Sequence record: MZ436830.1
Direction: 5' to 3' (one strand)
From: Escherichia phage JK1
Length of the DNA stretch: 64,000 nucleotides
Positions within the stretch are counted from its first letter, which is position 1, and each line of letters starts with the position of its first letter. This document shows, piece after piece, positions 1 through 64,000 of the stretch. Under the pieces are notes generated by a model. That model was given only the letters and a program-made list of their open reading frames with translations, had not been told where the DNA came from and did no database searches. The translations under genes and the position numbers were made by a program.

Positions 1-11
1 AATTTTCCTTA

Positions 12-2189
12 TTAGGCCGCAAGGGCCTTCATAGTTTTAGCGATTTGGGAAACTTCATCATCACTTAAAGAGTTGCGATATCCGATGAAGTCGGAAACAA
101 TACGGAATTTCTTGGTAAACTCATCAACCATTTTATCACTGTTTTTTGAAGCATTATTTGATAATACATCAAAAAGATTAGTTACTGTCCAGATGTCATG
201 ACCGATGGTATCTTTTCCACCATTGAAATATACGCCCCGTAATGAACTAACTATATTAGCGAGTCGTGTATATTCTTCAGAAACTTCATCTGTACTGAAG
301 TACTTCATCATAAAATCTAGTTCAGGATACTTGATAATTTTATCAATATATCGTTGAGCTGAACTTGAATAACCTACATACTTATCATAATCTACATCAT
401 CAAAAGCATCTACATATAAATCACGCAAAGCTTCAAAAATACATTGGCACTGACCGAGCTCTTTTACCTTTTTCTGTAAAAGCGGACGAATAACATAAAA
501 TTCATTAATGCCAATAAGATTAGCCATACGAATCAAAATATTCATAGATGGATGACAAAGAGATGTAGTACCATCCATAGAGAAAATATCAGAACGATGC
601 ATATACGCTACATAACCAGTAATTTCATCTGCTTCTGATGTGAGCGTAAATAATTCCTCTTTTTCCCAACGCCCATCTTTAATTTCAAACTTAAACGCTG
701 TAGCAGCTTTAGGACGAGGAGCTTTACTTTTAACTACCTTTGGAATATAACTTTTTACTAAAGCTTCAATTTCTGACAAATAATGAATGTTAACTTCATC
801 ACTTTCAAACATCGCCATAATATCAGGAAGCAAATCAATCTGCGATTCTACTTCTGGATTAATAAACAGAAGACGCTCATTGTGATGAATATTCAAAGTG
901 TTATTAAATTCACTATCATCTAACGCATGTGCTAATCCACGGACAATATTAACACGATTTTTAATATTATCAATAACGATATTAATTTTTGTTGTATTAA
1001 TACCAAACAGACGATAACTTGATGCAACGGCTGAAGTTTCATGACTTTGCTTAATACGTTTCAGTCGAGGGTCAAGATTTACTTCATACACAACTCCTGC
1101 ATTGCATAACTTACTGTCAGGTTCAAACATGCTCTGCATCTTTTTATATGACAGATTTTTAGTCGTGAATTTGACTGAATTACTAATCATATAATCTCGA
1201 GCAGAATACCCCATCTTCATCAATTCACGATATGTGTGACGAGGAGATGTAGATTCTTTAAATCGTTTTACATCTTCATTAAATGCTTTCTCACTGAGTT
1301 CTTTAACTCGTTCAATGATATTTTTACGAGTGCGATCATCCAGTGAAAGAGCCTCGCGAGATGGAGCAATATCAAGTGAACCCATTGGAAACTTAATGTA
1401 ATTCACTTCATTGCGAATGCTTAGCCAGTTACGGTCTCTAATAACACCATCGATAGGATAAACAATACCGCCGTAGATAGCATATAATCCACCACGATCT
1501 GGCCAGTATCTTTCTGGATTTACACCGTAATAATCATCAAAATCCGGAAAATAATCAATTTCGCGGTCAAGACCATTAATGATAGCCAAATCTTTGAATG
1601 GTCGCATGATATAAGAAACTTCATAAGCAAAGTTTCTAAAGTCTTTTTCTTCAACTGGAACTACGATTTCAATACCAGTTTTATCATCTGGACCCATTTC
1701 TTTTACGAATGTAGGTTTAATCTGTGGACCATCACCATCCATATAAGCTACATAACCACGAATTTCACCTTTATGATACGAAGTAATACTAAACGTATCA
1801 GTATAACTAAATGGAGATTTAGAACCTAAACCAAATCCGCCAATAAAGTCATTAGATTCAGCTTTAGATGAACTGAAGTATGAATTATACAACCCAGGAG
1901 AATTATCATCACCTTGAATATCAAAATCACTCATACCCGGACCAAAATCTCGACAAACAAATCGTGGGTCTAAACGTCCAGGAACTTGTATGATAAATTT
2001 TTCAGGATTTCCATTAAGTGCATGAGCATCAATCATGTTAGTAATCAATTCACGGACTACTGCGCGAATCTTGTTTGTATACAAATCAGATGACAGAATT
2101 TTAAATACTTTAGGATTTGCTGCGATGCTAAATGCTTTTGATTTAGAACCATTACCAAGAATTGTTTCTTTTTCAGTGGTGATAATCAT
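12..2189 (-). CDS. rIIA: rIIA protein (725 aa)
   Basis: 725-aa ORF whose sequence and length I recognise as T-even rIIA. Confidence 0.9.
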
Positions 2190-2199
2190 AATTTCCTCA

Positions 2200-2403
2200 T
2201 TAATTCATATTACGCTTAATAACTTCAGCAACTTCTAGTAGTTCATCTTTAGTTGCAGTGTCGGATTGAATTTTATCTCTAATATCTTTAAAGCGGTTTT
2301 TAAATTCTTCGGCTTCTCCCATATCGAAAAAGCGTTGAATGATTCTATATTCTCGATGAACTGCTTTATCAAAAAGTTCTAAATTTACTTTATATGATTT
2401 CAT
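2200..2403 (-). CDS. small hypothetical protein (rIIA.1 position)
   Basis: 67-aa ORF directly upstream of rIIA, preceded by an early promoter. Confidence 0.55.
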
Positions 2404-2428
2404 TTCAATATCCTCATTTGCCCAATTA

Positions 2429-2458
2429 ATTATACCACATCCTTGTGGTAAAGTAAAC
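2429..2458 (-). promoter_or_regulatory. early promoter (GTTTAC-N18-TGGTATAAT)
   Basis: -35 at 2458..2453, extended -10 at 2434..2429. Confidence 0.6.
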
Positions 2459-4278
2459 TACTGGCTCATCCATTCTTTACGAAGGTCAGCGTTATCTCCC
2501 ATGAGCATTTCAAAAAGCTCTTTCCAGTTCTCAGGAAGTTTAACAACATCATATACTGGGTTTTGAATCATCTCACGATATTCAGATTTTTCCAAAGAGC
2601 CAAGTCCCTTAATATAACGGATGCTATGTTTAGGTAGAGCATCTTTGGCACTCTCATATTCAGCGACTGTATAAAACCATTCTTGTTTTTTACCGACCTG
2701 AGCGATGATTACAGGAGTTTTGACGAAGCGAATTCGTCCTTGCTCAAACAATTCTGGCCAATTACTAAAAAACCCGAGCAGAGAAGGATAAATGCTTCCT
2801 AGACCATCATGGTCAGCATCGGTCATAATAGCAATATTATGATAATTCAAGTTTTCAGCTTTTTCACCAAGAACTAATCCAGTGATTGCGCAAATATCAA
2901 ACAGTTCTTTGTTTTTAAGCATATCAGCATATGACATACCCCAACTGTTGAGAACTTTACCACGCAATGGATAACCACCATGAAGTTCTTTATCACGAAC
3001 ATCAATAAGATATCCGATAGCAGAATCACCCTCAGTCAAGAAAAGAGTAGTATCAGCATCTTTACCACAAAGATTCGCTTTGATATGTTTATGAACCTTA
3101 GCTTTAGAAGCCTTTTTAGCTGCTTTAGTTTCTGCTGCTTTTTCTGCTGCCAATTTACGGGCCAAGGCAGCTTCAATAATCGGCATTAAAATTGCTTCAT
3201 TATTTAGAATAGCGCGTGAAATCTTTTTAGCATCAAGTTGAATATGACTACGAATTTCACCAAAAGGAGAAGTAAGTCGTTCTTTAGTTTGAGAATCAAA
3301 TCGCATGTTTTTCATATCACGGACAAACATAACGATAGTCAAACATTCTTTAACGCGTGCTTTAGTTACATCAATTTTGAACTTACGTTTGATTTGTGGA
3401 ATAAGGTCTTCACAAATATCATCCATAACACAGTCAATGTGATGGCCACCATTCTTAGTGTGAATGTTATTCACATAAGTTAATTGGCGAAATCCATCCG
3501 GTGAACGACCAACCGCAATAGAACAATTTTCTTGTTCTTGAACAATAGCATGTTCATCATACTGTCGTGCATATTTCTTAAAATTGCCCTGAACCTTTTT
3601 ACCATTAAAGGTAAATTGAATATCAGGATAAACAACAGCAAGTGTCTGGAGACGATCTAGTGTAATGTCAAGATAAACTTGGGACAGCTCATTAGTTTCA
3701 AATGACATAAAATCAGGAATGAAAGTAACACGGGTTCCTTTCCATTTTCCTGGAATAGTTTCCCATGATTTATTTTCCATGCCATTTGAACAACGAACTA
3801 CAATATTATTTTGACCATCGCCAGTTTCACCGACAAACATCACAGAAAAAATGTTAGTTAAACTAGAACCAACACCATTCATACCACCGGTGACACGTTC
3901 TTTATCATCACCGAAGTTACCACCCGCTTTTGGAATAGTCCAAGCAGCAACTGGACCAGGAATTTCTTCACCGGTAGGTGTTTTAACCATCGCTTGTGGA
4001 ATACCGCGACCGTTATCTTCAACTGTTACCTGATTATTTTTAATGGTAACATTAATTTTATTCGCGAATTTAAACTTAGTACGAATACCTTCATCGACTG
4101 AGTTATCGATAATTTCATCAATAAGCTTAACAAGACCAGGTACATACTGAACACTTTCCCATTTACCAAACAGAAAGCGCTCATGCATTTCATTAGCAGA
4201 AGAGCCAATATACATGCCGCTACGCTTTTTGATATGTTCAATATCGCTCAGAATTTTAATTTCATTCTTAATCATCAC
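2458..4278 (-). CDS. 39: DNA topoisomerase II large (GyrB-like ATPase) subunit, uninterrupted 606-aa form
   Basis: N-terminal GHKL ATPase motifs (VEDNGRGIP) and TOPRIM-like C-terminal part in one ORF. Confidence 0.9.
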   Translation of the reverse strand: MMIKNEIKILSDIEHIKKRSGMYIGSSANEMHERFLFGKWESVQYVPGLVKLIDEIIDNSVDEGIRTKFKFANKINVTIKNNQVTVEDNGRGIPQAMVKTPTGEEIPGPVAAWTIPKAGGNFGDDKERVTGGMNGVGSSLTNIFSVMFVGETGDGQNNIVVRCSNGMENKSWETIPGKWKGTRVTFIPDFMSFETNELSQVYLDITLDRLQTLAVVYPDIQFTFNGKKVQGNFKKYARQYDEHAIVQEQENCSIAVGRSPDGFRQLTYVNNIHTKNGGHHIDCVMDDICEDLIPQIKRKFKIDVTKARVKECLTIVMFVRDMKNMRFDSQTKERLTSPFGEIRSHIQLDAKKISRAILNNEAILMPIIEAALARKLAAEKAAETKAAKKASKAKVHKHIKANLCGKDADTTLFLTEGDSAIGYLIDVRDKELHGGYPLRGKVLNSWGMSYADMLKNKELFDICAITGLVLGEKAENLNYHNIAIMTDADHDGLGSIYPSLLGFFSNWPELFEQGRIRFVKTPVIIAQVGKKQEWFYTVAEYESAKDALPKHSIRYIKGLGSLEKSEYREMIQNPVYDVVKLPENWKELFEMLMGDNADLRKEWMSQ

Positions 4279-4302
4279 TTATCCTCGTTTGGTTTCGGGA
4301 AT

Positions 4303-4330
4303 ATTATACTCCAGTAATCATAAAGCTAAA
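4303..4330 (-). promoter_or_regulatory. putative middle promoter for gene 39 (MotA-box-like AGCTTTA + TATAAT)
   Basis: box about 12 nt upstream of TATAAT. Confidence 0.35.
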
Positions 4331-4345
4331 GGCCCGAAGGCCTTT
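4328..4345 (-). terminator. GC hairpin with UUCG loop between lipoprotein gene and gene 39
   Basis: GGCC-UUCG-GGCC. Confidence 0.35.
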
Positions 4346-4615
4346 TTATTTAAAACGAATAGTTGAATCCTTAAAGAACAGCCCAGAACATACTGTTCCT
4401 TCTACTTTCTGCCCGGTAGGTCCAACAGCACGAAATCCAGTATGTTGGAAATCATTTTCAGAGCAACCGAACCAGTTATATCCAGTGATTTCAATATTCG
4501 TAAAACCACTTGATGATAAAATTTTAGTTGCATTATCAGCATCAGTACATCCTACTAAAGATACTGCTAATACTAATGCTGCGATAGAACGATTAATATA
4601 TTTCATAATTTTCAC
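4346..4615 (-). CDS. predicted lipoprotein
   Basis: signal peptide followed by lipobox LVGC. Confidence 0.55.
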   Translation of the reverse strand: MKIMKYINRSIAALVLAVSLVGCTDADNATKILSSSGFTNIEITGYNWFGCSENDFQHTGFRAVGPTGQKVEGTVCSGLFFKDSTIRFK

Positions 4616-4989
4616 TTAAATTTAATAGCTTGAAGAAGACTAATAATTCTCAAGCGACTTCTTTCATCTTTAACTGTAAAGGAAAGAGAGTCGCCAGATT
4701 TCATGGTAATAGTGCATTCAAAATCAAAATCTTCTGTGACTTCTTCGAAGAAGTCAAATTCTTCAGCATAAATTAGAACATTACTCTGCATACTGTGAAG
4801 AATTTTTCCGTTATTTCCAGACGCTGTACTAATCATCGTAACATTATGACCTTTCATATCTTCAACGATAAATTCGCTTGTAGATATTACAGCATTAATA
4901 GAACCATTCCTATAAATAGCAGACATTAGATATTTCTTTTCTTCGCCTTCGCGAATACGATATTTCTTACCGATTTTAAACATAATCAC
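4612..4989 (-). CDS. hypothetical protein
   Basis: 125-aa ORF, start overlaps stop of upstream gene. Confidence 0.5.
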   Translation of the reverse strand: MIMFKIGKKYRIREGEEKKYLMSAIYRNGSINAVISTSEFIVEDMKGHNVTMISTASGNNGKILHSMQSNVLIYAEEFDFFEEVTEDFDFECTITMKSGDSLSFTVKDERSRLRIISLLQAIKFK

Positions 4990-5015
4990 CCTTTAAGTAA
5001 ATCGTAAAAACCACC

Positions 5016-5162
5016 ATTCACATGCTTAGGAGCAGAAGGCCGACGAGTAGACAAACGATGACATTTAGGGCAAACATCATTTTCTCGTTCAGAAATCTTT
5101 TTAATTTTTTCATATTCATGCCCGCAATCTTCGGATTGGCATTTATAATCATACATTGGCAT
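5016..5162 (-). CDS. small zinc-ribbon protein (FmdB-like, MPxYxYxCxxCGH...CPxC)
   Basis: 48-codon ORF below the track cutoff; AAGGA SD 5 nt upstream of ATG; two CxxC pairs. Confidence 0.5.
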
Positions 5163-5164
5163 AA

Positions 5165-5584
5165 TTATTCCTTAAAGTGAGCTTTCAACATCTGATACAA
5201 GGACCATGCCTGTTCATTATTTTCAATAGTAACTTTCATGACTGGGAATTCTGTGAAATCTTCTATTTGTTCTTGCTCTTCCTGCTCTTGTTCTTCAGCT
5301 GCTTGGTATGGATTTTCCACTTCATCAAAGAATTCAGCTTCGCTAGTAGAAAGCCAAATAAAATCTTCATCCAAAATATCTTTACCGGAGGATAATGCCA
5401 ATCTTCCAGTAGATGTCACAATTTTAGTAGGACGACCAAGATAGTCAATATCTATAACTTTAAAAGGTTCCATACCTAAACGTCGTGCATAAATTCCGTT
5501 TTCAGTATGGTCTTTAATAAAAGCTTCTTGAGCTTGTTTATTTTTAAATTGATACCATTTATTGACTTCAAATCTAATAGCCAT
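5165..5584 (-). CDS. hypothetical protein with acidic [10 protein letters not shown] tract
   Basis: 139-aa ORF. Confidence 0.5.
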
Positions 5585-5799
5585 TAATAAATTTCCTTCC
5601 AGTAAGTTGTACCGTCTTCAGTGATTTCACGGAATACACCATAAATCGGTTGTTTATCACCAACCTTTTCATACACATAAACCGAAGTCAAGTGAGTAAA
5701 CTTGATGGTGTGTTCCTTTTGAACTACTACCAAATCTGGATCGAATAATACATCTTCAAATTCGTCATTAGTGCAGTTCTGAACAATTTTACGTTTCAT
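5584..5799 (-). CDS. hypothetical protein
   Basis: 71-aa ORF; stop/start overlap with neighbour. Confidence 0.45.
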
Positions 5800-5812
5800 T
5801 ACAATTTCCTCA

Positions 5813-6082
5813 TTAATTGAACAGTGGAGCGATGCGTTTCAGAAGAGTAGCAGCACCTTTGGCAAATTTTACATCATGAAAAACAGTTTCTTCTTCTGTA
5901 ACAACTCGAACTTTAATATTTTCACAATCCCAATTTTTACGAACAATCTTCAAAAGCTGCAGTAAATCTTTACATTCAGCAATATCGATAACACATCCAC
6001 GAGAATCTTCCATTATCGCACGATAACCGTAAGCCATACCATAATCGTTAAAAGATTGCTCGATGATAATTAAGTTTTCCAT
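5813..6082 (-). CDS. hypothetical protein
   Basis: ATG preceded by GGAG; track start is an upstream TTG extension. Confidence 0.5.
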   Translation of the reverse strand: MENLIIIEQSFNDYGMAYGYRAIMEDSRGCVIDIAECKDLLQLLKIVRKNWDCENIKVRVVTEEETVFHDVKFAKGAATLLKRIAPLFN

Positions 6083-6160
6083 TTTATTCTCCAAGTTGTT
6101 TTCTGTATCAGTAGTTGATATTGATATAGTACCATAATCAACTACTGATGTATATAGTTT
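6083..6160 (-). repeat. promoter/5'-UTR cassette, copy A (contains 13-bp perfect inverted repeat)
   Basis: shares ttttattctccaa...gtatcagtagttgata..tatagtacca with 25292-25380 and 51712-51790. Confidence 0.6.
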
Positions 6161-6181
6161 TATGAAAAAAAAATTTAAACT

Positions 6182-6673
6182 TTATGCATAGCGAGCTTTG
6201 CTGTAGTGTTTAATCCAACTTTCAGGAATGACTTTGTATGTTCCTAAAAATACCGTGTTGTACAGCTTAACACCGTCTTCTACCCACTGATCGGTAATGT
6301 ATGCGCACATAGCACGAGTACGGTTAACAACCCCTTCCTCACCTTCAGTAAATTCAAACTCATAAGGAGCAACGAACTTGATAGCTTGACCGAGTTTCCA
6401 CTTAAAATCTACACCTACATGCGAAGTATCAATCGTTTCAATTCCTTTAGCGGGAACAGCTTTCAAAAACGCAGGCTCAAGAAATTTCCATCGAACATAA
6501 CCAAACTGAGGTTTAGACATTCCATCTTTAGGAATGATACGCACTTTTACTTCAGAATCTTCATCTTTAACACCATGTTTAAGCTGAATGCTTACAACTT
6601 CAACCAATTTTCCTGCTGCCTTAGAACGGGATTTATCAGATACACGAGCAATTTCACCGATATTAATATTCAT
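6182..6673 (-). CDS. hypothetical protein (motB region), paralogue of 6747-7250
   Basis: 163-aa ORF; C-terminal ITDQWVEDGV segment shared with next ORF. Confidence 0.5.
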   Translation of the reverse strand: MNINIGEIARVSDKSRSKAAGKLVEVVSIQLKHGVKDEDSEVKVRIIPKDGMSKPQFGYVRWKFLEPAFLKAVPAKGIETIDTSHVGVDFKWKLGQAIKFVAPYEFEFTEGEEGVVNRTRAMCAYITDQWVEDGVKLYNTVFLGTYKVIPESWIKHYSKARYA

Positions 6674-6717
6674 AATTATCTCTCACTTGTTAAAAAGATT
6701 TTATACTCCGCAGGACC

Positions 6718-6747
6718 ATTATACTCTGGTCCCAAGAGTTTGTAAAC
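6718..6747 (-). promoter_or_regulatory. early promoter
   Basis: GTTTAC-N18-TATAAT. Confidence 0.5.
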
Positions 6748-7250
6748 TAGCTTACACGAACATTAATCACTGCGCTACGAGGAACTACGGAGTACTCTCC
6801 AGCATGAACTACATTAAGAAGTTCAACGCCATCTTCAATCCACTGGTCAGTTACCCAACCGCCGACCGGATTCGCGAATGGACGACGAATGTAAACTGCC
6901 TTACACAACAAATCAGTCGGGTCTTCAATTTTTTCAACTGGTGCCACATACATAGAAACTAAATCCATATCAATATGGGATTTTTCCTCTTCTTCTTTTT
7001 CAATTTCTGTCAATAGACTAAAATCTTTTTCATAAATAATAAGCGATGACACCATTCCATAATAGTTTCTAATTTCAATATACATCATGCCGATAAGAAT
7101 TCCGCTATTAACACTAATAACAGTAAAAGGATATCCGCCAGTTAAAGCAAGAAGTTCACAAAACTTATTATGAGATGTATTAGACAGTACCGGAAAATTC
7201 TTAATTTCATCAAATTTTTTCAATTGATAAACAGCATTATTTTTAATCAT
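6747..7250 (-). CDS. hypothetical protein, paralogue of 6182-6673
   Basis: 167-aa ORF; C-terminal VTDQWIEDGV segment. Confidence 0.5.
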   Translation of the reverse strand: MIKNNAVYQLKKFDEIKNFPVLSNTSHNKFCELLALTGGYPFTVISVNSGILIGMMYIEIRNYYGMVSSLIIYEKDFSLLTEIEKEEEEKSHIDMDLVSMYVAPVEKIEDPTDLLCKAVYIRRPFANPVGGWVTDQWIEDGVELLNVVHAGEYSVVPRSAVINVRVS

Positions 7251-7260
7251 AATTTTCTCT

Positions 7261-7812
7261 TTAATCTAAGGTAATAAAGCCTTTTAATTCGGCATGCGAT
7301 TTGCGGAACATTACTTGATGTCCGCCAATGATAACTTGGTCATCTGGCACTTCATAAATCGCAATGTACATTCCACGTTCTTTTAAGTCTTCACGCTCTT
7401 CTCGAGTGAACCATCTCATCATATCATATTCGCTAGCGAAAGCAAAATGATATAATGCAATAAACCACAATGGAATATAATTTTCAATTCGTGAATAATC
7501 TTTATTCCATTTAGTTTTAATAACATCATTAGCATTTTCAACTAATAACTTATCATCGTGTGGAATAGGAATACTTTCATGGCTTTCATAATTATCGCTA
7601 TGATGATGAAATGACGATGAATTAATACCGCAAAATTTTAGCCAAGTTCGAGTTTTCATAGAATCAAATCCACGATAAGGAGTTGATTGAACGCATAACT
7701 CTTGCCTAATTTTGACTATACCACTATCATCATTTAATGCGCTAAACGATGATTCAACACGATAAATTTTCATTTTATTATCCTCAGTAGCTATGGTGTT
7801 ATAATACCACAA
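7261..7812 (-). CDS. hypothetical protein
   Basis: 183-aa ORF downstream of an early promoter. Confidence 0.5.
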   Translation of the reverse strand: MWYYNTIATEDNKMKIYRVESSFSALNDDSGIVKIRQELCVQSTPYRGFDSMKTRTWLKFCGINSSSFHHHSDNYESHESIPIPHDDKLLVENANDVIKTKWNKDYSRIENYIPLWFIALYHFAFASEYDMMRWFTREEREDLKERGMYIAIYEVPDDQVIIGGHQVMFRKSHAELKGFITLD

Positions 7813-7830
7813 CTAACCGAGGAAGTAAAC
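7801..7830 (-). promoter_or_regulatory. early promoter
   Basis: GTTTAC-N18-TATTAT with upstream TGG. Confidence 0.45.
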
Positions 7831-7836
7831 AACTTT

Positions 7837-8520
7837 TTATCGTTTTGTTGGAAGAGACAGAGGATCGCAATCTTCCTCTGACGGAGCATCTTCAAGACCC
7901 ATAGCGTATCGCAAAGCATACTTCATCATCAGGATGTCTTTCGCACAGTCATGAATAGAATCATGTGCAACGAATCCATCTAAAGTTCCCTTTGGAAGAG
8001 GACACGTGGTCATATCACGAACAAGCAGAAGTGCTTCAATTCTGGTACGAATATCACGCTGATTCCAGAATTTACATGGTTCTAACTTAAATGTATCAAG
8101 CTCATTCTCGGAAACGCCATTAAGACGTTGAATATCGCGAATGAGATCGACTAAAATTGGAAAATCAAACGACATTCCACGGCACCAGCCTTGAGATTTC
8201 CAAGGATCGATATTATGTGCATTGATGTAATCGTTGAATTTTGCAATACCATCAATGGTGCTTACATCTTCATCGGATGGTGCAATATTTTTTCGAGCTT
8301 CAGGAGACTGATTTTTCCACCATTCGATAGTGCTTTTAGTAAAAAGACGATGTCCTTTTTGGCTTTTTAAATCAAATTTGATTTTAATGCCACGTGAAAC
8401 TAGTTCATCGAATGATTCAACTACTTCTGGGTTAGGGTCAAAAGCAATTACAGCCAAATCAATAACAGCTGCTTTTTCACCGCTTCCCATTGTTTCAAAA
8501 TCTATAATAAAATCAAACAT
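7837..8520 (-). CDS. dexA: exonuclease A (DnaQ-like 3'-5' exonuclease)
   Basis: 227 aa; N-terminal FDFETMG exonuclease motif. Confidence 0.8.
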   Translation of the reverse strand: MFDFIIDFETMGSGEKAAVIDLAVIAFDPNPEVVESFDELVSRGIKIKFDLKSQKGHRLFTKSTIEWWKNQSPEARKNIAPSDEDVSTIDGIAKFNDYINAHNIDPWKSQGWCRGMSFDFPILVDLIRDIQRLNGVSENELDTFKLEPCKFWNQRDIRTRIEALLLVRDMTTCPLPKGTLDGFVAHDSIHDCAKDILMMKYALRYAMGLEDAPSEEDCDPLSLPTKR

Positions 8521-8777
8521 TAAATTTTCCTCGCTAAATCACGAATTTGGCCTACAGTATAGTCTTGAATATAAACTTTATTAATAGGCTCATCAATAAA
8601 TTTTGCCATAGATTCAATATCTTTTTGTATCTCTTCAAGACTGTATACTATCTTTAAAGCTTTTTCGCGAATAGTAACATTATCAGGTCCTGAATTTTCT
8701 TGAATGACAGCTTTAACATTTGCCATAAGAGATTTAAACTGGTACCAACTTAATTCAATCATTAATAATCGCCTCAT
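8520..8777 (-). CDS. small hypothetical protein (tandem paralogue family)
   Basis: 85 aa; LEEIQKDI / DYTVGQI motifs shared with next ORF. Confidence 0.5.
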   Translation of the reverse strand: MRRLLMIELSWYQFKSLMANVKAVIQENSGPDNVTIREKALKIVYSLEEIQKDIESMAKFIDEPINKVYIQDYTVGQIRDLARKI

Positions 8778-9015
8778 AAAGATAGCTAATTTCGCCTAAA
8801 ACGTAATCATTGATTGTAACAGTTTTCACTTCACCACAAAAGAATTCTAACGCAATTAAATCTCGTTCAATTTCTTCTAATTGAAGCATCAACTTACTAG
8901 ATTCAATTTTTACAGTTTCACGATTTTTACCATGAGCAATTTCATAAATTTCGCTAACTTTATCCTGAAGAAGATAAAACTGATCTTTAGTTATTTCCAC
9001 GAATAGCTTCCTCAA
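8755..9015 (-). CDS. small hypothetical protein (tandem paralogue family)
   Basis: 86 aa; LEEIERDL / DYVLGEI motifs. Confidence 0.5.
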   Translation of the reverse strand: MRKLFVEITKDQFYLLQDKVSEIYEIAHGKNRETVKIESSKLMLQLEEIERDLIALEFFCGEVKTVTINDYVLGEISYLYEAIIND

Positions 9016-9247
9016 ATTTAATTAGTAATTTACAGACACTTTCATCTAGTGTAATTACCGTATCTGTATTACTGTGATATGATTGTTTTTCAATTCGTTT
9101 AATTGCTAATATAGTATCACTTATAAGATAAAGCTTATGAAGGAGCTCAGCTCCTGTTACCATAACATTAAGATTATCTTGCTTATTAGTATGCTTCCTT
9201 ATACCATCTATTAGACGATTTAAATATTTTGAATTGATGTTAATCAT
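8987..9247 (-). CDS. small hypothetical protein
   Basis: 86-aa ORF. Confidence 0.45.
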   Translation of the reverse strand: MININSKYLNRLIDGIRKHTNKQDNLNVMVTGAELLHKLYLISDTILAIKRIEKQSYHSNTDTVITLDESVCKLLIKFEEAIRGNN

Positions 9248-9253
9248 ATAACC

Positions 9254-10573
9254 TCACACATAAAACACATCATAACGACCACGGGTAACACCAACATAAA
9301 GAAGTTGTTGGGCCAATTCAGCATCTGCATAATGAATACAAGGCGTATAAATGAAAGCACGGTCTACAGACATACCCTGAGCTTTATGGAATGTTGATGC
9401 AGGAAGTGCTTTCACTTTACTAAACTGTGATTTAGCATCCCAAAAATCACTCCACGGAGCTTTTCCGCCTTTGTTCCAATTTTTATAAGTTTCTGCAGTT
9501 TTACCTAAAAATAGGTTAAACTTATATAGCTCTTCATCAGATGAAATTATTTTAATCTTTTCACGATAATATTCATCATCGCCGTAAGTTTCTACTGTTA
9601 AATCCCAATGACGAATTAAGTATTCTCCAGGAACACCACGGGCTTTAACAAACGTTGATGTATACTCTGCTTCTATAATACGAACTAATTGTCCGTTATT
9701 AAAAATAATTTCTGACACAGGCTTTCCATCAATTTTATATGTTTTAATTAATGGTTCCTGCATTACAATAATTTCACCTACAATAAAATCTTTATCAGTT
9801 TCAAAAATCTTTTTACGAATAATGCTATTTAACTTGTCAACAGATTTATTCGTAAATGCCATTACGCGATTTTCAAACAAATCATCTAGAGATTTGACGA
9901 TTGAAAAATAATTTACCATAAAATCGCGTAAAGCGGTATCACCTGTAAATCCACGTACTCCATGCCCGTCAACAACTTTATCATAAATCCACTTACCGTT
10001 GCGAACATCAGTAGCTACATCAATAATAGGAGCATTACTGCGTTTAACTTCAGTAAGTTCACACTGATAAAAATCTTTGTGTATAAAGAATGGACTGATA
10101 TAAGCAGTATTTTCTCCTGGATCAACAGGTCTAATTTGCTTATTATCCCCTATTCCAATTATGGTACACCATGGCGGGATAGTTGAAAGCAGAATTTTAA
10201 ATAGCTTTCTATCATACATTGACACTTCGTCGCAGATTAATACCCTGCATTTAGCTAAATCTGGTACTTCTTTTTGTTCAAAAAGAACGTTTTCTTCATA
10301 TGTTACTGGGTTAATTTTAAGAATACTATGAATAGTACTCGCTTCTTTCCCTGATAGTTTTGAAAGAATCTTTTTAGCCGCATGCGTAGGAGCTGCTAAA
10401 ATAATACCAGTTTCACCCGTAGATATTAAAGCTTCAATGATGAATTTAGTAAGAGTAGTCTTACCGGTACCAGCAGGTCCATTAATAGTTACATGATGTT
10501 TCTTTTCTTTAATAGCCTTCATAACAATGTTAAAGGCATTTTTCTGGCCTTCGGTCAAATCATCAAATGTCAT
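9254..10573 (-). CDS. dda: Dda DNA helicase (SF1B)
   Basis: 439 aa; Walker A GPAGTGKT. Confidence 0.9.
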   Translation of the reverse strand: MTFDDLTEGQKNAFNIVMKAIKEKKHHVTINGPAGTGKTTLTKFIIEALISTGETGIILAAPTHAAKKILSKLSGKEASTIHSILKINPVTYEENVLFEQKEVPDLAKCRVLICDEVSMYDRKLFKILLSTIPPWCTIIGIGDNKQIRPVDPGENTAYISPFFIHKDFYQCELTEVKRSNAPIIDVATDVRNGKWIYDKVVDGHGVRGFTGDTALRDFMVNYFSIVKSLDDLFENRVMAFTNKSVDKLNSIIRKKIFETDKDFIVGEIIVMQEPLIKTYKIDGKPVSEIIFNNGQLVRIIEAEYTSTFVKARGVPGEYLIRHWDLTVETYGDDEYYREKIKIISSDEELYKFNLFLGKTAETYKNWNKGGKAPWSDFWDAKSQFSKVKALPASTFHKAQGMSVDRAFIYTPCIHYADAELAQQLLYVGVTRGRYDVFYV

Positions 10574-10881
10574 CGGAAAGTCCCTGCAATTGGAATACTA
10601 ACAATACGCCCAGTATCTAAAATTCGCTGATATAATCTTTGTGTATCTACATCAGGCTTAACATGTTTAACTTCTATTTTATTAAACCAAAACTTGCGTG
10701 GAGTCTCAACTAATCTTGGAATTCCCTTACCTAAAGCTAATCGATACTGCTCTTTAAGAGTAGTAAATACTTTATCAGCAATATTCCATTCAAAAAATAC
10801 AGCAGGACGATGTTCATCAAGTGGAACTGGCGCTGTAAATCCGTCTTTGTCTCGGTAAACTATCGCATATACATAAACCAT
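10570..10881 (-). CDS. hypothetical protein
   Basis: 103-aa ORF; ATGA overlap with dda. Confidence 0.5.
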   Translation of the reverse strand: MVYVYAIVYRDKDGFTAPVPLDEHRPAVFFEWNIADKVFTTLKEQYRLALGKGIPRLVETPRKFWFNKIEVKHVKPDVDTQRLYQRILDTGRIVSIPIAGTFR

Positions 10882-10882
10882 A

Positions 10883-11629
10883 TTATCCTCGGATAAGTTT
10901 AAAAATTGAACAATTTAGCGGGTATCCTCTTTTCAGTTTAAGTTTATCAATAAAAGACAAGTTTTGATACCGCTCTACACCTTGAATAATTTTATCACAC
11001 ATATCATATTGCATTTCTGCTTCTGACAACTTTTTCACAATTTTCCAATCCGAGCCTTTAAGAAGAACGTTCAGTTTAACAACTTCAGCGCCTTCTGCTA
11101 TGCGAGAACCATCAATACGAGCTTTAAGTGCTATAATTCTTAGCTTAATGTCAGAGGTCTGTTTTGATTTAGAAAGCTGAGAAATGTGTTCAATTCGGTT
11201 TTCACGTTTTTTCTGTATAGCTTTAATTTGATTATAAGTCTTTTTGATTTTAGCCCATTTCTTTTCATCTAAATTTAGTTTATGAACTTTTTTCGCAGAT
11301 GAACGACCAATTCGCAAAGCAAATAAATCACGCTTTTCAATTAACTCTTCTAAAGTATAATCAGAACGAAATGTATTATACTTTTTCTTTACTGCAATAA
11401 CATTTCCTTTAATGTATCCAACGTTATTATCAAAACGTTCTAATGATAATTTCTCTCCTTCAATACGATTATCAAAAGGTTCTCCCGAGTAAGCACAAAC
11501 TTTTTGATCTAAAATGTTCTTAATGTAATTGAAGTCTAAGTTAAAATCTTTAGAACGTCTTTTTGCAGATGCCTGAGTATGCTCTAAACGACGTTTAATT
11601 TTACGAATTTGGTTATTAGACAGCTTCAT
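10883..11629 (-). CDS. lysine-rich basic protein (srd position, possibly Srd-like)
   Basis: 248-aa ORF between dda and modA; identity by position only. Confidence 0.4.
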   Translation of the reverse strand: MKLSNNQIRKIKRRLEHTQASAKRRSKDFNLDFNYIKNILDQKVCAYSGEPFDNRIEGEKLSLERFDNNVGYIKGNVIAVKKKYNTFRSDYTLEELIEKRDLFALRIGRSSAKKVHKLNLDEKKWAKIKKTYNQIKAIQKKRENRIEHISQLSKSKQTSDIKLRIIALKARIDGSRIAEGAEVVKLNVLLKGSDWKIVKKLSEAEMQYDMCDKIIQGVERYQNLSFIDKLKLKRGYPLNCSIFKLIRG

Positions 11630-11750
11630 ATTTTTCTCACATCTTACGGACGGTTAACTACTTATACTATAACATTTTTACTTCAGCTTGTAAACAACTT
11701 TATGAAAATGCTTTAAAACTTTCATGGTATAATGAATCTAAGTCCTTCCA

Positions 11751-12353
11751 TTATAGATTAAATCCTTCAAAGTCAAGAGTATAGATAGTGTATGTTGAAT
11801 ACTTTTTATACTCGTATCTATCCGCAATTCTAAATACACTTCCAGCTGGTATCATTACTTCTTGTTCATCTGAAACTAATTCCATATTACGATAGCGATG
11901 GCTATCTGGAAACTTAAAACTTGGGCTATATTCTTTACAACGTAAAGCTTTTATAGCATACTCCTGGAAATTAAACACCATAGGAGCTTTGAATTCAAAA
12001 ATAACTTGTGTGTTGTATTCTAATCCAGAAGCAAAATGTAGAGCTATATTTTTATCATATGAAGCTGATACTACTTTATCAAATGTAATAATATCAATTC
12101 CTTGATTTAACACCTGTTTAGTCTCAACTGGAACACCTCTCCAAAGAGGTTTATCGTTTGGAACCAAACGAGATTTGATTATTTCATTTAACCAAGAATG
12201 ATCGTCTGGCTTATTAGTAATACAATGAATTAAAAGTTCAATTTCGGATAAATTAAATCCTTCAGAAAGTAATTCTTCACGAATAGAAGCACGCACCGAT
12301 GCATCCATTGATTTTATTTTAAAATCTTTTAGTTGCATTACTGAGTATTTCAT
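11751..12353 (-). CDS. modA: ADP-ribosyltransferase ModA
   Basis: 200 aa; R (LWRG), S-x-S (VVSASY) and E-x-E (EQEVMIP) ART motifs. Confidence 0.8.
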   Translation of the reverse strand: MKYSVMQLKDFKIKSMDASVRASIREELLSEGFNLSEIELLIHCITNKPDDHSWLNEIIKSRLVPNDKPLWRGVPVETKQVLNQGIDIITFDKVVSASYDKNIALHFASGLEYNTQVIFEFKAPMVFNFQEYAIKALRCKEYSPSFKFPDSHRYRNMELVSDEQEVMIPAGSVFRIADRYEYKKYSTYTIYTLDFEGFNL

Positions 12354-12985
12354 TCAACTACCTCAATATCATACACTTTAAATGTTCCAAACGAATCGTG
12401 TAATTTTTCTTTTGAAATAGAAGTTATTTTATACTTTCCAATTGGAATCATCCATTCTTGTTCACGTACAATCATCATTAAGTTATCAGTACGTTCTGAA
12501 TCTAATCCATCAGTATCTTCATATGTATACTTAAACTCAGTATTAGGAGAAGAAAGTATAATATCGCTGATATGGTCAGAATAATTAAAAGCTTTATCAG
12601 TTTTTAAGCGAAGTATTGTGTCAGTGAAATATTCGGCATAAGAAAAAGAACATGCTGTATGCAAACTAGTAGTAAATGAATCTACTCTGTTCGTTGAAAA
12701 CACTTCTCCGACTTGTAAATCTTTAATGAGTTCTTTTGTCGATTTTGATATACCACGATATAGCTGATAAGGCGATTTAGTTAAATGCTTTTTAACGATT
12801 TTATTCAACTGCTGATGAAGAGCTTCATTCTTTTTGGCTTCCATACATTGCCAAAGAATTGATTGTTCAAAGTCAGTAAATTTTTCACAGACCTTTTTAT
12901 ACATATCATATTGAAAATCGACACTTTCAGCTTTTATAGATAACTGTTCAACATCTGCAAGATTAATAATCATGATAGCCTCCAT
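12350..12985 (-). CDS. modB: ADP-ribosyltransferase ModB
   Basis: 211 aa; YRG, STN and EQEWMIP ART motifs. Confidence 0.8.
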   Translation of the reverse strand: MEAIMIINLADVEQLSIKAESVDFQYDMYKKVCEKFTDFEQSILWQCMEAKKNEALHQQLNKIVKKHLTKSPYQLYRGISKSTKELIKDLQVGEVFSTNRVDSFTTSLHTACSFSYAEYFTDTILRLKTDKAFNYSDHISDIILSSPNTEFKYTYEDTDGLDSERTDNLMMIVREQEWMIPIGKYKITSISKEKLHDSFGTFKVYDIEVVE

Positions 12986-13040
12986 ATACTTCAGAAGCTA
13001 TCATATCATTGTTAGGAAGGAAAGTAAACAACTTTTTGAA

Positions 13041-13223
13041 TTATTTTGCCCAGGGAGCCCAGGGCGGAGGGTCAAGATAGTATGAAGCTAGTTCTTCTAG
13101 AAGAGCATCTGGGGCTTCAATTCCATAATTCTGTAATACTATACGGTACTCTTTCTTATAATCACTAGAATCATTCTGGATATTCGTAGAATGATTATCT
13201 TCTAACATCTCAAATAAATCCAT
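13041..13223 (-). CDS. small hypothetical protein
   Basis: 60-aa ORF. Confidence 0.4.
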   Translation of the reverse strand: MDLFEMLEDNHSTNIQNDSSDYKKEYRIVLQNYGIEAPDALLEELASYYLDPPPWAPWAK

Positions 13224-13231
13224 ATTAATTC

Positions 13232-13702
13232 CTAGCGATAAAAACCAAATTGACGATTAGCTTCAATAATCTTTCTTTCTTCTTCGGACATTCTCCAGCG
13301 TAGTCCAACATCAAAATGAGCCCAGACCATCTTAACAAATGCATTTATATCTTTAATATCTTCAATAATGAATGTTTTACTTTTAGAAGGTTGACTAGCT
13401 AATTTAACTTTATCGTCTTCAAACAGGTCAAAAAGACCATATTCATGAGCTCTTTTATAGCCTTTAATAGTTAAAGCTTCAGAAGAAGAAAACGGTGAAT
13501 CAGTATTCTGTAAAATATCTTCAGTATGCTTTATAATTAGAATAACATTTTCTGGATATTTTCTTTCTTTTATATCTTTAATTAAAATATCCGGATTTTC
13601 TGCTAAAGGAATAATTAATGAACAATTTTTATCAAGCGTATTTACTGATTTACCTTCTTTAGACATAAATTCTATTGAATAATGTTTTGCTACTTCAATC
13701 AT
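13232..13702 (-). CDS. hypothetical protein
   Basis: 156-aa ORF. Confidence 0.5.
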
Positions 13703-13855
13703 GTGATTTCCTTTTGCCTACTAATGGACCGTCAGGAATTTTGTTTTCCTGAATGTATTTCTCATTTTCTTCCATCATTTTACTGCCAATTTTAAGAAGC
13801 AAATCCATTGCTTCATTTGCTTTAGCTTTAGCCTCTTCTAACGCCATATTCTTGT

Positions 13856-14059
13856 TCATGATTTATCCCCATAGATGTCTCTCATTAATTTAAGCGCTGA
13901 GCGTTCTAATTTCTTTTCTTTCTCAGCACTAATCATTGATTTCATCCATTCTTCTGATTCGTTCTGCATTTCTTTATTTGCTTGTTCAACCCAACCATCG
14001 TCAATATACATTGAGTTTGGTCTACTGAACCATTCAAGCATTTTCTTCAGAACTTTCAT
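13856..14059 (-). CDS. small hypothetical protein
   Basis: 67-aa ORF. Confidence 0.45.
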
Positions 14060-14519
14060 CTGTTTTACCTAAAACAACAGTAGGAGCATCATCAAATTCA
14101 TGAATTTTTAGCAAATTTGGATGTAAACTATTCCATACAGAAGAAATAAAGTATGATAAAGCATCTTCGTCCACAATTATAAATTTATTTCCTTTATCTA
14201 TTTTCCAACTATATACTGAATCGTACGAATAAAAAGATAAAGGTTCATCATTATATTTTTCTGTGTTAACATTAATGTATTCTGATTTAGTAAATGCTTC
14301 AATTGCTCTAAATGGAATATTTGGCACAGTTTCAATAATACCAATCTTTTTAAGTTTTATTTCAGCATCTTCTGGAACTGGCATTGAAACGAAATTTTCT
14401 ACGAGATACATTGGGTCACAATAACCCTTATCAATCATTACCGCTACGGTAATTGGAACATCTTTAGCAAACGACAAACTATTACTGCTAATATACATTT
14501 CAAACAAAATCGCTTCCAT
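14034..14519 (-). CDS. hypothetical protein
   Basis: start trimmed to ATG with GAGGA SD. Confidence 0.5.
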
Positions 14520-14527
14520 AATTTTCC

Positions 14528-14866
14528 TCAATCACAAGATGTAGATGAACAACTAGAATCACAAGAACTTCCGCATGAATCGCCCGTCCATACATGAACA
14601 GGAACATTAGTATCATATGAATCAGAACTAGACTGTGTATTCTGCGTATTAGATGATGTAGGTGTTGACCAACGCCAAGGATTTTTATAATATTCCTGGG
14701 CTTCTTCATAAGTCATAGTAACTGCTTCTACTGTTCCATCTCCCATATAAACATATTCAACTACAGTTAAAGGAAGGTAGTCATTTGAAATAGGAACTAC
14801 ACCTTCTCCGGGAGTTGTAGAGAAAAAATCCGTAAAGAAACTTTTAAACCAATTAAAGATAAACAT
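14528..14866 (-). CDS. hypothetical protein with Cys/Ser-rich C-terminal tail
   Basis: 112 aa; tail [18 protein letters not shown]. Confidence 0.5.
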
Positions 14867-15072
14867 TACAAAAAGCCTCTTTTGAATTCGACTTGCTTTT
14901 CGCCATAATCATATCGAATCTCTGCATTAAATTCGACAGAACCATCTGCGTACATCATAAATGAATGCACAACAACTTCTGTAGACCATGGCTGTAGTTC
15001 ATATTTCTTCATTACATGCCGTGAAATGATAATATCTAAATCTTCATTTGGTTTAATCCAGCGATTTAACAT
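14866..15072 (-). CDS. small hypothetical protein
   Basis: 68-aa ORF downstream of early promoter. Confidence 0.45.
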   Translation of the reverse strand: MLNRWIKPNEDLDIIISRHVMKKYELQPWSTEVVVHSFMMYADGSVEFNAEIRYDYGEKQVEFKRGFL

Positions 15073-15098
15073 AGTGCTCTCCTCTATAAGATAATTCT

Positions 15099-15128
15099 AT
15101 TATACCATACTCATTTTGGAAAGTAAAC
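15099..15128 (-). promoter_or_regulatory. early promoter
   Basis: GTTTAC-N18-TGGTATAAT. Confidence 0.55.
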
Positions 15129-15138
15129 CATTTAAATG

Positions 15139-15161
15139 AAAAAGGACTCCCGAAGGAGTCC
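15139..15161 (-). terminator. rho-independent terminator after soc
   Basis: GGACUCC-UUCG-GGAGUCC followed by UUUUU. Confidence 0.6.
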
Positions 15162-15169
15162 TTGAATTA

Positions 15170-15406
15170 TTAACCACCTATTTCTGTAGGTGTAAACATT
15201 GCAGCATTCTTAGTTTTCCAAGTTGCTGCATCGGAAACTACATCAGAATAAGCTGCTTTTTCTGACGGAAAGATTTGATAATGAGAATCTGCAATACGGT
15301 GTTCATTTGAATATACATCAAATGCTACAGAAACTTCCATACCTTTAACTTCTTTGCCTTCACCTGCTGGATGAGTAAAGGTCTTGATGTTAACGAAACC
15401 ACCCAT
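15170..15406 (-). CDS. soc: small outer capsid protein Soc
   Basis: 78 aa; VNIKTF...HYQxFPSEKAAYS matches Soc; late promoter upstream, terminator downstream. Confidence 0.85.
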   Translation of the reverse strand: MGGFVNIKTFTHPAGEGKEVKGMEVSVAFDVYSNEHRIADSHYQIFPSEKAAYSDVVSDAATWKTKNAAMFTPTEIGG

Positions 15407-15437
15407 AATAAACTCCTTTATTGTTTAATTACAGGTG

Positions 15438-15445
15438 TATTTATA
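15438..15445 (-). promoter_or_regulatory. late promoter TATAAATA upstream of soc
   Basis: exact TATAAATA about 30 nt before soc ATG, AGGAG SD between. Confidence 0.6.
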
Positions 15446-15590
15446 TCAGTCTTCAATGAAAACTTGTGCCAGGAATTCGTGTTCATCTTGAATTTGTTTA
15501 TATAAAGCCATTACAGCATTTATATTAGAGCTATCTACTTTAAGTTGATAGGCATACCACTCGTGTAAATTAATTAAAGCTTTTTGTCGT

Positions 15591-15815
15591 CTAATAAATT
15601 CTTCTTTGGATATTTTCATTTGAATGCTCTATAATTAATTTTAAGGCTTCTTTACTGACAAAAATTTCATCAAGACCTTCTTCTACACCCCAATCAACTG
15701 CACGAAGCTGATTAGATAAGAGCTCGTATGTGAGCTCTTTGTCATAATTTTTAAATAGCTGGTCAATACGTTTCTTGTGGGCTTTCTTAAGCTGGCGTTT
15801 ATTTAAACGAGCCAT
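15591..15815 (-). CDS. small hypothetical protein
   Basis: 74 aa; TAATG overlap with gene 56. Confidence 0.45.
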   Translation of the reverse strand: MARLNKRQLKKAHKKRIDQLFKNYDKELTYELLSNQLRAVDWGVEEGLDEIFVSKEALKLIIEHSNENIQRRIY

Positions 15816-16333
15816 TAATAACCTCGGTCTTGACGAGCGAAGTTTTCAGCATTTTTCAAATAATAAAGTTTAAAGATTTCTTCAGCCGTAAGACCGAGAC
15901 CTTGGAACATGTTCAGAACGAAATGAAGAATATCAATCATTTCGAATTTAATTTCCAACTGGTCTTGTGGAGACAAATCAGTAATCAGAGTTTCACGTCG
16001 TTCACCATGTTGAGCTTTCCAAGGCTTCCATACAGCAGATGCATCTTTTTCACCATTGCTCATACCACCAAGAGAAGTCAATAGTTCGCGGAATTCATCA
16101 TCAATATAATCTTTCTGATTACGCAACCAATCAACAACTTCGCCTGCGGTAGCCAAATCATCAGGATGACGGTTATATTCAGGTTTATCTTTAGCTAAAC
16201 GAACCTGAAGAGATTTCTGCATATCAAGCATAACTTGCAGCGGGTCTTTTTCATCACCGAGAATATCCCAGTATTCATTTTGAGCTTTATCAGCGCCTTC
16301 AATCAGTTGTGAACATTCATTAAAGTATGCCAT
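15815..16333 (-). CDS. 56: dCTPase/dCDPase (dCTP pyrophosphatase)
   Basis: MAYFNECSQLIEG...; start trimmed to internal ATG to match the ~171-aa protein. Confidence 0.85.
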   Translation of the reverse strand: MAYFNECSQLIEGADKAQNEYWDILGDEKDPLQVMLDMQKSLQVRLAKDKPEYNRHPDDLATAGEVVDWLRNQKDYIDDEFRELLTSLGGMSNGEKDASAVWKPWKAQHGERRETLITDLSPQDQLEIKFEMIDILHFVLNMFQGLGLTAEEIFKLYYLKNAENFARQDRGY

Positions 16334-16367
16334 TATTTTTCCTTTCAATTCATGGGTTAGTAGATTA

Positions 16368-16392
16368 ATTATACAATAAATATATAAAGCAA
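16368..16392 (-). promoter_or_regulatory. middle promoter for gene 56 (MotA box TGCTTTA + TATAAT)
   Basis: TGCTTTA, 11-nt spacer, TATAAT. Confidence 0.5.
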
Positions 16393-16404
16393 TAAGGAGG
16401 ACAT

Positions 16405-16605
16405 ATGGTACAAAAATTAATGGCACTTGTTAATGCCATAAAAGGTAATAAAAAACGTATAGCTTTTACTATTTCTGCTACGGTAGGAATTTTACTCTGG
16501 AATTTTGTTTTATCACCAATTGCTATTGCTCATGGTGTTAATATTCCAGTAATTACTCTTGATACATTCGTAGATTTATCATTTGCTTTGGTTGGGTTAA
16601 TTTAA
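16405..16605 (+). CDS. small hydrophobic membrane protein (plus strand)
   Basis: 66 aa; perfect SD AAGGAGG 6 nt before ATG; convergent with gene 61. Confidence 0.45.
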   Translation: MVQKLMALVNAIKGNKKRIAFTISATVGILLWNFVLSPIAIAHGVNIPVITLDTFVDLSFALVGLI

Positions 16606-17630
16606 ATCTTAGCATATTTAGATAGCCGCATTTTAGCCATCAACCCTTGGGCAATATTATTTTTCATATATTCCATAATTTGTTCAGGGGTTGCACCTTC
16701 CTTTCTAATCATATCATTAACATCTTTTGATTTCCAGGGAGATTTATCCCAAAACATAACCCTTTCTCCTGCATCAACTAATTTAGTCATTCGCTTAATA
16801 GTGTCAGGATGACGAGGTTCATTATCTAAAACCCACACTCGTCTATCTTTAAATGGAACAACTTCTAGGTCTAATTGACCACCCGTAATAGCTATACCAT
16901 TTTCAATAAAAAGTGAATCTATAGGTCCTTCTAGAACATATACATCACCATCTTTAACTCGTTCGACTCCATAGATTTTTGTTGCTTCAGGATAAGCTTT
17001 GATGGTGATATATTTTTGAGGAGCATCTTTCTTTAATGCACGTCCTTGAAAAGACTCAGCTTTTCCATTAGCATTATAAATTGGAATAACAAGACGAGGC
17101 TCAGGTATTTCCTTTTTATATGTTCCCGGTGCTATGCTATTAACTAATTTAGGCCATTCGGTTGTAAACCAAAGATATTTCCATTTATCCTTTGGAATAC
17201 AACGAGCTTTTACATATTTTATAATTGGATGGTCTTCCGCCAATTTATCTAATCTAACACATGACGGAAGAGATTTAATTATTTTCTTTTCAGGTTGTTT
17301 AGGAAGTTCTTTAGGTTTTTCTACTGGACGACTTTTACCTTTTTCTTTTCTTATTTCAAAGATATACTCACGATATAAATCAGGTTCAAACTCCTTTAAA
17401 TATATTCCTATCGGTGCATGATAGTTACAGTTATAACAATGAATATTTCCTTCATTATTATCACCATAATACCATCCACGGGCTTTATTCTGGTCGGTTT
17501 TTGAATCTCCGCAAACAGGGCATCTAAACCGCAATTTAAAAGTTGAACTATTATTTACTTGTGTGAATTTAGGTAAATGAGCTAATGCACGGTATGCAAA
17601 CTCATTATCAATCCAAGGTATTGATGACAT
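16602..17630 (-). CDS. 61: DNA primase
   Basis: 342 aa; N-terminal zinc ribbon CPVCGD...CYNC and TOPRIM-type core. Confidence 0.9.
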   Translation of the reverse strand: MSSIPWIDNEFAYRALAHLPKFTQVNNSSTFKLRFRCPVCGDSKTDQNKARGWYYGDNNEGNIHCYNCNYHAPIGIYLKEFEPDLYREYIFEIRKEKGKSRPVEKPKELPKQPEKKIIKSLPSCVRLDKLAEDHPIIKYVKARCIPKDKWKYLWFTTEWPKLVNSIAPGTYKKEIPEPRLVIPIYNANGKAESFQGRALKKDAPQKYITIKAYPEATKIYGVERVKDGDVYVLEGPIDSLFIENGIAITGGQLDLEVVPFKDRRVWVLDNEPRHPDTIKRMTKLVDAGERVMFWDKSPWKSKDVNDMIRKEGATPEQIMEYMKNNIAQGLMAKMRLSKYAKI

Positions 17631-17632
17631 TT

Positions 17633-17797
17633 TTACTCTTCTTTTTCTTTAGATTCCTCTTTTTTCTTTTTAGGAATCTGTTCAGGACCTTTATTTACTA
17701 CAGCACCTGACGTTGTTCCAGTAGAGATATTTTCAGGATTACCACCTGAATCTCCAGCGACCATATCTTCTTTAATAAATTCTTTATATGTTTTCAT
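17633..17797 (-). CDS. small protein with CTS-like N-terminus MKTYKEFI
   Basis: 54-codon ORF below track cutoff; TAAtATG coupling with upstream gene. Confidence 0.35.
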   Translation of the reverse strand: MKTYKEFIKEDMVAGDSGGNPENISTGTTSGAVVNKGPEQIPKKKKEESKEKEE

Positions 17798-17842
17798 ATT
17801 AACCTCTATTCATAAAAGCATTAAAAATTTGGTCATCAATAG
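17795..17842 (-). repeat. 48-bp direct repeat spanning a gene junction (copy 1)
   Basis: 45/48 identical to 18153-18200. Confidence 0.6.
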
Positions 17843-18155
17843 ATGGCGCAGTAATATTTTCTGCATCATTTAGCAAATCATTAATTTCATCAGATAGCAT
17901 AACACATGTACCTTTATTTCCTGTAATTGTTACTGCACAATTACGAACGTTTTCTTTATCAAATTTTAGGTTAATATTTTCGTAGTGAAAATCCTTTAAT
18001 GCCGAATATATCTTTAAAATGAAATTGTCTTTTACTACAATAAACCCAACCTCACTATTAAAACGCGGTTCATGGAAACTGTAATAAACCTTTTCATCTA
18101 TAAAATCGTATGAAATTTTTTCCATTTTTAAATATGAAAATTCAGAACTATACAT
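17799..18155 (-). CDS. hypothetical protein (C-terminal IDDQIFNAFMNRG tail)
   Basis: 118-aa ORF. Confidence 0.5.
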   Translation of the reverse strand: MYSSEFSYLKMEKISYDFIDEKVYYSFHEPRFNSEVGFIVVKDNFILKIYSALKDFHYENINLKFDKENVRNCAVTITGNKGTCVMLSDEINDLLNDAENITAPSIDDQIFNAFMNRG

Positions 18156-18200
18156 ATTAACCTTTATTCATAAAAGCATTAAAAATTTGATCGTCAATAG
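18153..18200 (-). repeat. 48-bp direct repeat spanning a gene junction (copy 2)
   Basis: 45/48 identical to 17795-17842. Confidence 0.6.
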
Positions 18201-18789
18201 AAACTTTTACTTTAGGCTGTTCTTCAAACGGTAATTCATATCCACATATTACAATTTTGTGATCGATACCAAAATACACAGAAGCAATATTATTAATATT
18301 ATTTTCAGTGAAATCTAAATCAACATCAATATCTTTTTGACTAACGCTCAAAGGATAATTAATACGAATAATTCGATTATCTTTAACAAAGATTCCACCG
18401 ACATACTCTGTGCTGCGTTTAAAGTTTACACGTTTCCTAAATGAAAAATATTCAGGTTCTTTATGGGCTCGACTCATAGGGCTTAAAGTGTATTCCGAAT
18501 ATGAAATATCAAATCCTACACCTTCAATATGAGCCAAAGTATCATGATTAAACCAATTATAATCGTATGCCAAATCCATTAAATTGTAATATGTGAAAGG
18601 CACCGGATTAACATCATATGTTGTACCTTTAAAATCTGCCCAGGCAACGATTTCGTTATCTTTAACAATTACAAAAATTGTGCCAATAAGATATCCACGG
18701 TTATTTTCATCAGGTGTTATATTATAACATTGTGCATCAGGAAATTTACCGTATTTAAACGGTGGATTTTTGTGCATATAATAAATCAT
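18157..18789 (-). CDS. hypothetical protein (C-terminal IDDQIFNAFMNKG tail)
   Basis: 210-aa ORF. Confidence 0.5.
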   Translation of the reverse strand: MIYYMHKNPPFKYGKFPDAQCYNITPDENNRGYLIGTIFVIVKDNEIVAWADFKGTTYDVNPVPFTYYNLMDLAYDYNWFNHDTLAHIEGVGFDISYSEYTLSPMSRAHKEPEYFSFRKRVNFKRSTEYVGGIFVKDNRIIRINYPLSVSQKDIDVDLDFTENNINNIASVYFGIDHKIVICGYELPFEEQPKVKVSIDDQIFNAFMNKG

Positions 18790-18790
18790 A

Positions 18791-19084
18791 TTATTCGCCT
18801 GTGATTTCGGTTACGATATTTTTGTTATTAAAGTTTTTATCGCAATACAGAACATAATTATACTGCATTACACCACCAGACTTAAGCTGTTTTTGCACTT
18901 CAGCTTTCATTTCAGGACGATCGCGCTCAACGATATTCATAATATCTGCTTCAATTTGAGTTTCAACTTCAGTCTGATCCGCAGTCATAGACCATTCACA
19001 CAAATCTTTATCATAACCTGCCATAGCAGGCTGAGCAGCACAAGAAGCTAAAGCAAAAATTGTAGCAAAGATAAATTTTTTCAT
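18791..19084 (-). CDS. secreted 97-aa protein (spackle/Sp-like by size, signal peptide and position)
   Basis: cleavable signal peptide ...AQPAMA; 97 aa. Confidence 0.5.
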   Translation of the reverse strand: MKKFIFATIFALASCAAQPAMAGYDKDLCEWSMTADQTEVETQIEADIMNIVERDRPEMKAEVQKQLKSGGVMQYNYVLYCDKNFNNKNIVTEITGE

Positions 19085-19144
19085 GATAATCTCCTCAGTA
19101 GTTTATGTTTATATAGTATCTCAATTTCCAACAAAAGTAAACAG

Positions 19145-19402
19145 TTATTTTAAAACTTCTGCGTAATCACATGTTACAAACTGTTTCTCTAGCTTAACGA
19201 TCTTACGAAAATACCTTTTACACTGACGAATCTGTCGCTTCGTAGGACGTACAGCAAACTTAATAAATTCCACTCGACCAAATGGAGGACTTTCTTCTGC
19301 TGGAATATCTAACACCAATTCCCATGTATCTGCAATAAGTGCTTTGAATTGCGTATTTTTCCTGACGTTATACGGAGTAGGTTTAAATAAAACAATATGC
19401 AT
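19145..19402 (-). CDS. hypothetical protein
   Basis: start trimmed to ATG with GAGGA SD. Confidence 0.45.
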   Translation of the reverse strand: MHIVLFKPTPYNVRKNTQFKALIADTWELVLDIPAEESPPFGRVEFIKFAVRPTKRQIRQCKRYFRKIVKLEKQFVTCDYAEVLK

Positions 19403-19403
19403 A

Positions 19404-19586
19404 TTATCCTCGGCAATCCACTTCACATACTTTCTTGTCATCAATGAAAGCTTTAACTAATGCTTTATTAACTTCAGCATACTGAGTAGTAGCCCATTGA
19501 ACGTCATCTTTCATCATTGTGGTTTCTTTAGTAAACATGCTTTCATTCTTAAACCACCCCATAAAAACTACCTTTACCAATTCCAT
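19404..19586 (-). CDS. dmd: Dmd-like antitoxin (discriminator of mRNA degradation)
   Basis: 60-aa ORF immediately downstream of gene 41 with its own early promoter; sequence matches my recollection of Dmd. Confidence 0.6.
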   Translation of the reverse strand: MELVKVVFMGWFKNESMFTKETTMMKDDVQWATTQYAEVNKALVKAFIDDKKVCEVDCRG

Positions 19587-19615
19587 AACAATCTCCTCAT
19601 TTAACCAACAAGACT

Positions 19616-19645
19616 ACTATACCATAGTCTCGTCAGCTTGTAAAC
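19616..19645 (-). promoter_or_regulatory. early promoter upstream of dmd
   Basis: GTTTAC-N18-TGGTATAGT. Confidence 0.55.
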
Positions 19646-21072
19646 TAAAATTTTAATTCATTCGCCAAAGCATCTAACTGAGCTCGAGTGGATTCATTTC
19701 TTTGATAGCGATTCTGCTCAGCCTGAATCTGTTGTGAACCTGCTACTTCACTCACTTCAGTTGGAGTAGAATCTTGTTCGATTTCTACCCATTTCTGATT
19801 TCCCTTTTGAACACCCATCAAAAACTTATTCCATTTATTTTTATCACCATATCGTGATTTGATTTGCTTAATGAGTTGTTGTTCAGCAGCTGCTAACTCC
19901 TCGGTTTCAATGACCGCAAGCATAAAATCGGCTGTTGCTGGAAGACCGGCAGATTCTGCAATATCGCTCATGTTAACATCGGAAGAGTCCCAAGCTTGTT
20001 TACCAACCTGTGCTGCAGTCCAAAGAACAGTTTCGGTTTCAACAGCAAGAGCACGCAATTCCTCTGCAATAGCTTTAACAGTTGTGTAACTATTTTCTGA
20101 ATAAACTCTAATGCGGCAAGATTTACAAATACCCAGATAGTCGACAATAATGATTGTTGGAACAAAATTCTTCTTAAGCTTCAATTCGTTTAAAAGTGAT
20201 CGAAATGTATTAGCATCTGCTCCACCAGTAGGATACTGTTTAACGATTAAACGACCGAGAGTAGATTTCTCGCGCCATTTTTCCATTTTTCCTTTATACT
20301 CAGCGTAAGAAATATGCCCATCATCAATGTCATCAAGAGAAACATCAAGCATATTAGCATCAATACGTTTAGCACAGACTTCTTCTGCCATTTCCATGGA
20401 AATGTAAAGAACATTATGTCCGAGCTGTAAATAATCTGCTGCTAATGAACACAATCCTAATGACTTACCAACGTTAACGCCAGCCATTAAAACGTTCAGT
20501 GTTCCAGTCTCAGCTCCGCCTTTAGTAATTTTATTTAGAATTCTGAGTTTAAATGGAACTTTACGAGCTTTATTCATATAAGATAGCCAGCGTGCTTCGT
20601 AGTCATCCATCCAATCATGACCAACGTAGCTATCAAATGAAATTGATAATGCTTGGCGCATGATGTCAGGAATAGCACCAACATCCGGCATTTTCTTATT
20701 TCGTTTTTCCGGAGGAAGCTCAGCATTAGTTTGAATTTCGATTATTTTAGACGTAGCATTAAACATCGCCCTTTGCTGAACATATTTTTCTGTTTCTTTT
20801 ACTAACCAGCTGTGGTCTTCTGGAGAATCAGCCAGTTTTGAAATAAGTGTTTTTACACCAGAATATTCTGTTTCAGTAAATGAACTATTTTCTAATGCAA
20901 CATTTAACGCATTAATAGATGGAACGCTATGGTACTCATTAACATGAGATTTAATTAATTTGAATGTATTTTTAGCTGGACCACTTTCAAAATATTCTGA
21001 ATCCATATATGGCCAAACTTTTGAAAAATAAGCTTGATCAAATATAAGATGAGAAAGAATAATTTCTACCAC
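19645..21072 (-). CDS. 41: replicative DNA helicase (DnaB-like)
   Basis: 475 aa; Walker A GVNVGKS. Confidence 0.9.
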   Translation of the reverse strand: MVEIILSHLIFDQAYFSKVWPYMDSEYFESGPAKNTFKLIKSHVNEYHSVPSINALNVALENSSFTETEYSGVKTLISKLADSPEDHSWLVKETEKYVQQRAMFNATSKIIEIQTNAELPPEKRNKKMPDVGAIPDIMRQALSISFDSYVGHDWMDDYEARWLSYMNKARKVPFKLRILNKITKGGAETGTLNVLMAGVNVGKSLGLCSLAADYLQLGHNVLYISMEMAEEVCAKRIDANMLDVSLDDIDDGHISYAEYKGKMEKWREKSTLGRLIVKQYPTGGADANTFRSLLNELKLKKNFVPTIIIVDYLGICKSCRIRVYSENSYTTVKAIAEELRALAVETETVLWTAAQVGKQAWDSSDVNMSDIAESAGLPATADFMLAVIETEELAAAEQQLIKQIKSRYGDKNKWNKFLMGVQKGNQKWVEIEQDSTPTEVSEVAGSQQIQAEQNRYQRNESTRAQLDALANELKF

Positions 21073-21081
21073 ACTTACTCC

Positions 21082-21438
21082 TTAAAAGAATTTAAATTTT
21101 TTCTTTGACCTTTTATTAAATGCATCTTGCAGTTGCATTGTAATACATTTTTCTACATGAGGAGCTAACTCAGCTTTTCTTTCTTGGTCAAGAACAGCAA
21201 AGTCCATTACGACTTTTCCATCAACCCAATCTAATTTTGTCACATACACAATGTGTGTAGAACCATCTTCTAGTTTAATGACAATCTCCTGGATAACATT
21301 TTCCATGGCAGATTTAATTATCTTAAGAGATTCATTAAAAAGACGTTCTTTTCTTTCTTCTTCCCCCTCCGAAGAGGGGGATTCATCGATAATTTCTAGA
21401 TCTAAATCATCTTTATTCATTAAATTCTTCCATATCAC
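21082..21438 (-). CDS. 40: gp40-like protein (head vertex assembly chaperone position)
   Basis: 118 aa between uvsX and 41. Confidence 0.55.
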   Translation of the reverse strand: MIWKNLMNKDDLDLEIIDESPSSEGEEERKERLFNESLKIIKSAMENVIQEIVIKLEDGSTHIVYVTKLDWVDGKVVMDFAVLDQERKAELAPHVEKCITMQLQDAFNKRSKKKFKFF

Positions 21439-22594
21439 TTAACTGTTCGAGGTCAGTTTCTAAATCAGCAGCTGATTTACTTTTACTTTCTGGAGATTTA
21501 AATTTTTCAACCTTTGAGTTAATCAATTCATCAACTTCAGCTTCAACAATTTCATTACTATCAATAGCACCTAACTGATAAGCACGTTTAATAGCATCTC
21601 GGAATGGTTGATGCTTAAATAAAGGACCCCAGAATGTAGTGCAGTTGGTATCTTTTGCACGCCAAGATTTTTCTTCGCGAATCATCTCGCCGGTTTCTTC
21701 GTCAAGAAATTCACGAGCATACCAACCATTCTTAGGTTTTACTACAAATCCTAATTCTAGAGCCATATCTAACAATCCAGAATAAGGATCGATACCACCG
21801 TCAAATTTAACATCAATAAAGAATTTACTTTTTTCTTTAACGGTACGAGATTTTTCTACATTTAGAACAAATTGATACCCTTGAAGATCAGAACCATCTT
21901 TAATCTGACGCTTACCGATAATGAATACGGTATCAGCCGAATACATTACGCCTGTACCACCTGTCATCACGGTTTTACTAAACATTTCAATTGTTTCAAT
22001 TGTATGGTTAACCGCAACACATGGAATATTTTTAATGCTAAAGTAAGGAGTAACAATACGGAATAATGACTTCAGTGATTTAGCACGAGTCATATCTGCC
22101 ACAGATTTTTCATTCAAGGCATCTTCCGTTTCTTTCTTAGAAGCCATATTACCAATTGAGTCGATGAATACTATAACCTTTTCACCACGCTCAATAGCTT
22201 CAAGCTGATTCACCATATCAATTTTCAGCTGTTCAACTGATTGAATTGGCGTATGAATTACACGTTCCGGGTCAACTCCCATGGATCGCAAATAAGCTGG
22301 AGTAATACCAAATTCGCTATCATAGAATAGACAAACTGCGTCAGGATATTTGTTCAAATATGCCGCAACCATAGTCAAAGACATATTTGATTTAAAGTGT
22401 TTAGAAGGCCCTGCGAAAATAGTTAAACCAGACTGCATACCGCCATCAATCGCACCAGAAATAGCAATATTAAGCATTGGGATTTTTGTACGGATTACAT
22501 CCTTTTCATTAAAGAATTTAGATGTAGTCAGTTCAGCAGTCATTTTAGAAGTGGAAGCTTTAATCAAACGGGATTTTAAATCTGCAATAGACAT
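21413..22594 (-). CDS. uvsX: UvsX recombinase (RecA-like)
   Basis: 393 aa; Walker A GPSKHFKS; strong match to T4 UvsX. Confidence 0.9.
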   Translation of the reverse strand: MSIADLKSRLIKASTSKMTAELTTSKFFNEKDVIRTKIPMLNIAISGAIDGGMQSGLTIFAGPSKHFKSNMSLTMVAAYLNKYPDAVCLFYDSEFGITPAYLRSMGVDPERVIHTPIQSVEQLKIDMVNQLEAIERGEKVIVFIDSIGNMASKKETEDALNEKSVADMTRAKSLKSLFRIVTPYFSIKNIPCVAVNHTIETIEMFSKTVMTGGTGVMYSADTVFIIGKRQIKDGSDLQGYQFVLNVEKSRTVKEKSKFFIDVKFDGGIDPYSGLLDMALELGFVVKPKNGWYAREFLDEETGEMIREEKSWRAKDTNCTTFWGPLFKHQPFRDAIKRAYQLGAIDSNEIVEAEVDELINSKVEKFKSPESKSKSAADLETDLEQLSDMEEFNE

Positions 22595-22671
22595 TCATTT
22601 TTTCCATAGGCATCATTATATTTTCCTCACTGGTTAAAGATAGAGTAATTATAACACAATAAATTTAGGCA

Positions 22672-23520
22672 TTAATCAACTGCTATTGGATGAATAGCAT
22701 TAAACTTATGAAATGCTTCTGATTTTTCTTTACGAGAAACACACATGCGAAGAACCTTTAATGGCTCGTCTTCTTCACCCAACGATTTTCGTTTTTCAAT
22801 ATTAGAAGTTTTCCAACGAGCTTGCTCTGGAAACTCTCTATTGATTTGCTCAAGCGCTCTATTATGTTTAGAATTACTACGAATTGAACTGCACCCGCCA
22901 GGAGCTTGTGCTTTTCCAGATACAACCAGATATTTGAACAAGGCCAAATGCGGATAACCTTGATTAATTAAATTGAGAAATGCATACATATCTTCGCACA
23001 AATCAATTTTTCCATACCCAATTTGTTCTGTCGTAAGTTTTCCGAGGTCATACCATGTATTCGTGAATCCATATGAATTTTCACGATAATTACCCCAAGA
23101 TGAAGTAATTTTAAAAATAGGTAGACGAGCATGACCGTGATAATACCCGCAATCCATGGCATCTTCAACGTATTGAATCAATTCATAGAACTGTTCACGG
23201 GTTAATTGATTGACTTTATCTACACAACGACGGTCATCTCTTTTTCGCATTGAACTCATACGAATAGTAGTATCATCGTCAATCATCCAGATTCGTTGAC
23301 CTGCATACATATCAGTAATTGCTTTACGAGTACCGGCAATTCCGTTTACATCATCAGGAATAGTTATAATTTTAGCTCTAGACCCATAGGCATCATAATA
23401 AGCTTTTTCTTCATGTTCACGCACTACAATATGGGGTTCATAATCAGTCGGAAACATATCAAGGGCAGAAACTGCCCCGACACGCTGATAACTTGGAATT
23501 ACGAATTGAATCATTTCCAC
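22672..23520 (-). CDS. GT-A fold glycosyltransferase (DxD), probable HMC-DNA glucosyltransferase at the beta-gt locus
   Basis: 282 aa; IWMIDDDTTI DxD motif; between uvsX and 42. Confidence 0.55.
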   Translation of the reverse strand: MEMIQFVIPSYQRVGAVSALDMFPTDYEPHIVVREHEEKAYYDAYGSRAKIITIPDDVNGIAGTRKAITDMYAGQRIWMIDDDTTIRMSSMRKRDDRRCVDKVNQLTREQFYELIQYVEDAMDCGYYHGHARLPIFKITSSWGNYRENSYGFTNTWYDLGKLTTEQIGYGKIDLCEDMYAFLNLINQGYPHLALFKYLVVSGKAQAPGGCSSIRSNSKHNRALEQINREFPEQARWKTSNIEKRKSLGEEDEPLKVLRMCVSRKEKSEAFHKFNAIHPIAVD

Positions 23521-24251
23521 TCACCTTTATAGTCTTTTTTCACAATATGAGTTTCGCCAGTATTCCACCAATGATCAACCAAGTAAAAATGACGAGAATA
23601 TACATGAAGACTTCCGACATTCCATATAATAGAACCTGCTTTATACTGACGAGTTAAATCGCCGGCATTCAAATCAGATACTAATTTATCTAATACGTAT
23701 TTTTGCCATGCATAATCATTACGGAATCCGAAGACCACGTCATTTGAGCGCATGCTTACTACTGCATTGACTTTCTTATCACGAATCAGGTACTGTACTG
23801 TATTAGTACACATGAAATCTGACATACCATCTTTATTGTAGTCAAATTGCATGGATGGACGAGTATAAATCATGATACCACGTCGAGAATCAGGATTTTG
23901 ACCAAGTTCAGCTAAACACATATCATACTGGGCATAGTTATCTTCTGACCAAATAGCCCAACCATAATTCGAGTTAATTTCGCCTTTAGAAGATGCTACC
24001 TGCTGCCAAATCTTTGGTGTTTCACCTGGAATATCTTTAACAAACAAGCTCTTAGATTTATACCATTCAAGTTCACGCTGAATGTATTCATCATTAAGAG
24101 CGCCAAAAATAAACGGTTCATCTGCTACAAATGATGCGCCAATAATTTCAATAGTTTTAACACCGGTTTTATCAACTACGAAATCTTTTTCTTTTAATGC
24201 AAGCCCCAAATGAAGACGGATTTCTTCAACTGTCATAGAGTCACTAATCAT
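23511..24251 (-). CDS. 42: dCMP hydroxymethylase
   Basis: 246 aa; thymidylate-synthase-like fold, recognised sequence. Confidence 0.9.
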   Translation of the reverse strand: MISDSMTVEEIRLHLGLALKEKDFVVDKTGVKTIEIIGASFVADEPFIFGALNDEYIQRELEWYKSKSLFVKDIPGETPKIWQQVASSKGEINSNYGWAIWSEDNYAQYDMCLAELGQNPDSRRGIMIYTRPSMQFDYNKDGMSDFMCTNTVQYLIRDKKVNAVVSMRSNDVVFGFRNDYAWQKYVLDKLVSDLNAGDLTRQYKAGSIIWNVGSLHVYSRHFYLVDHWWNTGETHIVKKDYKGEWK

Positions 24252-24258
24252 TTAAACC

Positions 24259-24408
24259 TCAATTGATACATTCATATTTAACTTGTAACAGTAATAAACC
24301 CCAACCTAAAATAATAGTTGGAATCATAAGAGGAACCGTTACACTATAGTATATACTTATTATAATCATCAAGATTAAAAGCAACACTGCTATAATTTTG
24401 CTTTTCAT
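24259..24408 (-). CDS. small membrane protein
   Basis: 49-codon hydrophobic ORF; ATGA overlap with imm stop. Confidence 0.35.
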   Translation of the reverse strand: MKSKIIAVLLLILMIIISIYYSVTVPLMIPTIILGWGLLLLQVKYECIN

Positions 24409-24656
24409 TCCTTCTCTCTGATGATAATTACCTGATTTGGTTGTGCAGACTTTTTAGTTTCACCCGCAATTGACCAAATAAATGTAATAAACCAACCAAT
24501 AATTGACCAGTTAAACAGTAAAGATGTGAAAAAGATTCCTACTGTCGATTTTGACCCACGCATCAAGGCGATAAACCATGGAAGCATGTATATAATAATA
24601 GCCAACACACCTGAAACTAAAACCATAAAAATTGAACCTGCTACTAAAGTTTCCAT
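24405..24656 (-). CDS. imm: immunity (superinfection exclusion) membrane protein
   Basis: 83 aa, two TM segments, directly upstream of 42. Confidence 0.75.
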   Translation of the reverse strand: METLVAGSIFMVLVSGVLAIIIYMLPWFIALMRGSKSTVGIFFTSLLFNWSIIGWFITFIWSIAGETKKSAQPNQVIIIREKE

Positions 24657-24663
24657 GTTTTCC

Positions 24664-25044
24664 TCACTTAGTCAAATTTTTTACACATGAATTATAAGAA
24701 TTCACTACATACTCCATCGGAGCATTTTTACCAGTACGCCATTGGTAATTATTAGCCCAATTAGCCCAAAGCTCGGCGCAGTAGTTTTCAATTTTTTCTT
24801 CGCGTGTAATTACATCCGAATTACGATATGCTTGAGCAGATTCATCTGGACGAATAGCTTCGTCAAAATTCGCCTGCATTTGTTCTACTGTTTGCTTTGG
24901 AGCTTCTTTATAACACTTGACATTAGGATTATAAAATTTGCTTGAACAGTTTACAATTTTTCCTACATCAGACTGATTTACTACCGGTCCTTGAGCTACA
25001 CAACCAGTAAGACCTAATGCAATAACCAAAATAGCGATTTTCAT
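24664..25044 (-). CDS. predicted lipoprotein
   Basis: signal peptide with lipobox LTGC. Confidence 0.55.
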   Translation of the reverse strand: MKIAILVIALGLTGCVAQGPVVNQSDVGKIVNCSSKFYNPNVKCYKEAPKQTVEQMQANFDEAIRPDESAQAYRNSDVITREEKIENYCAELWANWANNYQWRTGKNAPMEYVVNSYNSCVKNLTK

Positions 25045-25054
25045 AATAATTTCC

Positions 25055-25291
25055 TCAAATGCAAGTAGTAATTACTCCAGTAGTGCTTATGCAGGTATTA
25101 CCCATTTGCACACCTAAAGATCCATTTGTATTCACATGAAGATTATCATCAATTTTAACTGATATTTTACCATTAGTGTGAATAACGGTGCTAGATTCAA
25201 TCACAGGTTGAGTATCATTTTCAACACTAACAAATGGAACTGCTGCTAATGCAACTAAACAAACTGCTAAGCATCCCATAACAATTTTCAT
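25055..25291 (-). CDS. small secreted protein
   Basis: signal peptide; ATG with GGAG SD (track start is TTG extension). Confidence 0.5.
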   Translation of the reverse strand: MKIVMGCLAVCLVALAAVPFVSVENDTQPVIESSTVIHTNGKISVKIDDNLHVNTNGSLGVQMGNTCISTTGVITTCI

Positions 25292-25380
25292 TTTATTCTC
25301 CAAATCTGTATCAGTAGTTGATAGTTGTATAGTACCATGGAAGAACAGTCTTGTAAACAGTTTTGTGAAAATTTTTTAGG
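25292..25380 (-). repeat. promoter/5'-UTR cassette, copy B
   Basis: near-identical to copy C apart from a 14-bp variable core; includes GTTTAC and TACTAT. Confidence 0.6.
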
Positions 25381-25440
25381 GAATTCTAAAGGTCCAGAAT
25401 CATCTGTTTTTCATAAGTATAGATTTATATTACTTGTATG

Positions 25441-25461
25441 AAAAAGGGACCCGGAGGTCCC
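25441..25461 (-). terminator. rho-independent terminator after gene 43
   Basis: GGGACC-UCCG-GGUCCC followed by UUUUU. Confidence 0.55.
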
Positions 25462-25474
25462 TAGATTTATTCTA

Positions 25475-28171
25475 TCAGCCAAACAGGAAGTCTAACGAAG
25501 CTTTTTCTTCATAGTCCATACCAGCCGATTCACACATGCCTGCAAGCGGTTTAACAAACGATTTTTGGAACAAAGTTGAGTAGTCAATCCAAGACAGTAC
25601 GTCAGAACGAATTTCTTTTGGAAGTTCTGTACCCGACGGCCAAGCAATGCATTTGTCACCAAATGGATTTCCTTCACGCAATGGAAGAACCATTACTTTA
25701 TTTCCATCCAAAATTGGAGCTACACCTAAACCGCTAACAGCTCGACGATAAGTTAGCACACCACGAATATGGAACGGACATTTAAATCCTGGCCAACCTT
25801 TATCATCATATTTCGCTATATCGTTCGCAGTTTTTACTTCAGCAATAACTTTATAGTCAAGTTGACGATATTCTTTCTCGAAGTTCTTGTAATATTCTTG
25901 GACAGACTCTTCACCTTCCTGAAGAATACGACGAATACTTTCTTCGAGAGCTTCTTGGACCGCTTTAGGCGTTGAACTCTGCTGAGTTTCCATACCCATG
26001 ATTTTTAGATGCGGTTCAGCAAATCGCTTATCTTCCATATCATAAACGTTCAGAGCATAACGCTTTTTCGCTTTCCAAAATCCACCAACGCCCTTTGAAC
26101 CAAGTGGAGGGCAAGAAATAGCTTCACGGTCCATATGCATCAGATGCTCGCGGTTATTCATATAATCACATAACTCACGATATGCAACATCAATCATAGG
26201 TTCCATCTTTTTCTTACCGAACTGATTCATGAATTCAACTAAATCGTTCTGCTCTTTGAATCGGTCAAGACCAACTTTTTCAATAACTTTATCTACACAA
26301 ACATATACCGAATCAGTATCACCTGCTGCGATGAAATCTTCGCCATTAGTTCCGCATACTTTATTCAGATATTCATTAATTTTACGAGCAATCCACTGAA
26401 TACCAACTTGGCCGAAAATTGTGATAGCAGTAGCATTTCGCAAATCATAGTAACGGAAATGAATATTACCAAGAGCACCGTAAAGGCTGTTAATAAGAAT
26501 TTTACGGTTCAGCTGATTTGTATTAGCAAGTGTAGCCGCTTTTTCACATTCTTCAATCAAACTATTGAGAACAGATTCAGTATAATTCGATAGTTCATTT
26601 AAGAAATCATCACTGAACTTAACATATCGTTCAACTTCAGGTTTAGTTGAACAAGACCCTGCGCCTTTCATAATAATCTTTTTAATAGCTTCGGCATTCA
26701 TTTCTTCAGCGAACATTTTCTTTTTCCAATCTTTACGCTGGAAAAATACTTTAGCGATTTCCTTTGGAATGATACCTTCTTGATGCTTATCATACATCCA
26801 TCCATTCGGAGAACAAGAATATTCATCACTCGGTTTAGGAGCTGTTCCTGCGATATATTCATGAATTGGATGAACTTTAAACTGACCACGAATAGTCTCA
26901 GGACTAATGTTAACCTGACGAATAATGCTCGGATACAGAGACGTCAAGTCAAAACTCATAATATATCGACGAGCAATTGGTTTAGGTTCAAATACGAATG
27001 CACCCGGAAAACTCTGTTTAACGTGCGAACCTTGTTGAGGAATAACCTTATGTTCACCTTTCAATGAGTTAAAAATAATGGCATCCCAGGTTTTAATAGG
27101 ACTCATTACACCAGAAAAAGGCATTTTAGCGTAATAAGACATACTTAAAACTAGATCGATAAACCCGCGAATTTTATCAATTGCTTGAACTGATTCTACG
27201 TCAATGATGTTATAACTAATGTATCGTTGATGATTAGTCTCACGAAGTTTATTAATAGGACCGTCGTATGGTAATTTACCTTTTTTGGTTTCATGTTGAG
27301 CAACTGATTCCAAAGAGAATGACGGCAAATTAGTAAAAGCGAATTTCTTGTACAAATCTAAATAATCAAGAATAGATACGCCATCAATAGAATAAATTTC
27401 TTTGCTGCCGTACATATTTTGAATTAGTTTGGATTTTACCCGACCGATTGGAGAGAAACGTTTCATACTGCGTTCACCTAGAATCATTTTAACACGATTC
27501 ATGATATATGGAACGTCAAACCCCTCAATATTCCAACCAGTAAAAATAGCAGGTCGTTTCTGTTCCCAGAGATTGATATATTCCATGAGCATATCACGCT
27601 CATTATCGAATGGCATATAAATTACTCGGTCAAGAATTTCTTGAGGAACTTCATCACCACCTTCACAGTCAAGCTTAGCAGCTAACTTTGCATCCCATTT
27701 TGATACTGAACCATACATTGAATTCAAAAGGTCGAAAACATAAAAACGATCATCAATTGAATCGTAATGAGTGATAGCATCAATTTCATATTCAGCTTTC
27801 ATTGGGTCAGGAAATTTATCACCAGTAACCTCAATGTCACAGTTAGCTACACGAACAAATTTTCGGTCATAAACAATTTCTGAACCGTATGTATCACTGA
27901 TATAAGCGAGTTTAAAATCGTTCATACCGAGAGCTTCGAGACCGATGTCTTCCATTCGTTTCATCCAATCTCGAGCATCTTTCATTGATGGAAATTTTTG
28001 AGGAGCACAATTTTTACCATAGATGTCTTTGTACTTTGACTCTTCCTTACAATGCCTAAACATAGTTGGAAGATATTCTACTTCACGAGTACGTTCCTTT
28101 CCATTTTCATCAATATAACGTTCAACAATATTATTTCCGACTGTTTCAATAGAGATATAAAATTCTTTCAT
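25475..28171 (-). CDS. 43: DNA polymerase (family B)
   Basis: 898 aa; exonuclease and polymerase motifs incl. YGDTDS. Confidence 0.95.
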   Translation of the reverse strand: MKEFYISIETVGNNIVERYIDENGKERTREVEYLPTMFRHCKEESKYKDIYGKNCAPQKFPSMKDARDWMKRMEDIGLEALGMNDFKLAYISDTYGSEIVYDRKFVRVANCDIEVTGDKFPDPMKAEYEIDAITHYDSIDDRFYVFDLLNSMYGSVSKWDAKLAAKLDCEGGDEVPQEILDRVIYMPFDNERDMLMEYINLWEQKRPAIFTGWNIEGFDVPYIMNRVKMILGERSMKRFSPIGRVKSKLIQNMYGSKEIYSIDGVSILDYLDLYKKFAFTNLPSFSLESVAQHETKKGKLPYDGPINKLRETNHQRYISYNIIDVESVQAIDKIRGFIDLVLSMSYYAKMPFSGVMSPIKTWDAIIFNSLKGEHKVIPQQGSHVKQSFPGAFVFEPKPIARRYIMSFDLTSLYPSIIRQVNISPETIRGQFKVHPIHEYIAGTAPKPSDEYSCSPNGWMYDKHQEGIIPKEIAKVFFQRKDWKKKMFAEEMNAEAIKKIIMKGAGSCSTKPEVERYVKFSDDFLNELSNYTESVLNSLIEECEKAATLANTNQLNRKILINSLYGALGNIHFRYYDLRNATAITIFGQVGIQWIARKINEYLNKVCGTNGEDFIAAGDTDSVYVCVDKVIEKVGLDRFKEQNDLVEFMNQFGKKKMEPMIDVAYRELCDYMNNREHLMHMDREAISCPPLGSKGVGGFWKAKKRYALNVYDMEDKRFAEPHLKIMGMETQQSSTPKAVQEALEESIRRILQEGEESVQEYYKNFEKEYRQLDYKVIAEVKTANDIAKYDDKGWPGFKCPFHIRGVLTYRRAVSGLGVAPILDGNKVMVLPLREGNPFGDKCIAWPSGTELPKEIRSDVLSWIDYSTLFQKSFVKPLAGMCESAGMDYEEKASLDFLFG

Positions 28172-28229
28172 AGATATTCCTTAGTTTATAGCCCGAGTTA
28201 TTAGGCTCTTGATATATTATACTCCAAAT

Positions 28230-28247
28230 AAGGGGCCGAAGCCCCTT
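28230..28247 (-). promoter_or_regulatory. C(UUCG)G RNA hairpin in gene 43 leader (candidate translational operator)
   Basis: GGGGC-UUCG-GCCCC on transcript, about 60 nt upstream of gene 43 ATG. Confidence 0.4.
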
Positions 28248-28251
28248 TGCT

Positions 28252-28488
28252 TTAAATTTCTATTGTACGACGCGATATAACGGACTTGCCATCTGTATTT
28301 GTGGTTTTGATAATCGCATGAAATGCGCGTTGGCGTGGGTAAACTAATCGTTGGAATTCTTTTTGGAATTCTATTTGTTTATCTTCCGGGAGGTCAAAAA
28401 CCAGTTGGGTAGAAGACAGACCATATGTTTGTTTTAGATTTTCGAATATTAGAAAAGCTTCGGTAAACTGAATTTCTGATTGTGTCAT
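28252..28488 (-). CDS. small hypothetical protein
   Basis: start trimmed to MTQSEIQF. Confidence 0.4.
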   Translation of the reverse strand: MTQSEIQFTEAFLIFENLKQTYGLSSTQLVFDLPEDKQIEFQKEFQRLVYPRQRAFHAIIKTTNTDGKSVISRRTIEI

Positions 28489-28498
28489 ATAATTTACC

Positions 28499-28867
28499 TT
28501 AATTACCAATCGTATATTTAGGAACGAGTTTCCATTCATGTTTTTGTTTAAAAGAAATAACTCGGAAGTTATTAGTTAAATCTTTCATAAAAGTTCTTTG
28601 ACCAGGAACGATTTCAATCAGTCCCCAATCTTCTAACAACCATGCTATTGAATCACGACGAACTTCATCTTCTTCTGTCATTTCAACTTGGCGACCATCC
28701 ATACGAAGCATTTCTTTAAAATGAACGATATAGTATAGTCCTTTTTTCTGAAGAATATGACAGGACTGATACAGAACTTTATCTTTATTATTAGCAATTC
28801 CCATACGAGTCAAAGTTTCTTTTACTTTCAGAAAATCTTCAGGTTTTTTAAGAGTAATTTCAATCAT
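28499..28867 (-). CDS. regA: RegA translational repressor
   Basis: 122 aa between 62 and 43. Confidence 0.8.
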   Translation of the reverse strand: MIEITLKKPEDFLKVKETLTRMGIANNKDKVLYQSCHILQKKGLYYIVHFKEMLRMDGRQVEMTEEDEVRRDSIAWLLEDWGLIEIVPGQRTFMKDLTNNFRVISFKQKHEWKLVPKYTIGN

Positions 28868-28868
28868 T

Positions 28869-29432
28869 TTACCATTCCAATGCTAGTTTTTTGAGTTGTT
28901 TCTGTTCTTTTACGTTCTTAGTCACTTCTTTCAAAAAATCATCCGTGACTAATCCTTTAAGTTCTTTTAATACTAAAGGTAGTTTTCCATTTTTAGTAAG
29001 AATTGATTTATAGTTAATTGCATCATTTGTATTAACTTGATACCGCTTAGCAAGTAACTTAATAATCAATACTTCGGTGGAATCTTCAACCAGTTTTGCC
29101 CATTTACCATATCTTTTACCACGAGGAACTGCAGCCATTAGATAATTAAAATGAGCTTCATCACTTAAGCCTGATCCAATTAAATTCATAGCATATACAG
29201 CTGGCATGCACTCTGGAAATTGTGACAATGCATTTTCAACCATGAATTTTGAATAATCTTTTTGAACAATAGAGCATTTAGTTTTATTATTAATAGCTCC
29301 AATTATTTCAAAAAATTCATTTTCAGCTTTTTCTTTAAAAGAATCAGCAGCGGATTGGACAGCTGTCCAATCTTTTGAATACCAAGCAACTTGATGCTCG
29401 TTTAATTGAATATCATCTTCAAATAAGCTCAT
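28869..29432 (-). CDS. 62: clamp loader small subunit
   Basis: 187 aa, adjacent to gene 44. Confidence 0.85.
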
Positions 29433-29433
29433 A

Positions 29434-30408
29434 TCACTTCCACTGCATTTCGCATGCTAATTGAATGAAAAGATAAGCTAAATGCAATTCAGTATTAGCT
29501 GCAATACCATGATACTGATTATTTTCGCCGACAATTTCGTACATACGAATAATACTCTGTGGAGTTACACGTGAATAGATTTCTTCGGCAAGTTTACCTA
29601 CGAACCACGAATAATCAGCTGCATATTTTGGTGCTAAAGCTCTGAGTTGTTTAACATCTTTATTTTTGAGAGACTCAAGAACATCATCAATAGCACCACG
29701 ATCGTTAGTAACCAGTGATAAAATACCAGCATCCAAAACACCTTTAGATGAATAACTATCGAGCTCGCCAATAGTTTTACGAAAATCAGGAAAATTCTTT
29801 TTAACCAAAGCTGCTACAACTTTCATATCAGCTATAGCAATTCCTTCATGCTTACAGATTTCGGTCAACCGACGAATCATCTGCTTCATCATTTCAATTT
29901 TATCTTCATCGGTCGGTTGACCGAATGTGATAACTCGACAGCGTGACTGAAGCGGTTTAATAATACCATCAATATTGTTAGCAGTAATAATAATACTGCA
30001 GTTTGAACTATAAGCTTCCATAAAGGAACGAAGATGTCGCTGAGATTCTGCTAAACCTGAACGGTCAAATTCATCAATAACAATTACCTTTTGACGACCA
30101 TCAAATGAAGCTGCACTCGCAAAATTAGTTAAAGGACCACGAACGAAATCAATTTTACAGTCTGATCCATTTACAAACATCATATCAGCATTTACATCAT
30201 GACACAATGCTTTTGCTACAGTTGTTTTACCTGTTCCTGGAGAAGGAGAATGAAGAATAATATGTGGAATCTTACCTTTACTTGTAATAGATTTAAAGGT
30301 TTCTTTATCAAAGGCGGGAAGAATACATTCATCGATAGTAGATGGACGATATTTCTGTTCAAGAATGTGTTCTTTTTCATTTACGGTAATCATAATTTCC
30401 TCATTCAA
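29434..30408 (-). CDS. 44: clamp loader large subunit (AAA+)
   Basis: Walker A SPGTGKTT, Walker B VIVIDEFD. Confidence 0.9.
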
Positions 30409-30427
30409 GTTTTAGTGTAAATTATAA

Positions 30428-30441
30428 AGGGCCGAAGCCCT
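30428..30441 (-). terminator. C(UUCG)G hairpin between genes 45 and 44
   Basis: AGGGC-UUCG-GCCCU. Confidence 0.35.
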
Positions 30442-30444
30442 CTA

Positions 30445-31131
30445 TTAAAAATCATGGGTAGAATCAGCTTCAAGAGCTACTACATAATTCGCGTGTTCAC
30501 CTTCAAATTTAGCAGCACCTTGTTTACCTTTTGCCCAGAGCAGAAGTTTATAATTTCCTGGTTGCATTTTCATATTTGCCATATTGATAATGAAATTAAA
30601 TGTATTTTCACCATCATAATCACCAAGAGTCAAAGAATATTTAACACGGGTCAGAGCAGAATCTTCTACTTTATTAAAACCGTTAATTACGATTTTACCT
30701 TCTTTTACCGTGATAGCAATTGTATCAATTTGCAGACCACGAGATACACGCAACAATTGTTGAAGGTCTTCAGCTTTAATTTCAGTAACAACAGATGCTA
30801 CCGGGAATGGAATTGGTTTATTAGGAGCAACTACTGTACTCGGATCGGCTGCTGGCCAAAAAATTGTTGAACGGGCATCAGCAATTTTAATATTTCCATC
30901 TTCTGACTGGGAAATTTCTGCATCATCATTAACTAGAGACAGAATACCGAGAAAACCGTTCAAATCGTAAATTGCTACATCAAAATCAATAACGTCAGAA
31001 ATATTTGCTTCAGCATAAGTTGTACCATTAACTGCACGAGTCATAATAAATTGACCAGATTTAAGCATAATGCCAGAGTTAATAGTAGCGAAATTTTTAA
31101 GCAGAGCAGTAGTATCTTTAGACAGTTTCAT
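30445..31131 (-). CDS. 45: sliding clamp
   Basis: 228 aa, recognised sequence. Confidence 0.9.
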   Translation of the reverse strand: MKLSKDTTALLKNFATINSGIMLKSGQFIMTRAVNGTTYAEANISDVIDFDVAIYDLNGFLGILSLVNDDAEISQSEDGNIKIADARSTIFWPAADPSTVVAPNKPIPFPVASVVTEIKAEDLQQLLRVSRGLQIDTIAITVKEGKIVINGFNKVEDSALTRVKYSLTLGDYDGENTFNFIINMANMKMQPGNYKLLLWAKGKQGAAKFEGEHANYVVALEADSTHDF

Positions 31132-31186
31132 GTAATTTCCTTCAATTCAAATGAGATTTAATTTTATAACTAATTTAATAAAGCAA

Positions 31187-31576
31187 TTAACGATTAAAAT
31201 CAGCCGCAATTGTTTCCGCAACAATTTGAGCAGCAACAATTAGACGTTCATCTGCATTACCGCAATAATCATCTTCAAGACGTTCACCACATGAAGTCAT
31301 AATAAATTTAGCACCGGCGTTTAGGGATTCTGTAGTATGTTTGCGCATTAGTTCAATCCATTTATTACTTACTTCACGATCGATAGCTTCATAATACGCA
31401 TGACGAGCAGGTGCAGATTTAATTTTGTTCTGAATAACTTCCATTGCGTTATCAGAAAGAGACAAAACCCATGCTCGACGAATTTTATTTTGGTTTTGTG
31501 GATTTGATTCAGAACGCACGTGTTTTGGCTGAATATCTTTTACATCAACAGTATAATTCACAGTAATTTTAGTCAT
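31187..31576 (-). CDS. rpbA: RNA polymerase-binding protein RpbA
   Basis: 129 aa between 46 and 45. Confidence 0.6.
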
Positions 31577-31585
31577 AATACACCT

Positions 31586-31774
31586 TTAGTCATAATAATC
31601 AGTAACAGTCCAAGCTTCATTTCTATTGGACATTATTTTTGTATATTCTGCTTTAAATGCATTCCTAAGCATAGATTCAGTAACTATATGCTCTTCATTA
31701 GAAAAATTATTTCTCAGAATATATCGTTTTATTTCAGGAATAGTTAATAGATGCTGTCCAGTTGAATATTCCAT
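31586..31774 (-). CDS. small hypothetical protein
   Basis: 62-aa ORF after middle promoter. Confidence 0.45.
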   Translation of the reverse strand: MEYSTGQHLLTIPEIKRYILRNNFSNEEHIVTESMLRNAFKAEYTKIMSNRNEAWTVTDYYD

Positions 31775-31791
31775 GTTTTTCCTCCATAGAG

Positions 31792-31815
31792 ATTATACTC
31801 TAATAAATTAAAGCA
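31792..31815 (-). promoter_or_regulatory. middle promoter (MotA box TGCTTTA + TATAAT)
   Basis: box then 11 nt then TATAAT. Confidence 0.5.
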
Positions 31816-31829
31816 TAATCTCTTATAAA

Positions 31830-33512
31830 TTAAACCATTACAGTAAATCGACCAACTTTCTTCATTTGAAGATGCTGACCATATGCTTGTGGGTCATGGT
31901 CTCTATGCGAAATAACAAAAACATTAGTATTTTTTAAACTATCTAAAATAGTTGAAATAGCTTTTACACCTTCAACGTCGGTCGCTGAATCAAAAACTTC
32001 ATCAAGAATTAGTGTGTTTATTTTAACACCTGAAACTTTTTCAGCAATATCACGCCAAGTAAATAAAAGAGCAATATCAATTCGTGCTTTTTCACCTTGA
32101 CTGAATGAAGCATAACTAAAATCTTCACGACCACGGGATTTAATTGTCTCATTAAATTCTTCATCTAATGTAAACACATAATCCGCTTCCATTATTTTAA
32201 GATAATGGTTAATCTGCTTATTAAATAATGGAATGTACTTTTTAATAATAGCACCTTTAATACCAGAATCTTTGAGCATATCAGTCAAAATTCCTCGGTG
32301 GTATTTTTCCATTACTAAATTAGTTTTTGTCTTAACAATTTTATCAAGTTCTTCTTGAAGCAGTGCTATTTCATCAGCATGGTCAATAAACTCAGAAGAT
32401 GCTTTTTCTATAGCTGCTTTAACTTTTTTAGCTTTATCTACTGTCGTGATTAGAGATTGCTTTTTATTGCGAATATCATTTGCCAACGACTGTTGGGTTT
32501 TAATATTATCTCGGTATTCATCAACAAGAACTTTTAAATTATCACGGTGTGTTGAAAGCTGTTCAAACGAATGCGTACATTCAGAAACTTTATCTTTAAT
32601 TTTAGAAACAACTTTATCACCGGAACTCAATTGTGACAAACAGGTTGGACATAATCCACCTTCGTGATACATATTAATGACTTTATTATACGAGTCAATT
32701 TTTGATTTAATTAAAACTGCTTCTTGACCGATTTTATTAAATGCATCAGTCGGGTCTTCGTCTAAAACAATATTAACTAATCTTTCATTAGCTTCTTCTA
32801 TTTCCGATTTTAGCGTTCTAGCTTCTTTTGCCAAATCATCATACATATTTTGCAGACGAGTAAGATTGTCACCCGTTAATTTTTTCTGGCGTTCAACGTT
32901 ATCATTATATATTTTAATTTGTTGGATAATACTATCTTTTTTAACATCAAGCACTTGGTTTTGTGAATTTAATTCACGTATTAGTGCTTTATTAAGCTTA
33001 TCCATTTCAGCTAATGTTCCTACCTCGAGCAGGTCTTCCACAAGCTTTCTTCGCGCAGGGGTCGACAAACCCATGAAAGGGGTATACCCTGCTGTACCAA
33101 GGACAACAATCTGCTTGAAACTGGCATATGACATTCCGATAAGCTGTTCAAATTCTGCTTGGAAATCTTTACTGCTGGCAGATTCATTAAGACGTGTACC
33201 GTTAACGGTGATTTCGAAAACGTTTGGTTTTTGTCCTCTTTTGATATAGTACTTTTTCTCATCATATTCCATCCACAGTTCAACTAAAAGTTCTTTCTTA
33301 TTTGTGCTGTTTATTAATTGACCTTTCTTTACATCACGAAATGGTTTGCCAAAAAGCCCAAATGTGATGGCTTCTAACATAGTAGACTTACCACCGCCAT
33401 TTCGGCCAGTAATAAGAGTTTTTTGAACCTTATCTAGTTGAATGTCAATAGGATTTCCACCTACTGACATTATATTTTGATACCTAACTCGGTTTAGTTT
33501 AAAATTCTTCAC
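31830..33512 (-). CDS. 46: recombination nuclease subunit (Rad50/SbcC-like ATPase)
   Basis: 560 aa; Walker A GRNGGGKST, zinc hook CPTC, coiled coil. Confidence 0.9.
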   Translation of the reverse strand: MKNFKLNRVRYQNIMSVGGNPIDIQLDKVQKTLITGRNGGGKSTMLEAITFGLFGKPFRDVKKGQLINSTNKKELLVELWMEYDEKKYYIKRGQKPNVFEITVNGTRLNESASSKDFQAEFEQLIGMSYASFKQIVVLGTAGYTPFMGLSTPARRKLVEDLLEVGTLAEMDKLNKALIRELNSQNQVLDVKKDSIIQQIKIYNDNVERQKKLTGDNLTRLQNMYDDLAKEARTLKSEIEEANERLVNIVLDEDPTDAFNKIGQEAVLIKSKIDSYNKVINMYHEGGLCPTCLSQLSSGDKVVSKIKDKVSECTHSFEQLSTHRDNLKVLVDEYRDNIKTQQSLANDIRNKKQSLITTVDKAKKVKAAIEKASSEFIDHADEIALLQEELDKIVKTKTNLVMEKYHRGILTDMLKDSGIKGAIIKKYIPLFNKQINHYLKIMEADYVFTLDEEFNETIKSRGREDFSYASFSQGEKARIDIALLFTWRDIAEKVSGVKINTLILDEVFDSATDVEGVKAISTILDSLKNTNVFVISHRDHDPQAYGQHLQMKKVGRFTVMV

Positions 33513-33772
33513 AAAAGATTCCTTTTAATGTATCTTTTAGACCATTCTATCATATCATCATAATCTAAAAAGTATTCATCAAATTCAGCCATGCAAACAA
33601 CACCTTGTGCTGCTTTTGATGTGATATAAATTATTCCAACATATCTAGAATCTTCTTCGGTATAATCAATATTTGCTATGAATTCATCATTAATGTCAAA
33701 TGTCGAAAACTTCACAGTATGCATCCTTAATACAAGATACAGCCATATCTTGTAATGATTTAGGTGTGTCAT
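33509..33772 (-). CDS. small hypothetical protein
   Basis: 87-aa ORF; start uncertain. Confidence 0.4.
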   Translation of the reverse strand: MTHLNHYKIWLYLVLRMHTVKFSTFDINDEFIANIDYTEEDSRYVGIIYITSKAAQGVVCMAEFDEYFLDYDDMIEWSKRYIKRNLL

Positions 33773-33959
33773 TATCTAAAATGTTGAAGTTAAAAGATAC
33801 AGCCCAGTCAGTGCAGACTGTAACCTTTTTAATACAATTATCTTCAACCTCTAACGGTTCAAACCAATATTCAATAATTTCTTTATGCCCAATATCATCT
33901 TTTACTTCGCATTCAAAATGCTGACTCATCATAACATTTTTAAATTCATCAAAAGTCAT
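33696..33959 (-). CDS. small hypothetical protein
   Basis: 87-aa ORF. Confidence 0.4.
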   Translation of the reverse strand: MTFDEFKNVMMSQHFECEVKDDIGHKEIIEYWFEPLEVEDNCIKKVTVCTDWAVSFNFNILDNDTPKSLQDMAVSCIKDAYCEVFDI

Positions 33960-34975
33960 TGTGTTGCCTCTACATATAGCTGATTCGCATATTGAATAAG
34001 TGCTTCACGGTCAGAATCAGTGATGTCTGGAATTGCATTAATGTATTCTTCCATCAACGTCTGAAGAGATTGAACTTCAACTTCTTCACTTTCATCTGAC
34101 TCGACAGAGTTATCAATTTTTGACACAACTCGTAATGAATGCACAACTTTTTCTAGTTCAGATTCGAACTTCGTTAGATTTTTGTCTACTTCAGTTACTA
34201 TAACACGTACTGATAGATTTGTAAAATCTTTATAGTCAATTTTTCCTTTAAATGGATAATGAATTCTACGATGCCAGGTAGTATTGTTTGGAATAAATTC
34301 CATTCGTTCTGTTTCTGTATCAAACATCCAGAACCCACGAGGGTCATTCTCGTCACCTGCAGTTAGTGTCCATGGTGTCCCAATATATCTGACGTTAGCA
34401 GCCTCAGAGATAGTATGGAAGTGACCAGACCACACTTCCTTATAAGTCTTAAGGAAATCAGGTTCAAGACCGTGAGATTTCATTCCTTTATAAAAATAAA
34501 ATCCGTTCAGTTCCCAGTGACCAACGCAAAAAGAAGCAGATGAAGTTTTGATGTGTTCAAGAATTTCACCAGTATTTTCTTCACACATCCAAGGAATTAA
34601 ATCAATTAAACATCCGTCAAAATCTACTGTAGTAGGCTTATCATATACTTTAACATTAGGATATTTAGCCAAAAGCTCAGTAGAGGCATTTGGAGTTAAA
34701 GTATTTTTAAAGTGCATATCATGGTTTCCTACAACAGTATGTAGGGTAATACCAGCATCATCAAGCATTTGAACTATTTCACGAGCAAACTCCATAGTTT
34801 TATGCGTGATTGCTTTTCGCACATCAAAAATATCGCCGTATTGAATCCATGTAGTAATTCCATTTTTCTTAGAATATTCTATTGCTTGTTTAATTCCATC
34901 CAACTGAATGGATTGAACCCACTCATCATCGGCTTTAACGCCTAAATGCCAATCACCTAAATTTAAAATTTTCAT
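33956..34975 (-). CDS. 47: recombination nuclease subunit (Mre11/SbcD-like phosphoesterase)
   Basis: 339 aa; metallophosphatase motifs DWHLG, GDIFD, GNHD. Confidence 0.9.
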   Translation of the reverse strand: MKILNLGDWHLGVKADDEWVQSIQLDGIKQAIEYSKKNGITTWIQYGDIFDVRKAITHKTMEFAREIVQMLDDAGITLHTVVGNHDMHFKNTLTPNASTELLAKYPNVKVYDKPTTVDFDGCLIDLIPWMCEENTGEILEHIKTSSASFCVGHWELNGFYFYKGMKSHGLEPDFLKTYKEVWSGHFHTISEAANVRYIGTPWTLTAGDENDPRGFWMFDTETERMEFIPNNTTWHRRIHYPFKGKIDYKDFTNLSVRVIVTEVDKNLTKFESELEKVVHSLRVVSKIDNSVESDESEEVEVQSLQTLMEEYINAIPDITDSDREALIQYANQLYVEATQ

Positions 34976-35135
34976 ATATCAAGAACCGTCATTGAAATGC
35001 AAAATAAAATTATTGAAATAAACCCATCTGGTGTGCTAAAGAACCCAATCCAACATGCTTTAGTGAATAGATAAAATGCAAGAAAAAGTATCACATATTC
35101 AAGAAATATCATTATATCAAACTCCGTATAAAGCT

Positions 35136-35153
35136 AAAGGGCCGAAGCCCTTT
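35136..35153 (-). terminator. C(UUCG)G hairpin at 3' end of alpha-gt
   Basis: AAAGGGC-UUCG-GCCCUUU. Confidence 0.4.
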
Positions 35154-36354
35154 ATTTTGTAATAATGTCAAACTGTTCTTTAAAGCAGAAGCTTGAATCT
35201 TGATGCTGATACAAAAATTCATAAGCTTTTTCGCGTTCGCGGTCATAAAGAGTTCGGTCAGATGACAGTTCTTTAATACGTTCAAATGTTGATTCCATGT
35301 CATTTTCATCAAACCAAATGATACCGCTATCATGCGAGGTCAAAGGAGTATTATCAACACGGAATTTTAAATTTTCGCCAGTAGATTTCCAAAATACCGG
35401 AATTGTTCCACATGCACCAAGCTCGAGATGAGTATATTCTAAAGAACGTTGTAGATATTTTTTATCCAACTTACTCAACTGATAACCAAAACCGGATTTA
35501 CTCATACGTTCAAGCATTTCGCTATTTACATAACGGTCAAGAATTTGCGTTGGCAAATTAGGAGCAATTTTAATTTGGTCTACTTGATGAAGACGATAAT
35601 ACTCGTATGGAATTCCTTTTTCTTTAATAGGAATGAACGCTGGAGAACGTTCCAGACCTTCCATAATAGTACTTAGTCCTGCAGGTTTAAGATGTTTTTC
35701 ATGAAAATCAAACATCTGATAAAAACCTTTCCATGTAGTCGTACGACCAATCCAACGGTTGATATTCATGTTAATTTCAGAAACATCTTTCCAGTAGGTT
35801 GACCGAACCTTCGCAATATCCATAGGAGGCTGAAAGTTATATACTGTCGGTGCTTCTTCAATATCATCAAACAGAGAAACTGTTTCAGGATACCATTCTT
35901 TCATCAGAACTTTATTAAAATCACCATTATCAGAATGGCTAAAAATAACATCAGCTCGACGAACAGTTTCTTCTAATCCCAAATTTCGGCGCAAAGAAAG
36001 AGAAGAATGGTCATGTTGATAAACTACAACACGAACAGAAGGTTTAATGTTATCAATAATTTTTTTATAGTTATTAATAGTGTCTTCTTCAACCGAAGTA
36101 GCAGGAACTGAATTGATAATTAGAATATCACAATCATTTACCAGCTTAAGTGTTTTATCATATTCTTTTGCCAATAAAACCGGAATTGAAAATGATTTAT
36201 AATCATGCGCGCAATTACGAGTAAATGATTTATCTTTAGCATAAACCAAAGTTACTTCATGACCATTCTTAATAAACCAATCACGTTGCTCAAGAGAAAA
36301 TTTAGTTACACCACAACCTTCAAGACCTCGAGCCATAAAAATACATACTTTCAT
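35152..36354 (-). CDS. agt: DNA alpha-glucosyltransferase
   Basis: 400 aa, recognised sequence. Confidence 0.9.
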   Translation of the reverse strand: MKVCIFMARGLEGCGVTKFSLEQRDWFIKNGHEVTLVYAKDKSFTRNCAHDYKSFSIPVLLAKEYDKTLKLVNDCDILIINSVPATSVEEDTINNYKKIIDNIKPSVRVVVYQHDHSSLSLRRNLGLEETVRRADVIFSHSDNGDFNKVLMKEWYPETVSLFDDIEEAPTVYNFQPPMDIAKVRSTYWKDVSEINMNINRWIGRTTTWKGFYQMFDFHEKHLKPAGLSTIMEGLERSPAFIPIKEKGIPYEYYRLHQVDQIKIAPNLPTQILDRYVNSEMLERMSKSGFGYQLSKLDKKYLQRSLEYTHLELGACGTIPVFWKSTGENLKFRVDNTPLTSHDSGIIWFDENDMESTFERIKELSSDRTLYDREREKAYEFLYQHQDSSFCFKEQFDIITK

Positions 36355-36403
36355 TTAATATCCTCTTTGTTTTGGTTTATTTTACCAAAAATTTATAAAG
36401 CAA

Positions 36404-36423
36404 TATAGGAGCCGAAGCTCCTA
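36404..36423 (-). terminator. C(UUCG)G hairpin upstream of alpha-gt
   Basis: AUAGGAGC-UUCG-GCUCCUAU. Confidence 0.35.
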
Positions 36424-36594
36424 TCTACATAATACGCCATACAGAGGCTCGTTAGAACTTTTAAATTTTATGCGCTTATATTTTATAGTTCCTTCTGCTT
36501 TAGCTTTATCATGAGACGCTTTAAAGAGTCTCATCATTTCCTCTTTAGAGGAACGAATTTTATTATAATCTATTTCAGAAGTCTGGGTGTTCAT
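36421..36594 (-). CDS. small hypothetical protein
   Basis: 57-codon ORF below cutoff; coupled to upstream stop. Confidence 0.35.
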   Translation of the reverse strand: MNTQTSEIDYNKIRSSKEEMMRLFKASHDKAKAEGTIKYKRIKFKSSNEPLYGVLCR

Positions 36595-36597
36595 CTT

Positions 36598-36804
36598 TCA
36601 TAACTGCCACCATTTTTTGACTTGATAAGAATCAACCCACACTTTCATATTAGGGTCTGCTCTTACAATAGGAGGATTAACTTCTTTAATTGAACTATCA
36701 TGGTATTCTTTTTCAGAAATTTTCACACAAAGATGACCATTCAAAGATTCAGTAAATCCTGCATTAATTTTAAGACGCTTGAATTTTACGTGTGTAAGCA
36801 TCAA
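36598..36804 (-). CDS. small hypothetical protein
   Basis: 68-aa ORF. Confidence 0.4.
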   Translation of the reverse strand: MMLTHVKFKRLKINAGFTESLNGHLCVKISEKEYHDSSIKEVNPPIVRADPNMKVWVDSYQVKKWWQL

Positions 36805-37087
36805 TCATATCCTCAATCTGCGATCTAGTAGTCTTCCAAAGAATACTAATGAGTTCATCGTTATATGGCTGTTTTAGAATATCCCGACTTTTCTTGATAG
36901 CATATTCGTATTGAGCAAAATTATTGTTTTCAGCTGCAATCTGAGCGTGCTTATAAAGACGATTCAGTTCGCGTTTGTTTTTAGACAATAACTTATTTGC
37001 TTTTCTTTCTGCTTCAAGACGGTTCTTTTCTTCAATAGAAGAAATAAGCTTTTCCACTTCATCATTAATTTCGGGTTTATCAGTCAT
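36770..37087 (-). CDS. hypothetical protein
   Basis: 105-aa ORF. Confidence 0.45.
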   Translation of the reverse strand: MTDKPEINDEVEKLISSIEEKNRLEAERKANKLLSKNKRELNRLYKHAQIAAENNNFAQYEYAIKKSRDILKQPYNDELISILWKTTRSQIEDMIDAYTRKIQAS

Positions 37088-37088
37088 A

Positions 37089-37307
37089 TTATTTCTCTAA
37101 TATAAAATAAAAATCATCATCTGTCAAATGATACCTGTAATTTAATTCTACACCATTAGATTTAAAAGCGGTATCATACGGATTTTCTGGATCAATATCA
37201 ATGTCAAGAGCTAAAACTTCCCTGAGATACATTTTAAGTAAATAGGGAATAGCTTCAACTTCAGGTATTTCTTCCAAGAATCCGGAGAGGTTAATCGTTA
37301 GCCTCAT
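37089..37307 (-). CDS. small hypothetical protein
   Basis: 72-aa ORF. Confidence 0.45.
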
Positions 37308-37854
37308 ATAAAAAATCCAAACTAGGAGAATCGTCTACAACACTTTTCTTTTCAGCCCCCGGTGTTCTATAGGTTGATTCTTCGTAATGCGTCATTTTAT
37401 CGTAGATGTCTTGAATAAAAGTTTCATCTACTAACGCAACCATATCGTCGTCACGACTGTCATAGACATTGTGAACGAAGTAACTATATTTCTTTGCAAC
37501 TTCCTTACGTTCTTTTTTAATACGCTGGACGAATGCATTAAAACAAGCTTGAGTTATATACGCATGTGGGTTTTTATATTTCGTTTCATCAAAATTATGA
37601 AGCCCCTTAATAGAAGCTTCTATACCATCTGCAATCATTTCTTGTTTCCAAGACTGGGTGTATCCTGAAAAGTTGAAACGTTTAGATAAGCCTTCTGCAA
37701 TAAGCATAATGGCTAATCCGATAGTATCATTTTGACGAACTACTTTATTTGGGTCTTTATTATTTGCTAATTCTGTTTTCCAATCAATAATAGCTTGTAA
37801 AAGCTCTTTATTGTTTACGTAATTATATTTAGGCTTAGTTTCTGACATTTTCAC
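37291..37854 (-). CDS. 55: late-transcription sigma factor
   Basis: 187 aa, recognised sequence. Confidence 0.85.
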
Positions 37855-37926
37855 CTCTTAGCTCAATTCATAGATCTATTATATCATAATATTTGAAGAT
37901 CTATCTTAAAGCATAGAGAATATCAG

Positions 37927-38196
37927 TTATCTAAGTAAACAGTATGCTTGGAATACTTTCTCCATCATCTTTTTAAATTCATGAATATCTATATAATGAC
38001 TAGTTAGATCAGCATGATATAAAAAGTCTAAAAACTTTTCATGTGTACTAACATATTCACTTTCATTTAATTCAGAAACATGGCTTTCCCAATATCCAAC
38101 ACCAGTCTTATTTGGGAAAAATGAAATTTTCATGTATTGGTCAACATAGAAAATGCCATAATTTTCAATAGTAATAGAAATATTAATAAATTTCAT
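37927..38196 (-). CDS. hypothetical protein
   Basis: 89-aa ORF. Confidence 0.45.
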   Translation of the reverse strand: MKFINISITIENYGIFYVDQYMKISFFPNKTGVGYWESHVSELNESEYVSTHEKFLDFLYHADLTSHYIDIHEFKKMMEKVFQAYCLLR

Positions 38197-38408
38197 ACAT
38201 TCATCAACTTAGCCGCTTCAAGAGCTGCATCTAGTGAATCAAATTGGTCAACGTATTCAATCAATTCGCCATAATTGGCATATAACCACCATTGGCTAAA
38301 TTCATACTCAAGGATGAATCCGTTTCCTTCAATTTGAGTTAAACCAATGCCATTTGTATTTACTTCATATCCAGCAAGACGCAAATCGTTAATAAGAGCT
38401 TCGTTCAT
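38193..38408 (-). CDS. small hypothetical protein
   Basis: 71-aa ORF. Confidence 0.45.
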   Translation of the reverse strand: MNEALINDLRLAGYEVNTNGIGLTQIEGNGFILEYEFSQWWLYANYGELIEYVDQFDSLDAALEAAKLMNV

Positions 38409-38410
38409 AA

Positions 38411-38737
38411 TTATACCTTAGTAATTTTCAGGTCTGCAAATTTTTTCTTGCGTTGATTTTTCATGCGACGAATAGTTTTATCGGAAATTTCATGCTTTTG
38501 ATAAGCTTTAGATTCTACACCAAAAGCTTTAACATCAAATTCTGACAAGATATATTGAACCAACAATTCACGGACAGTATTGCGTCCAATCTTCTGATCA
38601 TTCTGTTTCATCGTTTGATGAAGCTCTTTTTCCCATTTATCCAAACTTTGAGGAGTTACAATATCGCCTTTTTCTAGCAAAGAAACTACTTTATCATATG
38701 CGTAAGAATTGATGGCGTTTTTAATTTGAATAGTCAT
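38411..38737 (-). CDS. hypothetical protein
   Basis: 108-aa ORF. Confidence 0.45.
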   Translation of the reverse strand: MTIQIKNAINSYAYDKVVSLLEKGDIVTPQSLDKWEKELHQTMKQNDQKIGRNTVRELLVQYILSEFDVKAFGVESKAYQKHEISDKTIRRMKNQRKKKFADLKITKV

Positions 38738-38774
38738 ACATTATCCTCAATTGCGTTAAAATTTTATTATCCAA

Positions 38775-38790
38775 AAAGGGCCGAAGCCCT
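38775..38790 (-). terminator. C(UUCG)G hairpin
   Basis: AAGGGC-UUCG-GCCCUU. Confidence 0.35.
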
Positions 38791-38990
38791 TAGCTAAACT
38801 TTTTGGCACCCTTCCAGCCTTCATACATCATTGCGGCTGATATTAATATTGCTCCTGAGCAACTTGAATATTTGTGATTCCAAAACCAGTTTAGAAAAAC
38901 TTCGTCATCAATACCTTGTGCTATCATATTTTCAAAGAACTGACGACGAGCTTCGGCAATTCGCTGCGATAATTTAGATTCAGGATTCAT
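38790..38990 (-). CDS. small hypothetical protein
   Basis: 66-aa ORF. Confidence 0.4.
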   Translation of the reverse strand: MNPESKLSQRIAEARRQFFENMIAQGIDDEVFLNWFWNHKYSSCSGAILISAAMMYEGWKGAKKFS

Positions 38991-39129
38991 TTAAATTTTC
39001 CAATTACCGTTTTCATCAATGAATTTAATCCAGTCATTTACTGACCACTTAGTTGTATCGCCTTTTGGAGTAACATTTAAAGTATATAGCCCTTGCTTAA
39101 AAAGCATTCGTTTGATATTCATAATTTCC

Positions 39130-39423
39130 TCAGCTGTAACGATAGCACTCGTTTGATTTACGTTTAGCAACTCGTTGAGAAGTATTATAATCAAAATCAT
39201 CGTCAATGTAAACTGATTTTTTCAACTTTCTTACTTCACCACGTAATTGGCGATTTAGCTCATCTTTAACTTCTGAATCAATACCTTTCATTCTACGCCA
39301 TTTATCTGAGCGAAAAATGTTTTCAACCATATCTTTATGACTTACACCATCAGGAGCTTTACGCTTTCCGAAATAGTCATAATCACGTACTTTTAAATCT
39401 TTACGACGATACGTTTTACCCAT
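39130..39423 (-). CDS. highly basic hypothetical protein
   Basis: start trimmed to ATG with AAGGAA SD. Confidence 0.45.
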   Translation of the reverse strand: MGKTYRRKDLKVRDYDYFGKRKAPDGVSHKDMVENIFRSDKWRRMKGIDSEVKDELNRQLRGEVRKLKKSVYIDDDFDYNTSQRVAKRKSNECYRYS

Positions 39424-39629
39424 GGAGTTTAATTTCCTTAGCAACTGAACTAAATGCAGCACGATCGCAAATCATGCGTTTATGTAACTTGAGTATAATA
39501 TAGCAAACTTCAAAACTATTTACATGAGTAACGCGAACAGCATTACCATTAATAAGATAATACTGTCCCTTTTTAATTTCTTTATCAATCATAACCATAT
39601 CAATTCCTCAAAGGCAATTCATATGTTAA

Positions 39630-39658
39630 TAATACCACGGTTTGAACTTGTTGTAAAC
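39630..39658 (-). promoter_or_regulatory. early promoter
   Basis: GTTTAC-N17-TGGTATTAT. Confidence 0.45.
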
Positions 39659-39738
39659 AACTTTGTGAAAAATATTTTAGGGAATGATAAGAAAGGAACG
39701 ATAGCTTAGAATGGTAATATACAGAATGTGAGAAAGAA

Positions 39739-39751
39739 AGGCCCAGAGGGC
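39739..39751 (-). terminator. GC-rich hairpin after nrdH
   Basis: 5-bp GC stem with 3-nt loop followed by U-rich tract. Confidence 0.35.
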
Positions 39752-39756
39752 CCGTC

Positions 39757-40065
39757 TTAATCTTCTATGATATCTCTATCATATCCAAGTGAAATGAGAG
39801 TTTCTTTGAAGTGTTTAATGTTCTTTTGTCTAGAATCATTAATGAAAATGACTGGATAACGAATGTTAAGAGATGTGAATCCAGCGCGTTTAGCAAGAGA
39901 TACAATCAGTGGACGATCATACTCAATCTTACCATTATTTGTAAGAACTTTATAGAAAGTAAAAGGAGCATTGAGCTCCTTTAGAAGTTTTGTAACTGAT
40001 TGACATCCAGGACAACGACCTACTTCATCTGGAATTCCATAGACTTCAATCTTATTTTGTTTCAC
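39757..40065 (-). CDS. nrdH: glutaredoxin-like protein NrdH
   Basis: 102 aa; CPGC redox motif. Confidence 0.7.
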   Translation of the reverse strand: MKQNKIEVYGIPDEVGRCPGCQSVTKLLKELNAPFTFYKVLTNNGKIEYDRPLIVSLAKRAGFTSLNIRYPVIFINDSRQKNIKHFKETLISLGYDRDIIED

Positions 40066-40067
40066 AA

Positions 40068-40280
40068 CTATTCCTTACTAAGAGCAGCATTCAGCTTGTT
40101 AGTAATTTTATCCAGACGCTCATTGAACTCACTAGAAGATAAGCCCTTTTCTGGAGAAATTAAACTAATCACGAAAAATACAACAATAAAAGGAATAAGA
40201 AAAATAGCTCCAACTGCCATAAACAGAAAGAACGTTACAGTTGTAAGAAAATCAGCTAAACCTTTACGAAATTTATACAT
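40068..40280 (-). CDS. small membrane protein
   Basis: 70 aa, one long TM segment. Confidence 0.45.
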   Translation of the reverse strand: MYKFRKGLADFLTTVTFFLFMAVGAIFLIPFIVVFFVISLISPEKGLSSSEFNERLDKITNKLNAALSKE

Positions 40281-40395
40281 ATTTTACCCTTAATTGATTA
40301 ACCAAGCATTGATAAGCACTAAACTATATTGCGAATAAAATTCTGGACCAAAATGAAAAATCATATCATTTATAGTGTCCATAATATAATTCAAT

Positions 40396-40866
40396 TTAAT
40401 CATGTTTCCACACCCCATCGGTATTTGACCAAAGTCGCTGATTATCTGATCCTCGCCACAGCTTTTTAGTCGGAAGATTTTTCTCATACTTCCCATCAAT
40501 AATAACATCAACATATTTAAGCATTTCTAGTTGTTTAATATCTTCAAACTTATATCCTGTCCACAACCAAATGCTTTTATTGGGATAAAGATTTTTTACT
40601 GTTTGAACCACAGAGTGAATCACGTCTCTGTTATCAGGATAAAGAGGGTCACCTCCGGTTATAGTTAATCCTTCTATATAATCATTATTCAAACATTCAA
40701 TCAATTGTTCTAGTGTTTCACCAGTAAATGGAATACCATTTCTAGCATTCCATGTTGATTTATTATAACACCCTTCGCATTTATGCAAACAACCTGTAAC
40801 GAAAAGAACGACCCTGCAACCAGGGCCATTAACAAAATCGCAAGGATAAAATCTATCATAATTCAT
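40396..40866 (-). CDS. nrdG: anaerobic ribonucleotide reductase activating protein (radical SAM)
   Basis: 156 aa; CLHKCEGCYN cluster motif. Confidence 0.85.
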   Translation of the reverse strand: MNYDRFYPCDFVNGPGCRVVLFVTGCLHKCEGCYNKSTWNARNGIPFTGETLEQLIECLNNDYIEGLTITGGDPLYPDNRDVIHSVVQTVKNLYPNKSIWLWTGYKFEDIKQLEMLKYVDVIIDGKYEKNLPTKKLWRGSDNQRLWSNTDGVWKHD

Positions 40867-42680
40867 TGGTGTTTAACCCTATGCATGATTTCTTTATTTT
40901 TACCGAGATTAAATCCGCGTTCGTTTGGATTTCCCAAATAACCACATGTTCTTCTTATGGTGTTCATCTTTTTAGGATCAGTTTCTCCACAAATAGAACA
41001 AACAAATCCGTTTTCAGTAGGAGTCATTTCATGGGTACTTCCACATGTAAAACATTTATCTACTGGCATATTAACACCAAAATAATCTAAATGTTGTGCA
41101 GCATAATCCCATACGGCCTCAAGACCTTTCAAGTTATTTTTCATATCAGGAAGTTCAACATAAGAAATGTGACCACCTGTCGCAATGAAATGATATGGCG
41201 CTTCACGAGAAATCTTTTCAAACGGAGTAATATTTTCTTCTACTGAAACGTGGAAACTGTTAGTGTACCAGCCTTTATCGGTAACATCTTTTACACTTCC
41301 ATATTTTTCTGTATCAAGTTTACAGAAGCGATAACAAAGGTTTTCAGCAGGAGTCGAATATAAACTAAAAGCAAATCCAGTTCTTTCAGTCCACTGTTTA
41401 AGATGAGCATTCATTTTAGTTAAAATTTCTTGTCCAATATCACGACCGACAAGAATATTCAATTCGTGAATACCAATGTATCCTAGGGACACTGAACTTC
41501 TACCGTTTTTAAATAACTCAATTATGTCGTCATCAGGTTTAAGACGAACCCCGAATGCACCTTCTTGGTAAAGAATAGGAGCAACAGTAGCTTTAACTCC
41601 TTTTAAGGAACTAATTCTACACATCAATGCTTCAAAACACAGATCCATTCGTTCATTGAACAATTCAACAAATTTCTGTTCATTGAATTGTGTTCCAATA
41701 TAAGAATCTAACGCGATGCGAGGAAGATTCAATGTTACAACACCAAGATTATTACGTCCATCAAGAATTTCATTACCGGTCGAATCTTTCCATACGCTCA
41801 AGAAACTACGGCATCCCATCGGAGAAACAGGAACAGATGAACCAGTGATAGCTTTATTGTTCTTAGCCGAAATGATGTCAGGATACATTCTTTTGCTTGC
41901 GCACTCTAAAGCAAGCTGCTTAATATCATAGTTCGGGTCGTCTTTATAAAGATTAACACCTTCTTCAACGAACATAACAAGCTTAGGGAAAATAGGAGTT
42001 ATCCCATCACGACCAAGACCTTTAATACGATTTTTCAGAATTGCTTTCTGAATCATTCGTTCAGTCCAGTCAGTTCCCGTACCAAATGTAATTGTTACAA
42101 AAGGCGTTTGTCCGTTTGAACTAAAGAGAGTATTTACTTCATATTCATAAGCTTGGAATGCATCGTATACGTCTTTTTCTGTTTTAGATTGAGCATAATT
42201 CAATGCATCAGCGATTTGCCATTTTTCTGCATCCTCAATATGTTTTGCATAGGTGCGTTTAACATAAGGAGAAAGTACTTTATCTACATTAGCAAAAGTC
42301 GTTCCGCCGTATTGGTGAGAAGCAACCTGTGCAGTAATTTGTGCCATAATTGCAGTAGCAACACCGATTGATTTAGGAGTTTCAATCTGTGCATTACCAA
42401 GCTTAAATCCGTTCTCAAGCATTCCTTTTAAATCTACTAAACAGCAATTAGTAAATGGAAGAGCAGGGGAATAATCAATATCATGGAAATGGATAATTCC
42501 GCTTTCATGAGCTTTCATAATAAAAGACGGGACCATATTTTTGGCAATGTGTTTAGACACAATACCAGCCATAAGGTCCCGTTGAGTTGGAAAAACACGA
42601 GAATCTTTATTAGCATTCTCGTTTAAAAGGTCTTTATTAGTTTTATGAATCAATCCTTCAATTTCTTTTTCAATTGTCAT
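40863..42680 (-). CDS. nrdD: anaerobic ribonucleotide reductase, uninterrupted
   Basis: 605 aa; C-terminal Zn ribbon CFTCG...CSICG and glycyl radical region. Confidence 0.9.
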   Translation of the reverse strand: MTIEKEIEGLIHKTNKDLLNENANKDSRVFPTQRDLMAGIVSKHIAKNMVPSFIMKAHESGIIHFHDIDYSPALPFTNCCLVDLKGMLENGFKLGNAQIETPKSIGVATAIMAQITAQVASHQYGGTTFANVDKVLSPYVKRTYAKHIEDAEKWQIADALNYAQSKTEKDVYDAFQAYEYEVNTLFSSNGQTPFVTITFGTGTDWTERMIQKAILKNRIKGLGRDGITPIFPKLVMFVEEGVNLYKDDPNYDIKQLALECASKRMYPDIISAKNNKAITGSSVPVSPMGCRSFLSVWKDSTGNEILDGRNNLGVVTLNLPRIALDSYIGTQFNEQKFVELFNERMDLCFEALMCRISSLKGVKATVAPILYQEGAFGVRLKPDDDIIELFKNGRSSVSLGYIGIHELNILVGRDIGQEILTKMNAHLKQWTERTGFAFSLYSTPAENLCYRFCKLDTEKYGSVKDVTDKGWYTNSFHVSVEENITPFEKISREAPYHFIATGGHISYVELPDMKNNLKGLEAVWDYAAQHLDYFGVNMPVDKCFTCGSTHEMTPTENGFVCSICGETDPKKMNTIRRTCGYLGNPNERGFNLGKNKEIMHRVKHQ

Positions 42681-43150
42681 TTTAAACTCTTTCTAAGCTG
42701 CTTCTTAAATGAAGCTATTAACTGTGTTTTGGTGTCAGATTCATTATATTCAAATCCTCTTTGAAGCATCTCGGCCATCATTTCCTCTTTTCCTAAACGA
42801 GAAAATTCCTTTGATTTATCTCCAACAAAGTTAGGGTGAATATTATTTTGGGTGTAATCGGATTTTAAGTAAGTAAGTAAATTTTCTAACCATTCAAGAT
42901 AATCAACACCTTGTCCCTTTAAGCCAGAACGATTAAATTTATGCTTCATTTGACCTTCTGCGGCATTACAGAGATTACAAAGCAATCCACGTACCTTTCC
43001 TGCTTTTGGTCCATTTAATTCATGGTCATGGTCGAGGTGATTAGCTTGAACATCAGGATTTAGTTCTCGTTGGCAAATTAAGCATTTACCGTTTTGTGCA
43101 TCATAAAATTTCTGTTTTTCTTCTTTATATAATTTGCCAGTCAATAACAT
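42677..43150 (-). CDS. 49: endonuclease VII (Holliday junction resolvase)
   Basis: 157 aa; CLICQ...HLDHDH...CNLCN. Confidence 0.85.
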   Translation of the reverse strand: MLLTGKLYKEEKQKFYDAQNGKCLICQRELNPDVQANHLDHDHELNGPKAGKVRGLLCNLCNAAEGQMKHKFNRSGLKGQGVDYLEWLENLLTYLKSDYTQNNIHPNFVGDKSKEFSRLGKEEMMAEMLQRGFEYNESDTKTQLIASFKKQLRKSLK

Positions 43151-43192
43151 AATAAAACCCTTACCTTAAATAGATAAGGGTATTTATTATTT

Positions 43193-43696
43193 TCAAGTAT
43201 TGTAAAACATTTGATTCAATCGCTTATATTGCCGAATCTTTTGGTCAGAAAAAGAAATTTGGGTTTCAAGCCATTCAATATATTCTGCCGCAGCTTGCAT
43301 CAAATTTCCTTCATAGCCATCGTTATTTTCTTGTGCAGCTAATTTAGCTAATGCATATGAAATACGTTCACCTTGAAAATCGGCTTTAGGCTTCTGAACA
43401 ACTTGATTAGTTCGCTCTACAACTTCTTCAATTTCGCCATTTTCGACTGATTCAGTATTCCACAAGCACCAATACGTAATTGGCTTATCGTAGATGTTAA
43501 TAATCTTTCCATCAGAAAGTTCAATTTCAATAATTCCAGTGTCAGGCTCTATATCATCTTCACATTCTTTTGCAAGTTCACGAACTTTAAAGACAGTACC
43601 TGCACTAAGTTCCGGCCAGTAATTACACAGCCCTGTATCAGCACGATTAATTCTAAACCACTTATCTACTGTAATCATGTCCCATCTCCATATCAA
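43193..43696 (-). CDS. hypothetical protein (pin position)
   Basis: 167-aa ORF; identity by position only. Confidence 0.4.
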   Translation of the reverse strand: MIWRWDMITVDKWFRINRADTGLCNYWPELSAGTVFKVRELAKECEDDIEPDTGIIEIELSDGKIINIYDKPITYWCLWNTESVENGEIEEVVERTNQVVQKPKADFQGERISYALAKLAAQENNDGYEGNLMQAAAEYIEWLETQISFSDQKIRQYKRLNQMFYNT

Positions 43697-43801
43697 TTAA
43701 GTCATTTATCGTTGGTTCATTATATACTGTTTCTTCATCAGTGTAAACCGGTTCTTCCAGCTCTGGCTCTACAGTTTCCCATCTAGCCGCCCACCAAGGT
43801 T

Positions 43802-44122
43802 TTATAGCGTAATCCATTCTCGTACTGTCTGAGTTACTACACGTTCATGGGGCTCGACTAGTTCAACAGTCGGAACTGCATAATACCAGTCAGAATGATA
43901 AGAACCTGACCGAGATTCATTTACAGCCACATGTACATTATGTTTTGGACTAAAGTAAACACACTGACGATATTGACATTTACCATCTTGCACCCAGTCT
44001 TCTATTTCGACAGGTTTAAGATAATCGGAAAAATCGAAATCATAGTTTTCCGAAAATGCATCATGGTCTTCAATGATTTCGCTCAGAACTGCATCAACAT
44101 CTAATTTATTTTCAATAGTCAT
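43802..44122 (-). CDS. hypothetical protein
   Basis: 106-aa ORF. Confidence 0.45.
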   Translation of the reverse strand: MTIENKLDVDAVLSEIIEDHDAFSENYDFDFSDYLKPVEIEDWVQDGKCQYRQCVYFSPKHNVHVAVNESRSGSYHSDWYYAVPTVELVEPHERVVTQTVREWITL

Positions 44123-44305
44123 TTTTCACCAATTAATTTCGCAATTTATTAAGTTCTTCATCATCAATCCAGGATTCTAGTCCTGATGGCAGGTCACATT
44201 CAATTTCCCAAAGAAGTTCTTCAATTTTCTGAAGACGATCTAGTTCTTCAGCTGGAATAGTAACCATTGACGGAGCTCGTGATACATTAATATCGTAAAT
44301 CATAT

Positions 44306-44521
44306 TTACCCCAATTTAACCATACAATCGCCGTATTTCCACTTAGAAATAGACTTTTCACCGTTAGAATAATAAACTTCGAGTTTAGCACGATTATTTT
44401 TAATTTGAATAACCTTGGCTGTCATCAAAGTTCCATACCCATAGTAAACTGCAACTTCATCACCTACATATACCGCGCTTCCGCGGTAATCATGGATATA
44501 ATCAGTTCCTTCGAGAATCAT
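44306..44521 (-). CDS. small hypothetical protein
   Basis: 71-aa ORF. Confidence 0.45.
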   Translation of the reverse strand: MILEGTDYIHDYRGSAVYVGDEVAVYYGYGTLMTAKVIQIKNNRAKLEVYYSNGEKSISKWKYGDCMVKLG

Positions 44522-44781
44522 TTAAAGTATTCTCGCAATTGGTCAAATCCACCAATATGACTTCCATCAGGAGCAAATACCTGAGGCATTGTTAAGCCGA
44601 TTTGAGTATCACGACCTAGTTTAGTCAGAAGCTCAGCAATTTTCTCATCATCAAAAACACCTTTTTCCGGCATAATGTTGATAAATTCAAACGGCTGTTT
44701 CTTCACGGTCAAAAGACGTTTTGCATTATCACAATACACGCATTTATGAATGCTGCTATCATAACCATATACTTTAAACAT
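44518..44781 (-). CDS. nrdC: thioredoxin/glutaredoxin NrdC
   Basis: 87 aa; CVYC active site. Confidence 0.8.
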   Translation of the reverse strand: MFKVYGYDSSIHKCVYCDNAKRLLTVKKQPFEFINIMPEKGVFDDEKIAELLTKLGRDTQIGLTMPQVFAPDGSHIGGFDQLREYFK

Positions 44782-44782
44782 A

Positions 44783-45025
44783 TTATTCCTTAATTCCTAG
44801 TACTTGTTTAAAAGTCTCGTCGTAATCAAGACTTTGGCCCGTTTGTTCTTTATGTTTGTATATAATATCACTTACTTCTGATAGCATATTTTTATATGAA
44901 CGAGTTAAAGCAGATTTAAGCACGCTGTATCTATCAGGAAATTTACCATGTTCATTATAATACGCTATTGCTAATTCACGGACTGCCTTTTCAGCAGTCT
45001 CCATATATTCTTTACGCTTTGTCAT
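44783..45025 (-). CDS. hypothetical protein
   Basis: start trimmed to MTKRKEY. Confidence 0.4.
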
Positions 45026-45326
45026 TTTCTTCTCGGTCAAATCGGTGTTTACAATGGCGGCATTTATAACGAAGATTACTAGTCTGCCAATGAACCAATT
45101 GCACCTGTTCAGTTCCGCATTCAGGGCAATTAGGAACGTTTTTAGAAGCACGTTCGCGGCGTTCAACCATGACCATTACAGAATCCCAATTAATAGGGCT
45201 GCTATAATCATCACAACCATGAATCTTTCCACGCATTTCCAAATCGTCTTCTTCACCAGCCATAATAATTTTAATTAGACTGGAATTACTAGAAGCTGCA
45301 ATATCTTCTAATAGACGCTTTTTCAT
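45012..45326 (-). CDS. zinc-finger protein
   Basis: 104 aa; CPECG...CRHC. Confidence 0.45.
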
Positions 45327-46249
45327 TTCAATACCTCAATAGCATTACGTAAACCATTTGCTTTTGCATTAAGAGCTTTTAACAATTTGGTGTGTTCTGC
45401 AATTTGGGCTTCAACTTCAATCAAACGAGTATTGAGATATTCGCGTTCTTCTTTCATAGTATCATTCCCATGATTGGGTTTTGACGTAGGTTTAAATTCA
45501 CTAGGGTCCTTTAACTTAATAACAACTTTAGTTTCAAACAACGAAAGACCATAATTTGTATTATCATCAAAGGATTCAACTACATCCATTTTAGATAATA
45601 ACATACGCAAATTATAAGTCAAAGAACGAATTGTTTCATTGTGTTTATTAGCTTCACGCGGTTTCATATACGGAAGATTTTTATATATCTCGTGCGGAGC
45701 ACAGATAATAACTGATAATTCAGATGATTTATTCTGGGATGATGGAATGAATTTAGCCGTAACCCAGTCTTTTACATTCACATTAATAGTACGATCATCG
45801 CCATGACAAAACAGTCTACGAGAATGCTTAAAAAGCATATTCACGTTATTATTGAATTCGTGTGAAAACTCACTAGTAAATTTTTCTTTACTATTTTTAG
45901 AAAACCATTCTTCTAAATAAGTTCTTTTCACGTCGTTAATAATATTAAATGTAACAACACTAGCATTTGATACATTAGTCTCAATGTAGCTTGGATACAT
46001 AAATTTTTTAATGTTCTCACGAGCTACAGTAGAAGATAACACACGAGAACGCTTGAACCACTCAAGTAAAGAACCAAGAGATTGTGAATACGCATTCTGA
46101 GTATCCTTACAGATATGATTTTCCTGTCCAGTATAATCTAAAAAATCACGAAGAATATTATTGATTACTGCTCTGTGTCCGATTTGATAATTACGGTGTT
46201 TAGTAATAAGACTGTCAAAATAATCAATATAATGTTTACGAGTTTTCAT
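45323..46249 (-). CDS. hypothetical protein with C-terminal coiled coil (tandem family member 1)
   Basis: 308-aa ORF. Confidence 0.5.
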   Translation of the reverse strand: MKTRKHYIDYFDSLITKHRNYQIGHRAVINNILRDFLDYTGQENHICKDTQNAYSQSLGSLLEWFKRSRVLSSTVARENIKKFMYPSYIETNVSNASVVTFNIINDVKRTYLEEWFSKNSKEKFTSEFSHEFNNNVNMLFKHSRRLFCHGDDRTINVNVKDWVTAKFIPSSQNKSSELSVIICAPHEIYKNLPYMKPREANKHNETIRSLTYNLRMLLSKMDVVESFDDNTNYGLSLFETKVVIKLKDPSEFKPTSKPNHGNDTMKEEREYLNTRLIEVEAQIAEHTKLLKALNAKANGLRNAIEVLK

Positions 46250-46301
46250 GTTCTTCTCACTTGGTTAATGATTTATACTCCGAGCCATCCTTGGCTTTAA
46301 A

Positions 46302-47303
46302 TTACTTAATTAACTGTAAAGCTTGTTCCAGACGATCAAGACGATTAACGGATTCTTCCCAAATCTTTTTAGCCTGCTCATATTCTTTGTGCGCTTTATT
46401 AGAAATTTCTAGAACTTCTTTATAAGCTTTTTCTAGTGCAATAACTTCTGGACGAATTTCTATCGGTTCAGGTGAATCGTCAAGACATTCCATTAGTTCC
46501 TCAAGGGTAGTTTCTTCTTTAGGAGTATTCACAATTTCATCACATTTTTGTTGGTAAATTTCTTTATCAGTCGGTGAGTACGCACACTTTACTTCACGAA
46601 GACTAATTACAATTTTATATCCTTCCCATCCGCATATATTCTTAAAAGGATATGTATGAATACTTTTTACAGTTTCCATACAGCCCAAAGCCATCTCTAA
46701 TTGATGAGTTATAGTGCTAGCAATTGAGAAAAATTTATTAATGTTCTTTTGATTAGCTGCTGGTGTAAAAAATCCATAATTCACAAAAATAGCTACTTTA
46801 TTTTTATCAAGCTCATATTCTTTTACGATAATCATATCAGAAGCCAAAGGATGAATTTGACGATAATCGCCATAACATAATTTAGAAGCTGATTTTAGAA
46901 TTTGTCCTTTGAAAAGTCTGAAATTACTAATCCAACGACGAGTAAAAATATTCTCAGGGTCTTCTTTGATATTAAGATGATAAGAATTAACATCACCGAA
47001 CCAATTATATCCTACTACATCTTTAGTTCGTTTAATTTCTTTCCCAAAATTACCAAGAATATCCCTATTAACCAAATATGAAAGAAGACGAGACCCTTTA
47101 AAGGTTTTCTTAATGGCATCTTTATCTGTACGACTAGAAATTTCACGAACTTCATGAATAAATTTGCCGGAAGAAACAATACTTGCATCAGTATTATTGA
47201 GCCATTGATTGATAATAGAAAGAACACTATTTTGGCCAAACAGCGGTATAACTTTATCATCAATAACGCTATTGAATGATTTGATATATTCGTTACGAGT
47301 CAT
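46302..47303 (-). CDS. hypothetical protein with C-terminal coiled coil (family member 2)
   Basis: start trimmed to ATG with GAGGAG SD. Confidence 0.5.
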   Translation of the reverse strand: MTRNEYIKSFNSVIDDKVIPLFGQNSVLSIINQWLNNTDASIVSSGKFIHEVREISSRTDKDAIKKTFKGSRLLSYLVNRDILGNFGKEIKRTKDVVGYNWFGDVNSYHLNIKEDPENIFTRRWISNFRLFKGQILKSASKLCYGDYRQIHPLASDMIIVKEYELDKNKVAIFVNYGFFTPAANQKNINKFFSIASTITHQLEMALGCMETVKSIHTYPFKNICGWEGYKIVISLREVKCAYSPTDKEIYQQKCDEIVNTPKEETTLEELMECLDDSPEPIEIRPEVIALEKAYKEVLEISNKAHKEYEQAKKIWEESVNRLDRLEQALQLIK

Positions 47304-47331
47304 AATAATCTCCTCAGTAGAAAGTAAGAAC

Positions 47332-47361
47332 ATTATACCACATCCTTGTGGCAAAGTAAAC
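47332..47361 (-). promoter_or_regulatory. early promoter, near-identical copy of the 2429-2458 promoter
   Basis: GTTTAC-N18-TGGTATAAT. Confidence 0.55.
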
Positions 47362-48383
47362 TAGTTCAGTGCATTTAGTGCATTGTTCAGTTTAGAACGT
47401 TGCTTCGTGAGATTTTTGACTTTTTCTTGAGCTTTTTCTAGCATCTTTTCAGCTTCTAACACTTCATTAGTTGCTTTAACGAGTTCATCATCTACTGCCT
47501 TGATAGACTTCTCAATCGCATGTGCATGCCATTTTTCAACAGGTTTAAGACTCGGATTTTCAATAGGAAGAAAATTCACTTTATTGAATTTCCATGCATC
47601 CTTATTACCTGAACTATACATCCAAAATTTAGGATCGTTTGATAAGTAATTAGATAAATTTAAGTTATCTTGCACTTCTTGCTTTTTCTCTTGCGTAACT
47701 TCGTCCTTTCTCAAAAAATCGTATTTAAATGAAACGATCATATCAAGTTCATATGTTGTTGTGTCTAATTTAAATCGTTCGAAATGCTGTGAAATCTTAG
47801 ACTGAACTGCAGCAACAACATCCATATACTTAAATGCTTCTGTCAACTGCGATTTAAGGCATTCGCAAATTGAAAGAGAATTTTTTGTATTAGGTTTAAA
47901 GCTAATTCGTGCAGTTCTATTATTTTCTTTTAATGGTCTTACTTCCATCTGAAGAGTATAACCATCAAATTTCAGGTTCTTTAAGTTAATGTCAGAACCT
48001 TTTAATCGACTAGCCGTCGACAAAATTTGCTTTAATTGTTTACGGAATAGAGCAATAAATCTCCATTCAATACGATAATGATTTGGATTGAAAAATCCAG
48101 ATGATAAATCAACCTTACTCTGACCAACACCTTGAACAAATAGAGGATTTTTATAATCAATAGTTTTACAGAAATCGGTGAGCTGCTCACGAGCAGTCAT
48201 TTGTGTAATATACCCCGCTTTACTAAAATGACGTAACCATTCACTGCTATTCAGATGTTTAAAGGCGTGAATGGAACAATTAACTTTACCAAGGTCTAAA
48301 TTATTTTCGCACAAAAATGTCATAGCATCACGAGTATAGCTGGCATTACGAACCATATCTTCAATTTGAGAACGAGTTTTCAT
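47361..48383 (-). CDS. hypothetical protein with C-terminal coiled coil (family member 3)
   Basis: 340-aa ORF. Confidence 0.5.
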   Translation of the reverse strand: MKTRSQIEDMVRNASYTRDAMTFLCENNLDLGKVNCSIHAFKHLNSSEWLRHFSKAGYITQMTAREQLTDFCKTIDYKNPLFVQGVGQSKVDLSSGFFNPNHYRIEWRFIALFRKQLKQILSTASRLKGSDINLKNLKFDGYTLQMEVRPLKENNRTARISFKPNTKNSLSICECLKSQLTEAFKYMDVVAAVQSKISQHFERFKLDTTTYELDMIVSFKYDFLRKDEVTQEKKQEVQDNLNLSNYLSNDPKFWMYSSGNKDAWKFNKVNFLPIENPSLKPVEKWHAHAIEKSIKAVDDELVKATNEVLEAEKMLEKAQEKVKNLTKQRSKLNNALNALN

Positions 48384-48391
48384 GGTGTTCC

Positions 48392-49294
48392 TTAAGATTT
48401 AAGTAAATCAACAATTTTAATTAATTTTTCACGCTCAGATTTAGCTTTACTACTCAATCCAGATAGTCTGAAAATTTCATCGTCATATTGTTGAATAGAA
48501 ATATTCAGCTCTTCAATCTGTTTATTAAAATAATCAATTTGTTCAGAATGTTTTTCGTTACTACGAACTGGTACAGGTTTTGTAGGCAATTTAGTTAAAC
48601 TGGATTCATCCGGGCGATAAATTAAAATACAATTTGAACCAATCGGGCATTTAGCACCAGACACATATTCTAATGTTCCAGCTTCTTTTAAAACTTCAAA
48701 AGCTAAACAGAGATGATGCCCCATATTGACATAATCTGTAGAGTGAGCTCTGACGTAATAATCATCTCCACGAGTGCTAAATTTAAAGCATTTAAGGTCT
48801 TCTGTATTATTAGTTTTAAAAATCATTTGTTTATCTAGACCTTTAGCCAATCGAGCACCTAATGCTAATAATCGTCGTTGATTTTCCCACAAATCCTCAA
48901 TCATTTGATCAAATGATAATTTCGGCATTAGTCGACCATAAAGGTCATATCCTTTATTATAATTACGAAGGATTTCACTCGCATTAATACGAGACAACGC
49001 TCCAATTTTATTAAGGGCTTTCATGATGCGATTAGATAAACTCATTCCAGACCCGTTTGTTCGCTGTAAATGTTTTTCTAATCCAAATCCAATATCAACT
49101 TTAAACTTATCTAAAATTTCTGCATGAACATCTCTGTCAATAACATTCAAATCCAAAGTTGGGTTAAATCTATGAAAAAATTTATCTGGCTCTCCACGAC
49201 GAAGTACAGTCCATTCATTCAATTTTTTATTAACTAAAGATTTAATTACTGCATTGACATTATTAATTACTACTGACATATTTTTCTCACTCAA
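48392..49294 (-). CDS. hypothetical protein with C-terminal coiled coil (family member 4)
   Basis: 300-aa ORF. Confidence 0.5.
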   Translation of the reverse strand: MSEKNMSVVINNVNAVIKSLVNKKLNEWTVLRRGEPDKFFHRFNPTLDLNVIDRDVHAEILDKFKVDIGFGLEKHLQRTNGSGMSLSNRIMKALNKIGALSRINASEILRNYNKGYDLYGRLMPKLSFDQMIEDLWENQRRLLALGARLAKGLDKQMIFKTNNTEDLKCFKFSTRGDDYYVRAHSTDYVNMGHHLCLAFEVLKEAGTLEYVSGAKCPIGSNCILIYRPDESSLTKLPTKPVPVRSNEKHSEQIDYFNKQIEELNISIQQYDDEIFRLSGLSSKAKSEREKLIKIVDLLKS

Positions 49295-49695
49295 TTTTCA
49301 ATTTTACTAAATACACAGAATATGATGGAAAAGACTATATAAGCACCACACACAGATTGAACTAATACCATTCCAAAGAACCAAACAATATTATCAAACA
49401 ATGTCTGTTTTACGTCGAAAGGACGTAAACTTACAGTAATATTATCGCCTTTTTCTATTGATGAATACATCTCTGGAGAAATATATTCACTAAATCTATA
49501 ACCGTCTTTGAGTTCATATACAGCAATAAACGATAAACTAGACCCCTTTCCTTGAGTTCCTGTAAGGGTATTAACTACAGTAACATCATAATCTTTATAA
49601 TGCATATAATCATTAATTGCGTAATAACCATATGCAACTACTACACATAAACAACATATCAATAAATTCAATCTTTTAATTATCAACTGTTTCAT
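49291..49695 (-). CDS. membrane protein (2 TM)
   Basis: 134 aa, N- and C-terminal hydrophobic segments. Confidence 0.5.
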   Translation of the reverse strand: MKQLIIKRLNLLICCLCVVVAYGYYAINDYMHYKDYDVTVVNTLTGTQGKGSSLSFIAVYELKDGYRFSEYISPEMYSSIEKGDNITVSLRPFDVKQTLFDNIVWFFGMVLVQSVCGAYIVFSIIFCVFSKIEN

Positions 49696-49750
49696 AATAA
49701 TCTCAGTTAAAAGGGCTTAGAACCATTATACCATCCTTGGTATAAAGCGG

Positions 49751-50278
49751 TTATGCGAGTACCGTCTTTAACCGTTCTTCAAACTTCCGAAGAGTATTTT
49801 GGCGTTCAGCTCTTTGCTTTTTGTAAGTTTCAATACGCTCTGAAATGAGAGTGTATCGTTCATTTACTGATTCTTTCATAAAATCAGGAATTTCACGAGA
49901 AGCTTTAATCTCGTCAAATTTATCAATAACAGCTTGCTCTTCAGCAATTAAGTTATCATACATCAAAATATCTTTCTTGATGAACTCAATATCTTCTTGA
50001 GTTACGCGAGATAATTTAGATGCTTTATCCTTTTTGTACTGTTCGTTAGTATCACGAGACCAGTGTAATGTACGATTTTTATTCGTATTCTTATAAATTT
50101 CTACAATACCAATCTCATCAATAATAACGATCCAATTCCAACGGGATTTGTAAATTTGTCCTCCATCAACTGTGATTTCACCTCCGATTGAGATGTCATT
50201 AAAGAACTTGCTTTGTGCTTCAGATTTAAATTTACCATCGTTGTAATTTACCAAGTTGAAAATATCTTTAGCGTTCAT
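49751..50278 (-). CDS. hypothetical protein
   Basis: 175-aa ORF. Confidence 0.5.
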   Translation of the reverse strand: MNAKDIFNLVNYNDGKFKSEAQSKFFNDISIGGEITVDGGQIYKSRWNWIVIIDEIGIVEIYKNTNKNRTLHWSRDTNEQYKKDKASKLSRVTQEDIEFIKKDILMYDNLIAEEQAVIDKFDEIKASREIPDFMKESVNERYTLISERIETYKKQRAERQNTLRKFEERLKTVLA

Positions 50279-50338
50279 TTTCTGTTCCTCCGTAGTTGAT
50301 AGTTGTATAATACCACAGAGGAACAGTCTTGTAAACCA

Positions 50339-50641
50339 CTAAAAGAAACTTCTTTCACAATTTTTTCCACTGAACCAAGCGCTCACTGCTTTCTTAGTCT
50401 CAGGAGCAGTGTTATCCATAAACCATTCAAAGGCAGCCTTTTTATGATTCTGGAGGGCTTCTCGGGCTTTAATCTGTTCACGGTCTATTAACACTAACAT
50501 ATGAGCCTTTCTTGTCACCAAGGGCTTCTTATGATTTTTTGAATACTCCCAATCATTTGTCCATCGCATCGTTGTTGCGAACTGAAATACTGCTTCTTTA
50601 ATTTTAGTTTCGTAAATTTCACGAGCCTTTGAGTATAACAT
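50339..50641 (-). CDS. hypothetical protein
   Basis: start trimmed to ATG with GGAGG SD. Confidence 0.45.
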   Translation of the reverse strand: MLYSKAREIYETKIKEAVFQFATTMRWTNDWEYSKNHKKPLVTRKAHMLVLIDREQIKAREALQNHKKAAFEWFMDNTAPETKKAVSAWFSGKNCERSFF

Positions 50642-50742
50642 CACTACCTCCATTTACCAGTTTAATTCTAATCATCTTTTTGATGGCAGTCCATATAATC
50701 TATTTCTGAACTGCCTTTTTATCTTAGAAGGCCTCTTATGAA

Positions 50743-51711
50743 TTATTTCAGAAGAGTAACCTCAGCGATTTCTTCCCAACCGTTTTTGTCGGTCATAATA
50801 AAGTCAGCAAGATAAAGAGCAGTACGCAGTGAAACATTACGTAAACGATTAACATTGACTTTCATCCATGATAATGCTTTATAAGTTTCTTCATCAGAAA
50901 GACCGCGCTTTTGCATCATGTCAGTTGAAAGAATAACATCTTCAACCCTGACCATAATTTCTTCATTAGTGTGAACACCCAAATCCAAATAAACTGAGCG
51001 GGACACTAATGCTTGTAAATGTGGAGCAAGTTTAGTACCACGGTCTAATTCGCGGTCAATGTCAACGTTTGTGATAAAAACAATCGTTCCTTTAAATTCA
51101 AACTCACGCTCAATGCCTTTTTCTTCTAAGTAAGAAGATGCAGTGCTCCAGCAGACTTTACGGGTCTCTCCAGTGTCCAGAGCAGCTTTTAGAAGATTAA
51201 GAATGTCCATATCAGAGAAAACATCCACATCATCAATCAAAAGGACAGAATTCTCTTCACGATTATTCCAAAGCTGTTCATAAAGACCGATACCGGAGAT
51301 TTTACCGTTAATGCTTTTATATTCAATGTATCCAATATCATTTGCTTTATTTAAAGCTTTATCTAAAGAATACGTTTTACCAATACCTGCCGCACCAGAG
51401 ATAATTAATGAACGAATGTTTCCGTTAATAATACCATTCGTCATCATTCCCATAACATTAAATCTTTTATTAATGCGGGTTTTCATATCTTCATACGATT
51501 CTTTAACTTCTTCAACTTTTACACCATCATATGAAATGTCTGATTTGTAAACCCAAACACCGCGACGTTTACCGTCAATTTCAACAAAAACTTTACCATC
51601 TCCTTGTGCATCTACCGGAGCATTATCTGGGAACCATTCGCCTAAGAGCTCAAAAGTTCCAGAGATTTCTTTACCGAAGTAGATACCCTTATTGATAGTT
51701 ACAGTTTTCAT
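50743..51711 (-). CDS. AAA+/P-loop ATPase
   Basis: Walker A GAAGIGKTYS, Walker B VLLIDDVD. Confidence 0.6.
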   Translation of the reverse strand: MKTVTINKGIYFGKEISGTFELLGEWFPDNAPVDAQGDGKVFVEIDGKRRGVWVYKSDISYDGVKVEEVKESYEDMKTRINKRFNVMGMMTNGIINGNIRSLIISGAAGIGKTYSLDKALNKANDIGYIEYKSINGKISGIGLYEQLWNNREENSVLLIDDVDVFSDMDILNLLKAALDTGETRKVCWSTASSYLEEKGIEREFEFKGTIVFITNVDIDRELDRGTKLAPHLQALVSRSVYLDLGVHTNEEIMVRVEDVILSTDMMQKRGLSDEETYKALSWMKVNVNRLRNVSLRTALYLADFIMTDKNGWEEIAEVTLLK

Positions 51712-51790
51712 TTTATTCTCCAAATCCGTATCAGTTGATAGTTGTATAGTACCATAAAGCTTTATGCTTGTAAACAGTTTTGTGAAAAAT
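51712..51790 (-). repeat. promoter/5'-UTR cassette, copy C
   Basis: near-identical to copy B. Confidence 0.6.
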
Positions 51791-51799
51791 TTTTGAAAT

Positions 51800-51823
51800 A
51801 AAAAAGGGAGCCCGAAGGCTCCC
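51800..51823 (-). terminator. rho-independent terminator between NTase-like gene and ATPase gene
   Basis: GGGAGCC-UUCG-GGCUCCC followed by UUUUUU. Confidence 0.55.
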
Positions 51824-51825
51824 TA

Positions 51826-52839
51826 TCATTTATAATAACTTTGGTGGTTTTCAAGATAGACCTTCTCAAGGAAGTCATCCCAGAAACTCATGTCTACTGT
51901 TTTAGGCATACCATTCTTAGAAGCTTCAGTAGATGCTGCTTCTACTTGATCGACCACATCTTCCAAAAACTCTTGAACTGTTTTAAATGGATGTTTACCC
52001 AACTTCACGTCGAGAATAAATGGAGCATCTTGGAGTGGATAAATCAAGTCGCCAGTTTTGTAAATTTCCAATAGTTGAAGTCCACCACGACAAGCATGAC
52101 TTAGTGCTTTCCAATCAATACCTTCATTAGCTTCGGCTTTACGAGCACGTTCACCATATTCAGCATCTAATTTGTTCAGTGACTGCTTAAGCTCAATAAG
52201 AGAAAGCGTTGTCTGATATTTACGACCCAGCACTGTATAGAACGTTTGTGGACCTGTTTTCTCATGATTATGGAACACCCATTCACAGAATTCGTTTTCT
52301 GGAAGACGATGCTTAATATCTTCAACTTTAGTACGACGCTGCTTAATGGAACCGTCTTCTTGGTAATCAACCCATTGCTCAGGGATTTGATTAACTACTT
52401 TCAATACATCGCGTAATGCAGCCAAACGAGAACCCTTGACACCGTATTTAGAAGCTTGCTTGCGGACATATCCTAAATAGGATTTCATGTTAGTCGTATA
52501 AAAACGAGAACGGTTGTCTTGAATAAACTTCCACACATCAGGCAAATCAGATTTAACCACTAGTTTAGGTGGAGTATGAAGCATATCCAATGCTACAGTT
52601 TCACCATCTGCTGCTAATTTAAAGAAATATTTAAGACTGTATAGTTCATGGTCAATATCATCTTTAGTGTTTTTAGATGATGTATTGTTAGTATTTTTAC
52701 TCATATGCTCTTTAACATTTCCGACAAGAATATCGCGAGCAGGAGGAACAAAGATTTCTTTAAAATCTACATCAGATTCTGGGGTAGAAGTTCCATAAAG
52801 ATGACTACCAAAATAGCTTTTCATTACTGTTTTCATCAT
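51826..52839 (-). CDS. nucleotidyltransferase-fold protein (Pol-beta-like minimal NTase motif)
   Basis: 337 aa; N-terminal FGSHLYGTSTPESDVDF = hG[GS]x10DhD. Confidence 0.5.
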   Translation of the reverse strand: MMKTVMKSYFGSHLYGTSTPESDVDFKEIFVPPARDILVGNVKEHMSKNTNNTSSKNTKDDIDHELYSLKYFFKLAADGETVALDMLHTPPKLVVKSDLPDVWKFIQDNRSRFYTTNMKSYLGYVRKQASKYGVKGSRLAALRDVLKVVNQIPEQWVDYQEDGSIKQRRTKVEDIKHRLPENEFCEWVFHNHEKTGPQTFYTVLGRKYQTTLSLIELKQSLNKLDAEYGERARKAEANEGIDWKALSHACRGGLQLLEIYKTGDLIYPLQDAPFILDVKLGKHPFKTVQEFLEDVVDQVEAASTEASKNGMPKTVDMSFWDDFLEKVYLENHQSYYK

Positions 52840-53297
52840 TCAGCCTTATATTCAATAACAGGACATACTTTAGCTTTACGAGCTTTTAAAAATTCAACGA
52901 TAATCGATTTCTTGGGTTGAATAGGAGGTAAACCTTTATACGCCCTATCAATATTTTCTACGTGTAAAGCATAATCCTTTTTCCATTTATAATCTTTATA
53001 TTTTTCACGCAAATGTGCAGGAATAACAAATGAACCGATAATAAGTAAAACAACCAAAAGCGCAAGTATAAATGCCGATGGAAGAAGAGTCCATAAACTA
53101 CCGAAAATAAGCCAACGTTGTAGGCTTTCTGCACAAATAATTGTTAGCCCTACGAGTATAGCACACCCAAAAATAGAAACGAAAAATGTAGGAATGGCAA
53201 TAGACCAAAAATATGCGCATAGTGTCTTAGGTCGTTGCCATTCATCGTTAAACAATTTGAATAATTTATAGTGCCAAGAGTTTTCATTAATAATCAT
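52836..53297 (-). CDS. membrane protein (3 TM)
   Basis: 153-aa hydrophobic ORF. Confidence 0.5.
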   Translation of the reverse strand: MIINENSWHYKLFKLFNDEWQRPKTLCAYFWSIAIPTFFVSIFGCAILVGLTIICAESLQRWLIFGSLWTLLPSAFILALLVVLLIIGSFVIPAHLREKYKDYKWKKDYALHVENIDRAYKGLPPIQPKKSIIVEFLKARKAKVCPVIEYKAE

Positions 53298-53299
53298 AA

Positions 53300-53821
53300 T
53301 TATCCTTTCATTGAAGGCGTAACGGTTGTTAAATACTTAATCATAGCTTCAGCTTCTGATTTTGATAATGAAATTTCTCCATTGTTTTGACGAATAGAAA
53401 TAAAATCCGGATGACGGTCACCACCAGCTTTTAAAACACACATATAAGTATCAGTTTCACCTTCAATATTTGAAATGATTGAAGCAGTTCCACATGAATG
53501 TGGTTTTTGATAAATCAATGCAGCTTTTCTTCCGCCATTTGACTGCTCATAGGCTTTTAATACATCAAGCAAATCAGTTCTTTTATCAATAGCTAAAATG
53601 TTATTTTCATCTTCAATGTTAAATCCTTCGGATACTTCATAAAGCGTTACCCATAAATCACCAATGTCAATAACAGCATTTACTTTTCCACGGCTTTCAA
53701 GAGTATGACAAATTTTCTTGATTTCGTCATAACTCATTTTAATAATATCATCTCCTTGAATAAGGAAGATGTCATTTTTAAATTCAACACGAATTAAACC
53801 ACTTTCACTTGAAATAAACAT
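53300..53821 (-). CDS. hypothetical protein (paralogue of 53828-54382)
   Basis: C-terminal SKSEAEAMIKYLTTVTP. Confidence 0.5.
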   Translation of the reverse strand: MFISSESGLIRVEFKNDIFLIQGDDIIKMSYDEIKKICHTLESRGKVNAVIDIGDLWVTLYEVSEGFNIEDENNILAIDKRTDLLDVLKAYEQSNGGRKAALIYQKPHSCGTASIISNIEGETDTYMCVLKAGGDRHPDFISIRQNNGEISLSKSEAEAMIKYLTTVTPSMKG

Positions 53822-53827
53822 ATTTCC

Positions 53828-54382
53828 TCACTTTGAAATCATAGTTGGAATAACAGAATCAAGATAAGTCTTTAGTGCAATAGCTTCGTCTTTGGTAAAT
53901 GTGACAATATGTGCTCGAGAATCATCAATTTGGCGAACAAGTACGACATCGCCATCTTCATAAGAAGTCTTGACATCCAAAGTCGTAGTATAATTTGCAG
54001 CTACTGGATTAATAATGCTAGCACCACGATCTTTAGCCCATTGAAGTTTAGCCTTTTCGGGTGTTTCGACTGTTTCAGATTCCAAGAATTCTTTCACCTT
54101 GGCAACGAATGTTGCCCAATTGTTGATAGAAAGACACATAAATTCAGTTTCAATATTACCGCCGTAAAGGCCACGATAAAAACGAACTTGGAGGTCGCCT
54201 GTAATATTAGTTACACCGGTAACTCCTGAGGGAGCATAAGATAAAATCGCAGCCAGTTCCATAGGAAGAATAGTAATACTATCGTCTTCCTGCGTCAGAA
54301 CGTATACATTATCACGTTTTTCGATAACCAGGTCACCGAACAAATCAGTTGTTTCAATTACAGCTTTCATATTATTTACCAA
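53828..54382 (-). CDS. hypothetical protein (paralogue of 53300-53821)
   Basis: C-terminal TKDEAIALKTYLDSVIP. Confidence 0.5.
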   Translation of the reverse strand: MVNNMKAVIETTDLFGDLVIEKRDNVYVLTQEDDSITILPMELAAILSYAPSGVTGVTNITGDLQVRFYRGLYGGNIETEFMCLSINNWATFVAKVKEFLESETVETPEKAKLQWAKDRGASIINPVAANYTTTLDVKTSYEDGDVVLVRQIDDSRAHIVTFTKDEAIALKTYLDSVIPTMISK

Positions 54383-54557
54383 TTAAAGTTTCAATATAAG
54401 AATCAAGATTTACTTTAGCTTCTTCCATAAGAGTTTTGTATTTAATCTTGTTAGCATGTCCGGAGAAAGCTGATTCATCAATAATTGTTGATGTATGAAC
54501 AGCTTTACTATACGTCTCAATTAATTCTCTTAATTTAAAAGCCTGCTCACTTGTCAT
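54372..54557 (-). CDS. small hypothetical protein
   Basis: 61-aa ORF. Confidence 0.4.
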   Translation of the reverse strand: MTSEQAFKLRELIETYSKAVHTSTIIDESAFSGHANKIKYKTLMEEAKVNLDSYIETLIGK

Positions 54558-54689
54558 TACATACTCCTTTGAATCATATCAATAATATTGTTCACCAGAT
54601 TATAGGTAAACAAAGGATAATTATATTGAATCATCACATACACAACAAACAAAACTTTCATTCTCTTCTCCTTGGCAGTTGACAAGATT

Positions 54690-54719
54690 ACTATACCATA
54701 ACCTTGCCAACTTGTAAAC
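54690..54719 (-). promoter_or_regulatory. early promoter
   Basis: GTTTAC-N18-TGGTATAGT. Confidence 0.5.
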
Positions 54720-54884
54720 CATTAAATGACGTTTTCGATAAAATTCTGAAGCTTTGTATGAGCATCAACCATGATTTTCATTTCTTCCTTTGCGAAAGCT
54801 GTACCTCTTTCACGAGAAGAACATTCATAGTCAGAAACTGCATTAGCATATTCTTCAATTAGCTTCATTAAAAACATCTGCTTT

Positions 54885-55079
54885 TCAGTTTTCATTATTC
54901 CACCTAATCATTTCAAGATATTGAACTAACTTAGCTTTGGATTTATCCAAATCCTTTTTAGCTGCTTCTATACCGTCGTATGAATATCCTTCACAATGCT
55001 CAACTGCCAATTGATATGAATCTATTTCAATATCACGTGCTAATTTAATGATTTTTTCAAACTGTTCGCGTGTTAGCAT
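54885..55079 (-). CDS. small hypothetical protein
   Basis: 64-aa ORF. Confidence 0.4.
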   Translation of the reverse strand: MLTREQFEKIIKLARDIEIDSYQLAVEHCEGYSYDGIEAAKKDLDKSKAKLVQYLEMIRWNNEN

Positions 55080-55081
55080 AA

Positions 55082-55285
55082 TTAAACTCTCGTATTATGA
55101 TCGATAATTTCATCAAGAAACATATCTAACGCTTCTAAAGCATTATCAACTTTAGTTTCAAAGTCTTTAATGCCTTTATTCGAAATACCCGATGAATACC
55201 AAGCAAAGTCAATCAGCTCTTCATCTGCTTTACGAATTGAAGCCACTAATTCCTTGATTTTATCTGCTTGCTCTATACTAATCAT
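55082..55285 (-). CDS. small hypothetical protein
   Basis: start trimmed to MISIEQ. Confidence 0.4.
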   Translation of the reverse strand: MISIEQADKIKELVASIRKADEELIDFAWYSSGISNKGIKDFETKVDNALEALDMFLDEIIDHNTRV

Positions 55286-55518
55286 TATTCCACCACATAT
55301 GACAGAGAGAATATTGCACACGCCATGTGAGTTGCAACTTCATCACACATATTATAACGTTTCTTAAGAAATTCTACAAGTTCTTCACTAGTAACTTCAT
55401 CCATGTCGACGAAAAAATCACCATTAATGATGACGTAGATATTTCCTTCTTGATTGAGTGCTTCAATTTTCATGATGTTCTCCTCTTTATCCGATAGTTG
55501 TATAGTATCACAGCTCAA
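55285..55518 (-). CDS. small hypothetical protein
   Basis: 77-aa ORF. Confidence 0.4.
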
Positions 55519-55541
55519 ACGGAAAGTAAACCGGTAAAATG

Positions 55542-55563
55542 AAAAAAGTCTCCCGAAGGAGAC
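55542..55563 (-). terminator. rho-independent terminator after rI.-1
   Basis: GUCUCC-UUCG-GGAGAC followed by UUUUUU. Confidence 0.55.
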
Positions 55564-55568
55564 TAATG

Positions 55569-55955
55569 TTATTCGAGGGAAAGAAGATACTTACTCTGGT
55601 AAAACATCCCAGTAATATCATCTATCGTGCTTTGGATGGCTGGAGGCATTTCTTTATAAATGCTGTTAGATTGGTCTAGTATGCGATCAATCATTTTAAT
55701 TGTGTCGGTAGGAAGTTTACTGGCATCTGGAATTGAAGGTGTGTATTTTCTACCAGAATACCCCAAATATTGCTCACCAAATTTATCAATCAAATCTGGC
55801 AACTCGGAGAAAATAAAATCGTATGCTTTGTGTCTAGCATAACTTTTAGTTTCAAAATGTGCAGAATGAAAATAAGCTTGTGCAGCCATTAATAAACCTA
55901 AGTATTCATCTGCCTTTGAAGGTTTTCCACTTTGTGAAAAGTCGCTGAATTTCAT
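55569..55955 (-). CDS. hypothetical protein (rI.-1 position)
   Basis: 128 aa directly downstream of rI. Confidence 0.5.
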
Positions 55956-56245
55956 TCAGTCTCCAATTTAATGTTCATAATTCTAGCGTATGATTGTGCC
56001 ATCTCCGCGCCTCGTTCTATACATTCAAAATCAGAAGAGCACGGGTCATTTTTATAGGTCGTTCTCATAAAACTATAGAATTGTTCAGACGATTCTACGC
56101 TTTTATTTTCAAAAAGTGTATAAACGTGCCTAATACCAGATTCCATAAATTTATCAAAATGAGGATCGACATTCGCTTCAATCGATGGAGATAAAACAAA
56201 TGACAATCCTAGCATGGCAAATAGTGCCGTTGCTTTTAAGGCCAT
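55952..56245 (-). CDS. rI: lysis inhibition regulator RI
   Basis: 97 aa; MALKATALFAMLGLSFVLSPSIEA signal-anchor, recognised sequence. Confidence 0.85.
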   Translation of the reverse strand: MALKATALFAMLGLSFVLSPSIEANVDPHFDKFMESGIRHVYTLFENKSVESSEQFYSFMRTTYKNDPCSSDFECIERGAEMAQSYARIMNIKLETE

Positions 56246-56257
56246 AAAGGCCTCCTA

Positions 56258-56470
56258 TCATTTTTGTCCTGTATTTACTTTATGCCGATGCACGGCCTTA
56301 ACTTTATCAAGGTATTTTTCAAAATTTCGCAATCTAGTATAGTCTGCCGGAGATTGGTTGAGTGATACTTCTCGACGCAAAGCTGAAATAACATTTCCAA
56401 CTTCCCTACGAATTTCATCTAATTGAAGCACAGTAAGATTGCGAAGTTGCTTTTCAGTTAATTGTAGCAT
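56258..56470 (-). CDS. small hypothetical protein (rI.1 position)
   Basis: 70-aa ORF. Confidence 0.45.
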
Positions 56471-56512
56471 ATATACCCCTTTAGTTAGATAAACCTATTT
56501 ATAACTTTTGCA

Positions 56513-57094
56513 CTAACCGAGCTTTTTAGTTAATTCATTCCAATGTTTTCTACACAAAGAAACATAAATTTCATCACCAATACAGATTTGATTACCTTCT
56601 TTAACTGGTGTTCCATCTTCCATTAATCGAGCTGTCATAATCGCTTTTTTACCACAATGACAAACTGCTTTTAGTTCAATAAGTTTATCTGCAATCGCTA
56701 AAAGTTCTTTAGAACCTTCAAACAATTTTCCAGCGAAATCAGTCCTTAATCCATAAGCCATAACAGGAACATTATATGTATCAACAATTCGGCTCAATTG
56801 ATGCACTTGTTCAGTTTTTAAAAACTGAGCTTCATCTACAAATACGCAATGAATATCTTTTTGTGCTTCAGCCCATTTATAGAACTCGAAAATATCCATA
56901 TCATCTGTAATAATATTCGCTTCCTGTTTAATTCCAATGCGAGAAACAACTTCACAGACAGAATCGCGAGTATCAATAGCAGGCTTAAGAACTAATACAC
57001 TCATTCCACGTTCTTTATAATTATGTGCAGCAGTCAAAAGAGAAGCAGATTTTCCAGCATTCATTGCTGCATAAGTAAAAATTAAACTCGCCAT
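56513..57094 (-). CDS. tk: thymidine kinase
   Basis: 193 aa; Walker A AMNAGKS, C-terminal zinc cluster CHCG...C. Confidence 0.85.
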   Translation of the reverse strand: MASLIFTYAAMNAGKSASLLTAAHNYKERGMSVLVLKPAIDTRDSVCEVVSRIGIKQEANIITDDMDIFEFYKWAEAQKDIHCVFVDEAQFLKTEQVHQLSRIVDTYNVPVMAYGLRTDFAGKLFEGSKELLAIADKLIELKAVCHCGKKAIMTARLMEDGTPVKEGNQICIGDEIYVSLCRKHWNELTKKLG

Positions 57095-57103
57095 ATCACC
57101 TTC

Positions 57104-57289
57104 TTAAAGCGTATTCACATAAGCTATTAATTCATTTTCTTTCTTATCAAACAGATCAGCAAATTCTTCCTGCTGTTCAGGAGATAGCGGGCCGTATTCA
57201 TCATAAAAGGTGTTTGCTTCTGTATGCTCATCTAGAAGTTCATGGATAAGCTCAAACAATTTATCTTTTTGTTCTTTACTCAGACTCAT
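57104..57289 (-). CDS. small acidic hypothetical protein
   Basis: 61-aa ORF. Confidence 0.4.
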   Translation of the reverse strand: MSLSKEQKDKLFELIHELLDEHTEANTFYDEYGPLSPEQQEEFADLFDKKENELIAYVNTL

Positions 57290-57455
57290 ATATTAATTTC
57301 CAGGAGTTTTAAGATAATTCGCTTTTGCTTAAATATTTCCATCGTTAAATGATCAATATCTTTTTGACCAATTCCAATAGCAAAACCCTTATTTACGGCA
57401 AGTTCAATTAAATTATCAATATTGCGTAAAACTTCATAACGTAACTCAAAATTAT

Positions 57456-57683
57456 TCATTTTGGTTCACCTTCTTTAACGAAATCAGGATAAGGATAAAA
57501 TCCTGAATAAAATCCTTCACCTTTATGATTGATGCATCCTTTATTAGAACAATAGCACCAATAATCGAAATCACAAGCCATTTCATCGTTGCATAAAGCA
57601 AAAACAACCGGCCACTTACACTTTTCACAGTGGGCATTTTTAAGAATACTAGTTTGGCTCATAACCATGTAACCTTTAAGCAA
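57456..57683 (-). CDS. Cys-rich small protein (putative zinc-binding)
   Basis: 75 aa with about 10 Cys. Confidence 0.45.
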   Translation of the reverse strand: MLKGYMVMSQTSILKNAHCEKCKWPVVFALCNDEMACDFDYWCYCSNKGCINHKGEGFYSGFYPYPDFVKEGEPK

Positions 57684-57871
57684 TATTCTTCTACATGTTG
57701 TTTACGACCTTTCTTATCAATAAAGGTATATTCAACGAATGTTCCAATGTAGTCTTTATCTACATCATGTGGACTATTAATTGGACATTTAGTACGGCAA
57801 ATGCGTTCCCATTGACGAATAATTACTGCTTTGTTTTTAGGATCAAACGGATGTGGGTAATGCACTTTCAT
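57659..57871 (-). CDS. small hypothetical protein
   Basis: 70-aa ORF. Confidence 0.45.
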   Translation of the reverse strand: MKVHYPHPFDPKNKAVIIRQWERICRTKCPINSPHDVDKDYIGTFVEYTFIDKKGRKQHVEEYCLKVTWL

Positions 57872-58322
57872 AATCCACCACTATTAAATCAATATCAGGA
57901 GTAAACATGTCGATTAATTTAGAAACCTTATCCCAATCGCCGCCAGCAATACCACAACCTATGCGTGGAATGTAAATTACCGGTTTAAACAAAAGGGTTT
58001 CTGCCTGTAGATTTAATTCTATCATGCAGTTTACTAAAGCACCATAATCAAGATTAGGACCTGGTTCGTATTGCGTATACAGGTTATAGCATATACCAAA
58101 TCCCGTAGGACTATGTTTAAAAACAATAGACATATCGCCTAATTTATCACGAGAACCGTACTCAGTAGTGGTTTTATCTATTTCTAAAATTTTGGGATAG
58201 GCTCTGGCTAATTGACCCGCTACACCTGAACCCATAGTATGAAAACAATTGCACCCGTGCGCAATAATATTACCTTGAAGAAATAGGGCGACAATATCGC
58301 CCTTGATATATTTTACAATCAT
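57843..58322 (-). CDS. macro-domain protein (ADP-ribose binding/processing fold)
   Basis: 159 aa; GDIV...IIAHGCNCFHTMGSGVAGQ and IPRIGCGIAGG resemble macro-domain signatures. Confidence 0.5.
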   Translation of the reverse strand: MIVKYIKGDIVALFLQGNIIAHGCNCFHTMGSGVAGQLARAYPKILEIDKTTTEYGSRDKLGDMSIVFKHSPTGFGICYNLYTQYEPGPNLDYGALVNCMIELNLQAETLLFKPVIYIPRIGCGIAGGDWDKVSKLIDMFTPDIDLIVVDYESALPTSV

Positions 58323-58660
58323 CTAGTACTCAATCCTCGATTATAAGAATCTACCAAACGGTCAACCATTGAATGACAAGCGGCTTTATCTTTCTCCTCC
58401 GCAACTGAACATTCTAAGGTATTCCACTTTTTAGCATATCGTTTTAACAATGTATCATTTTTGTATCTGCTTGATTTATCTCTTTCTCCGTCTTTATATG
58501 CATATATTAATTTCTGCGCAAATTCAGCTTGGCATGCTTTATTTTTCCCGCAATAATCCGCTGCAGTACGGTTTACATACTCTCTAATTTCAGTATATGA
58601 TGTATCTGCTAACGCAGAAAATGAAATTAATCCTATACATAAAACCAAAATTTTAGTCAT
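58319..58660 (-). CDS. secreted protein
   Basis: 113 aa with signal peptide ...SALA. Confidence 0.5.
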   Translation of the reverse strand: MTKILVLCIGLISFSALADTSYTEIREYVNRTAADYCGKNKACQAEFAQKLIYAYKDGERDKSSRYKNDTLLKRYAKKWNTLECSVAEEKDKAACHSMVDRLVDSYNRGLSTR

Positions 58661-59198
58661 TTACTATTTCCAAAAGTTTATTATTTTTAAGGTAATTAGC
58701 CTTTTCTAGGACTTCAGAAGCATATTTAGAACCTGCTTTAACATTCCATCCCGAATTATAAGAGGATATTGCTTTTCTTATATCGCCCTTATGTATATTT
58801 AACCAATAAGAAAGTTCAATGTACGCCCAGGAAGCTGAATTGGACCGTTTATTCAACATTCTTTTTATTTCAGCATCGGTCATATTATAACCAAGTTCCT
58901 TAACTCTTGCTCGCATAGTAGGCAAATAATTTTGGAACATTCCATAAGCGTGATGCTTTGGTTTAGATTTTAAATTAACTCCGCCAGAGCTTTCTTGCCA
59001 TAAAATAGCAGCCATTATATGACCTAATCCGCTCTTGTGGATATTTTTGTGTGTTTTATATTTTCCATCCTTAGAAAATTGTTCCCCGAATTGATACGCG
59101 TAACGCATGTTATCGAGTTGGACATTACTGAAAGTATGCTCGGAGCTATGTGCCATCATTGAAATGGCCAATAGACCAGCGAGTAGTGCTTTTCTCAT
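58653..59198 (-). CDS. secreted lytic-transglycosylase-like protein (vs.1 position)
   Basis: signal peptide; AILWQESSGG catalytic-Glu-type motif. Confidence 0.5.
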   Translation of the reverse strand: MRKALLAGLLAISMMAHSSEHTFSNVQLDNMRYAYQFGEQFSKDGKYKTHKNIHKSGLGHIMAAILWQESSGGVNLKSKPKHHAYGMFQNYLPTMRARVKELGYNMTDAEIKRMLNKRSNSASWAYIELSYWLNIHKGDIRKAISSYNSGWNVKAGSKYASEVLEKANYLKNNKLLEIVND

Positions 59199-59205
59199 GC
59201 TTACC

Positions 59206-59667
59206 TCATTGAGTTTTAATTACTGCTTTAGAAGCCTTTCCTGGTAAACGACGACTGTTGATAATTGCCATCCTGCATTGAAGTGACGGGTTTTTGAACT
59301 TCTCATTAGGCTTACAAACCGTAAATCCAAGCCAAAGATTTCCATCTGTGATTTCTAAACGTCCAGGACGATATTCAACCCCATCAATAAAATCCTCGTC
59401 AATGTCAGGACGCGGAGGCATACTCAGGAATTCATTAACTTCTAAAACATGGTCTTTTATTTTATGGAATAATTCAAAAACATATGTCTCATCAATCTCC
59501 CGTTGAATTGCACGATCAAGAAGATGTTGAGAATATTTTAGATGAAACGATGAGACTCCTGCTGCTTTTGATGCCTCACGAATCTCATTGTTAATTTGAC
59601 GAAACTCCGACTCAAAGTGACGACGAAGCTTATTTCGACGGATAAAAACTTCTGTATTGATAGTCAT
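59206..59667 (-). CDS. regB: RegB site-specific endoribonuclease
   Basis: 153 aa, early promoter upstream. Confidence 0.8.
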   Translation of the reverse strand: MTINTEVFIRRNKLRRHFESEFRQINNEIREASKAAGVSSFHLKYSQHLLDRAIQREIDETYVFELFHKIKDHVLEVNEFLSMPPRPDIDEDFIDGVEYRPGRLEITDGNLWLGFTVCKPNEKFKNPSLQCRMAIINSRRLPGKASKAVIKTQ

Positions 59668-59694
59668 GTTATTCTCCTCTTAACTGATAGAAAA

Positions 59695-59724
59695 ATTATA
59701 CCACAGTCAAGAGGAAAAGTAAAC
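59695..59724 (-). promoter_or_regulatory. early promoter upstream of regB
   Basis: GTTTAC-N18-TGGTATAAT. Confidence 0.55.
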
Positions 59725-59726
59725 AG

Positions 59727-60047
59727 TTATTCTTTAAATCTAATCAATTTATTCATAGACTTTGAAACTTCTGCACGAACCTCATGTAAGTTTTTAAGCT
59801 GTTCAAGACGCTGCTCATAGTAAGCAATTTCATCTTCTTCGAGACAGTCCTGTGAATCTTCTTTAAGATAACGTGCATAGTCCTGGAAAGCTTTACGGAC
59901 TACTTCCTGGAAGTCATCAAGACTTTGAATTTTCTTAGGAGCGACAGATACACGACGAGGTGCAGTATAATACTCATAACCAAACCCTGCACTTAATTGA
60001 GCCATTAGTATTTTTCCTCTGGTTGGAACACTGCACGACAAGCCCAC
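59727..60047 (-). CDS. hypothetical protein
   Basis: 106-aa ORF. Confidence 0.45.
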
Positions 60048-60307
60048 ATACTGGCTTCTTTGAGTTTCGTTTTAGCAATAGTTAACTGATCGAGGCTTTC
60101 GGCGTAATTCTTCGCGAGTTCATCATCTTCACAGCTATCAAATGCTTCCCAAAATTCATCGTATAAAGCATCAAAGATAAGTCCTAAACGAACTTCAGCG
60201 TCTTTAATAGCATTTACTTTACCGATTTTTTCGTCGGTATGTGGCTTATAACCTTTAATATCTTCAATCATATTTGACTTCCTCACCAGTACATAAATCG
60301 TATTCAA
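60005..60307 (-). CDS. hypothetical protein
   Basis: 100-aa ORF. Confidence 0.45.
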
Positions 60308-60485
60308 CTAAACGAATAGGTTCATGAATGCCATATCCCTGAACAGAAATTTCTGTAGTAGGATAAATTCCATCAATATCACCCATATTCCACGCTTCGT
60401 TAAATTGCTGTTCGCCTGAATTACTAAACCACTCGGCGAAAGCATTTAGCACATCTTTAGAACCTTCAATAATTATCTTTGCCAT
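60264..60485 (-). CDS. small hypothetical protein
   Basis: 73-aa ORF. Confidence 0.45.
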   Translation of the reverse strand: MAKIIIEGSKDVLNAFAEWFSNSGEQQFNEAWNMGDIDGIYPTTEISVQGYGIHEPIRLVEYDLCTGEEVKYD

Positions 60486-60847
60486 TACAAACTCTCGGTG
60501 AAGGTACGAGCGATAACGTCGCGCTGCTGTTCCGGAGTCAGAGAGTTAAAGCGAACTGCATAACCGGATACACGGATGGTCAGCTGCGGATATTTTTCCG
60601 GATGCTTAACTGCATCTTCCAGAGTTTCACGACGCAGAACGTTAACGTTCAGGTGTTGACCACCTTCAATTTTAACTGTAGGCTGTGGCTCAATTTCAAT
60701 TTCACGGGCATGCAAACCGTAGAAAATTTCTGGGTCTACAAAAGAGTCCTCTTTAAAGGTTTTAGAGACAATAATTCGTGCTTGAATACCATCTTCAAAA
60801 TAAATAGTGCCTTTATGTGTGCCTTCAAGAATTTGATATGCTTTCAT
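60485..60847 (-). CDS. autonomous glycyl radical cofactor (GrcA/YfiD-like)
   Basis: C-terminal ...[27 protein letters not shown] glycyl-radical motif; 3' half GC-rich. Confidence 0.8.
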
Positions 60848-60854
60848 ATAAACC

Positions 60855-61235
60855 TCAATTAGAAAATAAATTTATCCAAGATTGTTCTTTAATTAAAAAT
60901 GGCTCAGAATCATATGCCATTAAACTTTGGGTAATTAATCCTTTAAAAGGTCCATCAATAAATTCCATGGTAAAATATGGAATTTTATTCATTAGCCGTG
61001 CATTAGGAGCAGTGCACAAAACTCTGCATCCTTTGAATATACCTTTTTGTAATTTGTATTGCTTGGGATAAAATTCGCTCAAAGTGTTATTATTTGCCAA
61101 AATTTCAAAATGATTCACCAATTTATTTTTAATAGTTTTTGGCGAAAAATAAAGATATTCGAAAAGCTGAGTGTCTGTCATCATTGCATTCCAATCACAA
61201 AAAATTGAGGACGAGTAATACCACCAATGCAACAT
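60855..61235 (-). CDS. hypothetical protein
   Basis: 126-aa ORF, start uncertain. Confidence 0.4.
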
Positions 61236-61723
61236 TTACTATTACAGCAGTAGTGTACAGTGTCAATATGGACGCTATAAATCTTATCCATATCAGGAGA
61301 TTTGACAGGCTCATCAATTATATACAAAATTCGCGAAAGCGATAAACCTCTGAACTTACTTCCTTTATTACCAATAAAACTGCGCACAGAATCAGTAAAT
61401 AAACGAAAACGTATATCATCATTAGAATAACGCGAAAATTCCTTTTTAATGTTATTTGCAGAAATTTTAGCGTAAGCTGAAGTATTAGAAAGAACAATAA
61501 CTGTTCCGCCATCATACAGCCAATTAGCAGCAAAGTTAGTCACAGCAATTGATTTACCAGATTGACGTCCACCATCTAGTCGAAGTGTACAATATTCTTT
61601 AAATAAATGCGACGAATCAGGTACATAAAATCCACTATTACAAATTTCTTCTACTCTAGCATCAGAATGGTGTGTAAAAGCATTCATCAGGGATAGATAA
61701 GGACCAGTTAAAAATGTTCTCAT
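61181..61723 (-). CDS. small P-loop NTPase
   Basis: Walker A GGRQSGKS, Walker B ILYIIDEP; start trimmed to MRTFL. Confidence 0.5.
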   Translation of the reverse strand: MRTFLTGPYLSLMNAFTHHSDARVEEICNSGFYVPDSSHLFKEYCTLRLDGGRQSGKSIAVTNFAANWLYDGGTVIVLSNTSAYAKISANNIKKEFSRYSNDDIRFRLFTDSVRSFIGNKGSKFRGLSLSRILYIIDEPVKSPDMDKIYSVHIDTVHYCCNSKCCIGGITRPQFFVIGMQ

Positions 61724-61864
61724 TTTATTCTCTCTAAATTTGGGCCATTCCGTGGCGCATGAATTGTCCATTTCTGTATTTACCCATTACCGCACTCAGG
61801 CTCGACCTTATCACAGGTTGGCGGGAATCCCTCACAGAATCATGAGGTCCAGCTTGTTCCCATA

Positions 61865-62338
61865 TTATTTGAACGATTTAACGTACTGAATAGAACCTTT
61901 ACTATTCACAAAGGCAATTTTACCATTTTTATTATACATGGTAGCAGTACGTTGATAACCATAAGTTTGTTTACCAGATTGATAACCAACTAATGCGAAA
62001 TTATCTTCGCCCATTTTATTCTGTTTAGCGCGAATGCGTTCATGACCATGTGCCATAAGAACCTTAGCATCACCGGTTGCAATGGATCGACGAGTTTTTT
62101 CATCTTCAACTGTATTAACAAAGTCGTCAAATGAATCAAATTTAGCATGAGATTTATTATACAGTTTTCCATCTACTGCATAATTATATCCCTGTACATC
62201 CATCTCAACTTCTGTACCATCATCCAATACAGCAGTGATTTTTTGACCTTTTTTAAATTTCAAAAGATCAGTAAAAGATTCAGCAATAATTTGAGAATTA
62301 ATAGCTGCTTCAGTGATAAATTCTTGATATGTTTTCAT
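61865..62338 (-). CDS. internal protein with capsid-targeting sequence
   Basis: N-terminus MKTYQEFITEA typical of T-even internal protein CTS. Confidence 0.6.
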   Translation of the reverse strand: MKTYQEFITEAAINSQIIAESFTDLLKFKKGQKITAVLDDGTEVEMDVQGYNYAVDGKLYNKSHAKFDSFDDFVNTVEDEKTRRSIATGDAKVLMAHGHERIRAKQNKMGEDNFALVGYQSGKQTYGYQRTATMYNKNGKIAFVNSKGSIQYVKSFK

Positions 62339-62347
62339 ATGTTTCCT

Positions 62348-62764
62348 TTAAATGTAAATATTTTTACCGTAATACTTATACCAATGTGGTTTCATTAAAA
62401 TTTTTTCATCAAGTCGTTGTTGACTCAATTTAATAGCTGATTTGCATGGATTATAATCATTTTTCCATTCTATTGGAATATCGCTGATGTCAGGAACTTC
62501 AGTATCTTTTATACTGAACCCGCGTTTTAAGCATTCCGTTATAATGTCTAATTGACGCTTTCGCAAAAATTCTAACTTATCGTAAAAGAACGTAACATGA
62601 CCAGAACCTAAAATAAACTCGGAAGATATTTTAAAATCTTTAACGCGCTTACCGTTTGCCACATGCTTACGAACTATACCAAAAACACGTGGCAATTCAC
62701 GATATTCTGCAATTAAATGCTGATCAGTAAGTTCAGATACTAAAGTCAAATTAATACGAGTCAT
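62348..62764 (-). CDS. denV: endonuclease V (pyrimidine dimer DNA glycosylase)
   Basis: 138 aa; [12 protein letters not shown]...WYKYYGK. Confidence 0.9.
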
Positions 62765-62789
62765 TTTATCCCTCCAAGTAACTGTGAAT

Positions 62790-62819
62790 ATACTATCACA
62801 ATTCTAGGAGAAAGTAAAC
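62790..62819 (-). promoter_or_regulatory. early promoter upstream of denV
   Basis: GTTTAC-N18-TAGTAT. Confidence 0.4.
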
Positions 62820-62823
62820 AACT

Positions 62824-63794
<971 letters not shown>

Positions 63795-63811
<17 letters not shown>

Positions 63812-64000
63812 TCAGTGATAAAGCTATTTAAATTTTGGGTATATTTCTTTTCATCAAAAATCTTTTGTTGTCTGCGTAAACGCCATGGCATTTCAATGAA
63901 CGTGTACCATATCCCAGATAATATTGCTGCTGTAAAAATATTAACAAGTATGGTTAAAATAATCCAATCTCCCGTTCTGTCTACTGGACTTTCTCCAAAG
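63795..64000 (-). CDS. C-terminal fragment of a membrane protein (5' end beyond window)
   Basis: open frame to window edge; stop overlaps nudE ATG (ATGA). Confidence 0.4.

Follow-up and report, generated by a model that had tools for sequence, protein, structure and literature searches.

Two members of the FmdB/Zn_ribbon_8 family of small zinc-ribbon proteins have been characterized, Gp39.2 of bacteriophage T4 and Ruc (Rv0991c) of Mycobacterium tuberculosis, and both act in protein folding, since modulation of GroEL is reported for the first and chaperone activity for the second. The phage gene was reportedly first selected from RB69, and its homologs in T4, RB43 and RB49 are said to act alike. 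As relayed in two later papers, one of them (PMC5153855) by the senior author of the original study, T4 Gp39.2 (NwgI, 58 aa) shifts GroEL to an open, co-chaperonin-binding state (Ang & Georgopoulos, Genetics 2012, via these papers). According to the same account, the open conformation favoured by Gp39.2 takes both host and phage co-chaperonins, and 39.2 is required for growth of T4 on certain groEL mutants, the deletion phage failing to grow on specific groEL hosts (PMC5153855).

Ruc binds one zinc through four cysteines, as measured by ICP-MS; the C-terminal half of the protein is disordered, and on oxidation and loss of zinc it becomes a holdase chaperone that works with DnaK (PMC7448276). 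Both regulation and gene neighbourhood tie it to the chaperone network: ruc is co-regulated with hsp60 and hsp70, and ruc-type genes lie next to those for DnaK/DnaJ/GrpE/ClpB and, in some phyla, for GroES/GroEL (PMC7448276). Among Ruc homologs the C-terminal tail ranges from 7 to 61 residues (PMC7448276). We found no paper that links Gp39.2 with Ruc, and the paper on Ruc names neither phages nor 39.2 (PMC7448276).

We analysed a stretch of 64,000 nucleotides of Escherichia phage JK1 (MZ436830.1), referred to hereafter as the window, which is of Tequatrovirus origin. A sequence-only reading of the window had proposed an unannotated zinc-ribbon gene of 48 codons at 5016-5162, preceded by an AAGGA Shine-Dalgarno sequence. 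The small gene had been recognized correctly, with faulty coordinates and length. An ORF encoding the translation that was quoted (MPMYDYKCQSEDCGHEYEKIKKISERENDVCPKCHRL...) exists; it lies on the minus strand, which had been left unsaid, with its ATG at 5162-5160, and the AAGGA is found at 5173-5169, 6 nt before that codon. The reading frame comprises 58 codons rather than 48 and ends at a TGA at 4988-4986; the triplet at 5018-5016, taken as its end, is an AAT (Asn) codon and no stop. The product of 58 residues is MPMYDYKCQSEDCGHEYEKIKKISERENDVCPKCHRLSTRRPSAPKHVNGGFYDLLKG. The gene cannot be called unannotated in general, because tblastn located the protein in 885 phage records of several genera (215 of them at 99% identity or more), where it is usually annotated, as gp39.2, as zinc ribbon domain protein or as FmdB-like transcriptional regulator. 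The features of the region are collected in Table 1.

Table 1. Features of the gene 39.2 region of JK1, in window positions, and zinc-ribbon-GroES gene pairs of jumbo phages, in positions of the respective locus
Feature	Coordinates	Strand	Basis
Gene 39.2 ortholog, CDS, 58 codons + TGA	4986..5162	(-)	ORF list, identity, dN/dS
Shine-Dalgarno AAGGA, 6 nt 5' of ATG, within 3' end of goF	5169..5173	(-)	sequence
Zinc-ribbon domain, residues 1-41, N-terminal MPxYxY	5040..5162	(-)	PF09723, TIGR02605, AF2 model
Cys codons C8, C13, C31, C34	5141-5139, 5126-5124, 5072-5070, 5063-5061	(-)	
C-terminal tail, residues 42-58, motif APKHVNGGFYD	4989..5039	(-)	phage ortholog conservation
GGFYD, residues 50-54	5015-5001	(-)	
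goF, upstream neighbour	5165..5584	(-)	phrog_622, goF families; synteny as T4, T4T, RB69
GoF-family paralog, downstream neighbour, 123 aa from ATG 4983	4612..4983	(-)	phrog_622, E=9e-29
Sigma-70-type promoter match TTTACA-17-TATAAT, 11/12, 5' of motB (candidate)	6718..6746	(-)	consensus scan
Zinc-ribbon-GroES pair, L009	2501-2994		
Zinc-ribbon-GroES pair, L010	2501-3017		
Zinc-ribbon-GroES pair, L042	687-1194		
Zinc-ribbon-GroES pair, L043	687-1194		
Zinc-ribbon-GroES pair, L044	667-1185		
Zinc-ribbon-GroES pair, L045	696-1182		

The JK1 ORF is the ortholog of T4 early gene 39.2, since goF lies on one side of it and the 39.1/39 genes on the other. On the minus strand motB comes first, followed by an unnamed ORF, cef, goF, 39.2, an ORF of 123 aa, a 39.1-like gene and gene 39; the arrangement 39 <- 39.1 <- (39.2) <- goF <- cef <- motB agrees with that of T4, T4T and RB69. 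The position of 39.2 is also that found in Kha5h, the closest DNA match for the region around the ORF (97.6% identity), and many Tequatrovirus genomes match the surrounding 1.6 kb at 95-98% identity. Homologs of 39.2 lie 5' of the topoisomerase gene in RB49 (Krischvirus), RB43 (Pseudotevenvirus) and Yersinia phage TG1 as well. JK1 Gp39.2 is 81% identical to the T4T protein (58 aa) and 91% identical to the RB69 protein (59 aa). It has the length of T4 Gp39.2 (58 aa), its place after goF and before 39.1/39, its zinc ligands and its C-terminal GGFYDLLKG; 11 of the 58 residues differ, as in CGHEYE in JK1 against CAKEYE in T4 or STRRPS against AVRLVS. Gene 39.2 is thus already known: it has been characterized experimentally in T4, and it is conserved and usually annotated.

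The gene is tightly packed between its neighbours, as is typical for T4 early gene clusters. The TAA stop of goF (5167-5165) precedes the ATG of 39.2 by 2 nt, at the junction TAATTATG, and this is mirrored on the other side, where the downstream gene begins 2 nt past the 39.2 stop, at the junction TGATTATG. The Shine-Dalgarno AAGGA and the start-codon stretch of 39.2 are identical in T4 and Kha5h, and the goF/39.2 junction is likely to be a case of translational coupling. Because the 123-aa ORF downstream belongs to phrog_622, as goF does, paralogs of the GoF family (LSm-like fold) flank JK1 39.2 on both sides. The second paralog, between 39.2 and 39.1, distinguishes JK1 from T4: the T4 and T4T gene maps have no counterpart at that position. 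In the RefSeq record of Kha5h, a stretch of 379 nt homologous to it carries no annotation.

The assignment of the product to the FmdB-type zinc ribbons, made in the sequence-only reading, was borne out by the profile search that had been suggested with it, in which residues 1-41 scored above the cut-offs of two curated models, Pfam Zn_ribbon_8 (PF09723; 45.7 bits against a cut-off of 34.4, E=6.7e-12) and NCBIfam TIGR02605 (FmdB family, CxxC_CxxC_SSSS; 44.9 against 31.3). The protein also matches phrog_1076. The ligands lie in two knuckles, C8-x4-C13 followed by C31-P-K-C34. Relatives were collected by a word-indexed protein search, which gave 7 close ones, and by an exhaustive phmmer search, which gave 155; a scan of loci with the single protein yielded 30. 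When 33 phage and bacterial relatives were aligned, M1, Y6, C8 and C34 did not vary, and P2, Y4, C31 and G51 were each kept in at least 90%; the 89 homologs taken from the phmmer search all have M1 and C34, with P2, Y4, Y6, C8, C13, C31 and P32 each conserved in at least 90%. The four cysteines, whose lack of conservation in related phages would by the sequence-only reading have been a refutation, are accordingly retained, C8, C31 and C34 being invariant or nearly so and C13 being Cys in at least 90% of the 89 homologs. In the homologs that lack C13, the second ligand is His (CxxH, for example in RB49) or a Cys lying one or two positions away, or the knuckle is CxC, and in RB43 and the Vequintavirinae it is the third ligand that is displaced, a CxC knuckle replacing CPxC. 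Four potential zinc ligands are always present, since a His or a shifted Cys fills the variant positions. From this pattern of residues, JK1 Gp39.2 is predicted to bind zinc.

With the FmdB family JK1 Gp39.2 has in common the N-terminal MPxYxYxC, the second knuckle CPxC and a Gly-aromatic motif after the ribbon. It differs in its first knuckle, Cx4C where the family has CxxC, and in missing the Ser/Gly-rich low-complexity C-terminus of the family, the 'SSSS' of the TIGRFAM name: the JK1 tail, STRRPSAPKHVNGGFYDLLKG, has no Ser-rich run and stops 4 residues past GGFYD. The Ser-rich region is not needed for the domain call, because TIGR02605 is a model of the kind 'subfamily_domain'. The motif that follows the ribbon in the phage clade, APxx[VI]xGGFYD, aligns with bacterial KGSGFYxTDY.

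In an AF2 model built on an alignment of 89 sequences, pLDDT averaged 81.9. Four short strands (residues 3-8, 16-20, 28-30 and 37-40), as expected of a zinc ribbon, reach pLDDT around 90; the tail (residues 41-58) has pLDDT of 63-67 and includes a short helix at 52-55. A Foldseek search of the PDB with this model gave no match at E<=0.001, and its non-significant matches were generic ribbons, among them the MCM N-terminal domain, RbpA, Rpo12 and ribosomal proteins. When the PDB sequences were searched with a profile, just generic ribbons and spurious matches to tandem C2H2 proteins came back, so that neither search revealed a solved structure of a family member in the PDB. Since the structural matches are generic and non-significant, the fold confirms the term 'zinc ribbon' and provides no functional clue.

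By homology with the T4, RB69, RB43 and RB49 proteins, JK1 Gp39.2 is most likely an early protein that modulates host GroEL toward engagement with GroES or gp31. Gp39.2 is built of two parts, the zinc ribbon (1-41) and a short flexible tail carrying GGFYD (42-58), and it would push GroEL toward the open form that binds host GroES or phage gp31. GroEL-dependent phage proteins, such as the major capsid protein, could then fold despite a suboptimal host chaperonin. The GroEL phenotype is that of the T4 ortholog in the literature; its extension to the JK1 allele, the mode of contact with GroEL and any role of the GGFYD tail are ones that we infer.

Genomic support for a chaperonin-linked role comes from jumbo phages, which provide the most distant tblastn matches to JK1 Gp39.2. 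In the RaK2-like phages 121Q (Asteriusvirus), RaK2 (Alcyoneusvirus), GAP32 (Mimasvirus), XaC1 (of Xanthomonas), fHe-Yen9-04 (of Yersinia) and fENko-Kae01 (of Klebsiella), the homolog lies directly 5' of the phage's own GroES/Cpn10 gene; the GroES next to it scores 66.6 bits with Cpn10 (PF00166) in fENko-Kae01 and fHe-Yen9-04. The homologs are 66-69 aa long and score 33.9-41.7 bits with PF09723, five of the six passing the cut-off of 34.4 and that of RaK2 (33.9) falling just below it. They are 29-38% identical to JK1 Gp39.2 (for example 121Q gp614 and GAP32_261) and share with 39.2 an EKIxKI..RE stretch, present in all of them, and the unusual first knuckle C-x2-E-[ED/x]-C, for which XaC1 has CxxC. 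Their tail, FTPGDKG...GNWF..TGGY, differs from that of 39.2. The zinc-ribbon gene of these phages is often misannotated as 'type I antifreeze protein', and in single records as a sigma factor or a terminase.

With a DNA query spanning both genes, the pair was contiguous in 69 of 70 records, at identities down to 64%; the hosts in these 70 records were Escherichia, Klebsiella, Salmonella, Erwinia, Yersinia, Pectobacterium, Serratia and Xanthomonas. As the jumbo phages form a single, though diverged, clade, their pairing amounts to one observation, conserved over a long time. It is independent support and offers a second system in which the role could be studied. The pairing was seen in jumbo phages only: no GroES gene was found beside the T4-like copies or beside 30 copies on viral contigs, and in T4-like phages 39.2 and gene 31 are far apart.

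A wider proposal, which we put forward tentatively and which may well not hold, is that the 39.2-type ribbon is a dedicated chaperonin accessory and that the FmdB/Zn_ribbon_8 family as a whole, whose members many genome records label 'regulatory protein', consists of proteostasis co-factors, with GGFYD/GSGFYxTDY as the candidate chaperone contact. If this were true, the genetics of T4 Gp39.2, the jumbo-phage pair of zinc ribbon and GroES, and Ruc would converge. What is new lies beyond the gene itself, in the unexploited link between Gp39.2, the jumbo pair and Ruc, and in the misleading label that the family carries.

The kinship with Ruc could also be read differently. Gp39.2 might be a stand-alone holdase of the Ruc type, in which oxidation or some other trigger frees the zinc and the unfolded protein binds non-native clients and passes them on to DnaK or GroEL; on that view the genetics with GroEL would reflect, indirectly, an altered client load. 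The two proteins belong to the same Pfam family: residues 1-49 of Ruc, which we rebuilt from published primers with X at 5 positions, score 49.4 bits on Zn_ribbon_8. Both consist of a four-Cys Zn_ribbon_8 ribbon followed by a tail, which in the JK1 model is of lower confidence, and in Ruc the zinc held by four cysteines is lost when the protein becomes a chaperone (PMC7448276). A tail of 17 residues, as in JK1, falls within the range of 7-61 residues seen among Ruc homologs (PMC7448276). The two tails nevertheless seem unlike each other, that of Ruc being about 60 residues long, variable, hydrophilic, disordered and needed for holdase activity, whereas that of JK1 has 17 residues, is conserved in sequence and contains the strongly conserved GGFYD. 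Overproduction of T4 Gp39.2, which is reportedly lethal, would fit a holdase. The partners differ as well: Ruc works with DnaK and is switched by oxidation, whereas T4 Gp39.2 is described, in the account of it given in PMC5153855, as acting on the conformation of GroEL, with a block limited to specific groEL mutants. The identity between Ruc and JK1 Gp39.2 is just about 22%. We therefore regard a Ruc-like holdase as unlikely and retain modulation of GroEL as the preferred reading.

The annotation as a regulator leads to another alternative, in which the ribbon binds DNA, RNA or RNA polymerase and alters early expression. Many RefSeq records and phrog_1076 carry this label, zinc ribbons are frequent in nucleic-acid machinery, the weak structural neighbours of the model include the RNA polymerase subunit Rpo12, RbpA and the MCM zinc domain, and RNA or transcription is the target of the neighbouring genes goF, cef and motB. 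None of the structural matches, however, reached E<=0.001, and with the Pfam and TIGR02605 profiles no DNA-, RNA- or RNA polymerase-binding domain other than the ribbon was found above threshold in JK1 Gp39.2. A literature search for an experimentally studied FmdB-family transcription factor, or for DNA or RNA binding by a member of the family, returned annotation-level mentions only. The label 'FmdB-like transcriptional regulator' derives from the name of the family; some genome records annotate Ruc itself as an FmdB family regulator. The label clashes with the sole functional data for the family, in which both studied members work in protein folding, and we found no experimental basis for it. 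The jumbo phages, moreover, pair their homolog with GroES and not with transcription genes. A regulator acting on nucleic acids is on these grounds very improbable. The sequence-only reading had suggested a small nucleic-acid- or protein-binding regulator; the first half of this finds neither a domain nor a paper on the family to stand on, whereas the vaguer 'protein-binding' fits the modulation of GroEL that has been reported for the T4 ortholog.

The transcript of T4 39.2 belongs to the early class (PMC9697503, Table S2), and by analogy JK1 39.2 is probably transcribed early. The strong sigma-70-type match 5' of motB (Table 1) is a candidate early promoter for a transcription unit that would contain 39.2, and the Kha5h record annotates a host-like promoter directly 5' of motB. 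Promoter assignments in the region are mere suggestions, because the scan was not enriched over shuffled sequence (8 promoter-like sites found, 9.6 expected). No T4 39.2 protein was detected in a time-resolved proteome (PMC9697503).

JK1 39.2 is a genuine coding gene under purifying selection. When 21 distinct DNA alleles of Tevenvirinae were compared pair by pair, dN/dS had a median of 0.05 and the variable sites were distributed over codon positions 1/2/3 as 11/11/38; the same calculation gave dN/dS of 2.27 and 1.89 in the two shifted frames. That the ORF is instead a chance frame or a pseudogene remnant in AT-rich intergenic DNA, with no product, a reading to which the frequency of short ORFs, the 44-aa and 52-aa ORFs overlapping the same stretch, the truncated 45-aa form in the T4 reference and the failure to detect the protein in one T4 proteome might be taken to point, is effectively refuted by the contrast in dN/dS between this frame (0.05) and the others (about 2), and its residual probability is negligible given the curated profile cut-offs passed, the conserved Shine-Dalgarno sequence and start codon, the 885 phage records from several genera, the confinement of the 45-aa form to the old T4 record and the deletion phenotype relayed for T4 39.2.

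Of the two overlapping ORFs, that of 44 aa on the minus strand (5018-5152) was rejected because same-strand shifted frames give dN/dS of about 2, and the 52-aa ORF on the plus strand has no supporting evidence. Two database entries (P0005 and P0007) jump after CP.. into the 44-aa frame (...NVIVCLLVGLLLLSM). The frame that they enter has no coding signal, and the switch most likely reflects frameshift sequencing errors in these records.

The 45-aa form stems from the T4 reference NC_000866 (locus L002, 5702-5839), in which 39.2 is annotated with a different C-terminus. The discrepancy is a single base, an extra T in GCTTCC, to which several substitutions are added; deleting the T restores the 58-aa frame, ending ...APKHGNNGFYDLLKG. 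Re-sequenced T4 genomes (T4T HM137666, where the gene is at 601-777 of locus L041, MT984581, KJ477684-6 and others) have the 58-aa frame intact, and four residues of their Gp39.2 are not those of the old sequence after repair. Since these genomes encode an uninterrupted protein of 58 aa, the length also given in the literature and found in JK1, the old T4 record is erroneous here. UniProt Q01434 is tied to the 45-aa annotation at 5702-5839 (PMC9697503, Table S2), and the wrong entry may explain why the protein was missing from T4 proteomics. A reference form that is truncated and partly erroneous can mislead both proteomics and homology work.

Further along the cluster, the 39.1-like ORF (4346-4615, minus strand, 89 aa, phrog_902) starts MKIMKYINRSIAALVLAVSLVGC, which resembles the signal peptide of a lipoprotein, L-V-G-C being the lipobox. 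Between this gene and gene 39 is a perfect 7-bp G+C-rich hairpin (4328-4345), reading AAAGGCC-TTCG-GGCCTTT on the minus strand with a loop of the UUCG type, and a TATAAT occurs about 25 nt further downstream; the hairpin may be an RNA-stabilizing or partial terminator element before a gene 39 promoter. The T4-specific split of genes 39 and 60 (mobA, 60.1 and the translational bypass of gene 60) is absent from JK1, whose topoisomerase large subunit is encoded at 2458-4278 (minus strand) by one ORF of 606 aa in which genes 39 and 60 are fused, as in RB69.

Follow-up and report, generated by a model that had tools for sequence, protein, structure and literature searches.

Probable PeSL-type early-promoter cassettes in front of unrelated genes in the first 64 kb of a T4-like phage genome

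Six copies of a repeated promoter block, found in 64 kb of T4-like DNA, are very probably (about 85%) one subfamily of the PeSL-type (promoter-early stem-loop) early-promoter cassettes of T-even phages, as judged from their sequence. The phenomenon has already been published for this genus; the observation made in the first-pass annotation of this DNA and the reading given to it are essentially right, and the cassettes are not a new kind of element. Our analysis adds three refinements: (i) an exact RegB consensus in the three strong copies, (ii) predicted hairpins between spacer and leader, and (iii) reassortment of segments around a 21-nt core. Current understanding is unchanged, and published work is confirmed in another genome.

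Six copies of the cassette and their anatomy

The DNA analysed, a continuous stretch of 64 kb referred to here as the window, is the first part of the genome of a Tequatrovirus, a close relative of T4. A 3-kb piece around the site originally reported (copy A below) is 97–98% identical to Tequatrovirus phages (vB_Eco_NR1, teqskov) and matches hundreds of T4-like records. The window begins with rIIA and follows the gene order of the T4 map; since nearly all of its genes are encoded on the minus strand, this is the strand on which the cassettes are read.

All six positions named in the first-pass annotation are correct. We recovered them by a pattern search with the two halves of the block quoted there, which matched at 6115/6149, 25318/25352, 51735/51769, 50296, 55491 and 39652 against a chance expectation of ~0.01–0.03 matches. 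A scoring profile built from cassette copies in other public contigs, outside the window, yielded 102, 82, 72, 45, 37 and 26 bits at the six sites, compared with ≤13.6 bits for the 13 other window promoters that have a GTTTAC-N18-TAnnnT skeleton. In an unbiased repeat search, the largest dispersed direct-repeat family of the window is D1, with 6 copies of 67 nt at 6108, 19095, 25311, 39611, 50289 and 51728; the SD/ATG part of the block was returned separately as D5, with 3 copies at 6072, 25281 and 51701. The copies and the terminators preceding two of them are as follows.

Copy A (reported site), 6080..6181, minus strand: between the motB stop and an 89-aa ORF (5813-6082); profile 45 bits; A/T tract, degenerate -35 ATATAC at 6155-6150, TGG at 6134-6132, -10 TACTAT at 6131-6126, leader, GGAGAATAAAA at 6092-6082, ATG at 6082-6080
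Copy B, 25289..25384, minus strand: before a 78-aa ORF (25055-25291); profile 102 bits; UP-like tract at 25384-25359, -35 GTTTAC at 25358-25353, core TGGTACTATACAACTATCAAC at 25337-25317, -10 at 25334-25329, leader, GGAGAATAAAA at 25301-25291, ATG at 25291-25289
Intrinsic terminator hairpin upstream of copy B, 25445..25462, minus strand: AGGGACCTCCGGGTCCCT followed by a T-run, after gene 43
Copy C, 51709..51804, minus strand: before nrdC.10 (ORF 50743-51711); profile 82 bits; T-run/UP tract at 51804-51776, -35 at 51775-51770, core at 51754-51734, -10 at 51751-51746, GGAGAATAAAA at 51721-51711, ATG at 51711-51709
Intrinsic terminator hairpin upstream of copy C, 51805..51824, minus strand: AGGGAGCCTTCGGGCTCCCT followed by a T-run, after nrdC.11; -16.4 kcal/mol, z=-4.3
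Copy D, 50276..50360, minus strand: before nrdC.8 (ORF 49751-50278); profile 72 bits; -35 at 50336-50331, -10 TATTAT at 50312-50307, shortened leader
Copy E (partial), 55471..55564, minus strand: before a mobD.5-like ORF; profile 37 bits; terminator at 55564-55547, -35 at 55531-55526, -10 TACTAT at 55507-55502 followed by ACAACTATC, ATG at 55473
Copy F (partial), 39596..39753, minus strand: before a 55.6-like ORF; profile 26 bits; terminator at 39753-39739, shared TTTTCACAAAGTTGTTTACAA with the -35 at 39658-39653, -10 TATTAT at 39634-39629, leader unrelated to the family, ATG at 39598

Copies C and D are direct repeats 1.44 kb apart. Read 5' to 3' on the minus strand, a full copy consists of a GC-rich hairpin with a T-run, an A/T tract ending in TTTTCACAAAACT, the hexamer GTTTAC, a locus-specific spacer, the invariant core TGGTACTATACAACTATCAAC (TGn and the -10 TACTAT), the leader T(ACT)GATACRGATTT and finally GGAGAATAAAATGAAAA with the SD and start codon. 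The first-pass annotation had described an almost identical block with GTTTAC, TACTAT and a GGAG SD in each copy, a description that needs some correction. Copies B and C (25291 and 51711) are indeed nearly identical, except for the 15 nt separating -35 from -10; this spacer is unrelated between the two, and the shared block is thus not contiguous. Of the three strong copies, copy A has diverged furthest, and copies D, E and F are partial mosaics; among the copies listed as diverged, those at 55531 (E) and 39658 (F) carry just part of the block. Five of the six copies have GTTTAC, an 18-nt gap, TGn, TAYTAT and an A/T-rich tract upstream, whereas copy A, the very one originally reported, has ATATAC and keeps TGgTACTAT. 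The -10 reads TATTAT in the copies at 50336 and 39658 and TACTAT elsewhere. An SD lies 6–9 nt 5' of the ATG in all six copies, as GAGGA in the 39658 copy and otherwise as GGAG. By sequence architecture (UP/-35/TGn/-10), the copies qualify as predicted T4 early promoters (Pe).

Intrinsic terminator hairpins lie 16–87 nt upstream of copies B, C, E and F, with the distance amounting to 81–87 nt for B and F; copies A and D have a hairpin across the -10 rather than an upstream terminator. Each of the six downstream ORFs falls into a PHROG family of its own, none with a known function, which bears out the statement that the genes are unrelated. Pfam returned nothing for five of these ORFs, and nrdC.10 has just sub-threshold matches to AAA/STAND NTPase models.

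We aligned 19 early-promoter regions locally with one another in all combinations, a comparison for which no prior model is needed. The pair 25358/51775 scored 59.5, 6155/25358 scored 37.5 and 25358/50336 scored 35.5, against 29.5 for the top non-family promoter pair and a mean of 8.0 (sd 1.2) for shuffled sequences. The strong copies thus outscore non-family promoters, and the notion that the copies are no more similar than unrelated early promoters, which the first-pass annotation had put forward as the finding that would speak against it, is refuted for them. It still applies to the copies at 55531 and 39658, whose similarity to the family is no greater than that between some other promoter pairs. 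The nearest match of the 55531 promoter is the promoter at 15128, and the terminator/-35 half of copy E matches that promoter instead of the family (repeat family D12).

Several other stretches of the window are shared in the same piecemeal way. The promoter pair 2429-2460 / 47332-47363 is near-identical (97% over 32 nt, including a hairpin, CCACAAGGATGTGG, between -35 and -10); 15118-15158 / 55521-55561 agree to 88% over terminator plus -35 block, and 19608-19645 / 54682-54719 to 84% across spacer and -10. Near-identical promoter pairs therefore exist outside the family, and patchwise sharing is general among the early promoters of this genome, beyond the family reported. rIIA and the gene occupying the gene 44 position are likewise similar in their translation-initiation regions and first codons, with 83% identity over 46 nt (2156-2201 / 30360-30405; …AATGAGGAAATTATGATTA…).

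From the sequence and published T4 biology we infer the functional steps of transcription, cleavage and recombination set out here and below. The upstream GC hairpin with its T-run would end transcription from the previous gene, and host sigma-70 RNA polymerase would bind the UP-like tract, the GTTTAC -35 and the extended -10 (TGgTAYTAT). Transcription would start ~7 nt downstream of the -10 and produce an unstructured leader of ~30 nt. When the transcribed leaders of copies A–D were folded, no structure was predicted (z near 0), so a structured regulatory leader RNA was rejected for these copies; a search of the whole window with Rfam covariance models gave no match at the gathering threshold.

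Predicted RegB sites and hairpins enclosing the -10

Strong intergenic cleavage sites of RegB/S1 follow the consensus GG*AGRAYARAA (Durand et al. 2006, via PMC3014915), and T4 RegB inactivates early mRNAs by cleavage within such SD sequences (PMC3014915). The motif GGAGRAYARAA occurs in the 64-kb window with 3 exact matches vs 0.37 expected. All three are the SD regions (GGAGAATAAAA) of copies A, B and C, at 6092-6082, 25301-25291 and 51721-51711, and copies D, E and F deviate from the consensus. A RegB-sized ORF is encoded in the window at the syntenic place. With an exact consensus and unstructured leaders, the SDs of copies A–C are predicted strong RegB/S1 sites, which would account for the conservation of the cassette at its 3' end; as in the published context, GGAGAATAAAA is an SD in an unstructured, intergenic early leader, here as a candidate site. 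The ORF downstream of a strong copy would be expressed right after infection and then be turned off by RegB cutting in the SD, so that a burst followed by RegB switch-off is to be expected for the genes behind these copies. This predicted expression, immediate-early and then shut off, helps to guess the roles of the ORFs 5813-6082 and 25055-25291.

Two copies contain long inverted repeats around the -10.

Copy A inverted repeat, 6107..6149, minus strand: 13 bp; -20.2 kcal/mol, z=-4.7
Copy D hairpin, 50282-50326, minus strand: 15 bp; -30.2 kcal/mol, z=-7.0

In copy A, the spacer segment ATCAGTAGTTGAT (6149-6137) is the reverse complement of the leader segment ATCAACTACTGAT (6119-6107), and the -10 is enclosed between them; the hairpin has no T-run after it and is therefore not an intrinsic terminator. 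In copy D, CTGTTCCTCTGTGGT (50326-50312, spacer and TGn) pairs with ACTACGGAGGAACAG (50296-50282), which includes the SD as GGAGG, and this hairpin is largely conserved in T4. Both arms of either hairpin would be present just in RNA that reads through from upstream; for nrdC.8, the SD would be masked in such read-through RNA and free in RNA begun at the cassette promoter.

The T4 genes e, soc, 49 and I-TevI provide a precedent, in that a promoter inside a hairpin controls their translation (PMC3014915). Likewise, copy D has its SD in the 3' arm of a stable helix, with the predicted promoter start between the two arms, so that long upstream transcripts would be translationally silent and promoter-proximal ones active. 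The internal promoters known from these genes are late (or middle) and delay expression, whereas the promoter of copy D is early and would confine nrdC.8 expression to the immediate-early period. With its start site placed by prediction, copy D fits the promoter-within-hairpin layout, to which the other copies are not assigned.

Relation to published cassettes

PeSLs were defined in RB49/phi1 by Arbiol 2010 (PMC2839356), with promoter and terminator activity as well as mini-circles shown experimentally, and were extended to T4/PST by Comeau, Arbiol & Krisch 2014 (PMC4122927). The latter report gives the consensus TTTACW-N17-TAYWAT and places stem-loops just upstream. Measured against the portion of it considered, the window cassettes belong to the same genus, their GTTTAC-N18, counted from the G, equals TTTACW-N17-TAYWAT, and they share the A/T upstream tract, the stem-loop, the 3' SD with start codon and the position beside ORFs that differ between relatives; no essential difference from the T4/PST PeSLs emerges from it, and beyond it go a subfamily with a common 21-nt core and leader, the exact RegB consensus of three copies and the spacer–leader hairpins. 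The likeness to mobile promoter–stem-loop cassettes proposed in the first-pass annotation is supported, since promoter anatomy, stem-loops and, at three of the six loci, ORF breakpoints agree with the PeSLs of PMC2839356 and PMC4122927.

The RB49/phi1 elements are likewise early promoter and stem-loop composites in many copies, mostly before ORFans and at indel or replacement breakpoints (PMC2839356). Their subclasses with a stem-loop between -35 and -10 or over the -10 resemble copies A and D, and gene 43 is flanked by PeSLs there as well (PMC2839356). They differ in having a near-perfect TTGACA/TATAAT promoter and GGGG...CCCC stems (PMC2839356), and in that promoter and terminator activity, here predicted from sequence, and mini-circles are experimental there. 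Arbiol 2010 (PMC2839356) calls the T-even versions analogues, not homologues.

The features by which PeSLs are recognised are present in the window: a sigma-70 early promoter with an A/T-rich upstream region, a stem-loop, and a 3' SD with start codon. An association with breakpoints is clear for 3 of the 6 loci; two loci are invariant in ~500 genomes and the enrichment is marginal. Two further points weigh against the assignment as PeSL-type cassettes, namely that copy A has no -35 match and that the terminators of copies B and F, at 81–87 nt upstream, are far away for parts of one cassette. An earlier study, by Repoila et al. in 1994, reportedly described a conserved early-promoter repeat 5' of many unrelated small ORFs and proposed it as a recombination patch for ORF shuffling. 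That work concerned the two internal-protein (IP) loci only, in contrast to the window copies at motB/cef, imm.1/43, 55.6, nrdC and mobD.5; Arbiol 2010 (PMC2839356) credits it with the same idea for T-even IP loci.

As PeSL-type cassettes, the copies would allow T-even phages to gain, lose and swap small accessory genes with the neighbouring transcription units undisturbed, each accessory gene bringing its own terminator, promoter and ribosome-binding site. An outside possibility is that the cassette is more than a passive homology patch and forms a portable pulse-expression module selected as a unit. Its parts would be a strong early promoter, the invariant 21-nt core and initial transcribed sequence as the target of some factor, and a perfect RegB site; in certain copies the spacer would have evolved pairing with the leader, restricting translation to transcripts begun in the cassette itself. 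Such a module would spread among loci and phages, possibly via mini-circles as in RB49/phi1.

Signs of exchange among copies, and breakpoints in relatives

In T4-like contigs from IMG/VR and metagenomes, the exact 20-nt core precedes at least 10 unrelated ORF clusters, including motA. This cargo count of 10 is a lower bound, as the IMG/VR and metagenome scans gave few T4-like contigs (21 and 27 loci). A set of 57 copies from 10 loci shows no variation in the 21-nt core, with both flanks variable; because these copies were picked by exact core match, the invariance is partly circular. When flanks outside the cassette were compared between loci, no match was found. Another genome (L024) carries a complete nrdC.8-type cassette, hairpin included, before a different ORF, with 95.5% identity over 67 nt to 50274-50340. 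The imm.1 locus by itself shows three spacer types joined to three leader types, one of the combinations having the nrdC.8-type spacer without its partner arm. Copy B of the window looks like such a chimera, with an nrdC.8-like spacer, an nrdC.10-like leader and no hairpin (z=+0.7). Given this spacer/leader reassortment and the diversity of cargo around it, the core behaves, on the sequence evidence, as a crossover point.

The same invariance could mark the core and initial transcribed sequence TGGTACTATACAACTATCAAC as a regulon signal, bound by a phage or host protein or an RNA factor that would co-regulate motA, imm.1, nrdC.8, nrdC.10 and small ORFs. We regard this as distinctly unlikely, and it could coexist with a role as recombination patch. 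It draws on the 57 copies with their constant core and variable flanks, and on the report that, for no recognised sequence reason, the response to Alt-modified polymerase differs for some T4 early promoters (PMC2988021). Apart from the circularity of the sample, copies A, D, E and F of the window vary within the core, the leader has neither a predicted structure nor an Rfam match, and the T4 reviews (PMC2988021, PMC3014915) describe no such factor.

The copies lie in the same orientation and have identical tracts of 20–40 bp in common (the T-run/UP/-35 segment and the 21-nt core); as PeSL-type cassettes, they would act as homology patches through these tracts. For recombination, T4 probably requires <50 bp of homology. 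Recombination between patches would insert, delete and swap ORFs and would reassort spacer and leader segments; a dedicated recombinase is not implied. Because identical tracts of 20–40 bp are natural crossover and deletion points, they also constitute a warning for phage engineering.

T4 has cassettes identical in kind at the four loci compared, so the family is old, and the sequence of copy A is identical in T4. The synteny comparison suggested in the first-pass annotation was carried out against T2, ACG-C40, phiD1 and T4: ORF insertions, deletions and replacements have their breakpoints inside or at the edge of the cassette at three of the six loci. In the nrdC.11|nrdC.10 spacer, T2, ACG-C40 and phiD1 contain 1–3 extra ORFs bounded by cassette repeats. 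In T2, a ModB-like ORF stands between two copies of TTTTTATTTCAAAAATTTTTCACAAA..GTTTAC that are preceded by different terminators, and the segment duplicated around this extra ORF is the copy C tract 51804-51770. The arrangement in the window and T4 is the exact product of a single crossover in the T2 tract, consisting of terminator 1, the shared tract and the downstream spacer and core. In ACG-C40 this place holds three extra ORFs with three promoters, and in phiD1 a different 66-aa ORF; in both insertions, similarity to the window stops right after TAYTATACAACTATCAA.

At imm.1|43, 317 of 517 matching records contain the 78-aa ORF of copy B at full length. T4 is without it and has the cassette joined straight to imm.1 at the 8-nt ATGAAAAT common to both ORFs; in T2 the ORF is replaced by a divergent one, and homology returns inside the leader. 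At cef|motB, 259 of 507 records have an intact 89-aa ORF behind copy A; in T4 this ORF is a remnant, reduced by an internal deletion that starts directly after ATGGAAAA. The loci of copies E (55531) and F (39658) are structurally stable in ~500 genomes. Several breakpoints use 8-bp microhomology (ATGAAAAT, TGGTACTA) and not cassette-to-cassette homology.

Convergence alone, in which strong T4 early promoters and translation initiation regions are pushed to one optimum with no shared ancestry, exchange or shuffling role, is highly unlikely as an account of these data and already largely refuted. T4 early promoters do carry a consensus beyond -35 and -10 (PMC2988021), the two best copies have unrelated sequences in the spacer, where constraint is lowest, and the overall breakpoint enrichment is weak, all of which convergence would accommodate. 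It fails to account for the gap in profile score between the six copies (26–102 bits) and the 13 other promoters with the same skeleton, for identity running through a leader of ~30 nt that has no known sequence requirement, for whole cassettes including the spacer that recur at unrelated loci such as L024, for the spacer and leader types reassorted at one locus, and for T2 and window arrangements exactly one crossover apart within a shared tract. Strong selection on promoter and translation-initiation function could nevertheless maintain part of the similarity.

We determined how often breakpoints coincide with cassettes. Relative to T4, the window has 21 indels or replacements, 4 of which touch any of the 19 early-promoter cassettes, and many of the remaining ones are homing-endonuclease genes; relative to T2, 6 of 13 indels touch an early-promoter cassette. 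Counted per gene start, breakpoints hit 4/18 starts with a promoter and 26/106 without for T4 (p=0.68), 6/18 and 14/106 for T2 (p=0.043), and 7/18 and 29/106 for the union (p=0.23). There is thus no clear excess at promoter-bearing gene starts against T4, a marginal one against T2 and no significant one in the union, in a test that is rough because the gene starts come from a crude ORF call. The proposal that the cassettes could drive modular gene shuffling holds in so far as breakpoints fall at three of the six, but "drive" is too strong a word. Change by way of the cassettes does occur but is of minor weight, as Comeau 2014 (PMC4122927) also concluded in terming the contribution of PeSLs "nontrivial".

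Automatic prophage finders flag any direct repeat, and T-even phages are strictly lytic. The 'attL' misc_feature at 6093-6112 on the cassette leader of the T2 record (AP018813.1) and the 'attL' feature under the imm.1|43 match in the T6 record are almost certainly prophage-finder artefacts triggered by the dispersed repeat. That the repeats are attachment sites targeted by a site-specific recombinase has a practically negligible probability: Arbiol 2010 (PMC2839356) left a dedicated helper protein open, but the junctions are scattered (in the T-run/-35 tract, after the core, at the ATG), unlike those of a site-specific enzyme.

Two deletions at early promoters were considered as cassette recombination and rejected. 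In phage Shinka (MZ502379.1, 1500-1520; window 55508 / 51040), a deletion of ~4.5 kb removes mobD.5 through nrdC.11 and part of nrdC.10; it is not a cassette-to-cassette crossover, as TGGTACTA in the -10 of copy E is joined to a chance TGGTACTA inside nrdC.10. T2 is without motB.1 and most of motB.2 (window 6748-7732 vs T2 6739-6742), one end of the deletion exactly abutting the -35 GTTTAC of the motB promoter and the other lying 40 nt into motB.2; recombination between the two early promoters was rejected for it because there is no shared tract at the junction.

Further differences from T4 lie elsewhere in the window. A 49-nt direct repeat (17795-17843 / 18153-18201, 94% identical, 358 nt apart) flanks the ORF 17799-18155, which is absent from T4 at this place; the indel is bounded by a repeat of the gene-start region, not by a promoter cassette. 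T4 segments of ~0.6–1.0 kb at the positions of the nrdD intron/I-TevII, dam, mobB and mobC are absent from the window (positions 42142-42145; 16373-16394; 36345-36370; 40846-40866). At 2458-4278, a single uninterrupted ORF of 606 aa occupies the place of T4 genes 39 and 60, between which T4 carries mobA and 60.1.

Follow-up and report, generated by a model that had tools for sequence, protein, structure and literature searches.

Why should an early promoter of a T4-like phage carry a perfect inverted repeat wrapped around its -10 element? The question is raised by a short intergenic space in Escherichia phage JK1 (MZ436830.1), a Tequatrovirus whose first 64 kb form the window, that is, the whole 64,000-nucleotide stretch of DNA analysed here. 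The answer that we favour is that the repeat is the stem of a known type of promoter and stem-loop cassette, and that the RNA hairpin marks the end of the transcript coming from upstream. The evidence comes from the fold of the repeat, from its relatives in other genera, and from the distribution of similar hairpins and of terminators within the window.

The inverted repeat between motB and ORF89

The genes around the repeat lie on the minus strand. Along the direction of transcription, the order is motB, a 99-nt spacer that holds the inverted repeat, an ORF of 89 amino acids (ORF89), cef and goF (Table 1). The neighbourhood is widespread: motB was found by tblastn in 735 phage records, and a megablast search with 5000-8000 matched 681 phage records, nearly all of them Tequatrovirus, at 94-98% identity. 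In phage wV7, the 141 bases surrounding the inverted repeat are 100% identical. ORF89 is intact in the window phage, wV7, NR1, RB9 and others. T4, PST and several IMG/VR contigs have lost an internal part of it, and a short frame-shifted remnant stays (at about 1984-2070 of the T4 locus L001). With this deletion, as in T4, PST and others, the promoter lies directly before cef; in T4, 11 codons of the ORF are left. A search for ORF89 relatives in IMG/VR found a single locus. Further downstream, the topoisomerase large subunit is encoded by one 606-aa ORF (2458-4278, minus strand), which in T4 is split into genes 39 and 60.

Table 1. Features of the motB-cef locus, and other early-promoter-like sites of the window with a hairpin around the -10 (sites are given by the first -10 base; energies in kcal/mol)
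Feature	Position	Strand	Basis or remark
motB, 163 aa, upstream gene	6182-6673	-	ORF list; MotB annotation in relatives; its read-through RNA would hold both arms
A/T-rich, UP-element-like tract with T-run	6155-6181	-	92% A+T in the 25 nt upstream of the -35
-35 hexamer TATACA (predicted)	6149-6154	-	17-nt spacing to TACTAT; last base is the first base of the 5' arm
5' arm (ATCAGTAGTTGAT on the minus strand), promoter positions -30 to -18	6137-6149	-	Sequence; repeat search
'17-nt loop' with extended -10 TGg-TACTAT (TG 6134-6133, hexamer 6131-6126)	6120-6136	-	Folds
Inner 5-bp stem around CUA triloop (6129-6127)	6134-6130 with 6126-6122	-	Folds
3' arm (ATCAACTACTGAT), +1 to +13 of the promoter's own transcript if the start is A6119	6107-6119	-	
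Leader with Shine-Dalgarno GGAG (6092-6089), unstructured	6083-6106	-	Sequence
ORF89, 89 aa, phrog_3720, function unknown; first gene behind the promoter	5813-6082	-	ORF list; relatives
cef, downstream gene of the ORF89-cef-goF early unit	5584-5799	-	ORF list; relatives' annotation
goF, downstream gene of the ORF89-cef-goF early unit	5165-5584	-	ORF list; relatives' annotation
motB's own promoter	6723	-	Strong -10-enclosing hairpin, sense -16.8, antisense -13.2
Early-promoter-like site	15099	-	Weak hairpin, sense -11.2, antisense -3.9; Shine-Dalgarno within 3' arm
Early-promoter-like site	19621	-	Strong -10-enclosing hairpin, sense -18.6, antisense -5.9
Early-promoter-like site	54695	-	Strong -10-enclosing hairpin, sense -21.6, antisense -8.9
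Early-promoter-like site	59700	-	Strong -10-enclosing hairpin, sense -23.1, antisense -13.0; Shine-Dalgarno within 3' arm
Early-promoter-like site	62795	-	Strong -10-enclosing hairpin, sense -23.5, antisense -11.7; Shine-Dalgarno within 3' arm

On the plus strand, ATCAGTAGTTGAT at 6107-6119 is followed, after 17 nt, by its exact reverse complement ATCAACTACTGAT at 6137-6149; the transcribed minus strand of the interval reads TATGGTACTATATCAAT and contains TGGTACTAT. The sequence thereby confirms the perfect 13-bp repeat with an enclosed -10 that the first-pass annotation had described. The actual repeat is longer, since its symmetry extends to 20-nt arms (6107-6126 and 6130-6149) that are 85% complementary and only 3 nt apart. 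As RNA, the transcribed strand folds into an outer stem of 13 bp and, beyond a 2x2 internal loop, an inner stem of 5 bp (one G.U) capped by a CUA triloop, a total of 18 pairs whose centre of symmetry falls at promoter position -9.

For a dinucleotide-shuffled window, the expected number of perfect 13-bp inverted repeats with loops of 3-60 nt is 0.14, and 9% of the 300 shuffles contained one or more. The 66-nt segment around the promoter has a folding energy of -20.2 kcal/mol (z = -7.6 against mononucleotide shuffles). A 111-nt segment of read-through RNA reaches -25.5 kcal/mol (z = -5.1), which none of 200 dinucleotide-preserving shuffles equalled. The inverted repeat at 6107-6149 is thus confirmed as real and above chance. 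A scan of 5700-6800 with the Rfam 15 covariance models returned only a chance-level match elsewhere in the region (E = 0.88). The sole other perfect inverted repeat of at least 13 bp in the window (29860-29873 with 29912-29925; 14 bp, 38-nt spacer) sits inside a 324-aa ORF (29434-30408, minus strand) and is probably a coding coincidence.

The minus-strand layout, TTTAAATTTTTTTTTCATAAAAC TATACA tcagtagttgattaTGg TACTAT atcaat ATCAACTACTGAT acagaaaacaactt GGAG aataaa ATG, predicts a sigma-70 promoter of the T4 early type, with an A/T tract, TATACA, a 17-nt spacer and the extended -10 TGgTACTAT. In the paralogous T4 motA promoter (record Z48569), TACTAT is annotated as minus_10_signal, and GTTTACA, at the place of TATACA here, as minus_35_signal; the orthologous site in Dhakavirus also has TATACA. 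The T-run in the A/T tract varies from 5 to 9 T among relatives. Transcription would start at A6119, 7 nt past the -10. Before the start codon of ORF89 (ATG, 6082-6080), GGAGAATAAAA (6092-6082) is a putative RegB site, as it matches exactly the strong cleavage consensus GG*AGRAYARAA (PMC3014915 section 8). The Shine-Dalgarno region of the gene behind another copy of the cassette (copy B; region 25291-25301) also reads GGAGAATAAAA and matches the RegB consensus exactly.

This layout separates two kinds of RNA. Because the 5' arm lies at -30 to -18, before +1, the promoter's own transcript cannot form the hairpin; because only RNA read through from motB has both arms, only that RNA can fold. The predicted transcript from its own start has a folding energy of -3.7 kcal/mol (z = -0.05) and no hairpin. 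The earlier suggestion of a structured leader, for which RNA folding had been proposed as the check, therefore holds for the read-through RNA and fails for the promoter's own transcript. The hairpin begins 33 nt past the motB stop codon. Its helix ends at 6107, which leaves the Shine-Dalgarno sequence, starting at 6092, 14 nt outside.

Cassette copies and relatives

The -10, leader and Shine-Dalgarno sequence are repeated in the window at 25285-25371 and 51705-51789 (71-77% identity), and the cassette is also found at the T4 motA promoter, where the common -10 and leader sequence is TGGTACTATACAACTATCAACTACTGATACAGAA, and at another gene in related genomes. The 3' arm is exact in the 25285-25371 copy (at 25310-25322) and in the motA promoter, and shortened in the 51705-51789 copy. 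Apart from copy A itself, the exact arm sequence turned up only in paralogous promoter leaders: once more in the window, at the T4 motA promoter and in a third cassette of related loci. In all three, the -35/-10 spacer is unrelated (e.g. AGACTGTTCTTCCATGG) and the 5' arm is absent, which agrees with the earlier remark that only the copy at 6107-6149 (copy A) has the second arm. In the other copies, the -35 is GTTTACA and the discriminator ACAACT; the spacer TCAGTAGTTGATTATGG and the discriminator ATCAAT are found in copy A alone, and both differences add pairs to the hairpin. Of the two arms, the one in the leader is ancestral and the one in the spacer derived. A pattern scan of IMG/VR DNA returned 24 loci, about half of which are unrelated coding matches. 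One of the copies has a palindrome of its own (copy C, 51743-51776), formed by pairing between the -35 and -10 regions (TGTTTACAAGCATAAAGCT / AGCTTTATGGTACTATACA, 79%), a 'stem-loop between -35 and -10' arrangement.

Within Tequatrovirus, the repeat hardly varies. Its 43 bases are identical in T4 (AF158101 6582-6624), T2 and about 370 phage records; over the 65 bases 6096-6160, identity is 100% in 370 records and 95-99% in 126. Absence from close relatives, which the first-pass annotation named, together with unchanged expression, as a refutation, was looked for among these phages and did not turn up. Nonetheless, the surrounding region is 95-100% identical across the genus, and since all of it is conserved to the same degree, conservation at this level carries little weight for the hairpin.

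Sampled variants change mostly in the leader outside the repeat (ACAGAAAACAAC to ATAGAAAATAAT) and in the length of the T-run. Two rare variants touch the repeat. In SA21RB, an A to G change in the 5' arm gives a G.U pair in the sense RNA and C.A on the other strand; in ECO07P2, the canonical ACAACT is regained and only the inner stem is lost. As far as sequence can tell, each is either compatible with RNA pairing or leaves the main stem intact. The SA21RB record (OL960580) labels this exact site 'rho-independent terminator (WebGeSTer)', a prediction. The leader at 6093-6106 (minus strand) occurs as two haplotypes, ACAGAAAACAAC and ATAGAAAATAAT, which differ by three C-to-T changes that go together while the 43-nt repeat is unchanged. 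Among the sampled loci, the T haplotype is found only in ORF89-deleted genomes; T4, also deleted, has the C haplotype.

Because variation inside Tequatrovirus is too low for covariation, the comparison was moved to other Tevenvirinae genera, from which the region upstream of cef, or after motB, was fetched. This comparison of orthologous regions, which the first-pass annotation had called for, gave a hairpin upstream of cef in nine other genera, at or around the -10 wherever a promoter can be recognised, with different stems and compensatory changes. The promoter is recognisable in most genera (TTTACA, TGTACA or TATACA; 17 nt; TACTAT, TATTAT or TATAGT), and in most the symmetry centre falls between -14 and -9, that is, on the -10. 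The stems are TAGGGTA / TACCCTA in Dhakavirus, GGTCTAT / ATAGACC in Mosigvirus, GGTGTAGG / CCTACACC in Kanagawavirus, GGTAGGAGCAT / ATGTTCCTACC in Klebsiella phage kv_tblp2, TTGGTGTAGGAG / ACTCCTACACCAA in Winklervirus, GGGCTAT / ATAGCCC in Karamvirus and TGTAGT / GCTACA in Roskildevirus. In Jiaodavirus JD18, the hairpin lies within the -35/-10 spacer instead.

Covariation was scored in a gap-free alignment of five phages with a common register. Paired cells made up 77% of this alignment, compared with 31-43% in slid registers, and both sides had changed in 5 of the 13 pairs. The covariation score of 0.30 (0.04-0.14 for slid registers) was equalled by 1 of 500 shuffles. That pairing is kept while the stems change argues for a nucleic-acid structure over a protein operator or chance. 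Gaprivervirus (VR25, SP18, TH40) and the closely similar Yersinia phage P8 have a GATAGGG-loop-CCCTATC hairpin in the same place, with a loop of just TTT, TTTT or TAATTTT and no recognisable -10. A hairpin that persists in Gaprivervirus without a recognisable -10 implies a role independent of the promoter.

A separate arrangement occurs in Mosigvirus, after a second motB-like gene (L038 1796-1895, L043 2385-2475 and L044 2367-2457). There, a hairpin of 12-14 bp (-26 to -28 kcal/mol) encloses an early promoter, GTTTACT-16/17-TATTAT, and the 3' arm of this hairpin is the Shine-Dalgarno sequence (CCAGAGGAGAA). By its sequence, this hairpin is a clear early-promoter analogue of ribosome-binding-site sequestration of the gene e type.

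Terminators, PeSLs and a proposed role

To place copy A among its neighbours, 66 nt were folded around each of 14 early-promoter-like sites in the window (Table 1). The sense strand folds better than the antisense strand by about 10-13 kcal/mol at 19621, 54695, 59700 and 62795, and by about 7 at 15099. G.U pairs account for this excess, which suggests that it is the sense RNA that folds. At copy A, the two values are close (sense -20.2, antisense -18.0 kcal/mol), so that RNA and DNA action are inseparable from this locus alone.

Hairpins and terminators are distributed differently among these promoters. A canonical upstream terminator is present at none of the six strong-hairpin promoters (6131, 6723, 19621, 54695, 59700, 62795) and at four of seven others (25334, 39634, 51751, 15099), where a G+C-rich stem with a T-run lies 19-87 nt upstream of the -35 (one-sided Fisher p = 0.049, n = 13). 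The nested hairpin thus appears to occur where a terminator is missing. It shares with the intrinsic terminators at other window promoters a stable hairpin directly after the gene, in the equivalent place, but has neither their G+C-rich stem nor their U-run. A canonical intrinsic terminator was rejected for copy A: a consensus terminator scan gives no call for its hairpin, the stem is followed by ACAGAAAACAAC with no U-tract, and G-C pairs make up only 4 of the 13 outer pairs.

Cassettes that combine an early promoter with a stem-loop have a precedent. 'Promoter-early stem-loop' elements, or PeSLs, were defined in RB49 and phi1 (Arbiol et al. 2010, PMC2839356) and later extended to PST and T4 (Comeau et al. 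2014, PMC4122927). In RB49 and phi1, the stem-loops often lie between the -35 and -10 or overlap the -10, the elements are repeated in the genome with flanking ORFs gained or lost, and one stem-loop lowered downstream lacZ about as much as rrnB T1 did (PMC2839356). For PST and T4, the promoter consensus is TTTACW-N17-TAYWAT (PMC4122927).

The copy A element resembles a PeSL in its composite intergenic build of A/T tract, sigma-70-like early promoter, stem-loop, Shine-Dalgarno sequence and start codon. At the sequence level, TATACA fits the promoter consensus at 5 of 6 positions and is followed after 17 nt by TACTAT, which agrees with TAYWAT and has TGg before it. The 25 nt upstream of the -35 have the A+T content of an A/T tract, the 18-pair hairpin encloses the -10, and GGAG and ATG complete the cassette between motB and ORF89. 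The paralogous copies, the ORF89 deletions and flanks that differ among records correspond to a repeated cassette with variable ORFs. Two differences should be kept in view. The PST and T4 stem-loops lie just upstream of the promoter and have an AGNA-loop-TCNT stem (PMC4122927), whereas copy A has an A/T-rich stem of 13+5 bp around the -10. Activity as a terminator and in mini-circle formation was demonstrated for the RB49 and phi1 elements only, while copy A is known from sequence. The PST GenBank record carries no PeSL features. PeSL-type cassettes in T4-type phages are already known, and by its sequence the motB-cef element is one of them and not new in kind.

Our main reading, to which we give a probability of roughly 0.55, is that the repeat is the stem of such a PeSL-type promoter and stem-loop cassette, and that its hairpin would mark or insulate the end of the upstream transcript. 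The early promoter for the ORF89-cef-goF unit would be built inside the hairpin, with one arm in the -35/-10 spacer and the other in the first 13 transcribed bases, the two stretches of a promoter that are least constrained. The hairpin would enclose the -10 because an intergenic space of roughly 100 bp leaves no unconstrained sequence other than the spacer and the initial transcribed region; the same reason fits the short-looped hairpin in the lineage without the promoter, Gaprivervirus. On motB read-through RNA, the hairpin may take the place of a canonical terminator as end-marker of the upstream unit. It could do so by attenuating or pausing transcription and/or as a 3' barrier that protects cleaved motB mRNA, possibly together with RegB cleavage 14 nt downstream of the hairpin. 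The nested promoter would then be the main determinant of ORF89, cef and goF expression, which would be decoupled from upstream transcription. In addition, being repeated in the genome, the cassette may offer homology for gene shuffling; some relatives have the ORF behind it and others have it deleted. Among the papers searched for T4 transcript ends at this locus, nothing usable was found.

Other readings and wider meaning

A rather improbable alternative is that the hairpin discriminates between RNA isoforms, as in T4 genes e, soc, 49 and I-TevI, so that read-through and promoter-proximal RNAs differ in translation or RegB sensitivity. In the read-through RNA, the hairpin would bring an upstream U-run to the Shine-Dalgarno sequence and AUG and sequester them, while RNA from the nested promoter stays open. 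This mechanism is documented for late promoters nested in the 5' arm of a hairpin (PMC3014915 section 29), and the two cases agree in that a promoter sits in the 5' half of a hairpin, and long RNAs fold while RNAs from the internal promoter do not (PMC3014915). The Shine-Dalgarno sequence of copy A has an unpaired probability of 0.05-0.06 in the read-through RNA compared with 0.29 from its own start (partition function). It is part of the exact RegB consensus, and structure protects against RegB (PMC3014915). At 59700, 62795 and 15099, as well as in the Mosigvirus phages phiC120, a20 and PhAPEC2, the 3' arm covers the Shine-Dalgarno sequence.

However, the T4 examples are late (or middle) promoters with the Shine-Dalgarno sequence and AUG in the helix, whereas copy A has a sigma-70 early promoter and its main hairpin ends 14 nt before the Shine-Dalgarno sequence; of the two hallmarks of the sequestering type, copy A has only the transcript that lacks the 5' arm, given the inferred start. 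The hairpins of most other genera, too, end before the Shine-Dalgarno sequence. The predicted pairing relies on a U-run whose length differs between relatives (5-9), and with a 13x13 interior loop to span it contributes only about 5 kcal/mol. Isoform discrimination is ranked second because this pairing is weak and the U-run is variable in length.

Alternatively, the element could act as DNA. A palindrome centred on the -10 might extrude as a cruciform or single-strand hairpin and modulate promoter opening with supercoiling, or serve as a recombination hot spot for cassette shuffling, as in PeSL mini-circles. Horwitz and Loeb reportedly engineered a cruciform-regulated E. coli promoter in 1988, and such promoters share with copy A a palindrome centred on the -10. 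The symmetry centre lies on the -10 in most genera, the arms of copy A are perfect Watson-Crick complements and equally good on both strands, and relatives differ in whether they have, lack or have replaced the ORF behind the element. We nevertheless consider action as DNA unlikely. Unlike the cruciform-regulated promoters, the sister hairpins are strongly strand-asymmetric through G.U pairs, which a two-strand cruciform does not tolerate, and the SA21RB change likewise keeps pairing (G.U) in the sense RNA and breaks it (C.A) on the other strand. The Gaprivervirus hairpin persists without a recognisable promoter, and the centring on the -10 is explained by the spacer and initial transcribed region being the only free sequence.

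Could the repeat instead be a neutral by-product? A single templated mutation (quasi-palindrome or strand-switch) may have copied the leader, inverted, into the spacer and then been inherited. Indeed, the spacer departs from the canonical cassette at 9 of its 17 positions simultaneously, and every one of these changes creates complementarity; the Tequatrovirus copies look like a single origin; and the identity of the surrounding region is equally high. What makes this account quite improbable is the presence of independent hairpins with different stems and compensatory changes at the same place in nine other genera. The discriminator has also changed (ACAACT to ATCAAT), adding five pairs, and a templated origin is in any case compatible with later function.

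The protein-binding operator put forward in the first-pass annotation would have a dimeric phage or host protein repress the promoter from two 13-bp half-sites, 30 bp centre to centre. The dyad symmetry over -30 to +13 is perfect, the shut-off of T4 early promoters is incompletely understood (PMC3014915), and MotB, encoded just upstream, binds DNA (PMC6070864). Yet the arm sequences change completely in the nine other genera while the pairing persists, and both arms occur in only one of at least four cassette copies. The window holds no second dyad of the ATCAGTAGTTGAT/ATCAACTACTGAT type, only one further exact copy of a single arm. Knock-down of MotB left early RNA levels unchanged, and no sequence-specific site was reported (PMC6070864). 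An operator is thus very improbable. A role as replication origin was set aside, as nothing in the data pointed that way.

The PeSL-type reading explains a palindrome that is present in T4 itself without a new regulator, as part of a cassette type that organises and shuffles the early genes of T4-type phages. For annotators, it is also a warning against labelling such palindromes as operators or as ordinary terminators. The covariation across genera and the alternation of hairpins with terminators lead to testable predictions for mapping the ends of T4 early RNAs.

A broader generalisation is more tentative, and we regard it as possible but doubtful: that sigma-70 early promoters inside RNA hairpins are a general, selected design of the Tevenvirinae, used at about half of the window's early promoters and, in at least eight genera, at the cef promoter. 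Each such gene would in that case yield two structurally different mRNA isoforms, one read through from upstream and folded, the other promoter-proximal and open, with the hairpin replacing a terminator. The principle known from the late promoters of genes e, soc and 49 would then extend to the early programme. Ultimately, it would provide a handle on how T4 decouples its densely nested early units, possibly through differential sensitivity to RegB or exonucleases.

What the first reader, a model, noticed from the sequence alone, without database searches (positions are those of the whole stretch)
6182..7250. Adjacent paralogues sharing a C-terminal domain
ORFs 6182-6673 and 6747-7250 share a C-terminal segment (YITDQWVEDGVKLYNTVF...Y.VIP.S vs WVTDQWIEDGVELLNVVHAGEYSVVPRS) with different N-termini. 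This suggests a duplicated effector domain with swapped N-terminal modules in the motB-dexA early region.
Basis: seen in the sequence. Interest (0 to 1): 0.4.

Follow-up and report, generated by a model that had tools for sequence, protein, structure and literature searches.

The report
T4-type motB and motB.1 share a domain
The two neighbouring genes are the phage T4-type early genes motB and motB.1, which really do share a small C-terminal domain behind unrelated front halves, but this was already published in 2021, so the finding is real and ordinary.

Summary
ORF 6182-6673(-) is full-length MotB (Pfam PF17613, 1.1e-96). ORF 6747-7250(-) is MotB.1, the gene just upstream, in a Tequatrovirus 98.8% identical to phage teqskov.

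The shared segment is 16/29 identical (BLASTP 1e-9). Its Smith-Waterman score is 98 against 29.2±4.8 in 5000 shuffles. Family profiles extend the match to about 50 columns (hhalign 98.1%, E 8.5e-14): MotB 93-156 against MotB.1 114-163. AlphaFold2 gives both the same five-strand small barrel. The N-terminal halves show no similarity. MotB has a basic KOW-like barrel; MotB.1 has the GoF/Frd.2-type LSm-like barrel.

Patterson-West et al. 2021 (PMC7827196) already reported the shared CTD, the different NTDs and a duplication origin, so novelty is "already known".

Added here:
- The CTD is confined to about 28 clusters of small phage proteins among 1.84 billion representatives.
- It is net acidic and looks SH3/Tudor-like rather than OB.
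- A Klebsiella phage carries one bridging gene (MotB-like front, MotB.1-type back), which supports duplication plus N-terminal replacement.
- The T4 reference sequence has an extra G that truncates MotB.1 to the much-quoted 13.8 kDa form without the conserved core.

CTD function remains inferred.

The parts
6182..6673 (-). motB coding sequence (163 aa plus stop). MotB is the T4-type early DNA-binding protein that associates with H-NS.
   Evidence: Pfam PF17613 matches residues 1-163 to profile 1-162/162, E 1.1e-96. phrog_1671 matches at 3.7e-76. Annotated motB in phage AR1.
6467..6673 (-). MotB N-terminal domain, residues 1-69. It is a basic (+3.6) SH3/KOW-like five-strand barrel with an invariant S-x-x-S-R-S-K-x-A-G loop.
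6203..6409 (-). MotB C-terminal domain, residues 89-157. This is the domain shared with MotB.1. It carries a 14-residue hairpin insertion and has net charge -2.2.
   Evidence: hhalign, CTD alignment A5, AF2 strands 97-110, 115-132, 135-142, 145-150, a 3-10 turn, then 154-157, charge.
6218..6304 (-). MotB 29-residue core, AYITDQWVEDGVKLYNTVFLGTYKVIPES (residues 124-152).
   Evidence: BLASTP. Mean pairwise identity within the MotB family is 81% here, against 57% for the NTD.
6718..6746 (-). Early-promoter-like site (TTTACA, 17 nt, TATAAT) between motB.1 and motB. It starts right after the motB.1 stop codon and would give motB its own promoter.
   Evidence: 11 of 12 consensus matches. The sequence is identical in T4. 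Promoter function is inferred, not tested.
6747..7250 (-). motB.1 coding sequence (167 aa plus stop).
   Evidence: phrog_2333 at 1.5e-81. Annotated motB.1 in AR1. 65% identical to T4 MotB.1. Pfam PF17613 matches residues 124-161 only, 33.2 bits against a cut-off of 25.
7002..7250 (-). MotB.1 N-terminal domain, residues 1-83. It is the LSm-like/SH3-like barrel of the GoF/MotB.1/Frd.2 family and is unrelated in sequence to the MotB N-terminal domain.
   Evidence: AF2 strands 7-10, 42-49, 55-61, 67-73, 80-83 and helix 24-37. BFVD hit to GoF, E 1.3e-3, probability 1.00. The family profile hits the GoF paralogue ORF 4612-4989 at E 6e-4. PMC12152347.
6936..6974 (-). Linker mini-motif IDMDLVSMYVAPV (residues 93-105, pattern D-x-D-[LVI]-x-x-x-Y-x-x-P). 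It is a short conserved element that sits in the linker here but at the extreme N-terminus in the 180-aa relatives. It is absent from T4's own MotB.1.
   Evidence: Alignments A2 and A7, with D94, D96 and Y101 invariant. Placement counts. AF2 pLDDT is below 60 here.
6756..6923 (-). MotB.1 C-terminal domain, residues 110-165. This is the shared small beta-barrel, net charge -2.2.
   Evidence: hhalign, A5, AF2 strands 118-123, 126-139, 142-149, 152-157, a 3-10 turn, then 161-165, charge.
6774..6860 (-). MotB.1 29-residue core, GWVTDQWIEDGVELLNVVHAGEYSVVPRS (residues 131-159).
   Evidence: BLASTP. Mean pairwise identity is 91.5% across the MotB.1 family, against 37% for the NTD.

Best explanation
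The two ORFs are motB (6182-6673) and motB.1 (6747-7250), adjacent early genes in the dda-dexA-motB.2-motB.1-motB-cef block of a Tequatrovirus.

Each protein has two small beta-barrel domains joined by a disordered linker. They share only the C-terminal barrel of about 55-70 residues, whose 29-residue core W-[VI]-T-D-Q-W-[VI]-E-D-G-V-x-L-x-N-x-V is the best conserved part of both families. The N-terminal modules differ. MotB has a basic KOW/SH3-like barrel. MotB.1 has the LSm-like barrel also found in GoF, Frd.2 and a GoF paralogue in this window.

The most likely history (inferred) starts from an ancestral single gene with a KOW front, the mini-motif and the CTD, as still seen in a Klebsiella T4-like phage. 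That gene was duplicated. One copy kept the KOW front and its CTD diverged, gaining a hairpin insertion; this became MotB. The other copy kept the CTD almost unchanged and had its front replaced by a GoF-family module; this became MotB.1.

Mechanism (inferred, about 40% likely): the shared CTD is mildly acidic and rich in aromatic residues. I propose it is a partner-binding or targeting module, not the non-specific DNA binder. It would bring both proteins to the same conserved target, for example H-NS/StpA-coated nucleoid or each other. MotB's tight non-specific DNA binding would come from its basic KOW domain and C-terminal tail. MotB.1 is acidic overall (pI 4.9) and would carry a different, possibly RNA-binding or oligomerising, LSm-like module to that target.
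For: Identity:
- Pfam and PHROG matches.
- 98.8% DNA identity to phage teqskov and synteny with AR1 and T4.

Shared domain:
- BLASTP E 1e-9.
- z = 14.4 against shuffles.
- hhalign probability 98.1%, E 8.5e-14 over 50 columns.
- The same strand order, with a 3-10 turn before the last strand, in both AF2 models at pLDDT 80-93.
- Foldseek on BFVD finds MotB with the MotB.1 model at E 8.8e-7 and 1.3e-6.

Different N-terminal domains:
- No similarity above shuffles.
- The MotB.1 N-terminal domain links to the GoF family (PMC12152347).

Shuffling:
- Architecture census of 235 cluster representatives.
- C-terminal tails INVRVS and VAILN each occur with both LSm-type N-terminal domains.
- Bridge protein P0087 aligns to MotB over its full length (E 4e-12) but to MotB.1 only over the mini-motif and CTD (66% identity, E 4e-28), and it is the only MotB-family gene between dexA and cef in its genome.
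- The duplication is old: 54% DNA identity in the core.

Mechanism:
- Charges are MotB NTD +3.6, both CTDs -2.2, MotB.1 -8.2 overall.
- The CTD core is 91.5% identical across the MotB.1 family and 81% across the MotB family, while the N-terminal domains vary.
- Published results: MotB binds DNA non-specifically, co-purifies with H-NS/StpA and changes H-NS footprints (PMC6070864, PMC7827196).
Against: - No experiment assigns DNA binding, H-NS association or toxicity to either MotB domain. The published view is that either domain could bind DNA and that the CTD is an OB-fold nucleic-acid binder.
- Net charge is a weak predictor of binding, since a local basic patch could still bind nucleic acid.
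- The direction of the evolutionary scenario rests on one out-group architecture.
- Deleting motB.1 in T4 gave no phenotype (PMC12152347).
Confidence: 0.85

Rival explanations
1. The shared CTD is itself the nucleic-acid-binding module, an OB-fold of the cold-shock/eIF5A-C type as proposed from HHpred. Under this reading MotB and MotB.1 are two DNA- or RNA-binding proteins that differ only in their accessory N-terminal domains.
Confidence: 0.3
2. MotB and MotB.1 are whole-gene paralogues. Their N-terminal barrels have simply diverged beyond sequence recognition, with no module replacement.
For: Both N-terminal domains are predicted SH3-like five-strand barrels of similar size. MAFFT places MotB.1 'SNTSHNKF' under the KOW-type 'STLSRSRL' loop.
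Against: There is no N-terminal similarity above shuffles, and hhalign of the two families aligns only the CTD. The MotB.1 N-terminal domain has detectable relatives in GoF-family proteins that lack the MotB CTD. The same CTD occurs with KOW, LSm-A, LSm-B and doubled LSm-B fronts.
Confidence: 0.1
3. The similarity is chance, compositional bias, or a recent DNA-level repeat or gene conversion between neighbours.
For: The genes are adjacent and the BLAST match is only 29 residues long.
Against: 0 of 5000 shuffles reach the score, z = 14.4. The profile E-value is 8.5e-14. DNA identity is 54% with near-random third positions. The same relationship holds in hundreds of phages.
Confidence: 0.01

Closest known systems
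T4 MotB / MotB.1 pair as described by Patterson-West et al. 2021 (Viruses 13:84, PMC7827196)
   Same: Same genes, same order, same shared CTD with different N-terminal domains, and the same duplication hypothesis. The paper's Categories 2 and 4 correspond to what I call the LSm-A and LSm-B N-terminal types.
   Different: The window's MotB.1 is a 167-aa form with a 22-residue linker insert carrying the D-x-D-x-x-x-x-Y mini-motif and an intact CTD. The T4 reference protein is a 119-aa frameshift-truncated form. My AF2 models suggest an SH3-like CTD rather than an OB-fold.
GoF / MotB.1 / Frd.2 LSm-like family (Comput Struct Biotechnol J 2025, PMC12152347)
   Same: The MotB.1 N-terminal domain here is 65% identical overall to T4 MotB.1 and gives the same barrel. 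Structural and profile links to GoF are reproduced.
   Different: That paper treats only the N-terminal domain and describes the CTDs as 'various structures'. It does not discuss the MotB-type CTD or the truncation in the reference sequence.
Tandem SH3-like barrel proteins (Spt5/NusG KOW repeats, tandem Tudor of 53BP1, EF-P/eIF5A)

Membership tests
Pfam PF17613 (motB, modifier of transcription) | Profile match above the gathering score (25 bits) | tested here: met
   MotB scores 321.6 bits over the full length. MotB.1 scores 33.2 bits, but only residues 124-161 match, against profile positions 116-153. MotB.1 is therefore a member through its CTD only.
MotB proper (phrog_1671; Category 1 of PMC7827196) | KOW-like N-terminal domain with the S-R-S-K-A-A-G loop, plus a MotB-type CTD (KLYN variant with the hairpin insertion) | tested here: met
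   ORF 6182-6673 matches phrog_1671 at 3.7e-76 and carries the invariant columns of A3. ORF 6747-7250 does not have this N-terminal domain.
MotB.1 group (phrog_2333; Category 2 of PMC7827196) | MotB.1-type CTD (DPTDLLC...GWVTDQWIEDGVELLNVVH), a non-KOW N-terminal domain, and a gene position immediately upstream of motB | tested here: met
   phrog_2333 at 1.5e-81. Alignment with T4 and AR1 MotB.1. Gene order.
GoF/MotB.1/Frd.2 LSm-like fold family | N-terminal bent five-stranded antiparallel sheet, homologous to the GoF N-terminal domain | tested here: met
   AF2 gives five strands in residues 7-83. Foldseek hits GoF at E 1.3e-3, probability 1.00. The family profile hits the GoF paralogue ORF 4612-4989.
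Canonical Sm/LSm (Hfq-like) proteins | Sm1/Sm2 sequence motifs, ring oligomer, RNA binding | not tested
OB-fold, cold-shock DNA-binding type (published assignment for the MotB CTD) | Five-strand barrel with order b1-b2-b3-helix-b4-b5 | tested here: inconclusive
KOW motif (PF00467) | Pfam KOW match in the N-terminal barrel | tested here: inconclusive

The most novel reading that the evidence does not exclude
The MotB-family CTD is not an OB-fold DNA binder. It is instead a phage-specific Tudor/SH3-like partner-recognition module built on an acidic W-x-x-D-Q-W-x-E-D-G aromatic surface. T4-like phages would graft it onto interchangeable front ends (KOW, one or two LSm-like barrels) to deliver different activities to one conserved host target, such as H-NS/StpA filaments or RNA polymerase. 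MotB.1 would act as an acidic partner or antagonist of MotB. Published 'no phenotype' and biochemical data for MotB.1 may partly reflect the frameshift-truncated 119-aa reference ORF.
Probability: 0.25. Interest if true: 0.45.

Novelty: already known. Interest (0 to 1): 0.15.

Why it matters
The core finding adds nothing new, because the shared CTD of MotB and MotB.1 is in the literature. The by-products matter slightly more to people who work on T4 host takeover.

1. The standard T4 reference sequence truncates MotB.1 just before its most conserved 24 residues, and synthetic constructs may have copied that error.
2. The charge distribution and predicted topology question the idea that the CTD is the DNA-binding OB-fold. 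They point to simple domain-dissection experiments.
3. The family is a clean, small example of recent domain shuffling among phage early genes.

Tried and rejected
- **PDB sequence searches.** Searches with MotB, with MotB.1 and with a CTD profile gave nothing meaningful.
- **Pairwise tests outside the core.** The region just upstream of the 29-residue core was not significant on its own (575 of 5000 shuffles reached the score), and neither were the N-terminal domains. Only profile comparison extended the homology.
- **A spurious MAFFT pairing.** MAFFT's first alignment paired MotB 'KFVAPYE' with MotB.1 'MYVAPVE'. hhalign and the CTD-only alignment instead pair MotB 'AIKFVAPYEF' with MotB.1 'AVYIRRPF', so I dropped the first pairing.
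- **MotB.2.** MotB.2 (7261-7812) is not related to either protein, despite 'transcriptional regulator (x3)' annotations in some records.
- **Further CTD copies.** A six-frame HMM scan found none in the 64-kb window.
- **Long repeat proteins.** Those in the 1.84-billion-protein search (P0243, P0244, P0246, P0247, P0250, P0251) are Ig, MucBP or tail-repeat proteins matching short strand-like stretches. I treated them as spurious.
- **hhalign of A3 against A7.** This aligned full lengths only because A7 mixes KOW-type and LSm-type N-terminal domains. It is not evidence that the two N-terminal types are homologous.
- **Domain cropping.** Model coordinates are not exposed, so I could not crop domains or superpose the two CTDs.

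Full report
**What is at the coordinates.** The window is a Tequatrovirus (T4-like) genome segment. Positions 5500-8600 are 98.8% identical to Escherichia phage teqskov and collinear with AR1 and T4. All genes here are on the minus strand, in the transcription order dda, three small ORFs, dexA, motB.2, motB.1, motB, a 93-aa ORF, cef, goF.

ORF 6182-6673 is MotB itself. Pfam PF17613 matches end to end (E 1.1e-96) and phrog_1671 matches at 3.7e-76. ORF 6747-7250 is MotB.1: it matches phrog_2333 at 1.5e-81, is annotated motB.1 in AR1, and is 65% identical to T4 MotB.1. A strong early-promoter-like site (TTTACA, 17 nt, TATAAT; 11 of 12 matches) lies in the 73-bp gap between them. It starts right after the motB.1 stop codon and is identical in T4.

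**Check of the observation.**
- BLASTP aligns MotB 124-152 with MotB.1 131-159 at 16/29 identities, no gaps, E 1e-9.
- The Smith-Waterman score is 98, against 29.2±4.8 (maximum 60) for 5000 shuffles. That gives z = 14.4 and a Gumbel P of about 4e-9.
- The N-terminal halves score no better than shuffles.
- I built family alignments from 52 MotB and 35 MotB.1 homologues. hhalign on these extends the match to 50 columns, MotB 93-156 against MotB.1 114-163, at probability 98.1% and E 8.5e-14. MotB carries a 14-residue insertion. A CTD-only alignment shows invariant L, D, W, E, L, N and V columns across both families.
- The 29 shared codons are only 54% identical in DNA, with third positions matching in 9 of 29. 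This is an old duplication under protein-level selection, not a DNA repeat or gene conversion.

**Anatomy.** AlphaFold2 with the family alignments gives two-domain models: MotB at pLDDT 81.2 and MotB.1 at 78.6. In both, the linker is low-confidence (MotB 70-85, MotB.1 87-97).

The CTDs have the same order of elements. There are four strands, then a 3-10 turn, then a last short strand: MotB 97-110, 115-132, 135-142, 145-150, turn, 154-157; MotB.1 118-123, 126-139, 142-149, 152-157, turn, 161-165. The first hairpin is longer in MotB because of the insertion.

The MotB N-terminal domain is a five-strand barrel with an invariant S-x-x-S-R-S-K-x-A-G loop. The MotB.1 N-terminal domain is a five-strand barrel with one helix.

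The MotB.1 family profile also hits ORF 4612-4989 in this window (E 6e-4). That ORF is a GoF paralogue (phrog_622 at 2.3e-29). MotB.1 is therefore a chimera of a GoF-family front and a MotB-family back.

**Distribution and evolution.** A CTD-only profile searched against 1.84 billion cluster representatives finds 34 proteins. About 28 are real, and all of those are small proteins of 43-251 aa. The long hits are Ig, MucBP or tail-repeat proteins and are spurious. The domain therefore appears confined to these small, T4-like-phage-type proteins.

Among 235 retrieved representatives the architectures are as follows:

| CTD type | N-terminal arrangement | Count |
|---|---|---|
| MotB-type | KOW | 101 |
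| MotB.1-type | LSm-B, preceded by an N-terminal D-x-D-x-x-x-x-Y mini-motif | 69 |
| MotB.1-type | LSm-A (T4 type), no mini-motif | 21 |
| MotB.1-type | LSm-A, mini-motif in the linker (the window's type) | 6 |
| MotB.1-type | KOW, mini-motif in the linker | 10 |
| MotB.1-type | two LSm-B barrels | 6 |

The same C-terminal tails (INVRVS, VAILN) occur with both LSm-type fronts. That points to recent mosaic exchange.

Within the MotB.1 family the CTD core is 91.5% identical on average, while the N-terminal domain is 37%. In the MotB family the figures are 81% and 57%.

Klebsiella phage pzk-kv8 has a single MotB-family gene between dexA and cef. Its product, P0087, aligns to MotB over its whole length, including the S-R-S-K loop (E 4e-12). 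It aligns to MotB.1 only over the mini-motif and CTD (66% identity, E 4e-28).

The simplest history is one ancestral gene with a KOW front, the mini-motif and the CTD. It was duplicated in the Tequatrovirus lineage, the front of one copy was replaced by a GoF-family barrel, and the CTD of the other copy diverged. The direction of this history is inferred.

[quoted passage not shown] It binds modified and unmodified DNA without detectable specificity, co-purifies with H-NS and StpA, changes H-NS footprints, and de-represses part of the H-NS regulon (PMC6070864, PMC7827196). MotB.1 has no known function, and its deletion has no phenotype in the laboratory (PMC12152347).

No experiment assigns any activity to a specific domain. 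The authors suggest that the CTD is an OB-fold and that either domain could bind DNA.

My data lean the other way. Both CTDs are net acidic (-2.2) and MotB.1 as a whole has pI 4.9. MotB's positive charge sits in its KOW domain (+3.6) and its last six residues. The model topology is SH3-like rather than OB.

I therefore favour, at roughly 40%, a model in which the CTD is a conserved partner-binding or association module and the N-terminal modules supply the variable activity. The published 'CTD binds nucleic acid' model gets about 30%. Both are inferences.

**Comparison with what is known.** The finding itself is already published. Patterson-West et al. 2021 state that T4 MotB and MotB.1 share a conserved CTD with different N-terminal domains and that one gene may have arisen by duplication of the other. 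They also describe further categories with other N-terminal domains. The 2025 paper places the MotB.1 N-terminal domain in the LSm-like family with GoF and Frd.2. A full-text search for 'MotB.1' finds only these two papers. Pfam already scores MotB.1 above the PF17613 threshold. Novelty is therefore 'already known'.

**By-product.** The T4 reference sequence (AF158101 / NC_000866) has ATTGGAAG where the window and the re-sequenced T4 genomes MT984581 and KJ477684 have ATTGAAG. The extra G ends the annotated MotB.1 at 119 aa (13.8 kDa, '...WVTDQWIGRWR*'). Without it the protein is 143 aa and ends '...WVTDQWIEDGVELLNVVHAGEYSVVPRSAVVAILN'. This 143-aa form is seen on 256 contigs (P0019).

Eleven further T4, RB55 and RB59 records match the 558-nt query over 557 nt. 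The 2025 paper quotes a 13.8 kDa monomer and NC_000866.4 coordinates, and does not mention a frameshift. Its synthetic constructs may therefore lack the conserved CTD core.

**Verdict.** This is a real, statistically solid and correctly interpreted observation of a known paralogue pair. Interest is low. The side observations are modest leads: the reference frameshift, the acidic SH3-like CTD, the movable mini-motif and the bridging single-gene architecture.

Noticed in passing
L002 (NC_000866.4) about 2300-2310, i.e. T4 about 7299-7309; compare window 6840-6850: The T4 reference genome has one extra G in motB.1 (ATTGGAAG instead of ATTGAAG). This truncates the annotated protein to 119 aa (13.8 kDa) just before the conserved CTD core. 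Re-sequenced T4 genomes encode 143 aa. Published MotB.1 work quotes the 13.8 kDa form.
   Followed up: yes
window 4612-4989 (-): A 125-aa ORF between 39.1 and 39.2, absent from T4, is a GoF paralogue (phrog_622 at 2.3e-29) and is weakly hit by the MotB.1 N-terminal profile. Together with goF (5165-5584) and the motB.1 N-terminal domain, that makes three LSm-like modules within about 2.7 kb.
   Followed up: partly
window 6936-6974 (-); P0030/P0034/P0059 N-termini; P0087 residues 72-86: A short conserved motif, D-x-D-[LVI]-x-x-x-Y-x-x-P, sits in the linker before the CTD in some family members and at the extreme N-terminus in the 180-aa forms. It is missing in T4-type MotB.1. AF2 gives it low confidence, so it may be a linear binding motif.
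   Followed up: partly
window 8520-8777, 8755-9015, 8987-9247 (-): Three tandem, slightly overlapping ORFs of about 85 aa lie between dda and dexA (the dexA.1/dexA.2 region) and look like paralogues of one another. All three hit phrog_5263, and the first two are 31% identical.
   Followed up: partly
L005 4001-4444 (Klebsiella phage pzk-kv8, OR231917.1): This is the only MotB-family gene between dexA and cef in that phage. It combines a MotB-like KOW front with the mini-motif and a MotB.1-type CTD, so it is a probable ancestral or bridging architecture.
   Followed up: yes
protein P0245 (43 aa, from the representative library): This looks like a deletion product. The first 11 residues of MotB.2 (MKIYRVESSFS) are fused, after four other residues, to the last 28 residues of MotB.1 (EDGVELLNVVHAGDFSVVPRSAVVAILN).
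   Followed up: no
window 6386-6745 (+) and 6588-6962 (+): Long antisense ORFs (119 and 124 aa) overlap motB and motB.1. I did not search them for homologues, and I treated them as by-products of the coding strand opposite.
   Followed up: no

Follow-up and report, generated by a model that had tools for sequence, protein, structure and literature searches.

The window analyzed here is a stretch of 64,000 nucleotides from Escherichia phage JK1 that represents the early region of a Tequatrovirus, with its first base aligning to the start of the rIIA region of the phage TadeuszReichstein (Bas43). Bas43 is the nearest relative, and the last 800 bases of the window are not placed in the Bas43 record. 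Minus-strand ORFs of at least 60 amino acids (aa) take up 91% of the window. Among the stretches of at least 150 nucleotides (nt), 14 are uncovered, that is, no minus-strand ORF of at least 60 aa covers them, and one of these is the gap at 16334-16601. This gap is flanked on the left by gene 56, which encodes dCTPase (15815..16333, minus strand), and on the right by gene 61, which encodes the DNA primase (16602..17630, minus strand); both genes were identified by profile matches (phrog_173, E 1e-46, and phrog_47, E 8e-107, respectively) and by the annotation of relatives. The stretch between genes 56 and 61 is 98.9% identical to its counterparts in Bas43 and in vB_EcoM_C2-3.

The gap is filled exactly by a plus-strand ORF at 16405..16605, with an ATG start, 66 codons and a TAA stop, which encodes a 66-aa product (MVQKLMALVNAIKGNKKRIAFTISATVGILLWNFVLSPIAIAHGVNIPVITLDTFVDLSFALVGLI). 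The position originally given as the start, 16334, is correct as the first base of the intergenic gap, not as the start of the ORF. The ORF is preceded by the Shine-Dalgarno sequence AAGGAGG (16394..16400, plus strand), which had been recognized as such in the original prediction; the spacing to the ATG is, however, 4 nt (acat) rather than 6 nt. A Shine-Dalgarno sequence of the GGAG type is retained before the ORF in all lineages examined. At the other end, as had been noticed, the ORF is convergent with gene 61, and the two stops overlap: the TAA of the ORF (16603-16605) and the stop codon of gene 61 (16602-16604, minus strand) lie together inside the palindrome TTTAAA.

The length of this ORF alone is weak evidence for a gene because the window contains 34 plus-strand ORFs of at least 60 aa that start with ATG. 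Sixty-four plus-strand ATG codons open at least 50 codons, and a Shine-Dalgarno-like motif was found in 4 of these. Only 2% of the ORF overlaps minus-strand coding sequence in antisense, whereas for the other three starts with a Shine-Dalgarno-like motif, the overlap amounts to 83-100%. The claim that this is the only convincing plus-strand gene in 64 kb thus survives scrutiny, in that a single one of the four starts is not antisense to minus-strand coding. Within positions 75,700-139,200 of the Bas43 record (two stretches, from rIIA onward), this ORF is also the sole annotated plus-strand coding sequence. No other gene of the 64-kb early region is read from the late strand.

The ORF product matches the phrog_2024 profile with an E-value of 1.4e-30, residues 2-66 being aligned with positions 1-65 of the 65-position profile; this full-length match, the genomic position, and the conserved core described below are the features of membership in PHROG 2024, and all are present. 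A tblastn search with the product retrieved 692 phage records, about 500 of them at 80-100% identity (Tequatrovirus; 92% for the T4 copy, 89% for T2) and another 190 at about 50% identity (Mosigvirus and relatives, about 50% for RB69 in particular), with a completely identical (100%) copy in phage teqskov. None of the copies examined shows a frame disruption, and at every locus inspected, the ORF adjoins the primase gene. The pairwise dN/dS values (Nei-Gojobori) range from 0.15 to 0.38; between genera, dS is saturated, with pS of 0.57-0.83 compared to pN of about 0.32. The combination of saturated synonymous sites with low dN/dS shows that it is the translated frame that evolves under purifying selection. 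Taken together, the ORF call, the phrog_2024 match, the tblastn results, the dN/dS values, and the annotation in relatives identify the ORF as a real protein-coding gene, the local copy of the PHROG 2024/RB69ORF029w family, and bear out the original prediction that a lone but genuine plus-strand gene encodes a small membrane protein here.

The gene is not new because the family has already been catalogued, albeit as hypothetical proteins. In relatives, the ORF is labeled as hypothetical protein, putative membrane protein or RB32ORF030w, or carries a note referring to RB69ORF029w. RB69ORF029w and RB32ORF030w belong to the same family and share with the JK1 ORF the length, the opposite strand, the position between genes 56 and 61, and the stop overlapping that of gene 61, with no difference of kind. 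What the present analysis adds is that the family extends to Dhakavirus, Jiaodavirus, Gelderlandvirus, and Moonvirus. With a profile restricted to close members, an exhaustive HMM search yielded 6 representative clusters. Positional analogues are found in the same interval of Dhakavirus EcWhh-1 (66-aa ORF) and of a Klebsiella T4-like phage (63-aa ORF), and when the profile included these analogues, 114 protein clusters of 61-69 aa were detected. A tblastn search started from a divergent member reached Jiaodavirus, Gelderlandvirus (S16), Moonvirus (CF1), and Edwardsiella phage PEi20. Across the family, members with as little as 18-30% identity still retain the frame and the length (63-69 aa). 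A scan of IMG/VR produced 7 loci, all of types already represented.

Searches of Pfam and NCBIfam at E-values up to 10 gave no family match for the ORF product, the best hit of the family profile in the PDB sequences was a meaningless one to YejA (E 0.17), and no paralogue of the ORF is present in the whole Bas43 genome. A Foldseek comparison with viral structure models recovered the ortholog itself (E 3e-7) and two 63-aa proteins of T4-like phages at E 0.07-0.2, the rest being noise; these weak structural look-alikes belong to Enterobacter phage CIP9. The small membrane ORF is absent from the 56-61 interval of Karamvirus EnA02 and of Krischvirus KFS-EC. In the former, the interval contains a same-strand ORF of 94 aa, and in the latter, a 590-bp stretch without annotation.

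Two signals of the opposite strand lie within or beside the ORF. The first, read from the sequence, is a predicted middle promoter for gene 56 (16368..16394, minus strand) composed of a perfect MotA box TATTGCTTTA (16394..16385), an 11-nt spacer, and the -10 element TATAAT (16373..16368). The box and its spacing from TATAAT agree with the middle-promoter consensus, (a/t)(a/t)(a/t)TGCTTtA at 12 +/- 1 bp from the -10 element (PMC2988021), and in the fPS-65 record, a middle promoter is annotated at the equivalent site before gene 56. The second signal, detected by a pattern scan and folding, is a terminator-like hairpin (16410..16439, minus strand) that consists of a stem-loop at 16439..16420 followed by UAAUUUUUGU. 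This hairpin with a U-run (-8.9 kcal/mol, z -2.4) is located 3' of gene 61, where it lies opposite codons 6-12 of the ORF, looks like the terminator of gene 61, and carries a terminator annotation in fPS-65. An equivalent hairpin is absent from RB69 and therefore cannot account for the conservation of the ORF; the minus-strand terminator was, accordingly, ruled out as the cause of that conservation.

The proximity of these signals, the lack of annotation of this stretch in the T4 reference, and the abundance of plus-strand ORFs for which length means little would all be compatible with a chance open frame in a non-coding spacer that is conserved for the sake of the minus strand. We regard this explanation as highly improbable: it is already contradicted by the substitution pattern, with dN/dS well below 1 at saturated synonymous sites, and by the persistence of a frame of nearly constant length in copies with as little as 18-30% identity. 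Furthermore, RB69 lacks the hairpin, and the promoter spans only the 30 nt upstream and not the ORF.

Comparison of the interval between genes 56 and 61 across T-even phages places the ORF beside gene 61 in four local architectures. The simplest order, 56-ORF-61, is that of the window and is found also in RB69, JK45, phiC120, Dhakavirus EcWhh-1, and Klebsiella phage Lion. The order in T4 is 56-dam-ORF-61; Yersinia phage fPS-65 has 56-dam-g033c-ORF-61, where g033c is an extra 186-aa ORF; and Yersinia phage YenM_P8 has 56-ORF-homing endonuclease-61. As judged from these gene orders, the ORF is kept in the same place across several genera whatever is inserted nearby. The 56-61 interval itself is an insertion hotspot in which the small ORF has been spared by every insertion.

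The T4 ortholog is an intact 66-aa ORF at 17738..17938 (plus strand, NC_000866) between dam and gene 61, preceded by GATAAATA and AAGGAGG. The 309-bp stretch between dam and gene 61 that holds this ortholog is unannotated in NC_000866, AF158101, and K03113. T4 is among the most thoroughly annotated viruses, and yet a conserved gene under selection is missing from its reference records; with the gene being conserved in several Tevenvirinae genera, the identification of its unannotated T4 copy is another addition of this work.

The T4 record also confirms that dam resides in the 56-61 interval of T4, as the original prediction had it. That no methyltransferase ORF of the DPPY type exists in the window proved correct as well: the best tblastn match of T4 Dam has an E-value of 0.32, and DPPY does not occur in any frame. 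A Dam homolog or a DPPY motif is also missing from the part of the Bas43 genome outside the window, so the phage probably lacks Dam altogether. The original prediction implied a connection between the ORF and the missing dam, which does not hold because T4 carries both, and neither is the dam-less 56-ORF-61 arrangement unusual, given that RB69, phiC120, Dhakavirus, and the Klebsiella T4-like phage, which represent the other genera examined, have the same order. T4-type dam DNA was found in only 184 phage records, compared to about 500 records at the Tequatrovirus level that contain the ORF, which makes dam look like an accessory gene inserted between gene 56 and the ORF and means that the ORF is no replacement for dam. 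With Mosigvirus, Dhakavirus, and the Klebsiella phage all showing 56-ORF-61 without dam, the dam-less arrangement is probably ancestral. The absence of dam is, then, ordinary here: dam is an apparently accessory cassette, and most relatives do without it.

The presence of dam in the T4 interval and its absence from the window might suggest that the ORF belongs to a cassette that replaced dam in this phage, as the original reading implied. The probability of such a replacement is negligible: the co-occurrence of the two genes in T4 refutes it, fPS-65 and other dam-carrying phages have the ORF too, and in the other genera examined, the ORF is there without dam. The T4 Dam shares with the ORF product the intergenic neighborhood in T4; however, the two proteins are unrelated, are encoded on different strands, and differ in distribution.

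In T4, the early and middle transcripts are all of one polarity, and late transcripts can have either polarity; the T4 late promoter is a bare TATAAATA box at -13 to -6, and among the 50 listed late promoter sites, 32 are perfect and 9 have A at -13, which is the commonest variant (PMC2988020). In the window, the early and middle polarity corresponds to the minus strand. Late transcription is, therefore, the only route of expression of the plus-strand ORF that fits the T4 biology because every early or middle transcript is read in the other direction. A scan of the plus strand for sigma-70 promoters revealed only weak matches at background frequency.

The A(-13) variant of TATAAATA, namely AATAAATA, is located at 16375..16382 on the plus strand, ends 22 nt before the ATG of the ORF, and is a candidate gp55-dependent late promoter. 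The predicted transcription start would be near 16388, so that the Shine-Dalgarno sequence would lie in a leader of about 17 nt. The prediction draws on the rarity of the box and on its retention upstream of the ORF in all contexts examined. The heptamer ATAAATA occurs 5 times per strand in 64 kb, compared to about 27 occurrences estimated from the base composition. The box NATAAATA is found 20-30 nt before the ATG in every lineage examined, though the flanks differ: it takes the form AATAAATA in the window type, Mosigvirus, and Dhakavirus, GATAAATA in T4 and fPS-65, and CATAAATA in YenM_P8 and Klebsiella phage Lion. The consensus T at -13 is present in none of the lineages examined, and the G of T4 and the C of two lineages are rare variants. 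In the window, the box is placed within the spacer between the MotA box and the -10 element of the predicted gene 56 promoter, in the 71-bp intergenic stretch, so that two promoters of different temporal classes would be packed back to back.

In the 166-kb Bas43 genome, NATAAATA is preceded at -13 by T in 33 cases, by A in 13, by G in 5, and by C in 5. Downstream of five of the Bas43 copies of AATAAATA, a Shine-Dalgarno sequence and an ORF come within 75 nt, against a background of 7%. One of these is the ORF under consideration; the other four coincide, by coordinates, with the genes annotated as prohead protease inhibitor, holin, endonuclease VII, and a tail-sheath completion protein. We take these four genes to be T4 inh, t, 49, and 15, respectively, all of which are late or late-boosted. 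In the genes with A(-13) late promoters, AATAAATA is followed by a Shine-Dalgarno sequence and a start codon within 12-35 nt, and the ORF shows the same layout; the ORF family differs from these genes in that position -13 is G in the T4 copy and C in two lineages, and late expression of the ORF is a prediction.

Given that NATAAATA is kept before the ATG in every lineage and that AATAAATA is the commonest variant of the late promoter, we infer, fairly strongly, that the ORF is a gp55-dependent late gene transcribed from AATAAATA at 16375-16382, with the start near 16388. RNA polymerase directed by gp55 would transcribe the ORF late in infection from this box, and the message would be translated from the strong Shine-Dalgarno site. 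The conserved late-promoter box NATAAATA, which predicts late expression, is a further element that this analysis adds to what has been known of the family. An HMM scan for late promoters in RB69 reported 31 sites, none of them before RB69ORF029w (Nolan et al. 2006). Searches of the literature on the ORF, on T4 ribosome profiling, on unannotated T4 genes, and on T4 transcription-start maps yielded no transcript, ribosome-profiling or proteomic evidence for this gene.

Late transcription of this strand could, in principle, matter primarily through the RNA, with a transcript running antisense into gene 61 and damping primase synthesis late in infection, and with the ORF being secondary. The convergence with gene 61 and the overlap of the stops would suit such a role, as would the failure of a pattern scan to find a plus-strand terminator downstream of the ORF as far as 17800. 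Nevertheless, we consider it unlikely that RNA is the main product because the amino acid sequence itself is under purifying selection, a strong Shine-Dalgarno site is present in all lineages, and in YenM_P8, the ORF is intact even though a homing endonuclease gene parts it from gene 61. An antisense role could accompany that of the protein, yet it leaves the conservation unexplained.

We also considered a reading akin to type I toxin-antitoxin modules, in which a small hydrophobic peptide is paired with an antisense transcript that overlaps it, and set it aside: the "antisense" is just the read-through region from gene 61 to gene 56, and the gene, far from being sporadic, is kept in several genera.

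Two perfect matches to TATAAATA elsewhere in the window are of separate interest. The one at 15438-15445 (minus strand) is located just upstream of soc (15170..15406), a virion gene within the early region; it gives a positive example of a late promoter from the window itself. The one at 4911-4918 is the sole perfect match on the plus strand, lies inside a minus-strand gene, and is not followed by a Shine-Dalgarno sequence or an ORF; it could be a late promoter in antisense orientation or have arisen by chance.

Turning to the product, a single transmembrane helix is predicted for codons 19-42 (16459..16530, plus strand) from the Kyte-Doolittle profile, the AlphaFold2 model, the TMHMM result for the RB69 ortholog, and the charge distribution and insertion scale. 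The Kyte-Doolittle means over 19 residues are 1.6-1.87 for residues 19-42, and residues 47-66 are hydrophobic as well. The first 18 residues make up an amphipathic, basic stretch (KGNKKR), with a net charge of +5 over residues 1-20, and the C-terminal part has a net charge of -2, so that the positive-inside rule is obeyed. On a crude insertion scale, the helix at residues 19-42 receives, in most members of the family, a marginal score of +0.8 to +3.6 kcal/mol. On average, the last 24 residues are hydrophobic, but they include the conserved acidic residues D53 and D57; on the same crude scale, this part scores +4 to +9 kcal/mol. The AlphaFold2 model, which is of moderate confidence (mean pLDDT 76, from 8 sequences), contains helices at residues 2-13, 16-42 (mean pLDDT about 80), and 52-62 (11 residues). 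In RB69ORF029w, TMHMM predicts one helix, at residues 21-41 (Nolan et al. 2006).

These results agree with the earlier expectation of a membrane protein to the extent that transmembrane prediction gives at least one hydrophobic helix, at residues 19-42 and at the matching position of the RB69 protein. Of the two hydrophobic segments that had been proposed, both are indeed visible in the Kyte-Doolittle plot; the second one, however, probably is not a membrane span because of its two conserved acidic residues and its unfavorable insertion score. Two membrane spans are thus probably not the topology. Most likely, as far as the moderate-confidence model and the charge distribution can be relied upon, the protein crosses the membrane once. 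The product would insert into the inner membrane by a single transmembrane helix (about residues 19-42), leaving the basic N-terminus in the cytoplasm, and the short acidic tail of about 24 residues would face the periplasm.

The family alignment reveals a conserved core, W-N-x4-P-x5-G-x3-P-x4-(D/E), at codons 32-53 (16498..16563, plus strand). Among the aligned members, which include those from Tequatrovirus, Mosigvirus, Dhakavirus, and the Klebsiella T4-like phage, W32, N33, P38, G44, and P48 never vary and position 53 always carries an acidic residue; the ORF product has all the core residues, with D53 at the last position. The core extends from the outer half of the helix into the juxtamembrane tail and would, therefore, be positioned at the periplasmic edge of the membrane. 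This clustering of invariant residues suggests that the protein specifically contacts another membrane protein close to the periplasmic face. The predicted single-span topology with a conserved periplasm-proximal motif is likewise new in this analysis.

A small protein with predicted late expression and two hydrophobic stretches on the Kyte-Doolittle plot might also be a two-span hairpin with both termini inside, that is, a holin or a pinholin-like lysis protein, and in UniRef/BFVD, the OE5505 ortholog is indeed labeled "Holin". We find this quite unlikely. The second stretch, apart from its conserved acidic residues and high insertion cost, is modeled as a helix of only 11 residues, and TMHMM finds one helix in the RB69 ortholog. 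The protein ends in a hydrophobic sequence, ...SFALVGLI, with no charged C-terminal tail and no basic residue past position 18. The neighbors of the ORF are the genes for dCTPase and primase, not for an endolysin or spanin; the holin gene t and the endolysin gene e are elsewhere in Bas43, and holin T is already encoded in these phages. Finally, Pfam and NCBIfam yielded no holin match even at E 10.

Taken as a whole, the evidence makes it reasonably likely, in our assessment, that the ORF is a small conserved Tevenvirinae gene, located on the "late" strand by the 3' end of the primase gene and unrelated to dam, that encodes a late, single-span inner-membrane protein. The antiholin RI and holin T of T4 are single-span envelope proteins with the N-terminus inside and the C-terminus outside that control lysis. 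The ORF product is predicted to have a similar disposition, single-span with a periplasmic C-terminus, and the Bas43 holin gene has the same predicted late promoter variant as the ORF. In contrast, there is no sequence or fold similarity between RI or holin T and the ORF product, so that this is an analogy and not membership. The periplasmic part consists of about 70 residues in RI and about 160 in T, compared to about 24 predicted for the ORF product.

Tentatively, the product could have a partner in the late envelope program, in lysis timing or inhibition (holin T, RI, spanins) or in membrane integrity. A more specific and more doubtful proposal is that it is a component of the T-even late envelope that would, for example, modulate the timing or inhibition of lysis by holin T and RI through the WN..P..G..P..(D/E) motif. 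No lysis locus known from classical T4 genetics maps between genes 56 and 61. Should both late expression and membrane location be true, T-even phages would have one more conserved late protein that acts at the envelope.

Apart from the ORF, the window contains, in the interval between 61.1 and sp, two adjacent minus-strand ORFs of 118 and 210 aa (17799-18155 and 18157-18789) with a common 13-residue end, SIDDQIFNAFMN(R/K)G. Bas43 has only the shorter of these two ORFs. The shared end suggests that the pair arose by tandem duplication.
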